Part shown: positions 1 to 32,000 of the stretch, one piece after another
Position numbering within the stretch: position 1 is the first letter of the stretch
How the letters are laid out: every line of letters begins with the position of its first letter
Notes under the pieces: generated by a model
Told to the model about the DNA's origin: nothing
The model's input: only the letters and a program-made list of their open reading frames with translations
Database searches by the model: none
NCBI RefSeq assembly: GCF_000179635.2
Contig: NC_014833.1
Span: 2,130,001-2,162,000 of the forward strand
DNA length: 32,000 nt
Source of the DNA: Ruminococcus albus 7 = DSM 20455
Lineage (GTDB): Bacteria; Bacillota; Clostridia; Oscillospirales; Ruminococcaceae
Direction: 5' to 3'
Position numbers and translations under genes: made by a program

Positions 1-2
1 GT

Positions 3-1961
3 TCTGCCGAGGACAGCGATCTTAAACGTGAGAACGCTAATATCGACGGCGATACTGCTATGGGTACGATGCTTAAATACGGTTCAGTGGGTGCCAAGGA
101 ATTCTATGAGATGTATGTCCTTGAAGAAGATCATGCACGTGCTCATGAAGACGGCGATATACATATCCACGATATGGACTTCTATACCCTTACCACCACT
201 TGTACGCAAATCGATCTTACCAAGCTTTTTACAGGTGGATTTTCTACAGGTCACGGATACCTGAGAACGCCAAATGATATAACAAGTTATGCTGCTCTTG
301 CGTGCATAGCTATACAGTCTAACCAGAATGATCAGCATGGCGGTCAGTCCATACCCAAGTTTGATTATGATATGGCTGAGGGAGTAAAAAAGACATTCCG
401 TCATCGTTACAGAGATAATATCCGCAGGGGACTTTCTCTTCTCGCTGATGTACCTGATAATCCTGATATCGCACAACGCTGTGCAGATTTTCTTGCTAAG
501 AGGGGTCTTACTCCTACACTATCCAATGATAACGGTTATATGGAGGAGGAAGCTCAGCTGCTTTCATCCTATGCTGATGCGAAGGTCGTTAAAAAGATAC
601 AGAATTTTGCTTTCAAGAGCGCTGTAAAGGAGACCGACAGAGCTACCTATCAGGCTATGGAAGCCCTTATTCATAATCTGAATACCATGAATTCAAGAGC
701 CGGTGCACAGACACCATTCAGCTCTATCAACTATGGTACAGACACTTCTATCGAAGGCAGGATGGTCATCAAAAACATACTGCTTGCCGAAGAGGCTGGT
801 CTTGGAAATGGTGAAACACCAATATTCCCCATACACATATTCAAGGTCAAAGAAGGCGTGAACTTCAATCAGGAAGATCCCAACTACGATCTTTTCAAAC
901 TTGCTTGCAGAGTTTCTGCAAAAAGACTTTTCCCTAATTTCTCATTTATTGACGCGCCTTTCAATCTGCAGTATTACAAGGAGAATGATCCGAATACCGA
1001 GATAGCTTACATGGGCTGCCGCACCAGAGTAATCGGAAATGCTTATGATCCTGAAAGAGAGATCGTTACGGGAAGAGGTAATCTTAGCTTTACTACTATA
1101 AATCTTCCAAGACTTGGCATAAAGGCTCATTATAGTATTGATCTGTTCTATCAGCTGCTTGATGAAAAACTTCAGCTATGTATAGATCAACTTATGCATA
1201 GATACAGGATACAGGCAAGCAAAAGGGTCAAGAATTATCCTTTCCTTATGGGACAGGGTGTATGGATGGATTCTGAAAAGCTATCCTACAATGACAGTGT
1301 TGGCGAAGTACTCAAGCACGGAACTCTTTCAGTCGGTTTTATAGGATTGGCTGAATGTCTTAAAGTGCTGACAGGCAAGCATCATGGTGAGTCTGAGGAA
1401 TCAAGAAAACTGGGCATTGAGATAATCAAGCATATGCGTGAGCGTATGGATCAGGAGACCAAGGCTACGGGTATGAATTTCTCACTGCTTGCTACACCTG
1501 CTGAGGGTCTTTCAGGACGATTCGTAAAGATGGATAAGGAGCGTTTCGGTGATATACCTGGTGTAACTGACAGAGATTACTATACAAACTCTTTCCATGT
1601 CCCTGTATATTACAAAATCAATGCATTTGAAAAGCTTACGATCGAAGCACCTTATCATGAGCTTACAAATGCCGGTCATATCAGTTATGTTGAGCTTGAC
1701 GGAGATCCACTCGGAAACCTCAGTGCATTTGAAAAAGTTGTTAGATACATGAAAGAGGTCGGTATAGGCTACGGATCTATCAATCATCCAGTTGACAGAG
1801 ATCCCGAATGCGGTTATACAGGTATAATCGGTGACCGTTGCCCGAGATGCGGCAGATCTGAAGCCGAGCATCGCAAATCCACACACGAGAGGATTCCTCG
1901 TATCAAGATCGACGCTGTTCCGGTTGAAACGTCTGAAAAGCAGGACGCTAAGAGTAAGTAA
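3..1961 (+). CDS. nrdD: anaerobic ribonucleoside-triphosphate reductase (class III RNR), 5' end outside window
   Basis: The frame is open from nt 3 (SAEDSDLKRENANIDGDTAMGTM...), so the ATG at 60 is internal. The product is long and NrdD-like, with a C-terminal Zn-ribbon region ECGYTG...CPRCG. nrdG follows directly. See the finding about the glycine-free tail. Confidence 0.88.
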   Translation, partial: SAEDSDLKRENANIDGDTAMGTMLKYGSVGAKEFYEMYVLEEDHARAHEDGDIHIHDMDFYTLTTTCTQIDLTKLFTGGFSTGHGYLRTPNDITSYAALACIAIQSNQNDQHGGQSIPKFDYDMAEGVKKTFRHRYRDNIRRGLSLLADVPDNPDIAQRCADFLAKRGLTPTLSNDNGYMEEEAQLLSSYADAKVVKKIQNFAFKSAVKETDRATYQAMEALIHNLNTMNSRAGAQTPFSSINYGTDTSIEGRMVIKNILLAEEAGLGNGETPIFPIHIFKVKEGVNFNQEDPNYDLFKLACRVSAKRLFPNFSFIDAPFNLQYYKENDPNTEIAYMGCRTRVIGNAYDPEREIVTGRGNLSFTTINLPRLGIKAHYSIDLFYQLLDEKLQLCIDQLMHRYRIQASKRVKNYPFLMGQGVWMDSEKLSYNDSVGEVLKHGTLSVGFIGLAECLKVLTGKHHGESEESRKLGIEIIKHMRERMDQETKATGMNFSLLATPAEGLSGRFVKMDKERFGDIPGVTDRDYYTNSFHVPVYYKINAFEKLTIEAPYHELTNAGHISYVELDGDPLGNLSAFEKVVRYMKEVGIGYGSINHPVDRDPECGYTGIIGDRCPRCGRSEAEHRKSTHERIPRIKIDAVPVETSEKQDAKSK

Positions 1962-2036
1962 AAATAATACTATCGTCATCTCCTGTCCATTTCTATTGTA
2001 CAGGAGATGCTTTTGCGCATATTTCGGAGGCTTATT

Positions 2037-2558
2037 ATGGAGATCAGGATAGCCGGTCTGGCTGAAGAATCTATTGTTGACGGACCCGGTTTCAGGTTCA
2101 CTGTGTTTACCCAAGGCTGCCCACATCACTGCAAAGGATGTCAGAATCCTCAGACTCACGATTTTAACGGAGGCAGGATAGAGGACACAGATCGTATTTT
2201 TGATATGATAATTAAAGACCCTTTGCTTGACGGTGTGACTTTCAGCGGCGGAGAACCTTTCTGTCAGTGTAGCGCATTGCTCTCATTGGCTGAAAAGATC
2301 CGTAGCTTCAAGGAACGCAGGCTTAATATCATCAGCTATACAGGTTACACTTTTGAGCAGCTTATGGAGCGGGGAAAGACCGAACCCGACTGTAAGGCCC
2401 TGCTTGAAAAGCTTGATTATCTGGTTGACGGAAGATTCGAGGAAGATAAACGTTCTCTTGAATTAAAATTCCGCGGAAGTTCAAATCAGCGTTTTATCGA
2501 TGTTCAGCGCTCTCTGAAAGAGGGTAAAGCAGTTGTGGCAGACGATGAGCTGCTTTGA
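2037..2558 (+). CDS. nrdG: anaerobic ribonucleotide reductase activating protein (radical SAM)
   Basis: MEIRIAGL...GPGFRFTVFTQGCPHHCKGCQNP carries the C-x3-C-x2-C cluster motif. GGAGG at 2026-2030 sits 6 nt before the ATG at 2037, so the GTG/ATG at 2007 is less likely. The gene is adjacent to nrdD. Confidence 0.9.
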   Translation: MEIRIAGLAEESIVDGPGFRFTVFTQGCPHHCKGCQNPQTHDFNGGRIEDTDRIFDMIIKDPLLDGVTFSGGEPFCQCSALLSLAEKIRSFKERRLNIISYTGYTFEQLMERGKTEPDCKALLEKLDYLVDGRFEEDKRSLELKFRGSSNQRFIDVQRSLKEGKAVVADDELL

Positions 2559-2596
2559 TATAAAGCGGAATTCATATCAAAGATATGCCATATAAA

Positions 2597-2637
2597 AATG
2601 CGGCAGGGAAAGTTTGTTCCCTTGCCGCATTTTTTTA
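2597..2637. terminator. bidirectional rho-independent terminator between nrdG and the convergent gene
   Basis: Hairpin tgcggcagggaa / ttcccttgccgca has an A-run 5' and a T7 run 3'. Confidence 0.8.
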
Positions 2638-3195
2638 TAGATTTTTTGCATAGTCGATCCTGCGTCCAATACTACAGGCACTATCTTTTAGTTTTCCGAG
2701 TGTGTTGATATCGGTAAGAAAAACAACATAGCTGTCACTGTCTATGTCGATACCGCCTATGCAGAGACCTCGCTCTGTAAGCTTTTTGTCAAGTTCATCA
2801 AGCCAAACAGTAATGTCATCGTCGTAGGAAAAGTCTTTTACATCCAGCGTTATGTTTTCAGCGGAAAAAGATTCAAGTTTACCTATACTGAAAATAAGAT
2901 CTTCAACTTCACAGCTGAAATCAAGTTCTGCCGCGTAAGAATTATTGATAAGTATATCCACACAGCCTATCCACATAAGAGTATCGGCATCAGCATCATC
3001 AGATGATATACCACGTTCTGAGAACTGTACTTTATTTTTTTCAGCGTAATCTTTAGTTGAGTTTGTACATTCTGCTATCTCGGCATCAACTGATTCTTTT
3101 CCTTTACATATAATTCTGAAAATTTCAGCTATCATCTTAGAATTCTCTGCACTGTCGTTATTTTGTATTTTCTTGAATTTATCAAATAATCCCAT
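2635..3195 (-). CDS. hypothetical acidic cytoplasmic protein (186 aa)
   Basis: ORF with AGGAG 9 nt upstream of the ATG at 3195 (MGLFDKFKK...). No motif I can assign. It lies between convergent and divergent core genes. Confidence 0.6.
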   Translation of the reverse strand: MGLFDKFKKIQNNDSAENSKMIAEIFRIICKGKESVDAEIAECTNSTKDYAEKNKVQFSERGISSDDADADTLMWIGCVDILINNSYAAELDFSCEVEDLIFSIGKLESFSAENITLDVKDFSYDDDITVWLDELDKKLTERGLCIGGIDIDSDSYVVFLTDINTLGKLKDSACSIGRRIDYAKNL

Positions 3196-3494
3196 AAATA
3201 CAAATCTCCTACTCATAACATTTGAATATAGACGGACATTGATTAACGTTCAGTTTGACTTTTTAATATTATACATCGTTGTGATCAAGAAGTCAACTGA
3301 ATTCAAAGATAAATCATCACGGAGTTTTGCTGTATTAATTTTTCATTATTATGGAATATGTTAATGTATGTAGTTTCATATTAATATAATTCAAAATTAA
3401 CTAACATGATATGTAATATCTGAAGTCTTTACTTTTGTTAAATAATGTGATATAATAATGTGGAAATAGGGTGATCAGGAAAGGGTTGGGTATT

Positions 3495-4247
3495 ATGAAA
3501 TTTATATCATGGAACGTAAACGGTTTCAGAGCTTGTCTGCAAAAGGGATTTGGTGATTTTTTTACTGCTGCAGATGCTGATATTTTTTGTATTCAGGAAA
3601 CTAAAATGCAGCCTGATCAGGCGGATTTTTCGCCTGAAGGATACTTAAAATATTTCCACAGTGCTGTCAAGAAAGGGTATTCTGGTACGGCTGTGTACAC
3701 AAAGAAGGAACCTCTTGAAGTAAAATTCGGGCTGAACGGTACTCACACAGATGAGGGCAGGGTTATCACTTGCGAATTTGAAGACTACTATTTTGTCTGC
3801 TGTTATGTCCCCAATGCGCAGAATGAGCTTAAACGTATAGACTACCGAATGGAATTTGAAGACGATATGAGAGCTTATCTCTCACAGCTTGATAAGACGA
3901 AACCTGTCGTATATTGCGGTGACCTGAATGTTGCTCATGAGGAGATAGATTTAAAAAATCCCAAAAGCAACGCGGGTAATGCAGGTTTTTCAGATGAAGA
4001 ACGCGGTAAGTTCACGGAACTGTTAGGTGCTGGTTTTGCTGATACTTTCCGAAGACTTTATCCTGATAAGGCAGGAGCATATTCCTGGTGGTCATACAGA
4101 TTCAATGCACGTAAAAACAATGCAGGATGGCGTATCGACTATTTTGTGGTTTCTGAAAGACTTATGGATAAGGTTAAAGATTCTAAGATACTGTCAGATA
4201 TAACAGGCAGTGACCATTGTCCTGTTGAATTGGATATTGAACTCTAA
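3495..4247 (+). CDS. xth: exodeoxyribonuclease III (AP endonuclease, EEP fold)
   Basis: MKFISWNVNGFRA...FCIQETK...GDLNVAH...SDHCPV are classic ExoIII/APE1 motifs. Start chosen at the ATG at 3495 rather than the GTG at 3471. Confidence 0.9.
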   Translation: MKFISWNVNGFRACLQKGFGDFFTAADADIFCIQETKMQPDQADFSPEGYLKYFHSAVKKGYSGTAVYTKKEPLEVKFGLNGTHTDEGRVITCEFEDYYFVCCYVPNAQNELKRIDYRMEFEDDMRAYLSQLDKTKPVVYCGDLNVAHEEIDLKNPKSNAGNAGFSDEERGKFTELLGAGFADTFRRLYPDKAGAYSWWSYRFNARKNNAGWRIDYFVVSERLMDKVKDSKILSDITGSDHCPVELDIEL

Positions 4248-4270
4248 AATAATTTTTCGGGGGTAGAAAA

Positions 4271-4972
4271 ATGATTCTTATTACGGGTGATATCCACGGA
4301 TGTGCGGATATATGTAAACTGGCTGCAAAAGCAAATCCTCTGCAGAAAAAGATGACAAAAGAGGATATGCTTATTATAGCCGGCGATTTTGGTCTGGTTT
4401 GGAATAATGATGCTGAGGATCTATGGTGGCGTAAATGGTTGGATCTTAAGCCTTACACAACTCTTTTTGTTGATGGCAACCATGAAAATTTTGATCTGCT
4501 TGAAACTTTTGAAGAAGTGGATTTTAATGGCGGAAGAGCTCATAGGATAGGTAACAGCATCTATCATCTGAAACGAGGAGAAATGTTTGAACTGCAAGGA
4601 AAGAAGTTTTTCACGATGGGTGGAGCTGAATCTCATGATAAGGAGTTCAGGACGCTTGGTGTATCTATATGGGAACAGGAACTGCCTAATGAAGATGAGT
4701 ATGCTCATGCATTGGATACGCTGGAAAAGAATAACTGGCGTACAGACTATGTTGTGACACACTGTGCGCCTTCACCGATACAGCAGGAGATAGCTTCAAA
4801 GCTGGGACTGGAAAATGAATATCCAGATAACAGGCTCAATGCCTTCCTTGATGAGATCAGCAAAAAGCTTGATTACAAGGGATGGTTTGCTGGTCATTAT
4901 CATACTGATCTTGTAAGTGAAATTGAACCAAGGTTTACAGTTCTTTTTAATAAGATAATCGAAGTTATATAA
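4271..4972 (+). CDS. metallophosphoesterase (calcineurin-like) family protein
   Basis: Carries the GDIHG ... GDFG ... GNHEN ... GHYH motif series. GGGGG/RBS upstream. Confidence 0.8.
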   Translation: MILITGDIHGCADICKLAAKANPLQKKMTKEDMLIIAGDFGLVWNNDAEDLWWRKWLDLKPYTTLFVDGNHENFDLLETFEEVDFNGGRAHRIGNSIYHLKRGEMFELQGKKFFTMGGAESHDKEFRTLGVSIWEQELPNEDEYAHALDTLEKNNWRTDYVVTHCAPSPIQQEIASKLGLENEYPDNRLNAFLDEISKKLDYKGWFAGHYHTDLVSEIEPRFTVLFNKIIEVI

Positions 4973-4978
4973 TATCAA

Positions 4979-5012
4979 AAGGCTCGCTCCCTGTCAGGAA
5001 CGAGCCTTATCA
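4979..5012. terminator. hairpin terminator between convergent genes
   Basis: Stem ggctcg...cgagcc, flanked by aaaa on the plus strand, which reads as TTTTGATATT on the minus strand after aspS. Confidence 0.6.
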
Positions 5013-5018
5013 ATTATA

Positions 5019-6353
5019 CTATGGATTCAGTCTGTTAGGACCGCGGAAGATGAACATTGCTTCCTTTATATGCAATCCGAGTAAAAGCATTGTAAGTCTG
5101 TCTACACCGATGCCGAATCCGCCATGAGGAGGACAGCCGTATTTGAAGAATTCAAGATAGAATTTAACGTCCTCATCAAGTCCCTTTTCAGCTGCCTGCT
5201 TTTTCAGAACTTCATATCTGTGTTCACGCTGTGCACCTGTGGTTATCTCAACACCTCTCCAGATCAGGTCATAACCCATTGGCACACCCTTTTCATCTCT
5301 CATGTGATAGAATGCACGTTTTTCAGCATCAAAATCAGTAACAAACAGGAACTCGTGATTGTAGTGCTTCTTGACCCATTCATAGCTGAGCTTTTCAGCA
5401 TCGGTTGTGAGATCGCCCTTTTCTTCCTCGGGAACCTTGTAACCGTACTCTTCTTCAAGTGCCTTATAAAGATCTGCAAGCTTTACAACAGGGAAGGGGG
5501 TCTCAGGTACTATTACATCCTGACCGAACAGCTCCTTGATCTCGTCGCCGTACTTTTCTTTAACTGCGGAAAGACCAGCCTTGAGAAGCTGCTCTTCCAT
5601 TGCCATAACATCTCTGTAATCATTGATGTAGCTGAATTCAAGGTCAAAGCCTGTGAATTCGGTGGTGTGTTTGCTGGTGTAGCTCTTCTCTGCTCTGAAT
5701 ACAGGTCCCACTTCAAAAATGCGTTCAAATCCGCTTGCCATCGCCATCTGCTTATAGAACTGCGGAGACTGTGCAAGATATGCATTTCTGTCAAAATATT
5801 TTACTTCAAATACGCTGGAACCGCTCTCGGAAGCTGCACCTATAAGCTTAGGTGTGTGTATCTCAATGAAGTTCTCACCCAGCAGGAACTGACGCATTGC
5901 ATTTACCAAAACGGTCTGAGCCTTGAACATCAGCTGATTTTCATCTGTACGCAGGTCGATCCAACGATAATCGATACGCTGATCGATACTTGAACGCTCA
6001 ACTGCTTTCTTCTTCTTGGTAGCAGCTATCTCTTTTCTTGCTATCGGGATTGCGTCTGCAATGCTCTCGGGGATGATATCCTCAGGGATCATTTCAAGGC
6101 CACCAAGCTTAACATAGTCATTCTCAAATACCTGACCTATAACTGTAACAACGGAATCACCGGTCAGTGCATCCAGCTTATCATTAAGCTCAGGGTGCTT
6201 TTCCTTTTCTACCGTTACCTGTAATTTTCCTGTTATGTCCTTGATCACGATAAAAGCCATAGCGCGGGCATTTCTGTAGTTTTCTACAAAACCCTGTACC
6301 TTTATACTCTCGCCCAGATGATCTTTGACGTCCTTTATGTATGTTCTGTTCAT
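5019..6353 (-). CDS. aspS: aspartate--tRNA ligase, archaeal/type-2 (possibly non-discriminating)
   Basis: 444 aa class IIb aaRS with an N-terminal OB fold, FRAE...H motif 2 and GGFGIGVDRL motif 3. The C-terminal ...FRGPNRLNP ending is typical of short AspRS rather than AsnRS. Confidence 0.75.
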   Translation of the reverse strand: MNRTYIKDVKDHLGESIKVQGFVENYRNARAMAFIVIKDITGKLQVTVEKEKHPELNDKLDALTGDSVVTVIGQVFENDYVKLGGLEMIPEDIIPESIADAIPIARKEIAATKKKKAVERSSIDQRIDYRWIDLRTDENQLMFKAQTVLVNAMRQFLLGENFIEIHTPKLIGAASESGSSVFEVKYFDRNAYLAQSPQFYKQMAMASGFERIFEVGPVFRAEKSYTSKHTTEFTGFDLEFSYINDYRDVMAMEEQLLKAGLSAVKEKYGDEIKELFGQDVIVPETPFPVVKLADLYKALEEEYGYKVPEEEKGDLTTDAEKLSYEWVKKHYNHEFLFVTDFDAEKRAFYHMRDEKGVPMGYDLIWRGVEITTGAQREHRYEVLKKQAAEKGLDEDVKFYLEFFKYGCPPHGGFGIGVDRLTMLLLGLHIKEAMFIFRGPNRLNP

Positions 6354-6385
6354 TTAACTTCCTCCGTTTCAGGTGAGATTTTACA

Positions 6386-6414
6386 TACAGTATATATTAT
6401 AACGCTTTTGAAGT
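6386..6414 (-). promoter_or_regulatory. sigma-A promoter of aspS
   Basis: Minus strand reads TTGACA (6409-6414), a 17 nt spacer, then TATAAT (6386-6391). Confidence 0.65.
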
Positions 6415-6512
6415 AAAATGTCAACAGCAATATATATTTATTTTTCCTGAATATTATTCGTGTAATAACAGTTTTAAAGTATTATGATCTTCGATGACGA
6501 AGATATTTTGTT

Positions 6513-7193
6513 TCAGCAGAACATATCAATCAGAAAATCCCATATCATGTGAAGTACTATCGGAACAATGATGTTTTTACTTTTAAGGAATGTAATACTG
6601 AATATTATACTCAGACCAACTATACACAAAAATTTTAAATGAACAAAGTTATCAATTAATTGTTCGTGAGTTATCCATGTGGGAATGTGTATTGCCACGA
6701 ATAGAAATGAAGTCAGAAGTATAGCTCTCCATTTATGTTGCTGCTCTTTGCCTACGGTTGCATTCAAAAGCCAGCCACGGAACACCATTTCCTCGGTAAT
6801 TCCAACAAAGGTATAAGTAATTACTTGCTTCACTCCGAATTCTTCATTTAAAATAATGGATCCTTTGTTTAAATACGCAGTTATCAAAGGATAAATAATA
6901 AATAATAGTAATATCGGTAAGTATTCAAGCCATTTGATCTTCGTGGTATACATTTCCTTTAGCCCGACACAGACATCGTCTTTGTAATAATGTATCAGAA
7001 TCGCAGCGGGAAGTACCCATACAAGATTTTTTATAATGACTGTTTTTATTATTTGTGAGATTATGTCTCCTGTGAAAGTTTTGTCGATGTAAGGTTTTGC
7101 AAAAAATTCAAATAGAGCCCAGATCGTGTAAAATACGATCAGATATATTACGATCACCTTGGTTTTGGATACACGTTTTTCAGAAATTTCCAT
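6513..7193 (-). CDS. CPBP family intramembrane glutamic endopeptidase (CAAX/Abi-like), copy 1
   Basis: Polytopic membrane protein with EEMVFRG and downstream HxxxW / H motifs. GGAGG lies 8 nt before the ATG at 7193. Confidence 0.8.
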   Translation of the reverse strand: MEISEKRVSKTKVIVIYLIVFYTIWALFEFFAKPYIDKTFTGDIISQIIKTVIIKNLVWVLPAAILIHYYKDDVCVGLKEMYTTKIKWLEYLPILLLFIIYPLITAYLNKGSIILNEEFGVKQVITYTFVGITEEMVFRGWLLNATVGKEQQHKWRAILLTSFLFVAIHIPTWITHEQLIDNFVHLKFLCIVGLSIIFSITFLKSKNIIVPIVLHMIWDFLIDMFC

Positions 7194-7237
7194 TATAATA
7201 CCTCCGTATTTGTAGAATGCGGACAATTCAACAATAA

Positions 7238-7429
7238 TTATTCAAGTATGAACAGATCTTCCACAGGTATCCTGAGATATCTTGCCAATTTTATAGCAAG
7301 TTCCAGTGTGGGGTTATATTTATCATTTTCAATAGCATTGATCGTCTGCCTTGAGACTCCCACAGCATTTGCTAACTCATCCTGAGTAAGTTTTTGTGAC
7401 TTACGAAGCTCCTTTATCCTGTTCTTCAT
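7238..7429 (-). CDS. XRE-family helix-turn-helix transcriptional regulator (63 aa)
   Basis: MKNRIKELRKSQKLTQDELANAVGVSRQTINAIENDKYNPTLELAIKLA is a canonical Cro/C1 HTH. Confidence 0.9.
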   Translation of the reverse strand: MKNRIKELRKSQKLTQDELANAVGVSRQTINAIENDKYNPTLELAIKLARYLRIPVEDLFILE

Positions 7430-7431
7430 TT

Positions 7432-7743
7432 TTATATACCTACTTTCGTCTTACCGAAGGAGAGCATAAACAGAAAAACTACTGCTGCTGTAGCAGAAAG
7501 CAGGATCACGAGGCCCTTTTTCCAGCGTTCATCTCCGAAATCATGTCTGAATATCAAAGAAGAAGCACCCCTAACCAGTAAGCCGACAAGAAGTACATAC
7601 ATCGGCATCAGTATGGTTCGGTTTTTTATTGTGTATATGATGATCCATACTATCAGCGTGAACTGAGTATAGTAATGAGCTGTTATAATGCTTTTACTGC
7701 GGATCTCTTTGTCCATTTCGTCCGCTTTGTTTCTCTTGAACAT
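7432..7743 (-). CDS. small 3-TM membrane protein co-transcribed with the XRE regulator
   Basis: Hydrophobic segments are present. GGAGG lies 8 nt upstream of the ATG at 7743. Its stop is 2 nt from the XRE start codon. Confidence 0.7.
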   Translation of the reverse strand: MFKRNKADEMDKEIRSKSIITAHYYTQFTLIVWIIIYTIKNRTILMPMYVLLVGLLVRGASSLIFRHDFGDERWKKGLVILLSATAAVVFLFMLSFGKTKVGI

Positions 7744-7772
7744 AATAAAGACCTCCAAAAATATAATTCAAT

Positions 7773-7831
7773 ATATTCTATTATACTTGAAATCTTAAAA
7801 ATGTCAAGAGTGTTTTACATTTGAATGTAAA
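7773..7831 (-). promoter_or_regulatory. sigma-A promoter plus triple half-site operator of the membrane-XRE-CPBP operon
   Basis: Minus strand reads TTGACA (7802-7807), a 16 nt spacer, then TATAAT. Plus strand reads TGTCAA-N6-TTTACA-N6-TGTAAA (7802-7831). Confidence 0.65.
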
Positions 7832-7836
7832 AAATA

Positions 7837-8517
7837 TCATATAGTTCCGTTTATTAGCATCATAAACATAGCAATTGTATTATTGAACACATGAAGTAGT
7901 ATCGGGATAGTTGGATTATTCGAGTAAAGAATAATGACACCGTAAACTATGCCTGTAGATAATTTCGGCAGATTTATCATAAGCTCCGGTAAGGTTAAAG
8001 CGTGCATATGCCAAGCCATAAACAAAACAGATGATAAGATAACACATATAATCGAAGGAAGTTTGGTTCTCAGTTTATCCACAAGAATGAAACGGAAGAT
8101 CAATTCCTCGGTTATTGGTCCCAATATGCCTGCAGCAGTTACAAACAAAGGCACTGATACCATCTTTGCAGCTGAAGAAATGCTGATATCATTCATTCCG
8201 TCATAATTAGGATATAGTGCTATAGATGGATAATAGGCCAGGCTAGATAATATCATATCCGTAATATAAGCTCCTATTGACCATATAATACCATTCGTAA
8301 AATGTTCTTTCCATTCAGTTATACCTTTTCTGATTTCTTTCCGAAAAAGATATATACCAATAAAACCAAGTATGCAATAAGCGATCATCAGACACATTAA
8401 CGAATAATATCTGTTATGAAAAACCAAAAGACGTATCTTTACAGCAAAAATGAACATTATCGTGTATGCTGTCACATAAATTGTTTTTATACTTGCCTTG
8501 CTTTTATTTTTGATCAT
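7837..8517 (-). CDS. CPBP family intramembrane glutamic endopeptidase (CAAX/Abi-like), copy 2
   Basis: Carries EELIFRF and FMAWHMH motifs in a polytopic membrane protein. GGAGG lies 8 nt before the ATG at 8517 (MIKNKSK...). Confidence 0.8.
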   Translation of the reverse strand: MIKNKSKASIKTIYVTAYTIMFIFAVKIRLLVFHNRYYSLMCLMIAYCILGFIGIYLFRKEIRKGITEWKEHFTNGIIWSIGAYITDMILSSLAYYPSIALYPNYDGMNDISISSAAKMVSVPLFVTAAGILGPITEELIFRFILVDKLRTKLPSIICVILSSVLFMAWHMHALTLPELMINLPKLSTGIVYGVIILYSNNPTIPILLHVFNNTIAMFMMLINGTI

Positions 8518-8541
8518 TTTGTTCCTCCTCATTATCAAATT

Positions 8542-8605
8542 TGTCAAGAGCTCTTTACATTTTGATTATAGTACGAGTTGCAATAAATGTCAAGAACCTT
8601 TTACA
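8542..8605 (-). promoter_or_regulatory. promoter of CPBP copy 2 with two TGTCAA-N6-TTTACA operator-like sites
   Basis: Minus strand reads TTGACA (8588-8593), 17 nt, then TATAAT (8565-8570). A second identical-architecture site at 8542-8559 lies between the -10 box and the RBS. Confidence 0.6.
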
Positions 8606-8797
8606 TTATTTGTGTGGGATTTTCAAATAAGCACTTTCTCATTGGAATAAATTGTTGATAATAACCGAAATTGCATAAAATAAAGAATTTACTTTTAGAT
8701 CATCACTGATCCTATGTATTTAACGTGGATTTTACATAGCTGTACTGTTCAAATTTACATTACTGTGCTATACTGATATTATCAGGAGTGTGATAAA

Positions 8798-9466
8798 ATG
8801 CTAATATACATAGTAGAAGATGATCCAAGTATCAGAGAACTGGAAAGCTATGCGTTAGAAAAGAGCGGTTATATAGTTAAATCCTTTGAAGAAACAACTG
8901 ACTTTTATGATTCTATGAAAGTTCGTACACCCGATCTTATACTGCTTGATATTATGCTGCCGGGCGATGATGGACTTACTGTACTTCGCAATATGCGAAA
9001 TGAGCCTGCTTTTTCAAAGATACCTATTATACTTGTTTCTGCTAAGACCACAGAGCTGGATCGTGTAAAAGGTCTTGACCTTGGTGCTGATGATTATATC
9101 TGCAAACCTTTCAGCGTTATGGAAATGGTTAGCCGTGTAAAAGCCAGACTGAGAAGTATTCCTGTTAATAGTCAGACTGTATTGTGTTTTGAAGAGATCA
9201 GATTGTCAGATGATACAAGAACAGTGACTGCGGGTGGATCAACGGTGGAGCTTACATATAAAGAATACGAGCTTTTGAAAATGTTTCTCAGTTCTCCGAA
9301 GATAGTTCTCAGGCGTGATGATATCCTTGACAGGATATGGGGACATGACAGTACAGGGCGCACTCTTGATGTTCATATCCGTACTCTCAGAGGAAAGCTG
9401 GATGAGTACGGCAAATACATCAAAACGGTAAGAAATGTGGGCTATAAGCTGGATAAGGACGACTGA
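8798..9466 (+). CDS. OmpR/PhoB-family response regulator (PhoP-like)
   Basis: Receiver domain (DD...D...K) plus a winged-helix C-terminus (TLDVHIRTLRGKL...VRNVGYKL). Confidence 0.9.
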   Translation: MLIYIVEDDPSIRELESYALEKSGYIVKSFEETTDFYDSMKVRTPDLILLDIMLPGDDGLTVLRNMRNEPAFSKIPIILVSAKTTELDRVKGLDLGADDYICKPFSVMEMVSRVKARLRSIPVNSQTVLCFEEIRLSDDTRTVTAGGSTVELTYKEYELLKMFLSSPKIVLRRDDILDRIWGHDSTGRTLDVHIRTLRGKLDEYGKYIKTVRNVGYKLDKDD

Positions 9467-9467
9467 T

Positions 9468-10772
9468 ATGGAAAGAAAAATAGTGCTCAGTCTGTTTTAT
9501 ATGGGGATCATAACTGCTATAACGGGGATTGTGATAACTACTGTATCTTATTACGGTTTCTTTCGCAGAGAGGTTGAGGAAAACCTTGTTCACGAATGCA
9601 GACTAGTGGCTGAAAGCTATGAAGATCTTTCTTCTGCAGATGAACTTGAAAAATTTTCGGATGAAGACTTCCGCATAACGCTTATTGACAAGGATGGTAA
9701 TGTGCTTTATGAGAGCGATGCTGATCACCTTACAATGACAAATCATCTCGACAGACCAGAGATAAGATCAGCAGCTGAAACAGGTACAGGCAGTGATACT
9801 CGCTTGTCTGATACACTTGGCACTGAGGATCACTACTACGCTGTCAGACTGGATGATAACAGCATACTTCGTGTTTCGATACAGACCGATTCAATGATCG
9901 CCCTTTTTGAACGTTCTCTATTAATAATATTATTTATAATCGTCGGTATCATAATAGTGTCGTTCATAGTATCTGTAAAGCTTACCGAAAAACTTATTGC
10001 TCCTTTAAAAAAGATACCCGAGATGCTGAAAAAGGATCTTCCTGTTACTGATGCAGATATGTATCCTGAAGTAATACCTCTGGTCGAGGAGATAAGATCC
10101 GTAAGAAATGCACAGAGTGAAATGCGTCAGGAGTTCACGGCTAATGTATCTCACGAGTTGAAAACACCGCTGACTTCCATTTCCGGGTATGCTGAGCTTA
10201 TTGAAACGGGAATGGCGAAAGGCGATGACAGCATTAAATTCGCAGGCAAGATCAAAAAGGAGTCTGCACGTATGCTGACACTTATCGGTGATATATTACG
10301 TCTGTCTGAGCTTGATATAATCAGTGATACTCCGCTAGATGATGACGTAGATTTGAAAGCGCTGTCTGAAGATTGTATTGAACGTCTTCTGAATCAGGCT
10401 GAAAACCGCGGTATCAGAATTAACATAAAAGGAGAAGGCACCGTTGTAAAGGGAAGCAGAACAGAGATAACCGAACTGATCTATAATCTTGTTGACAATG
10501 CTATAAAGTATAACCGAGAAAACGGGAATATAGACATTTTTATAGTTGATAAAAGGCTGACAGTTTCCGATACGGGTATAGGTATTCCACAGGAAAGTAT
10601 ACCGCGTATATTCGAGAGATTCTACCGCATAGACAAAAGCAGGAGCCGAGCAAAAGGCGGAACTGGTCTGGGATTGTCCATCGTGCGGCATATAGCAGAA
10701 CATCATAAAGCCGATATAGATGTAAAAAGTACAGTAGGTGTTGGAACAAGCATCACTGTCACATTCAGATAG
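9468..10772 (+). CDS. sensor histidine kinase (PhoR-like)
   Basis: Has two TM segments, a DRPEIRSAAETGTG motif typical of PhoR sensors, the H-box SHELKTPLTSI, and N/G boxes. The ATG at 9468 follows the regulator's stop codon by 1 nt. Confidence 0.85.
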   Translation: MERKIVLSLFYMGIITAITGIVITTVSYYGFFRREVEENLVHECRLVAESYEDLSSADELEKFSDEDFRITLIDKDGNVLYESDADHLTMTNHLDRPEIRSAAETGTGSDTRLSDTLGTEDHYYAVRLDDNSILRVSIQTDSMIALFERSLLIILFIIVGIIIVSFIVSVKLTEKLIAPLKKIPEMLKKDLPVTDADMYPEVIPLVEEIRSVRNAQSEMRQEFTANVSHELKTPLTSISGYAELIETGMAKGDDSIKFAGKIKKESARMLTLIGDILRLSELDIISDTPLDDDVDLKALSEDCIERLLNQAENRGIRINIKGEGTVVKGSRTEITELIYNLVDNAIKYNRENGNIDIFIVDKRLTVSDTGIGIPQESIPRIFERFYRIDKSRSRAKGGTGLGLSIVRHIAEHHKADIDVKSTVGVGTSITVTFR

Positions 10773-10781
10773 GAGAGTAAA

Positions 10782-12536
10782 ATGAATATATTTTCAATAT
10801 GTACTCTGTGCGGAGGACTGGCATTCTTCCTTTTCGGTATGCACGTAATGTCACAGAGTCTGGAAAAAATAGCAGGCGGTAAACTTGAAGCTACTCTTAA
10901 AAAGATGACATCAAATCCATTTAAAAGCCTTGCACTCGGTGCAGGAATAACAATAGCAGTCCAGTCTTCATCTGCTATGACTGTGATGCTTGTAGGACTT
11001 GTAAATTCAGGTATCATGCAGCTTGAACAGACGGTCGGCGTTATAATGGGCTCAAATGTCGGAACAACGCTGACGGCTTGGCTGCTCAGTACAGCCGGTA
11101 TAAAAAGTGACAACATATTTATCTCGATGCTAAAGCCCGAAAACTTCGCACCTATAGTAGCACTTGCCGGAATAATCATGATAATGATGAGCAAGAAAAA
11201 GAAGCGTCAGGACATAGGCACTATCATGGTTGGCTTTGCAGTGCTAATGTACGGAATGGAGCTTATGAAGGAGGCGGTTTCGCCGCTGGCTGAAACAGAA
11301 GGCTTCACAAAGCTGCTGACGGCTTTTGAAAATCCGCTTCTCAGTGTGGTATTTGGTGCACTTTTCACCGGTGTGATACAATCCTCGGCTGCATCCGTTG
11401 GTATACTTCAGGCGCTTTCCCTGACAGGTGCTATATCCTATAAAATGGCTATCCCTATCATAATGGGTCAGAATATTGGTACCTGCGTCACTGCATTGCT
11501 GTCCTCGATCGGTGTAAACAAAAATGCAAAGCGTGTTACTGTAGTGCACATGTTATTTAACTTTATCGGTACTATAGTTTGCCTTACTATCTTCTATGGA
11601 CTGAACGCTGTTATTCATTTCAGTTTTGTGGATAAATCCATCGGTGCTGTGGAGATAGCAGCTGTACACTCCATATTCAACATTGTGACCACACTGATAC
11701 TTCTGCCATTCACTGATCATCTGGTTAAGCTGGCTAATCGTATCATACCAAAAGCCAATGAAAATGAGAAGAGCGTTCTGCTTGATAATCGCCTTATTTC
11801 AACTCCGCCGCTTGCTGTATCTCAGTGCAGAGAAAGAACTATAGAAATGGCTGTCGGTGCAAAGGATGCTTTGTTGGAATCTCTGAAAGCTATGTTTGAT
11901 ATTAACGAAAAAGCTATACAAAGCGTTGAAGACAAAGAACAGATGCTTGATGAAATGGAGGATAAACTGTCTACGTTTCTGCTGGAACTTTCATCAGTCA
12001 GCCTGACAGATCATGACAGCCGTATCGTTACTGAGCTCCTGCACTGCATCAGTGACTTTGAGCGGATAAGCGATCATGCTATAAATATGATCGAAACAGG
12101 TCGTGAGATGAAGCAAAGCGGGCAGGAATTTTCTTTGAATGCCAAGGCAGATTTTGCTACTCTTTTCGCAGCACTTACCGAAATATCCGAAATGACTGTG
12201 AAAGCTTTCTCCGCCGAGGATACAGAAATAGCCTTCAATGTCGAACCTCTTGAAGAGGTCATTGACGATCTGACAAAAACTATAAGGGATAAGCATATCG
12301 CAAGACTTCGCAAAGGAGAATGCAGCCCCGAACTTGGTGTTTACCTTTCCGATCTGCTTATCAACTGTGAAAGAGTATCCGATCATTGTTCTAATATTGC
12401 AGTATCTATCATACAGATATCAAAATCCAGCATGAACAGCCATGATTATCTAAGTGGTCTGAAAGCTGAACTGTCTCCGAAATTCATAGAATGTTATACT
12501 TCTTATGGGCAGAAATACAGGCTTGCTGAGGAATAA
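10782..12536 (+). CDS. Na/Pi cotransporter family protein with C-terminal PhoU-like repeats
   Basis: The N-terminal half shows a duplicated ...QSSSA(M/S)... NptA-type signature in a membrane domain. The C-terminal part is soluble and helical, with the ERISDH / ERVSDH PhoU-like motifs. Confidence 0.85.
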   Translation: MNIFSICTLCGGLAFFLFGMHVMSQSLEKIAGGKLEATLKKMTSNPFKSLALGAGITIAVQSSSAMTVMLVGLVNSGIMQLEQTVGVIMGSNVGTTLTAWLLSTAGIKSDNIFISMLKPENFAPIVALAGIIMIMMSKKKKRQDIGTIMVGFAVLMYGMELMKEAVSPLAETEGFTKLLTAFENPLLSVVFGALFTGVIQSSAASVGILQALSLTGAISYKMAIPIIMGQNIGTCVTALLSSIGVNKNAKRVTVVHMLFNFIGTIVCLTIFYGLNAVIHFSFVDKSIGAVEIAAVHSIFNIVTTLILLPFTDHLVKLANRIIPKANENEKSVLLDNRLISTPPLAVSQCRERTIEMAVGAKDALLESLKAMFDINEKAIQSVEDKEQMLDEMEDKLSTFLLELSSVSLTDHDSRIVTELLHCISDFERISDHAINMIETGREMKQSGQEFSLNAKADFATLFAALTEISEMTVKAFSAEDTEIAFNVEPLEEVIDDLTKTIRDKHIARLRKGECSPELGVYLSDLLINCERVSDHCSNIAVSIIQISKSSMNSHDYLSGLKAELSPKFIECYTSYGQKYRLAEE

Positions 12537-12575
12537 GCTATGTAAGCAAACTGTTTTTCAGTTCATGATAAACTC

Positions 12576-12604
12576 TTGACAAATGATTTGTTTTATAGTA
12601 TTAT
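12576..12604 (+). promoter_or_regulatory. sigma-A promoter of cysK
   Basis: TTGACA (12576-12581), 17 nt, TATTAT (12599-12604). Confidence 0.6.
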
Positions 12605-12653
12605 AATTATGTTTTTATAAATTATATTTATAACCATGAACGGAGAAGAAGAA

Positions 12654-13580
12654 ATGATATATAACAATATTCTTGAAGCACTCGGACACACACCTATGAT
12701 AAGGCTCAATCGTATGAATAAGCCCGGTAATGCCGAAGTCCTTGTTAAATTTGAAGGACTGAATGTCGGCGGTTCAATCAAAACCAGAACTGCTTATAAT
12801 ATGATAAAAAATGCCGAAAAACAGGGGCTAATAAAAGAAGATACTGTGATCGTTGAACCTACCAGCGGCAATCAGGGAATTGGTCTTGCTCTTGTGGGAG
12901 CTGTAAGAGGTTATAAGACTATTATCATAATGCCTGATTCTGTCAGTGAGGAAAGACGTAAACTGGTAGAGCATTATGGAGCTAAGGTAATGCTTATACA
13001 CGATGATGGCGATATCGGTGCCTGCATTCAGGAATGCCTCGATACAGCTTTAAGAATGGCAGCCGAGGATCCTAAAGTATTTGTTCCTCAGCAGTTTGCT
13101 AACCCAAACAATGTTTATGCTCACAAGTATCATACTGCGCTGGAGATAATGGAACAGACAGCAGGAAAGATCGACGGTTTCTGTTCGGGCATAGGTACCG
13201 GCGGAACTATCACAGGTATCGGTGAAGCACTACGTGCGCAGTATCCCGATCTTGAGATATGGGCTGTCGAGCCTGAGAATGCTGCCATCCTCGCAGGTGG
13301 TACGATAGGCACACATTTACAGATGGGCATCGGAGATGGTATAATACCGGATATTCTCAATCAGAATATTTACGATGAGATATACATCGTCAGCGATGAG
13401 GAAGCTATTCAGACAGCAAAGGATCTGGCTTCAAAAGAGGGCATCATGTGTGGTATATCCAGTGGTACTAACGTAGCAGCTGCACTAAAGCTTGCTGAAA
13501 AACTTGGAGAAGGCAAAACAGTTGTAACGATACTGCCTGATACTGCTGAGAGATATTTCTCTACACCACTTTTTGAATGA
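12654..13580 (+). CDS. cysK: cysteine synthase A (O-acetylserine sulfhydrylase), PLP enzyme
   Basis: MIYNNILEALGHTPMIRLNRM...GGSIKTRTAYNMI (PLP lysine context) ...GIGTGGTITG. GGAGAAG RBS lies before the ATG at 12654. Confidence 0.88.
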   Translation: MIYNNILEALGHTPMIRLNRMNKPGNAEVLVKFEGLNVGGSIKTRTAYNMIKNAEKQGLIKEDTVIVEPTSGNQGIGLALVGAVRGYKTIIIMPDSVSEERRKLVEHYGAKVMLIHDDGDIGACIQECLDTALRMAAEDPKVFVPQQFANPNNVYAHKYHTALEIMEQTAGKIDGFCSGIGTGGTITGIGEALRAQYPDLEIWAVEPENAAILAGGTIGTHLQMGIGDGIIPDILNQNIYDEIYIVSDEEAIQTAKDLASKEGIMCGISSGTNVAAALKLAEKLGEGKTVVTILPDTAERYFSTPLFE

Positions 13581-13592
13581 TCATATGTTTTA

Positions 13593-13633
13593 AACGGACG
13601 GCGTGAGAAAATCAAGCGCAGTCCGTTCTTTTA
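13593..13633 (+). terminator. rho-independent terminator after cysK
   Basis: Stem aacggac...gtccgtt followed by cttttat. Confidence 0.65.
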
Positions 13634-13698
13634 TCGATAGAAATGTACTTTCAGCGAAAAAAGCTTGGTGAAGAAAGGTGAAAAATCCGTTAAAGCTC

Positions 13699-13727
13699 TT
13701 GACAATCGAGGACATATCGTATATAAT
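13699..13727 (+). promoter_or_regulatory. sigma-A promoter driving the T-box leader
   Basis: TTGACA (13699-13704), 17 nt, TATAAT (13722-13727). Confidence 0.75.
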
Positions 13728-13733
13728 ATATGT

Positions 13734-13972
13734 ATATATGTAAATGCTGTGACGGAATTATCCGCAGGCGAGGACTGAAGAGAGGGAGCGGTGGGTGCAA
13801 GCTCCTGTCTGAGCGGCGGTGGCTGACCTGAGCTCGCACTGTGAAAACAGTGACGTATCATCTGCGTTAAAGATGTCGAGTGGGCGCGTATATTCAGTGT
13901 GCGTCAATTTGGGTGGTATCACGGAGTATTCAGCTTCGTCCCATGTACAGGGGCGGGGCTGTTTTTGTTTTA
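13734..13972 (+). promoter_or_regulatory. T-box riboswitch leader (tRNA-sensing transcription attenuator), probably Ala-specific
   Basis: Stem I shows AG-bay AGAGAG, helix GGAGC/GCUCC and distal loop GGUGGGUGCAA (13781-13807). The T-box sequence is AAUUUGGGUGGUAUCACGGAG (13906-13926). The antiterminator is GGG[UGGUAUC bulge]ACGGAG...CUUCGUCCC. The competing terminator is CAGCUUCGUCCC/GGGGCGGGGCUG plus UUUUUGUUUU (13931-13970). Confidence 0.88.
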
Positions 13973-14049
13973 ACATGAGTTCGCGGCGTTTATCAAGAGA
14001 TACAGAATACTTTCAAAGGGAGATAACAATTGCAGGAGGTGCTTTAAAT

Positions 14050-14889
14050 ATGAGCATCAGACTATCAAAGGAAGAATCAGAGAAACGTCTTGAATTAAGA
14101 AAAGAAACTGTGCATAAAGTTTGTCTTAAAAAGACAGATATGAGCCATCTTATTTCGAGAGTCGCTGTTGTGTTGGACGTTTCGGGTTCAATGACGAAAG
14201 CTTTTCAGAGCGGTATGGTACAGGCAACGCTGGAAAGACTGCTTCCGCTGGCTATGGCTTTTGATGATGACGGCTCTATGGAAGTGTGGACTTTCGACCA
14301 TGAGTTCAAGCGGTATCCGCCGATAACGAGGACGAATTTTTACGACTACATCAAGGATAACAAGATCTCTGCGCGGGGCGGAACGATGTATGCGCCCGTT
14401 CTCCGCGATGTGGGCAGTTATTTCGTTCAGGAAGAACCTGCGAAAATACCGACATATGTTATCTTTATCACCGACGGTGATAATGCCGACGAATCAGATA
14501 CGGACAAAGCTATAAAGATCCTTTCTCACTTTCCGATATTCTTTCAGTTTGTCGGGATAGGCGATACGAGTAAGAATGGATTCAGGTACTTGAGAAAGCT
14601 TGACGATATGGACGGCAGATATGTAGATAATGCGAATTTCTTTGCCATCGAGAATCTTGCTGATATTGAGGTGATAGATGATGTTTCTCTTTACACAAAG
14701 CTTCTTGACGAATATCCGAAATGGCTGAATTATCCCGAGGTCAGGGAAATGATCTCTAAGGGCGATGTGATGGACAAGCAGAAAAAGAAGTACCTTAAAA
14801 AGCTCAAAAAGCGCAGCGAAAGTTCTGGACTTGAAGTTGGCGGATTGATTGTCGATATAATTGAAATATTAGTGGATATTTTTACGTAA
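14050..14889 (+). CDS. vWA-TerF-like (von Willebrand A) domain protein with basic/hydrophobic C-terminal tail
   Basis: GGAGG lies 10 nt before the ATG at 14050. VAVVLDVSGSM is the MIDAS DxSxS motif. ...FITDGDN...PIFFQFVGIG...GRYVDNANFF... matches my recollection of the vWA-TerF-like family. The upstream part of listed ORF 13819-14889 covers the T-box RNA and is not coding. Confidence 0.8.
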   Translation: MSIRLSKEESEKRLELRKETVHKVCLKKTDMSHLISRVAVVLDVSGSMTKAFQSGMVQATLERLLPLAMAFDDDGSMEVWTFDHEFKRYPPITRTNFYDYIKDNKISARGGTMYAPVLRDVGSYFVQEEPAKIPTYVIFITDGDNADESDTDKAIKILSHFPIFFQFVGIGDTSKNGFRYLRKLDDMDGRYVDNANFFAIENLADIEVIDDVSLYTKLLDEYPKWLNYPEVREMISKGDVMDKQKKKYLKKLKKRSESSGLEVGGLIVDIIEILVDIFT

Positions 14890-14915
14890 ATTATTTTTGA
14901 AAGGAAAGATATATA

Positions 14916-17573
14916 ATGGAATGGACCAGTCTTAATGATCTGAGAGAATCGTATCTGAAATTTTTTGAAAGCAAGGGATGTCTGAGACACAAGAGCTATC
15001 CTCTTGTACCCCAGAACGACAAGAGTCTGCTGCTGATCGTTGCAGGTATGGCTCCTCTGAAACCTTATTTTACAGGCCAGGAGGTTCCTCCGAGAGTACG
15101 TATGACTACTTGTCAGAAGTGCATCAGAACAGGTGATATCGAGAACGTTGGTAAGACCGCAAGACACGGTACTTACTTTGAGATGCTTGGTAACTTCTCC
15201 TTTGGCGACTACTTCAAGAAAGAAGCTATCGCATGGGCTTGGGAGTATGTTACCGACGTTCTGAAGCTGCCCCTTGACAGACTTCACGTATCGGTATACG
15301 AGGACGATGACGAGGCTGAAAAGATCTGGCACGAGGAGATCGGTGTGCCTATGGATCATATCGTCCGCATGGGCAAGGAGGACAACTTCTGGGAGGCTGG
15401 TACAGACGGCCCCTGCGGTCCCTGCTCTGAGATCTATTTCGACCGCGGCGAGAAGTACGGCTGCGGCAAGCCTACCTGCGGCGTAGGATGCGACTGTGAC
15501 AGATATATGGAGTTCTGGAATCTGGTATTCACTCAGTTTGAGAGACACGAGGACGGCACTTACACTCCTCTGGCACAGAAGAACATCGATACAGGTATGG
15601 GTCTGGAAAGACTTGCAGCACTGATGCAGGGCGTTGATTCCATTTTCGATGTTGATACAGTTAAGGCTATCAGAGATCACATCTGCAAGATCGCTGGCTG
15701 CGAGTACGGTGCTGAGTACAAGAAGGACGTATCTATTCGTGTTATCACCGACCATATCCGTGCAGTAACATTTCTTGCTTCCGACGGTGTACTTCCTTCA
15801 AACGAAGGCAGAGGCTATGTTATGAGAAGACTTCTCAGACGTGCTGTCCGTCACGGCAAACTGCTTGGTATAAACGGTCTGTTTCTGAAAGACCTTGTAA
15901 AGACAGTTGTTGACTGCAACAAGTGCGAATATAACGAACTGGAAGAAAAGTTTGACTATATCGTAAAGGTGCTGACTACCGAGGAACAGAACTTCAACTC
16001 CACTATCGACAGAGGTATGAAGATACTGGACGAGTATATTGAGAAGCTTCAGGCTGAGGGCAAGACTACTCTTGACGGAGAGAGCTGCTTCAAGCTTTCC
16101 GACACCTATGGTTTCCCGCTTGATCTGACCAGAGAGATACTGGAAGAAAAGGGACTTTCTGCTGATGAAGAAGGCTATGCTGTTTGCATGGAGAAGCAGA
16201 GAGAGACTGCAAGAGGTGCAAGAGAATCTCAGGGCTACATGGGTGCTGAGGAAACTGTATTCCATAAGATCGACAAGAACGTTTCTACAAAGTTCACAGG
16301 CTATGATAAGACCGAAGACACCGGAGTAATCTCTTATCTTGCTAATGATGAAGATCTTATCGAAAATGCCGGTGTTGAGGACGTTGTATATATCGTTCCC
16401 GACCAGACTTGTTTCTATGCTGAAAGCGGCGGACAGACCGGCGATACAGGTATCGTTGAGACTGCAACCGGCAAGGCAGATGTTCTGGATACACAGAAGG
16501 CAGTTGGCGGAAAGTTCGCACTGAAAGTAAAGGTAACAGAGGGTGCGCTGACAGTTGGTCAGCAGGTTACATTCAAGGTTGACAAGGCTAAGCGTCTGGC
16601 TACCATGAGAAACCACAGCTGCGCACATCTTCTGCAGGCTGCACTGAGAAGTGTTCTTGGTGATCACGTTCATCAGGCAGGTCAGTTGGTTGACAGCCAG
16701 AGGCTGCGTTTCGACTTCTCTCACTTTGAGGCTATGACCAATGAAGAAAAGGCTAAGGTCGAGGCTCTTGTAAACAAGTATATTTTCGATGCACTGGATA
16801 TCACAATGGAGGAAATGCCTATCGCCGAGGCTCAGAAGCTGGGTGCTATGGCACTGTTCGGCGAAAAGTACGGTGAGACTGTAAGAGTTGTTACCATGGG
16901 TGACAAGTCCGATGCTGCATCTATCGAATTCTGCGGCGGTACTCATCTGAACAACACTTCAAAGATCGGTCTGTTCAAGATCATCTCCGAGAACTCCGTT
17001 GCTTCGGGTGTAAGAAGAATCGAAGCTGTAACAGGTACAGGTGTTTTGGAACTGCTCAATTCCAATATCGATACCATAAACAAGGCTTCCGAGACACTTA
17101 AACTCAACAATCCTGCTGAACTTGTTGCACGCTGCGGCGCTGTAATGCATGAGATAAAGGGTCTTGAGAAGGAGAGAGATTCTCTTGAAACTTCTATGGC
17201 TAACATGAGAGCTAAGTCAGTTCTGGAGAACGCTGTTGACGTTAACGGCGTTTCTGTTGCAACTGCTCAGCTTACAAATATCAAGCCCGATGTACTGAGA
17301 AAGATGGCTGACGAGCTGAAGGCTGCTAACGACAATGTTCTTGTAATAATGACCACTGTAAATGGCGAAAAGGGCAACATCGTTGCTGCTGCAGGCAAGG
17401 AAGCTGTTGCTAAGGGTGCTCACGCAGGCAAGATAGCAGGCAAGATAGCTGCACTTACTAACGGTAAGGGCGGCGGACGTCCTGATTCTGCTATGGCAGG
17501 TGTTGGTGATGTCACACTGATCGGCGCTGCACTTGAAAAGGCTGCTGAGGTTGCAGGAGAATTCATCAAGTAA
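14916..17573 (+). CDS. alaS: alanine--tRNA ligase
   Basis: 885 aa. MEWTSLNDLRESYLKFFESKGC..., the class II core, the editing domain HxxxH/CxxxH (HSCAHLL ... CGGTH), and a C-terminal DHHA1-like domain. Confidence 0.95.
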   Translation: MEWTSLNDLRESYLKFFESKGCLRHKSYPLVPQNDKSLLLIVAGMAPLKPYFTGQEVPPRVRMTTCQKCIRTGDIENVGKTARHGTYFEMLGNFSFGDYFKKEAIAWAWEYVTDVLKLPLDRLHVSVYEDDDEAEKIWHEEIGVPMDHIVRMGKEDNFWEAGTDGPCGPCSEIYFDRGEKYGCGKPTCGVGCDCDRYMEFWNLVFTQFERHEDGTYTPLAQKNIDTGMGLERLAALMQGVDSIFDVDTVKAIRDHICKIAGCEYGAEYKKDVSIRVITDHIRAVTFLASDGVLPSNEGRGYVMRRLLRRAVRHGKLLGINGLFLKDLVKTVVDCNKCEYNELEEKFDYIVKVLTTEEQNFNSTIDRGMKILDEYIEKLQAEGKTTLDGESCFKLSDTYGFPLDLTREILEEKGLSADEEGYAVCMEKQRETARGARESQGYMGAEETVFHKIDKNVSTKFTGYDKTEDTGVISYLANDEDLIENAGVEDVVYIVPDQTCFYAESGGQTGDTGIVETATGKADVLDTQKAVGGKFALKVKVTEGALTVGQQVTFKVDKAKRLATMRNHSCAHLLQAALRSVLGDHVHQAGQLVDSQRLRFDFSHFEAMTNEEKAKVEALVNKYIFDALDITMEEMPIAEAQKLGAMALFGEKYGETVRVVTMGDKSDAASIEFCGGTHLNNTSKIGLFKIISENSVASGVRRIEAVTGTGVLELLNSNIDTINKASETLKLNNPAELVARCGAVMHEIKGLEKERDSLETSMANMRAKSVLENAVDVNGVSVATAQLTNIKPDVLRKMADELKAANDNVLVIMTTVNGEKGNIVAAAGKEAVAKGAHAGKIAGKIAALTNGKGGGRPDSAMAGVGDVTLIGAALEKAAEVAGEFIK

Positions 17574-17651
17574 TATAAATATGATCTGCGGCGGTGCTGA
17601 TATATTGCACCGCCTGACAGATATAATCCATATGTATCGGAGTAAAACCTG

Positions 17652-18161
17652 ATGGGCAAGCCTGTTGTGGTAGAACAGTATAATGAAGAATGGGCTGCTG
17701 ATTTTCAGGCTATCAAAGCCGAACTGAACGTTGCGCTGGGAAATCTCGCGCTGAGGATAGAGCATGTCGGAAGCACTTCGGTTATTGGGCTTTCGGCTAA
17801 ACCGATAATTGATATCGATGTTGTAATACGTGATGTAAGTTTGCTTGAAAATATGATTGATGCGTTAGGCAAGACAGGCTATGTACACGAGGGCGACCTT
17901 GGTATCAGCGGACGCGAAGCTTTCAAGTACAAAGGTAAAGAACATCTGCGTAAGCATCATCTTTATGTTTGTGCTGAGGATTCATCTGAGCTTAACAGGC
18001 ATATCAAGTTCAGGGACTATCTGCGTTTTCACCCCGAAGCGGTAGTGGAATACAGCCGTATAAAGGAAAAGGGTGCGGCGTTTTTTCCAGATGATATTGA
18101 AAAATATATCGAATATAAATCTCCGTTTATCGAGAAGATATATGCGGAGATAGGAATATAA
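17652..18161 (+). CDS. GrpB family protein (nucleotidyltransferase-fold, UPF0157)
   Basis: ...W...F......L.......IEHVGSTSV.GL.AKPIIDIDVV... is the GrpB signature. Confidence 0.8.
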   Translation: MGKPVVVEQYNEEWAADFQAIKAELNVALGNLALRIEHVGSTSVIGLSAKPIIDIDVVIRDVSLLENMIDALGKTGYVHEGDLGISGREAFKYKGKEHLRKHHLYVCAEDSSELNRHIKFRDYLRFHPEAVVEYSRIKEKGAAFFPDDIEKYIEYKSPFIEKIYAEIGI

Positions 18162-18187
18162 ATTTTATTGATCCGGAGGTAAGAAAA

Positions 18188-18532
18188 ATGTCTGATTGTT
18201 TATTCTGTAAGATAATCGCGGGGGAGATACCCTCAAAAAAAGTTTACGAGGACGAACTTGTTTACGCATTTGAAGATATCGCACCTACTGCACCTGTTCA
18301 TTTTCTTGTGATACCAAAACAGCATATCTCAAAACTTGATGAAGTTAATGAAGCAAATAGTGCTGTAATAGCCCATATTTATGAAGTTATCGCTAAGATC
18401 GCCAAGGAAAATGAAGCAATGAAAGACGGCTACCGCGTTGTTACAAACTGTGGTGAGAGTGCAGGACAGAGTGTATTTCACATTCATTTCCATGTTCTTG
18501 CGGGCAGACCCCTTACCTGGCCTGCAGGCTAA
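18188..18532 (+). CDS. HIT family (histidine triad) nucleotide hydrolase/transferase
   Basis: CLFCKII..., followed by the HIHFHVLAG histidine triad. Confidence 0.9.
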   Translation: MSDCLFCKIIAGEIPSKKVYEDELVYAFEDIAPTAPVHFLVIPKQHISKLDEVNEANSAVIAHIYEVIAKIAKENEAMKDGYRVVTNCGESAGQSVFHIHFHVLAGRPLTWPAG

Positions 18533-18552
18533 CTGATAGGTTTAGGGGCTGT

Positions 18553-18590
18553 CGGAAAATTGATTTTTCTGACAGCCTTATATAGTGTGG
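18553..18590 (+). terminator. hairpin terminator after the HIT gene
   Basis: Stem ggctgtc...gacagcc followed by ttatata. Confidence 0.5.
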
Positions 18591-18597
18591 TGATCAT

Positions 18598-20553
18598 ATG
18601 ACCAGAAAAGCAGCATGGGCAGGTTTTTCATTTTGTGCAGCGCTTATATTGGCTGCAGCTTTCAGAAGCGAAAATAATCTTATTTTTTTGCTGACAGCTT
18701 TCGGACTGGCAGTGATCATTTTTGCTGCACTGAAAAACTTTCGACGACATACCATACTTTGTTTCACGGCTTTTGCAGTTGGTATTGCTGTGAATTCATA
18801 CTACACTTATCATGTGTATAACAGACTTGTTGATCTTGACGGGAAAAAAGTTAACATAAACGGCTATGTAAAGGATATAACTCAGCTGGATGGAAAGTAT
18901 GACAGAGTTACTGTCTGTGGAAAGATCAATAGTTTAAATGCTGAGATATCTTATGTTTTGCCATATGGAGATATCCATTATTACGATGAGATATCAGTAA
19001 CTGATACTGTGAACACTATAGAAGATGGTGTCAGATTTAACAGCGGAAGCTATAATTATTCAAAAAGTGTATTCCTTCAGGGTGGCTATGGAACAGGTAG
19101 CTATGATCTATCAGGAAGATCTGTAAATCCTGTTTTCCGTGGCGTTCGTGAATATCGTGACAAATTATTTGAAAAAATTATGACAGTTTGTCCGAAACGT
19201 GAGGGTGCATTTCTTGGAGCTATGCTTTGCGGTGACAAGAGCGAAATGTCTTCTGCTATGAAAACTGAACTGTACAGAAGCGGTCTTGGACACATATTTG
19301 CGGTATCGGGTATACATCTGGTCATCGCTGCATCTTTATTTGGATATATCATAGGAAAGATCATAAAGGCTAAAAAGGCTGTATTTATACTGACTCTTGC
19401 TGAAATTTGGGGATTTGCTGTATTTGCCGGACTATCTGTAAGTGTAGTCAGGGCTGCAGTTATGATGACCCTTACACGAAGCGGTACTTTCTTCGGAAGA
19501 AAGAGTGACGGATTGAACTCCCTTGGGCTCAGCGCCGTTTTACTGACATTTTTAAAGCCATATACAGCAGTATCTCCATCGTTCATCCTTTCATTTCTTG
19601 CTGTAGCGGCAATAGAACTTGTGCTGATTTCATCTGACCATGAAAATGATAAGGTTGAGATAACAATGAGGCTTTCGGCTTCTGTATTATTTATGACAGC
19701 CCCTGCATCAGCTTTACTGTTTGGTGGTATATCTATAATGTCATTGCTGACCAATCTTTTGCTTGTACCTGTTTGTACGATGTCATTGCAGCTATGCTTT
19801 ATTGTCCTTTTTACAGGAGGAACTTTAGTTTCAACGCCACTGCTTATCGCTGCTGTTCTGCCGGTTAAATTTGTTTTATTCTGCTCGGATAAATTGGCAA
19901 CACTTGATTTCAGTTATGTATTTACTTCTTCGTCAGTAATAACCGGTATTGTCATTGTTTCTTCTGTTTTAATGGTTTTGGTTTGTACACGTTCAAAGGA
20001 GATCAGAAAATTGCTCTTATGTACCTGTACTGTACTGGCTGTATGGTGTGCTTCAGCTAATATAGTTCGTTTTATTGATGATGACTATAAACTGACAATT
20101 CTGCCTGATCGTAAAAGAACAGCTTATATGCTTTCACGACATGGGATCGCCATAATATTTGACGTTGGCTGCAAGGGGAGAATGGACAGTGCTTTGCAGC
20201 ATCAGATGGATAAACTCGGTATACGCGAAATGCCTTACGCATTTATTTCAGAAAATGGAGTAATTACTGCTGCCGGGTATAAAGACGATCTGTATTTAAA
20301 TCCTGATACTGTATTTGTATGTGATGATCTAACAAACAATAACGATAATGGAATAGTCTATCTTGATCATAACAATGATGCAGATACAGGTGATATTAAA
20401 GTAAGATCTGCTGATGGAGGCTTTATTGTAAGGTTTGAAGATAACGATATCTTTTTAGGCAAAGGTAAAGTTGTGATAAACGGAGAAGAAGTCGATATAT
20501 CGACTGAAACTGACGTATTGGAATATGACGGTAAATATTTGAGGAGGCTGTAG
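18598..20553 (+). CDS. comEC: ComEC/Rec2-family DNA internalization channel protein
   Basis: Has an OB-like N-terminal domain and a competence domain (GAMLCGDKSEMS...LYRSGLGHIFAVSGIHL) with many TM helices. The C-terminal domain lacks HxHxDH (see finding). Confidence 0.85.
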   Translation: MTRKAAWAGFSFCAALILAAAFRSENNLIFLLTAFGLAVIIFAALKNFRRHTILCFTAFAVGIAVNSYYTYHVYNRLVDLDGKKVNINGYVKDITQLDGKYDRVTVCGKINSLNAEISYVLPYGDIHYYDEISVTDTVNTIEDGVRFNSGSYNYSKSVFLQGGYGTGSYDLSGRSVNPVFRGVREYRDKLFEKIMTVCPKREGAFLGAMLCGDKSEMSSAMKTELYRSGLGHIFAVSGIHLVIAASLFGYIIGKIIKAKKAVFILTLAEIWGFAVFAGLSVSVVRAAVMMTLTRSGTFFGRKSDGLNSLGLSAVLLTFLKPYTAVSPSFILSFLAVAAIELVLISSDHENDKVEITMRLSASVLFMTAPASALLFGGISIMSLLTNLLLVPVCTMSLQLCFIVLFTGGTLVSTPLLIAAVLPVKFVLFCSDKLATLDFSYVFTSSSVITGIVIVSSVLMVLVCTRSKEIRKLLLCTCTVLAVWCASANIVRFIDDDYKLTILPDRKRTAYMLSRHGIAIIFDVGCKGRMDSALQHQMDKLGIREMPYAFISENGVITAAGYKDDLYLNPDTVFVCDDLTNNNDNGIVYLDHNNDADTGDIKVRSADGGFIVRFEDNDIFLGKGKVVINGEEVDISTETDVLEYDGKYLRRL

Positions 20554-20554
20554 T

Positions 20555-21622
20555 ATGCCTGTCAGTAATACATCTAGCATAACAAAGGATATAAAGAACG
20601 GTGAGGCTGCAAGCCTTTACTATTTCTACGGACATGATACTGCATCAATAGAAAGCTTCGTTCGCTGGCTGATAAACAAGTTATGCCCGAAAGATGCACA
20701 GTTCATGAATTTCCATAAATTTGAAGGCAAGGGGCTGGATATTCCTTCACTGATAGATGCCTGCGAGGCTCTTCCGATGTTCGCAGAACGTGTTGTTATT
20801 GCCATCAATGATCTGAGAATGGAAGATATTTCCAAAGAGGATGGCGACTCTTTAAGAAAGATAGTTTCAAATCTTTCTGAGACTACAACTGTTATAATCT
20901 ATTCTACAGGTGTCGATCTTTATAAAAACAAAAGGAATCTTACAGATAAAAATAAAAGATTTTGTGATTACTGCGCAAAGTATGGTGATGTTGTTGATTT
21001 TGCTTACAAGACTGCAAGTGAGCTCGGGCGTTCTATTGCGGCTGCTTTACAGAAAAACGGTTGTGCTATAGATAAGCGTACTGCTGAATATCTTGCCGAA
21101 TGCTGTGGCTGTGATTCTGCATACATAAAGCAGGAGATAGATAAACTTTCAGCTTATGCTAAGGGCAGGAGCATCACAAAAGATGATATTGATACTATCT
21201 GTGTAAAACACATTGAATCTGACGGATACGAGCTTGCTGTAAATATCCTTAATAATAATGCGAAATATGTGTACAACCGTCTATCCGAGCTTGCAAAACA
21301 AGATTATGATGCTTATGAGATCGTAAGCATCATAGGTTTTTCTCTTACAGATATCTACCGTGCTAAGCTTGCAAGATCATCCGGTCTGAGCCACTCCGAT
21401 GCTTGTAGGGATTTCGGATATGCAAAAAACAGAGAGTTTGCAGTTAAAAAGGCATATCAGATATGCGGCGGTATATCACTGCATAAGATCAGGGAGGTAC
21501 TTCGTATCATGTCTGATACAGATCTTACGATGAAAACAACCTCACTTGATAAAAAAAGCGCAATGCTTGTGTTGGAGCAACGTGTTGCAGAATGCTTTAT
21601 GGCAGGGAACGGCAGGGTATGA
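20555..21622 (+). CDS. holA: DNA polymerase III subunit delta
   Basis: 355 aa. ...LYYFYGHD..., a clamp-loader delta-like fold. It has the classical position directly after comEC, with a 1 nt gap. Confidence 0.8.
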   Translation: MPVSNTSSITKDIKNGEAASLYYFYGHDTASIESFVRWLINKLCPKDAQFMNFHKFEGKGLDIPSLIDACEALPMFAERVVIAINDLRMEDISKEDGDSLRKIVSNLSETTTVIIYSTGVDLYKNKRNLTDKNKRFCDYCAKYGDVVDFAYKTASELGRSIAAALQKNGCAIDKRTAEYLAECCGCDSAYIKQEIDKLSAYAKGRSITKDDIDTICVKHIESDGYELAVNILNNNAKYVYNRLSELAKQDYDAYEIVSIIGFSLTDIYRAKLARSSGLSHSDACRDFGYAKNREFAVKKAYQICGGISLHKIREVLRIMSDTDLTMKTTSLDKKSAMLVLEQRVAECFMAGNGRV

Positions 21623-21626
21623 TTGT

Positions 21627-22226
21627 ATGGAAAAGATAAAACTTAGACAAGCGGTCGTTGTGGAAGGGAAGTATGACAAGATCGCTTTGAAAAACGTCAT
21701 AGACGGTGTTATAATAACCACAGACGGATTTGGAGTTTACAGGAGCGAGGATAAGGTCAAACTTATACAGATGTATGCCAATAGTGTAGGACTTATCATT
21801 CTTACAGATTCTGATACAGCAGGTCAGCAAATACGCGGACGTATCAAGAGTATAGTCGGAGATGCCAAGATCATCAATGTTTACTGTCCTGTTATTTTTG
21901 GCAAAGAGAAACGTAAAACTCATGCTTCAAAGGAAGGTAAACTTGGTGTTGAGGGAATGAGTGTTGATGTACTGAGGGAAGCCTTTGAAAAAGCCGGGCT
22001 CAATAGTGATGAAGAAATAATCCGTGAACCTGTAACTAAGCAGGATATGATAGCTCTCGGATTAAATGGATGTGAAAACAGCTCGGTACTTAGAAAAAAA
22101 ACCGCCCTTTCTCTTGGATTACCCGAGAATCTTTCCTCAAATGCATTGAGGGATGCTGTCAGTACTCTTATGGGGCGCGAAGCATTTATAAATTATATCA
22201 ATAAACTGAAAGGGGAGGGAGAATGA
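21627..22226 (+). CDS. Toprim domain protein, RNase M5-like (DUF4093-type)
   Basis: AVVVEGKYDKIAL...LIILTDSDTAGQQIRGRI are Toprim E and DxD motifs. The ATG at 21627 lies 4 nt after the holA stop. Confidence 0.75.
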   Translation: MEKIKLRQAVVVEGKYDKIALKNVIDGVIITTDGFGVYRSEDKVKLIQMYANSVGLIILTDSDTAGQQIRGRIKSIVGDAKIINVYCPVIFGKEKRKTHASKEGKLGVEGMSVDVLREAFEKAGLNSDEEIIREPVTKQDMIALGLNGCENSSVLRKKTALSLGLPENLSSNALRDAVSTLMGREAFINYINKLKGEGE

Positions 22227-23599
22227 GCGATCTTAGCTTTTTATATTTTTTCCTGCCTGTTTTTATGGGGCTTTATCTTATCATACCTAAAGGATTGAAA
22301 GGCAAACTTGTCCTGGTGGCAGGTGCCGGTTTGATATTCTGTGCTGATCCTGTCGGACTTATCCCAATGGGTGTATGCATACTCAGCGGATATCTGTTCG
22401 GAATATTCATACATAATTTCAGAGATAAAGCGATCAGCAAATTAATTCTGGTTTTGGAGATAGCTGTCAATGCAGCTGCCTTTCTGCTTTTTCACAGATC
22501 CGCTTTTGATGGTTCCGATTTTATGGCTTTGATTGGACAGCGATCCTTGGTTAAAAGTGCTTCAGTGATAGGAGTTTCCGTAATGCCGCTGCATTCGATC
22601 GCATATTGCGTTGATATTTTCAAAAAGAAATATGTATGTGAACATCGCTTCACAACTGTTGCGGAATATATTGCTTTCTTCCCGTCATTTGCAGCTGGAC
22701 CGATACTGAGTTTTGATAAAATAAGGAATAAGCTCGAAGAACCAAAACCTGATTTTGATAAATGTGCCAACGGTGTACGGCTATTGATGTCAGGTATTAT
22801 AATGAAACTGTTTATATCTAATTCGATGATCGAGCTTTGGCATGATGTTACGGATATACCTGTGAACGATCTTCCGATGTTATCAGCTTGGCTTGGATCG
22901 TTGGCGTTTACGCTCTTTTTCTATTTTGAAGTGTGTGCTTTCAATTATATAGCATGCGGAACTGCATCAATGATGGGAATTGAGTTATCAAACGGTTTCC
23001 GTGGGGCAGCAAATTCGTATAGTTTCAGGGCACTTGGAAGACGCATGAATCCTTCGCTGTACTTCTGGTCAAGAAATTATATTTACCGTAATATAAGACA
23101 TGAGGGAAACTGTTTCTCGGAATTTGCAGCTATAATGATATCTGTGATAGCAACTATGCTGTGGTATGGAACGTCCCTGCGAAATATCATATTTGCCTCT
23201 GCGGTGATAATTATACTGTGTCTTGAAAAAATATTGGAAACTCCTCTAATAAAACTTCCTGAGTTTTTACGTTCTATACTGGTATTATTTCTCATGATCG
23301 TAATTATGCCGTTCATGGCTTTTTCGGATTTTAAAGAAGCACAGGATTTTATAGGTGTAATGTTTGGTGCCGGTAATTCAGCAATTGATACTGTTTCAGG
23401 TTACCTTCTGGGAGCTTATTCGTTTGTTCTTATTACAGGGATCATTATTATGTTTGGTTTATTGGGATATCTGATGCGAAAAAAGGTATTTAACAACGAG
23501 TATCTAAGAACTATTATCCAGCCTGTCTGGGTTATCGCGTTGCTTATAATATGCACAGCTTTTTTAGTTTCAGGCGAAAACTGTAATTATTTGTTCTAG
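22223..23599 (+). CDS. MBOAT family O-acyltransferase (AlgI/DltB-like), with non-canonical active-site motif
   Basis: Polytopic protein with ...HSIAYCVDIF..., ...FFPSFAAGPI..., ...RRMNPSLYFWSRNYIY (canonical RRWHxSLxxWxRDYxY). The start overlaps the previous stop (ATGA). Confidence 0.8.
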   Translation: MSDLSFLYFFLPVFMGLYLIIPKGLKGKLVLVAGAGLIFCADPVGLIPMGVCILSGYLFGIFIHNFRDKAISKLILVLEIAVNAAAFLLFHRSAFDGSDFMALIGQRSLVKSASVIGVSVMPLHSIAYCVDIFKKKYVCEHRFTTVAEYIAFFPSFAAGPILSFDKIRNKLEEPKPDFDKCANGVRLLMSGIIMKLFISNSMIELWHDVTDIPVNDLPMLSAWLGSLAFTLFFYFEVCAFNYIACGTASMMGIELSNGFRGAANSYSFRALGRRMNPSLYFWSRNYIYRNIRHEGNCFSEFAAIMISVIATMLWYGTSLRNIIFASAVIIILCLEKILETPLIKLPEFLRSILVLFLMIVIMPFMAFSDFKEAQDFIGVMFGAGNSAIDTVSGYLLGAYSFVLITGIIIMFGLLGYLMRKKVFNNEYLRTIIQPVWVIALLIICTAFLVSGENCNYLF

Positions 23600-23602
23600 G
23601 AG

Positions 23603-24715
23603 GTGAGATGGTTGAAAAAATTTTCTGATTCTATTACAGTAGTTGCATTTTTTGCTATACTGATCATGTTTGCAGTCAGTATATTATTTTTTCAGGGAAA
23701 TATCTCTTTTTCTGAACTTAAAGCAGGGGCTGATTCAACTATAGAAGCTTGTACAGAATATGTTGAACAGAATTTTCCAATGAGGTCAAACTGGAGAACG
23801 ATGTATACCAACATAATGATATGCTCCGGAAAAAGGAGATTTGGAGATACATTTTTCACAGGCAACAGGCTAGTCAGACTGAATGATATTCATAGTGAGG
23901 ACAAAAAGATCGAGAATGTGGCTCATATAAATGAGCTTGCAGCTAATACCGATCGTCCAATATATATGATGCTTGTGCCAACGGCAGCAGGTGTATACAG
24001 TGCTGATATTCCCGAAATTTCTGACAGCAGAGATCAGCGCGAAAGTATAAATGAAGCATATATGCAGCTTGATAAACAAATCATTTCTATTGATGCTTTC
24101 TACCCTCTGTATTCCGCAAGAGATGAATATGTTTACTATCGAACTGAAGATCAGTGGACTAGCTTCGGAGCATATTATGCATACACAGAATCTTTAAAAG
24201 CGCTGGGTTTTTCTGCTGTCACACTTGACAATTACGATCAGGAGTATGCCGATGCGAATTTCAAAGGAGAACTTTACGATAATTTAATGGCCAGCGTACT
24301 GGAGCCGGATAGAATAAATATATTCAGATCAAAGTATCAGAGCCCAGTAACTAAGGTCGAGATGTTCGGAGAAACAGAAAAGAAAGAAGCTGAATCTGTA
24401 TATTTCAGATCTGCACTTAAAAGTTCAAAAAAGACAGATATTTTTCTTTTTGGTAACAGATATATAAAAACAGATGTGTATACTAAGCTGAATGATGCTC
24501 CCAAGCTACTGATAATTAAAGGTGGCTATGCAAATGCGATACTTCCTTTCTATACCGCTCATTACAGCAAGATAACTATGGTCGATCCCAATAAACTCAA
24601 ACGAGCAGATATGAAGCTTTCTGAAGTAGTAGATACTGATGACTATGATCAGATCCTGGTTATATTTGATATTGACAGCTTTTCAAGCGCAGGATACTTC
24701 GATACACTTCAATAA
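23603..24715 (+). CDS. DHHW-family (AlgX/AlgJ-like SGNH) protein partner of MBOAT, motif variant EDQW
   Basis: Has an N-terminal TM anchor. YYRTEDQWTSFGAYYAY aligns with the family's YYxTDHHWTxxGAYxAY. The start is uncertain: GTG at 23603, or TTG at 23612 lying 8 nt after the GGAGG at 23599-23603. Confidence 0.7.
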   Translation: MRWLKKFSDSITVVAFFAILIMFAVSILFFQGNISFSELKAGADSTIEACTEYVEQNFPMRSNWRTMYTNIMICSGKRRFGDTFFTGNRLVRLNDIHSEDKKIENVAHINELAANTDRPIYMMLVPTAAGVYSADIPEISDSRDQRESINEAYMQLDKQIISIDAFYPLYSARDEYVYYRTEDQWTSFGAYYAYTESLKALGFSAVTLDNYDQEYADANFKGELYDNLMASVLEPDRINIFRSKYQSPVTKVEMFGETEKKEAESVYFRSALKSSKKTDIFLFGNRYIKTDVYTKLNDAPKLLIIKGGYANAILPFYTAHYSKITMVDPNKLKRADMKLSEVVDTDDYDQILVIFDIDSFSSAGYFDTLQ

Positions 24716-24795
24716 CTTCTGATCGGTTTTACAGTATACGTTTTAATGTGAATACCTTATTTTATCATACAGTGTGAAAAAATTTATTATACCAC

Positions 24796-24824
24796 TTGAC
24801 TTATTTGTATTAATGTTGTATAAT
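24796..24824 (+). promoter_or_regulatory. sigma-A promoter of the lipoprotein gene
   Basis: TTGACT (24796-24801), 17 nt, TATAAT (24819-24824) with an upstream TG. Confidence 0.7.
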
Positions 24825-24879
24825 ATATTAGTTAAAGTCTGTTTTCACATAATAAAACAGGAAAGGATCTGGAATTGAT

Positions 24880-26172
24880 ATGAATAAATTCAAAAAAGCG
24901 CTGGCTGCAATTTCGGCAGCAGCTATGATGTTTACCATGTCGGGTTGTTCCGATACGAGATATGCCATGACCTATAAGGGCGGCGAGAAAGTTAATGCAG
25001 GTGTATATATATACAATCTGTATACTGAACTTTCTTATGAGCTAACAATGGCATATTATTCAACAGGTACGGCGACTATCGATCTTAACAGCGATAAGGA
25101 TGGTCAGAAGCTTTGTGATTATCTCGTTGAGCAGGCAAGAAAAAATACAAAAGAATGTGTTGCAATCACCAATAAGTTCGATGAACTGGGATTGAAGCTT
25201 ACTGATGAAGAGATTCAGCAGGTAAATGACAGTGTTAAGAGTATATGGGATGCAAGCGGTGACCTTATGGAAGCTGAAGGTATTTCCAGGGAGTCTATTA
25301 AGACTGTTATTATGTCGCAGACCATGCGCACAAGGCTGTTTGATTACTACTATGCTGCTGACGGCAAGGAAGCTGTAACAGATGCTGACCTTAAGAAGTA
25401 TATAGAAGATAACTATATAAGATATAAAGCTATAAGGATCTCTAAATCCAATGCTGAGGATGCTGAAGAAGCTGATAAGGAAAATAAGGAGAATGAAGCT
25501 ATAAGAGATGAGTATCTCGCTAAGGCTGAAGGACTTTCCTATGATGAATTTGATGCCCTTATAGATGAATATAATGCATATGCTGCGGCTAAGTATGAAG
25601 CTGAAACTTCAGCTGAGGAAGACAGTACTGAACCTGCTGATGATATTGTAGGTCCTGTTCCTACACAGGAAACCGCAACTGAAGTAGATGCACCTGAGGA
25701 CAGCGCTGCAGAAGATGATTCAGCTGATGAAACAGAAGGTTTTGAAAAAGCAGATGTACTGGATGACACCGATGATGCTGTAGAATTTGATGATATAGCT
25801 ACTTCCGATGAAGATACTGCTACCAATTCAAATGACACGATGTTTGATTTCGGCGGTATGGAAGATGATATGAAGGATTCCGTTTCCGGAAAGCTCGCTG
25901 CATTCATAAATGATATGGAAGTCGGAAAAGTTGCTGCATACGATGATGACTCGTTCTATTACATTATAATCAAAGGTGATGTAAAAGAGAACAGCGAGAA
26001 GTATGCAAAGGATAATCGCGATACTCTTGTTCAGACATTGAAGGCTGATGATTACCAGGCTAAGATCGACAGCTGGGTAGATGAGCTCGACATAACTGAG
26101 AATTCTGACGTTATAAAGAAGTTCACAGCTAAGGTTGTATATGACAAGCAGAATGAGTTCTACTCTAAATAA
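24880..26172 (+). CDS. secreted lipoprotein with SurA/PrsA-N-terminal-like helical region and long acidic low-complexity insert
   Basis: Signal peptide plus lipobox MMFTMSGC. The central D/E/A/T-rich stretch spans aa ~230-325. No parvulin motif recognised. Confidence 0.7.
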   Translation: MNKFKKALAAISAAAMMFTMSGCSDTRYAMTYKGGEKVNAGVYIYNLYTELSYELTMAYYSTGTATIDLNSDKDGQKLCDYLVEQARKNTKECVAITNKFDELGLKLTDEEIQQVNDSVKSIWDASGDLMEAEGISRESIKTVIMSQTMRTRLFDYYYAADGKEAVTDADLKKYIEDNYIRYKAIRISKSNAEDAEEADKENKENEAIRDEYLAKAEGLSYDEFDALIDEYNAYAAAKYEAETSAEEDSTEPADDIVGPVPTQETATEVDAPEDSAAEDDSADETEGFEKADVLDDTDDAVEFDDIATSDEDTATNSNDTMFDFGGMEDDMKDSVSGKLAAFINDMEVGKVAAYDDDSFYYIIIKGDVKENSEKYAKDNRDTLVQTLKADDYQAKIDSWVDELDITENSDVIKKFTAKVVYDKQNEFYSK

Positions 26173-26236
26173 GCTTCATAATGAAGCACAGGTATCATCA
26201 AGACGGATACTAATTAAGAAATATTAATACTTAGAA

Positions 26237-26280
26237 AAAGGACTGTGTAACCTCGAAAGGTTGCGCAGTCCTTTTATTTG
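26237..26280 (+). terminator. strong rho-independent terminator; last clearly core feature
   Basis: Stem aaaggactgtgtaacc / ggttgcgcagtccttt followed by tatttg. Confidence 0.85.
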
Positions 26281-26288
26281 ATCGTATT

Positions 26289-26723
26289 TTATACTGTCAA
26301 CGACAACATTCCTAAGGTCAACAGTATGATACGGAGCTCGCCGTCACCGTCAAATGTCCTGATGTTGTCGTTGATGAAGAAAACCTCCACACCCAGCCTT
26401 TTCAGGTCACGGGTGTATTGCAGAGTGTCCACTGTGTTTCGTGCGAAACGTGATACCTCACGGGTCAGTATCAGATTGAAGTCGCCGTTCTTTGCATCAC
26501 TGAGCATCTGCATGAACTGCGGACGTTTCTTTGCCGAAGTTCCCGTGATACCCTCGTCAACATAACTGCGGACGAATGTCCATTCAGGATGCTGTTCAAG
26601 CAATGGCTTGTACCAGTCCAGTTGATTCTCCAGAGCCGAAAGCTGAGCTTCGTGCTCGGTGGAAACTCTCGCATAAATGACCACATTCTTCGGCACAGCC
26701 ACCGCATTATATCCGTACATCAT
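26289..26723 (-). pseudogene. large serine recombinase truncated to the N-terminal catalytic (resolvase) domain
   Basis: VVIYARVSTEHEAQLSALENQ...DEGITGTSAKKRPQF...LILTREVSRFARNTVDTL... ends at ...DGELR and then runs 13 unrelated codons to a stop. The recombinase and zinc-ribbon domains (~350-400 aa) are missing. Confidence 0.8.
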
Positions 26724-26935
26724 ACCGCCTCCTTATCTTCTGTGTTTGGTATAGTATAGCGCGCATCTGCAACCTTGTCAAGGCCTTTGCCGTAATACTC
26801 ATTACAGATATTGCGGTAAACGTGTTTGGGTATCTCACCCTGTTCGTACAGCAGACTGATGAGCTTCAAAGCCGCCACGATCTCCTGTTTGGTTGCGTTC
26901 TGTGTGACATTCTTTTTATTTTTCTCAGATGTCAT
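26720..26935 (-). CDS. small SHOCT-like protein translationally coupled to the recombinase
   Basis: 71 aa. EIVAALKLISLLYEQGEIPKHVY resembles the SHOCT motif. GGAGGG lies 7 nt upstream. Its stop overlaps the recombinase ATG (ATGA). Confidence 0.55.
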   Translation of the reverse strand: MTSEKNKKNVTQNATKQEIVAALKLISLLYEQGEIPKHVYRNICNEYYGKGLDKVADARYTIPNTEDKEAV

Positions 26936-27107
26936 TTTGTCCCTCCATAGCAGGTACTTCCCCTGCTTTCTATCTTTTTATATTTCTGTTTTTCTGCCGA
27001 ATTCCATCGGCTGATAATATTTTAGCGCGCAACGAAATTAAAAGTCCAGATTCATTGCGCACGAATTTTAGGTCGAATTTCAGTTTTCCCCGGTGTAATT
27101 TGCACTG

Positions 27108-27146
27108 GAAAAATGAAAAGCACCGAGCTGATCAATGCTCAGTGCT
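27108..27146 (-). terminator. rho-independent terminator after ogt
   Basis: Minus strand reads gcactgagc...gctcggtgc followed by ttttcattttt. Confidence 0.7.
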
Positions 27147-27162
27147 TCAGTGAATTATTCGA

Positions 27163-27654
27163 TTATTGTTTTTCCAGTTTCAGCAATTCTATCTTTCTAT
27201 CAAGACCGCCTGCGTATCCGGTCAGACTTCCGTACGCACCGATTACTCTGTGACACGGGATAATGATCGAGACAGGATTATGCCCCACAGCACCGCCAAC
27301 TGCCTGGGCGGACATACGCTCCACACCATTCTGCTCTGCTATGATATTGGCGATCTCGCCATAGGTCATTGTCTGTCCATATAGTATCGTAAGTAGAATA
27401 TCATATACCGCCTTGCGCAACGGTGTTGTATTCAGGTTGATAGGAGGAATGAAGTCGGGAATGTTGCCGCTGAAATATATGTCGAGCCATTTGACTGTCT
27501 GCTTGAAGATAGGCAGCTCTGATTCGATGCTTTCCGATATGAGTTTATGGGGAAAGTATTTCTGTTCGTCGAACCATAAGCCTGTGAGTGATTCGCCGTC
27601 ACTGGCGAGGGCGATAACACCTAGGGGAGAATGATAATGATAGATATAGTCCAT
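27163..27654 (-). CDS. ogt: methylated-DNA--protein-cysteine methyltransferase
   Basis: The active site IPCHRV is present, followed by ...GSLTGYAGGL..K..LL..E. Start chosen at MDYIYHY (27654), because the longer ORF would overlap the upstream gene. Confidence 0.9.
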   Translation of the reverse strand: MDYIYHYHSPLGVIALASDGESLTGLWFDEQKYFPHKLISESIESELPIFKQTVKWLDIYFSGNIPDFIPPINLNTTPLRKAVYDILLTILYGQTMTYGEIANIIAEQNGVERMSAQAVGGAVGHNPVSIIIPCHRVIGAYGSLTGYAGGLDRKIELLKLEKQ

Positions 27655-27664
27655 AGTTATTTGA

Positions 27665-28129
27665 TTAATGAAAACGAGAAAAATCTGTACACAAGTATTT
27701 TTCAAATTGCTTCTTACAGTATTCTCTTTTTTCGCCTGTTGTCTTATCAGTTCTATTACCGTTAAACCAGATACTGTGCTTACCTTTGTTCTTTCCGTTC
27801 TTATTTGTTACACACTCATTAAGGAATTCCTCAGAGGACATTATCCACATTGAATCAAGTCGTTCAGAGTAAAAGACAAAATAGAAATTAGGAGTCAGTT
27901 CATGTGTAATGGCTGCAAATAGTGCAGCATCCCCATCGGCTACTTCATTTGATCTTGCTTTTATTTGTATCTCGATAAATTTTCCATCTGCTTTTTTGAT
28001 AACACAGTCTACACCATGATCATCAACAAGAGGAAGATAAACATCCAAGCCTTCCATTAGCATTTTACCAACAAGGTTATATTCCATACGTTTTCCAAAG
28101 CTTGCAGAGTCTCTGAATGAGATACCCAT
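27665..28129 (-). CDS. PD-(D/E)xK nuclease-fold protein (Hjc / I-Ssp6803I-like core), 154 aa
   Basis: G..E..L...L...G..VYLPLVDDHGVDCVI....GKFIEIQIKARS matches a D...(E/Q)xK core. GGGGG lies 9 nt before the ATG. The gap to ogt is 10 nt. Confidence 0.6.
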   Translation of the reverse strand: MGISFRDSASFGKRMEYNLVGKMLMEGLDVYLPLVDDHGVDCVIKKADGKFIEIQIKARSNEVADGDAALFAAITHELTPNFYFVFYSERLDSMWIMSSEEFLNECVTNKNGKNKGKHSIWFNGNRTDKTTGEKREYCKKQFEKYLCTDFSRFH

Positions 28130-28202
28130 AATAATCCCCCTATCTGAACTATGCCGTATATCACGTTAGTCACAAGTCATAATTAACGATTATGTTTGCT
28201 AT

Positions 28203-28231
28203 ATTATACATCATTCAATAATAAAAGTCAA
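28203..28231 (-). promoter_or_regulatory. sigma-A promoter of the nuclease-ogt operon
   Basis: Minus strand reads TTGACT (28226-28231), 17 nt, TATAAT (28203-28208). Confidence 0.7.
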
Positions 28232-28315
28232 TCATAGGCAAATTAATATGGTGATTGTTTTATTGAAACCGAATTCATAACTTAAATTCTGAATGCAAAT
28301 GTGATTATCAATTCC

Positions 28316-28446
28316 TTCCCAGCAAGCTCGGTATCCACGCATTACAATTTTGGAAAATTGAATGCTGCGATACTCAGCTTGCCAGAGGGTTCCACCCCTG
28401 TGCCCCCGTCCGAAAAAGATAAAGATCTGATGCAAAATCATTGACT
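28316..28446 (+). repeat. structured repeat copy 1 (long hairpin plus C-rich tail)
   Basis: cccagcaagct...agcttgccagaggg hairpin, then ttccacccctgtgcccccgtccgaaaaaga...aaaatcattgac. It aligns with copy 2, which starts 195 nt downstream. Confidence 0.6.
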
Positions 28447-28510
28447 AAAAGTGAGTAAAAACCTGTGCCTGACGGCTTGGATAATGACAAGCCCCACAGG
28501 TATTAAAATC

Positions 28511-28652
28511 AACCTCAGCAAGCACGGCAACTCGTTCCCACAAGAATCGTGAAAACGCCTTGCATTGCTTGCTGAGGGACACGCCCCCAAGCCCCCGAAT
28601 CTGAACAAGAAAAACCAGTGAAATCATCCACTCTACGGAGCGTGGATTGACG
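28511..28652 (+). repeat. structured repeat copy 2 (long hairpin plus C-rich tail)
   Basis: Perfect 12 bp inverted repeat cctcagcaagca (28513-28524) / tgcttgctgagg (28567-28578), then gacacgcccccaagcccccgaatctgaacaaga...gaaatcat...ttgac. Confidence 0.6.
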
Positions 28653-28675
28653 TGATTTTCGCACGGGTTTATAAT
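28647..28675 (+). promoter_or_regulatory. sigma-A promoter of the flavodoxin-like gene
   Basis: TTGACG (28647-28652), 17 nt, TATAAT (28670-28675). Confidence 0.75.
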
Positions 28676-28721
28676 AAAAATATCAGCAGAAAAACTGAGA
28701 AGCGGAAGGAGAAAGATCACT

Positions 28722-29405
28722 ATGAAAATACTTGTTCTGAACGGCAGTCCCAAGCATGAAAAAAGTGACACGATGCACATAACACGAGCGTTCCTTGACG
28801 GCATGAAAGAAGCCGCTCCGCAGGAAATCCGTATCGTTGATATCATCGACAAGCATATCGAATATTGCACGGGTTGTTTCACCTGTAAGCGGAACGGCGG
28901 AAAGTGTATCCATAATGACGATATGAAGGAGCTTCTCAGCGAAGTTCTTGAGAGCGATCTTCTGCTGTTCAGCTATCCGCTTTACTGCTACGGAATGCCT
29001 GCGCCGATGAAAGCTTTTGCTGACCGCACGATGCCGCTTTCAAGTATGGCAATGAAGAAGCAGGGCGACAGGTATGTTCACGTCGGGCAGGCGAACTTTT
29101 CACATCTGAAATTCATGATGATCTGCGGCTGCGGATTCCCGAACAGCAAGCAGAATTTCGAGCCTGCGGTCATGCAGTTCAAGCTGATGTTCCCGAATAA
29201 CCATACTATCATTACCGTTCCCGAAAGTCCGATGTTCAATGCCCCCGAAGCAGCAGAGGTAACTGTTCCGAGATCAGAACTTGTGAAGCAGGGTGGAAAG
29301 CAGTATGCAGAGACAGGCGAAATAGATGAAAAATTGCTTGCGGAGATATGCTCGCCTATGATACCCGAAGATGTGTATGCGGAAATCTGCAACAAAGAAA
29401 TGTGA
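28722..29405 (+). CDS. flavodoxin-family / NADPH-dependent FMN reductase-like protein (iron-sulfur flavoprotein type)
   Basis: MKILVLNGSPK...S.T begins the protein, with Cys cluster CTGCFTCKRNGGKC and ...LLLFSYPLYCYGMPAPMKAF.DR. GGAAGGAG RBS. Confidence 0.8.
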   Translation: MKILVLNGSPKHEKSDTMHITRAFLDGMKEAAPQEIRIVDIIDKHIEYCTGCFTCKRNGGKCIHNDDMKELLSEVLESDLLLFSYPLYCYGMPAPMKAFADRTMPLSSMAMKKQGDRYVHVGQANFSHLKFMMICGCGFPNSKQNFEPAVMQFKLMFPNNHTIITVPESPMFNAPEAAEVTVPRSELVKQGGKQYAETGEIDEKLLAEICSPMIPEDVYAEICNKEM

Positions 29406-29412
29406 AACAAAA

Positions 29413-29452
29413 AACACGGACAGCCTTTTATGCAACGGCTATCCGTATTTTT
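29413..29452. terminator. hairpin terminator between convergent genes
   Basis: Stem acggacagcc...ggctatccgt followed by attttta, with aaaaaa on the 5' side. Confidence 0.65.
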
Positions 29453-29864
29453 AATCTATCCAGTAACATCTGAAGTTCCAGTCAGCATCCCAGCGTGCGT
29501 CTATAAAATGCCCACGCATAAAACGTTTATTTGAAAAATAAACAGCTATAGACATATCATCAATATCCATGGTAAAAGAGTCGAAAACTAATTCAGATCT
29601 CATTTGTTCAGGAGACGATACATCGTTTTTATCAACTCCGTAAAAATCGTAGAATTCTTCTCTCAACATCTCATTGACAAGTTTCTCTGCATTCTGCACA
29701 GCATATCTCAGCTTGTCGTAATAGATGTCAATAATCTTCTCCTCGAAATCTTCGGTATATCCCTTACGAGTATACATAAAGTAAGGATCCGGATCGGAAT
29801 AAGCCGAGAGAAACCTGCTGTTTCCATGAATTATACTGTTTATATGATCCTTATCCAGCTTCAT
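29451..29864 (-). CDS. hypothetical cytoplasmic protein (137 aa), immunity-protein-like composition
   Basis: AAGGAG lies 6 nt before the ATG. It has its own promoter on the minus strand: TTGACT (29932-29937), 17 nt, TATGAT (29909-29914). No assignable motif. Confidence 0.6.
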   Translation of the reverse strand: MKLDKDHINSIIHGNSRFLSAYSDPDPYFMYTRKGYTEDFEEKIIDIYYDKLRYAVQNAEKLVNEMLREEFYDFYGVDKNDVSSPEQMRSELVFDSFTMDIDDMSIAVYFSNKRFMRGHFIDARWDADWNFRCYWID

Positions 29865-30020
29865 ACGAACTCCTTCTTTCTTGCTTTTAAGCTTCTTGTA
29901 CTTTTTATATCATAGCACATAACACCGAAAAAGTCAATCGTTATTACAGCGCAATGTACCGGGGAAAATCCACTTTTTGCTGCGCATTTCACAAGAATTA
30001 TTACAATCATTTCAATGTGC

Positions 30021-30049
30021 TGGACTCCGATAGTTTTGTCGGATATAAT
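30021..30049 (+). promoter_or_regulatory. sigma-A promoter of the small-protein/SSB-like operon
   Basis: TGGACT (30021-30026), 17 nt, TATAAT (30044-30049). Confidence 0.6.
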
Positions 30050-30083
30050 GGATTCACGATAAAACTTATGGAGGTACACAACT

Positions 30084-30293
30084 ATGTTGAAAACACCTGA
30101 ACTGGCAATGCCGAGAACGAACAAGGTCACTACCGTCTGCAACGGAAAGCGTGAGGTCTGGACAGACTATGAGGAAGCAAAAGTATATTTCCTGGAACTT
30201 ATGATGTCCACGGACGGTGAGGAGCACGAACGTGCGGAGTGCGTATACATTCAGCTCATGCACGTACTTGACGATTGCAGTGACGTGGACTGA
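30084..30293 (+). CDS. small acidic hypothetical protein (69 aa), mobile-element type
   Basis: GGAGG lies 9 nt before the ATG. It is followed within 15 nt by the SSB-like gene. No motif assigned. Confidence 0.55.
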   Translation: MLKTPELAMPRTNKVTTVCNGKREVWTDYEEAKVYFLELMMSTDGEEHERAECVYIQLMHVLDDCSDVD

Positions 30294-30308
30294 AAGGAGT
30301 AGTAAACT

Positions 30309-30638
30309 ATGCTGAACAAAATAATGATGACAGGACGTATCACCACCGATCTGACCGTTGTAACCGAGGATAATTACAGCTACTGCAAATTTTGCATTGC
30401 AGTAGACAAGCAAAAACAAAATAGCATTGATACCATTGAGACAGATACGTTCACCTGCATTGCCTTTGATGATAATGCTAAATCAGTAAGTTTTCTCTAC
30501 TCAAAAGGTGGGATTATTACATTTGTTGGTTCGCTCAGGAAGGCACCTGACAAGTCAGTAGTTATCATCGTGGAGAAACTGCACTTCCAGAATAGGTTTG
30601 CAGTCAAAGTAGACGTTGATTCGGGACAGCTTTTCTGA
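30309..30638 (+). CDS. short single-stranded DNA-binding (OB-fold) protein lacking the acidic tail
   Basis: MLNKIMMTGRITTDLTVV... is an SSB-type N-terminus (compare MLNKVILIGRLTKDPEL). 109 aa, with no Gly/Pro-rich linker or DDDIPF tail. Confidence 0.6.
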   Translation: MLNKIMMTGRITTDLTVVTEDNYSYCKFCIAVDKQKQNSIDTIETDTFTCIAFDDNAKSVSFLYSKGGIITFVGSLRKAPDKSVVIIVEKLHFQNRFAVKVDVDSGQLF

Positions 30639-30751
30639 CTAAACAGACGATCTACTAACATATAGCTGAAACAAGGCTCTCAGAGTGTTCTGGGGGCCTT
30701 GCTTCATATGGAGATTTTACTGAAACAACTGGAATTATAGCTTTTTATTCA

Positions 30752-30780
30752 TTGACATACGGTATGTAAAATGGTATAAT
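30752..30780 (+). promoter_or_regulatory. sigma-A promoter of the MazG-like/helicase operon
   Basis: TTGACA (30752-30757), 17 nt, TATAAT (30775-30780). Confidence 0.75.
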
Positions 30781-30819
30781 TTAAACAAATAATAGCTTTT
30801 GCTTTGGGAGCGTGATAAA

Positions 30820-31143
30820 ATGAGAGCAGTACATAACAAACTCGTCCGTGACAAGATACCCGAGATAATCGAAAAAGCAAGCAAGACAGCCTACACACAT
30901 ATCCTCTCCGACGAAGAATATATCTCCGAGCTAGACAAAAAGCTTGGCGAGGAATTTGCCGAGTATCAGGCTGACAAGAACATAGAAGAACTTGCCGATA
31001 TGTTGGAAGTTATGTATGCTATCGCCGAAGCAAGAGGATGGTCGGTATCTGAGCTTGAAGCTGTCCGTAAGTCTAAGGCTGAAAAGCGTGGTGGCTTCAA
31101 AAAGAAAATATACCTTGAGTATGTGGAGGAAGGAAATGAGTGA
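30820..31143 (+). CDS. all-alpha MazG-like NTP pyrophosphohydrolase (PRA-PH / COG4997-type)
   Basis: NKLVRDKIPEII... then ...KL.EE..E........EELADMLEV..A.. (an EExxE/D-type metal motif) ...KRGGF. GGGAG lies 9 nt before the ATG at 30820. Confidence 0.7.
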   Translation: MRAVHNKLVRDKIPEIIEKASKTAYTHILSDEEYISELDKKLGEEFAEYQADKNIEELADMLEVMYAIAEARGWSVSELEAVRKSKAEKRGGFKKKIYLEYVEEGNE

Positions 31144-32000
31144 AAGACTTGTAACGCCAAGTGGGAGCGCTCCCGAAAACCTGTTCATAGAACTTTTTTC
31201 GGACGCTTTCGGCGCTGAAAAAGCTGCGTTTCTTTATCCGCAGTACCACTTCACCGACATTTATCAGAATGACCGCTATGCTGATTTCTTCCTTGAAAAC
31301 GGCGGAAAGCGTATCGCTATTGAGATAGACGATGAAGCAAGTCATAACCCGTCGGTCGTGTCACGCAACAAGTTCTATGACGACCTGCTGAAACAAAACA
31401 GCATGATATTCAAAGGTTGGGACGTTTACCGCTGGGCAGTGCGTCAGTTGCAGGTACAGCCCGATACTGTCAAGGACGAACTGCGTATATTTCTCGGTTC
31501 GCACCCGCTGTTCCGTGAGATAGCAGATTATCTTCCCACACAGCGTTCCAAGACGATCAATGCCGAGAATTTGCAGCTGAAAGAGCATCAGCTTGCAGCT
31601 TTGAAGTCTCTTGAAGAAATGCGTGAACGTCATGAAACTATCGCTCTGTTATATCACGCAACAGGAACGGGAAAGACCGTTACCGCAGTCAGCGATGCAA
31701 AGCGGTTCGGCAAACGCACACTGTTCCTCGCACATACGATAGAGCTTGTAAATCAGGCTTATGAAACTTTCAATACTCTGTGGGATGGCGTTTATGTCGG
31801 TAAGTTCGGCGATGCTGTAAAGGAGAGAGATGCATATATCGTCTGCGGAAGTATCCAAAGTGTTGCACTCAATCTTGAAATGTTCCGTAAGGACGAGTTC
31901 GAGTATCTCATAATTGACGAGGCTCACCACGCTTCTGCCGATACATACCAGAAAGTGCTTGCGTATTTCAAGCCCAAGTTCACGCTGGGTCTTACAGCTA
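31136..32000 (+). CDS. Vsr/DUF559-like nuclease-fold domain fused to an SF2 DEAH (ResIII-type) helicase, 3' end outside window
   Basis: Not in the supplied ORF track because there is no stop in the window. My own translation from the ATG at 31136 is open for 288 codons. The N-terminus RYADFFLENGGKRIAIEIDDEASH...D.LLKQN.....GW.VYRW fits the DUF559 pattern. Helicase motifs follow: motif I ATGTGKT, Ia LFLAHT, II IIDEAHH, III LGLTA. The start overlaps the MazG-like stop by 8 nt. Confidence 0.8.
   Translation, partial: MSERLVTPSGSAPENLFIELFSDAFGAEKAAFLYPQYHFTDIYQNDRYADFFLENGGKRIAIEIDDEASHNPSVVSRNKFYDDLLKQNSMIFKGWDVYRWAVRQLQVQPDTVKDELRIFLGSHPLFREIADYLPTQRSKTINAENLQLKEHQLAALKSLEEMRERHETIALLYHATGTGKTVTAVSDAKRFGKRTLFLAHTIELVNQAYETFNTLWDGVYVGKFGDAVKERDAYIVCGSIQSVALNLEMFRKDEFEYLIIDEAHHASADTYQKVLAYFKPKFTLGLTA

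What the first reader, a model, noticed from the sequence alone, without database searches (positions are those of the whole stretch)
30752..32000. Translationally coupled MazG-like NTP pyrophosphohydrolase plus nuclease-fold::DEAH helicase, a candidate uncharacterised defence or DNA-surveillance pair hidden from the ORF track
- **What the sequence shows:** A strong promoter (TTGACA-17-TATAAT) drives a 107 aa all-alpha MazG/PRA-PH-like NTP pyrophosphohydrolase. Its stop overlaps by 8 nt (ATGAGTGA) the start of a long ORF that the six-frame track misses because it runs off the window.
- **The hidden ORF:** It begins with a restriction-endonuclease-fold module matching the DUF559/Vsr pattern (D-F...IAIEIDD..H....D.L......GW.V.R). 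It continues into an SF2 ResIII-type helicase (GTGKT, DEAHH, GLTA).
- **Why it matters:** A nucleotide-hydrolysing enzyme coupled to a nuclease-helicase is the logic of several anti-phage systems (nucleotide depletion plus nucleic-acid sensing). Helicase-plus-Vsr fusions exist in Hhe, but there the helicase is SF1 and the domain order is different. I do not recognise this pair as a named system.
- **Context:** It sits in a decayed mobile island.
Basis: partly seen in the sequence, partly recalled or inferred. Interest (0 to 1): 0.7.

Follow-up and report, generated by a model that had tools for sequence, protein, structure and literature searches.

The report
SauUSI-like restriction helicase with MazG partner
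The window ends in a real, conserved two-gene operon: a small MazG-like nucleotide pyrophosphohydrolase and a nuclease-helicase whose motor is closest to the type IV restriction enzyme SauUSI. It sits in anti-phage defence islands in many gut Clostridia, and it is an undescribed variant of a known kind of restriction system.

Summary
The following are all present as described:
- a 12/12 consensus promoter;
- a 107-aa ORF;
- an 8-nt ATGAGTGA overlap;
- a long ORF that runs off the window.

A full-length homologue (753 aa, Ruminococcus flavefaciens) has this layout: Vsr/MTES_1575-like nuclease, SF2 motor, then two winged-helix domains. The motor's best match anywhere is SauUSI (PDB 7CLG, E 2e-53; PADLOC mREase_IV, 5e-55). 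However, it lacks SauUSI's PLD nuclease and its SRA-like reader.

The second winged-helix domain recurs in a McrB-like protein. The whole C-terminal module matches viral DUF262 and AAA-ATPase proteins. This shuffling is typical of type IV sensor modules.

- **Linkage:** The MazG-like gene lies within 100 nt upstream in 41 of 56 assessable genomes. In 3 it is replaced by a Nudix/MutT gene, and 8 have neither.
- **Precedent:** SauUSI's unexplained linkage to MutT was noted in 2011.
- **Neighbours:** Wadjet, Azaca, DdmD, dGTPase and true SauUSI-like genes. No methyltransferase recurs.

Best reading: a type IV-like ATP-dependent restriction enzyme with an accessory enzyme that clears abnormal dNTPs from the pool. 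That accessory role is inferred, not shown. I class it as a new variant of a known kind, of moderate-to-good interest.

The parts
30752..30780 (+). Sigma-70-type promoter: TTGACA, 17 nt, TATAAT, with a TG extended -10 at 30772-30773
   Evidence: It scores 12/12, the only perfect site in 29400-32000. It is conserved at the same offset in six related loci and is 100% identical in L001 and L002.
30806..30810 (+). Ribosome-binding site GGGAG, 9 nt before the ATG of ORF1
   Evidence: Read directly from the sequence.
30820..31143 (+). ORF1, 107 aa: a small all-alpha MazG/HisE-like NTP pyrophosphohydrolase. From memory it is the COG4997 type; I could not check this.
   Evidence: - **Reading frame:** translation.
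- **Pfam:** PF12643 E 1.5e-3; 12/18 relatives hit it.
- **Family size and name:** 9486 representative clusters; NCBI name 'nucleoside triphosphate pyrophosphohydrolase'.
- **Profile against PDB:** the top hits are the PRA-PH domain of 7bgm and the pyrophosphohydrolase 5ie9.
30949..31008 (+). Predicted metal-binding motifs of ORF1: E44-E45-x-x-E48 and E56-E57-x-x-D60 (through E63)
   Evidence: These residues are invariant or nearly invariant in 18 close and 76 distant relatives.
31136..31143 (+). ATGAGTGA: the start codon of ORF2 overlaps the stop codon of ORF1 (translational coupling)
   Evidence: - Read.
- The tblastn match ends show the same 4-5-nt overlap in L001-L006, L008 and L052.
- The gap is 0-75 nt in most other loci.
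31136..32000 (+). ORF2: the first 288 aa of a ~753-aa nuclease-helicase, cut off by the end of the window
   Evidence: It is open to base 32000. Full-length homologues of 95-98% identity are at L004 10001-12262 and at L002.
31274..31486 (+). N-terminal Vsr/DUF559/MTES_1575-type restriction-endonuclease-fold domain (aa 47-117)
   Evidence: - **Pfam:** PF18741 E 4.6e-4 on the isolated domain. 14/14 relatives hit it (best 2.7e-6) and 7/14 hit DUF559. All are below the gathering score.
- **Invariant residues:** D50, E63, D65, H70, K86-Q87-N88, G94-W95, R99.
31571..32000 (+). First (ResIII) lobe of the SF2 helicase motor. Walker A GTGKT is at 31664-31678 and DEAHH at 31916-31930.
   Evidence: - **Window fragment:** PF04851 E 1e-32; PADLOC mREase_IV E 2.9e-22.
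- **Full-length homologue:** SauUSI 7CLG E 2e-53.
- **Coordinates:**
26289..26723 (-). Context: a truncated serine recombinase (N-terminal 144 aa only) at the left edge of the island that carries the pair
   Evidence: The Resolvase domain hits at E 5e-24. Homology with the islands of L002, L004, L006 and L007 starts at 26331, inside this gene. Those loci keep a ~576-aa recombinase.

Best explanation
**What it is**
- The two genes form one operon, driven by a consensus promoter.
- ORF2 encodes an ATP-dependent restriction-type nuclease-translocase of the SauUSI motor lineage.
- Its modules, from N to C terminus:
  - a Vsr-like PD-(D/E)xK-fold nuclease, where SauUSI has a PLD nuclease;
  - the SF2 translocase;
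  - two winged-helix domains, encoded beyond the window, that probably recognise the DNA target.
- No methyltransferase accompanies it.
- Its reader domain is shared with McrB-like proteins. Its whole C-terminal module matches viral DUF262 (GmrS-like) and AAA-ATPase proteins.
- I therefore infer that it is a type IV-like enzyme that attacks foreign DNA, most likely DNA carrying a base modification.

**Role of ORF1**
- ORF1 is a small MazG-like NTP pyrophosphohydrolase made together with the nuclease-helicase.
- I infer that it plays the role the MutT/Nudix gene plays next to SauUSI.
- That role would be to hydrolyse non-canonical or modified dNTPs. Either or both of two effects could follow:
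  - the host chromosome does not acquire the mark the nuclease attacks;
  - a phage loses the modified precursors it needs.

**Shown versus inferred**
- Shown: the anatomy, the homology of the motor, the co-conservation of the pair, and the defence-island context.
- Inferred: modification dependence, the substrate of the pyrophosphohydrolase, and any defence phenotype.
For: - **Motor:**
  - The best PDB hit for the full-length homologue is SauUSI 7CLG (E 2e-53, aa 152-491 against 227-571). RadD is next at 4e-34.
  - The best PADLOC model is mREase_IV (5e-55).
  - Walker A, DEAH, motif III and motif VI are invariant in 44 homologues.
- **Nuclease:**
  - 14/14 relatives hit MTES_1575.
  - The candidate catalytic residues are invariant.
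- **Reader module:**
  - The AlphaFold model has pLDDT 89 and shows tandem winged helices.
  - Foldseek matches a DUF262 protein (E 6e-19) and an AAA ATPase (E 8e-22) from one viral contig, each with TM 0.80.
  - hhalign links the second winged-helix domain to the N-terminus of a McrB-like protein in L133 (96% probability, E 2e-9). That gene itself follows a MazG-like gene.
- **Pairing:**
  - Of 56 assessable genome loci, 41 have MazG within 100 nt upstream, 4 have it within 500 nt, 3 have Nudix there instead, and 8 have neither.
  - 28 of 72 MazG-anchored metagenome loci carry the helicase, with identity down to 53%.
  - Clusters of SauUSI-like gene, Nudix, MazG and this helicase recur.
- **Literature:**
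  - A MutT/Nudix gene is linked to SauUSI and to at least 60 homologues; its function is unknown.
  - A group of HNH nucleases is linked to MazG genes.
  - Winged-helix sensors occur in type IV enzymes.
- **Context:**
  - Neighbours include Wadjet, Azaca, DdmD, PDC-S41, PDC-S53, dGTPase and HsdR.
  - The pair lies on an island with a serine recombinase.
Against: - There is no experimental evidence of any kind.
- The MazG and Vsr assignments rest on hits below curated cut-offs. The single-sequence model of ORF1 was poor (pLDDT 57), and its fold search was meaningless.
- The reader module has no significant match to any solved modification reader. The best PDB Foldseek E-value is 0.015, to MukE/JetB-type tandem winged helices. 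Modification dependence is therefore argued only from analogy and domain shuffling.
- Eight of 56 loci carry the helicase with no adjacent pyrophosphohydrolase, so ORF1 is dispensable in some lineages.
- The helicases sampled are mostly 66% identical or more, so many of the loci are not independent observations.
Confidence: 0.5

Rival explanations
1. A nucleotide-depletion pair. The nuclease-helicase senses invading nucleic acid. The MazG-like enzyme then drains the (d)NTP pool to stop phage replication, possibly helped by a downstream dGTPase.
For: - In the closest relative with downstream sequence (L002, 97-98% nt identity) and in L055, the next gene is a dGTPase/dNTP triphosphohydrolase homologue (PDB 2dqb, E 1e-35).
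- From memory, dGTPases are known dNTP-depleting defence genes.
- Three kinds of NTP pyrophosphohydrolase (MazG-like, Nudix, DCTPP1-like) accumulate in these islands.
Against: - ORF1 is 107 aa with no sensor or regulatory domain, and it sits behind a 12/12 consensus promoter. An unregulated broad-range dNTPase would be toxic.
- Its positional substitute is a MutT-like Nudix (NUDIX_4). From memory, that class clears damaged nucleotides rather than emptying the pool.
- The dGTPase is present in only 2 of the loci examined.
- No PADLOC model hits ORF1.
Confidence: 0.13
2. Two independent defence genes that merely travel together. The nuclease-helicase works alone. The MazG-like gene is a self-sufficient single-gene function, for example destroying phage modified dNTPs, and it tends to land next to nucleases in defence islands.
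For: - 8 of 56 loci have the helicase with no pyrophosphohydrolase nearby.
- The same MazG-like family also sits next to unrelated nucleases: an HNH group in about 16 loci and a McrB-like gene in L133.
- The family is very large, with 9486 representative clusters.
Against: - Order and strand are fixed, and the gap is 100 nt or less in 41 of 56 loci. In the Ruminococcus group the stop and start codons overlap.
- A single promoter sits upstream of ORF1.
- Replacement by a Nudix gene at exactly the same position (L039, L043, L044) argues for a needed activity, not chance proximity.
Confidence: 0.17
3. A mobile DNA-repair or genome-surveillance module. A RadD-like helicase fused to a Vsr-like mismatch endonuclease acts on damaged or mismatched DNA, with an antimutator NTP pyrophosphohydrolase.
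For: - The best NCBIfam hit is RadD (E 4.6e-16), and RadD is the second-best PDB hit (4e-34).
- From memory, Vsr is a T:G mismatch endonuclease, and MutT and MazG are antimutators.
- An Ogt gene and an SSB-like gene lie on the same island.
Against: - The RadD score is 58 bits against a cut-off of 720, and SauUSI is 20 orders of magnitude better.
- The family is patchy and highly conserved across families of Clostridia. It sits among Wadjet, Azaca, DdmD and SauUSI-like genes.
- Its reader domain is shared with McrB-like proteins, and its C-terminal module matches a DUF262 protein.
- Several copies are pseudogenised, as is common for defence genes.
Confidence: 0.08
4. An ordinary Res/HsdR subunit of a type I or type III restriction-modification system, whose Mod gene lies just beyond the window.
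For: - The ResIII domain and weaker hits to HsdR/EcoAI models.
- Distant plasmid homologues in Sulfolobus and Rhodococcus do sit next to methylases.
Against: - In about 50 loci with downstream sequence, no methyltransferase cluster recurs.
- The next genes are Nudix (5), a second helicase (4), dGTPase (2), or unrelated and convergent genes.
- In L004 the next genes are a convergent DdmD-like gene and a 686-aa partner.
Confidence: 0.02

Closest known systems
SauUSI (Staphylococcus aureus type IV ATP-dependent restriction enzyme, PDB 7CLG) and its linked MutT/Nudix gene
   Same: - **Motor:** the SF2 motor is homologous (E 2e-53, about 340 aa).
- **Layout:** the same overall order of nuclease, motor and C-terminal DNA-binding module.
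- **No methylase:** neither has a cognate methyltransferase.
- **Partner gene:** both have a small NTP pyrophosphohydrolase in the same operon-like cluster (Xu 2011).
- **Co-location:** true SauUSI-like genes sit next to this family in L005, L030 and L035, and in metagenome loci.
   Different: - **Nuclease:** Vsr/MTES_1575-type rather than PLD.
- **C-terminus:** two winged-helix domains rather than the SRA-like DUF3427 reader. There is no Pfam hit, and 7CLG is absent from the 50 listed Foldseek matches.
- **Partner:** usually an all-alpha MazG-like protein rather than a Nudix.
- **Target:** unknown.
Modular type IV restriction enzymes (McrBC, GmrSD/DUF262, winged-helix fusion endonucleases)
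   Same: - The second winged-helix domain is homologous to the N-terminal domain of a McrB-like AAA+ protein.
- The whole C-terminal module matches a DUF262 protein and an AAA ATPase.
- This is the 'one sensor, many effectors' pattern described for these enzymes.
   Different: - The motor is an SF2 helicase, not a McrB GTPase or a DUF262 NTPase.
- No modification has been shown to be recognised.
Hhe (helicase plus Vsr endonuclease defence protein)
   Same: It combines a helicase with a Vsr/MTES_1575-type nuclease in one polypeptide.
   Different: - From memory, Hhe has an SF1 helicase with the nuclease at the C-terminus.
- Here the helicase is SF2 (ResIII plus Helicase_C) and the nuclease is N-terminal.
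- No Hhe model appears among the PADLOC hits shown (one search shows 25 of 33).
dNTP-clearing pyrophosphohydrolases: MazG/HisE all-alpha superfamily, DCTPP1, MutT/NudG
   Same: - **Size and motif:** similar size, and the EExxE...ExxD acidic motif.
- **Weak similarity:** hits to PF12643, PRA-PH and MazG.
- **Exchange:** replaced at the same position by a MutT-like Nudix.
- **Neighbour:** a DCTPP1 homologue (E 9e-18) occurs in the same islands next to a Schlafen-like helicase.
   Different: - Scores are below every curated cut-off.
- No structure or substrate is known for this subfamily.
- It is linked to nucleases rather than to housekeeping genes.

Membership tests
SauUSI-type ATP-dependent type IV restriction enzymes (PADLOC mREase_IV) | SF2 helicase-like motor homologous to that of SauUSI | tested here: met
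   7CLG E 2e-53 over aa 152-491. PDLC03658 E 5e-55. The window fragment alone gives 2.9e-22.
SauUSI-type ATP-dependent type IV restriction enzymes (PADLOC mREase_IV) | N-terminal PLD-family nuclease | tested here: not met
   There is no PLDc hit. An MTES_1575/DUF559-type domain is present instead. The true SauUSI-like paralogue in L005 does have PLDc_2.
SauUSI-type ATP-dependent type IV restriction enzymes (PADLOC mREase_IV) | C-terminal SRA-like target-recognition domain (DUF3427) | tested here: not met
   No DUF3427 hit. The C-terminal model consists of tandem winged helices, and 7CLG is not among the 50 listed Foldseek matches.
SauUSI-type ATP-dependent type IV restriction enzymes (PADLOC mREase_IV) | No cognate methyltransferase in the locus | tested here: met
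   No methyltransferase-like cluster recurs among the neighbours of 63 loci. Only recurrent clusters were scanned with HMMs.
SauUSI-type ATP-dependent type IV restriction enzymes (PADLOC mREase_IV) | Cleavage depends on a DNA base modification and on ATP | not testable with these tools
   This needs biochemistry or phage and plasmid challenge experiments.
All-alpha NTP pyrophosphohydrolases (MazG/HisE/dimeric dUTPase superfamily) | Acidic metal-binding motif EExxE...ExxD on adjacent helices | tested here: met
   E44, E45, E48 and D60 are invariant, and E57 is invariant or nearly so, across 18 close and 76 distant relatives. E56 is at least 90% conserved among the 18 close relatives.
All-alpha NTP pyrophosphohydrolases (MazG/HisE/dimeric dUTPase superfamily) | Significant match to a curated family model | tested here: inconclusive
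   - **Pfam:** PF12643 scores 19.1 bits against a cut-off of 27. 12/18 relatives hit it (best 3e-4) and 4/18 hit PRA-PH.
- **Profile against PDB:** the top two hits are the HisE domain of 7bgm (E 0.073) and the pyrophosphohydrolase 5ie9 (E 0.31).
- **hhalign:** against a DCTPP1-like neighbour, P 3e-4 and 41% probability.
All-alpha NTP pyrophosphohydrolases (MazG/HisE/dimeric dUTPase superfamily) | Four-helix-bundle fold | tested here: inconclusive
   The single-sequence AlphaFold model is all-helical (5 helices) but has pLDDT 57. The Foldseek top hit is E. coli MazG at E 2.3, which is not significant.
Vsr/DUF559/MTES_1575 restriction-endonuclease-fold nucleases | Match to the family models and conserved acidic and histidine residues (D..ExD..H) | tested here: inconclusive
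   - 14/14 relatives hit PF18741 (best 2.7e-6) and 7/14 hit DUF559, all below the gathering scores.
- D50, E63, D65 and H70 are invariant.
- A profile search of the PDB gives no hit.
Hhe defence protein | SF1 helicase with a C-terminal Vsr-like nuclease | tested here: not met
   The helicase is SF2 (ResIII plus Helicase_C) and the nuclease is N-terminal. No Hhe model is among the PADLOC hits shown (one search shows 25 of 33).
Type I/III restriction-modification Res/HsdR subunit | Adjacent Mod/HsdM (and HsdS) genes | tested here: not met
   Downstream genes vary and include no recurrent methylase. The HsdR model TIGR00348 scores 17.8 bits against a cut-off of 284.
RadD DNA-repair helicase | Score above the NCBIfam equivalog cut-off | tested here: not met
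   NF053632 scores 58 bits against a cut-off of 720.

The most novel reading that the evidence does not exclude
Modification-dependent (type IV-like) restriction nucleases of several unrelated architectures are routinely partnered with small dNTP-pool-clearing pyrophosphohydrolases.

- **Nuclease architectures:** SauUSI-like, this Vsr-helicase family, an HNH group, and McrB-like.
- **Partner enzymes:** MazG-like and Nudix. A DCTPP1-like enzyme shows a comparable link to a Schlafen-like helicase.
- **Proposed logic:** the nuclease attacks modified DNA. The pyrophosphohydrolase destroys the corresponding modified dNTP. This prevents self-restriction of the host chromosome, deprives the phage of its modified precursors, or both.

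The pair in this window would be the founding example of an undescribed family built on that principle.
Probability: 0.35. Interest if true: 0.75.

Novelty: new variant of a known kind. Interest (0 to 1): 0.58.

Why it matters
- **An old open question.** The link between SauUSI-type restriction enzymes and a MutT-like pyrophosphohydrolase was noted in 2011 and mentioned again in a 2020 figure legend. None of the later papers I searched explains it.
- **The link is general.** Two unrelated pyrophosphohydrolase folds occupy the same slot next to a new member of the SauUSI motor lineage. The MazG-like family also accompanies HNH and McrB-like nucleases.
- **What it could answer.** If the partner clears modified dNTPs, two things would follow:
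  - It would explain how cells that carry modification-dependent nucleases avoid marking and cutting their own DNA.
  - It would add a nucleotide-pool arm to defence against phages with hypermodified genomes.
- **Practical value.** The family is common in rumen and gut Clostridia. It is not covered by the 2023 PADLOC models. It comes with a compact, promoter-equipped two-gene cassette that could be cloned directly.

Tried and rejected
- **ORF1 structure:** the single-sequence AlphaFold model was poor (pLDDT 57). Its Foldseek search gave only non-significant hits.
- **Close-relative profiles against the PDB:** searches with the MazG (A1), nuclease (A4) and C-terminal (A2) profiles gave nothing significant. 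Only the broader MazG profile (A5) put superfamily members on top, and weakly.
- **Pfam on the C-terminal region:** only faint Exc/MerR/HTH_17 hits.
- **Homologue searches:** The search for homologous proteins returned only fragments of query-like length. Full-length proteins therefore had to come from the genome loci.
- **MazG fusion proteins:** mostly no Pfam hit. One is a Ham1 fusion and one a nucleotidyl-transferase fusion.
- **HNH partner:** hhalign between the reader domain and the N-terminus of the MazG-linked HNH nuclease gave 1-10% probability, which is inconclusive.
- **Phages and plasmids:** the viral-contig scan for close relatives of the helicase found none. The plasmid search found only distant helicases in ordinary R-M contexts.
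- **Literature:** no paper describes this pair. I tried combinations of MazG, helicase, defence, COG4997, DUF2075, MTES_1575 and type IV.
- **Rejected readings:** type I/III Res subunit, RadD, and Hhe. See the membership tests.
Full report
**Observation**

- **Promoter:** a 12/12 sigma-70-type site (TTGACA 30752-30757, 17 nt, TATAAT 30775-30780) with a TG extended -10.
- **ORF1:** after the promoter comes GGGAG, then an ATG at 30820. This opens a 107-codon ORF ending at 31143.
- **ORF2:** an ATG at 31136 overlaps that stop as ATGAGTGA. It opens a frame that stays open for 288 codons to the last base of the window. That is why the ORF list omits it.
- **Conservation:**
  - The perfect promoter recurs at the same offset in six related loci.
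  - The ~130 nt around it are identical in the window and its two closest relatives, although the coding regions differ by 2-3%.

**What the proteins are: ORF2**

On the window fragment:
- It has a strong ResIII/SF2 helicase domain (E 1e-32).
- Before that lies a weak REase_MTES_1575 match.

A scan of one genome per species found 64 loci. These include full-length copies, such as the 753-aa protein of Ruminococcus flavefaciens YL228 (95% identical; L004 10001-12262).

On that full-length protein:
- Pfam sees ResIII plus Helicase_C and nothing in the last ~270 residues.
[quoted passage not shown] It is far ahead of RadD (4e-34) and a type I R subunit (2e-20).
- The best PADLOC model is likewise mREase_IV (5e-55).

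Two modules differ from SauUSI.
- **Nuclease:**
  - It is not SauUSI's PLD domain.
  - All 14 diverse relatives hit MTES_1575 and 7 hit DUF559. All hits are below Pfam's cut-offs.
  - D50, E63, D65, H70 and the GW..R motif are invariant.
- **C-terminus:**
  - It is not SauUSI's SRA-like DUF3427.
  - A confident AlphaFold model (pLDDT 89) shows two winged-helix domains.
  - It has only weak PDB matches, to MukE/JetB, forkhead and ORC winged helices.

**What the proteins are: ORF1**

ORF1 belongs to a very large family, with 9486 representative clusters. NCBI names it 'nucleoside triphosphate pyrophosphohydrolase'. The evidence that it is MazG/HisE-like is individually weak but consistent:
- 12/18 relatives hit PF12643 and 4 hit PRA-PH.
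- An EExxE...EExxD motif is invariant.
- The two best PDB hits of a broad profile are a HisE domain and a MazG-type pyrophosphohydrolase.
- hhalign against a DCTPP1-like neighbour gives P 3e-4.
- One relative is fused to a Ham1 domain.

The single-sequence structure model was too poor to use.

**The pair is conserved**

Among 56 genome loci where the upstream region can be assessed:

| Upstream of the helicase | Loci |
|---|---|
| MazG-like gene, same strand, within 100 nt | 41 |
| MazG-like gene within 500 nt, with a small gene in between | 4 |
| MutT-like Nudix gene in that position | 3 |
| Neither | 8 |

- Five further loci carry both a MazG-like gene upstream and a Nudix gene immediately downstream.
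- Starting instead from the MazG-like protein, 28 of 72 metagenome loci with room downstream carry the nuclease-helicase. Helicase identity falls as low as 53%.
- The overlap of stop and start codons is kept in the Ruminococcus group. Elsewhere the gap is 0-75 nt.

**The link to type IV restriction**

Five observations converge.
- **Tandem paralogue.**
  - In R. albus KH2T6 the operon reads: MazG, this helicase, a true SauUSI-like protein, then Nudix.
  - That SauUSI-like protein has PLDc_2, ResIII, Helicase_C and DUF3427.
  - The order SauUSI-like, Nudix, MazG, small gene, this helicase recurs in metagenomes.
- **Published precedent.**
  - The SauUSI paper reported a conserved MutT/Nudix pyrophosphohydrolase gene linked to SauUSI and to at least 60 homologues, function unknown.
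  - A later survey shows the same adjacency.
- **Shared reader module.**
  - The tandem winged-helix module matches a DUF262 protein (E 6e-19) and an AAA ATPase (E 8e-22) from one viral contig, each with TM 0.80.
  - Its second domain is homologous (hhalign 96%, E 2e-9) to the N-terminus of a McrB-like protein. That gene also follows a MazG-like gene.
  - One DNA-binding module combined with several effectors is the published pattern for type IV sensors, and winged helices are among them.
- **Another MazG-linked nuclease.**
  - The MazG-like gene also sits next to a ~380-aa HNH nuclease in about 16 loci.
  - A classification of HNH enzymes had flagged such a group as MazG-linked.
- **No methylase.** No methyltransferase recurs next to the family.

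**Context**

Neighbours in the related loci:
- Wadjet (JetB, JetC, JetD), Azaca (ZacB, ZacC) and DdmD;
- the candidate systems PDC-S41 and PDC-S53, and a GajB-like helicase;
- an HsdR;
- a dGTPase homologue directly downstream in the closest relative, L002, and in L055.

In the window:
- The pair lies on an island shared with L002, L004, L006 and L007.
- The island begins at 26331, inside a serine recombinase gene that is truncated to 144 codons here.
- The island also carries Ogt, a PD-(D/E)XK-like gene, a flavodoxin-like gene and a short SSB-like gene.

No close relative was found in viral contigs or plasmids.

**Mechanism, with shown and inferred steps kept apart**
- **Shown:**
  - The operon anatomy.
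  - Conserved catalytic motifs in all three enzymatic modules.
  - The SauUSI-lineage motor.
  - A reader domain shared with other type IV-type proteins.
  - Co-conservation with a pyrophosphohydrolase of either of two folds.
  - The defence-island setting.
- **Inferred:**
  - The enzyme translocates on DNA and cuts foreign DNA that its winged-helix module recognises, probably through a base modification.
  - The MazG-like partner hydrolyses non-canonical or modified dNTPs. This would keep the mark out of host DNA, deprive the phage of precursors, or both.
- **Precedent for that chemistry:** DCTPP1, a MazG-family enzyme, hydrolyses methylated dCTP and so prevents its misincorporation into DNA (abstract listed).
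- **Rivals:** the depletion model, the 'independent neighbours' model and the repair model remain possible. They are scored in the rival explanations.

**Novelty**
- The pair is not a member of the SauUSI family in the strict sense, because two of the three defining domains differ. It is not Hhe, RadD or a Res subunit either.
- It is best described as a new variant of the ATP-dependent type IV restriction kind, with a MazG-like accessory gene.
- I found no paper and no PADLOC 2.0 model that describes it.

Noticed in passing
L002 12319-13572 (+); L055 9725-10978 (+): The gene directly after the nuclease-helicase is a dGTPase/dNTP triphosphohydrolase homologue (PDB 2dqb, E 1e-35). L002 is the window's closest relative that has downstream sequence. 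The window's locus may therefore continue into a known type of dNTP-depleting defence gene.
   Followed up: partly
L004 12547-18044 (-): Convergent with the helicase are a DdmD-like gene (1145 aa, PADLOC E 2e-38) and a 686-aa partner that may be DdmE. I did not verify the partner. A DdmD-like gene also occurs in L043; same-cluster ORFs in L029 and L054 were not scanned.
   Followed up: partly
L071, L072, L076, L077, L079, L082, L099, L101, L102, L106-L108, L110, L121, L141 (cluster M3): A ~380-aa HNH-type nuclease (motif DHFxP...DELWNL.P...N..K.N) lies directly next to the MazG-like gene. It may correspond to the 'Group 23' His-Me finger proteins reported as MazG-linked; I did not test this. 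Homology of its N-terminus to the winged-helix reader was inconclusive.
   Followed up: partly
L133 2640-6577 (+): A MazG-like gene is followed by a 755-aa McrB-like AAA+ protein (McrB 6hz4, E 1e-4). Its N-terminal domain is homologous to the second winged-helix domain of the helicase family (hhalign 96%). A 401-aa gene of unknown nature follows.
   Followed up: yes
L089 25-673; L106 944-2850; L108 and L110 (clusters M10 and M11): A Schlafen-like/DUF2075 helicase (PADLOC PDC-S41 type) is followed by a DCTPP1/RS21-C6-like MazG protein (PDB 6sqw, E 9e-18). This is a second, separate pairing of a helicase with an NTP pyrophosphohydrolase in the same islands.
   Followed up: partly
L017 4685-9672; L020; L006: Type III Wadjet JetB3 and JetC3 genes abut the MazG-helicase pair, with no JetD-like ORF between them. 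I did not check whether JetD lies elsewhere.
   Followed up: no
BFVD entries A0A8S5PWP8 and A0A8S5PWA5 (Siphoviridae sp. ctg0K17): Two ~850-aa proteins from one viral contig, an 'AAA ATPase' and a 'DUF262 domain-containing protein', both carry the same tandem winged-helix module (TM 0.80, 44% and 31% identity).
   Followed up: no
window 26289-26723 (-) and 26331: A serine recombinase is truncated to its N-terminal 144 aa. Island homology with L002, L004, L006 and L007 begins at 26331, inside the gene, so the island's integrase has been cut off here.
   Followed up: yes
window 27163-28129 (-): An Ogt (O6-methylguanine methyltransferase) ORF overlaps by 41 nt the end of a 154-aa ORF with weak PD-(D/E)XK/DUF4365 similarity. 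The Ogt start codon (TTG) may be mis-set.
   Followed up: no
window 30309-30638 (+): A short SSB-like protein (109 aa, PF00436 E 1e-9) lies just upstream of the promoter. It is conserved in the Ruminococcus islands (cluster C11: L002, L004, L006, L055). A hairpin at about 30674-30701 follows it.
   Followed up: partly
window 30680-30820 against L001 and L002: The promoter and leader region is 100% identical across the three sequences, while the flanking coding DNA differs by 2-3%. This points to either constraint on the regulatory region or recent recombination.
   Followed up: no
L044 10001-12242; L058 10010-11606; L060 9992-11281; L056: These are decayed copies of the nuclease-helicase: a frameshift in L044, internal deletions in L058 and L060, and an insertion in L056. 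Many helicase fragments sit on long contigs in the protein database.
   Followed up: partly
L034, L035, L047, L062; L081, L091, L098, L111, L113, L128, L134: In a subset of loci a small gene is inserted between the MazG-like gene and the helicase. Two clusters (137-152 aa) share a GSIGE...QIKATQ motif that may mark a mini PD-(D/E)xK fold; L034 and L047 carry a different small ORF (113-116 aa). The function is unknown.
   Followed up: no
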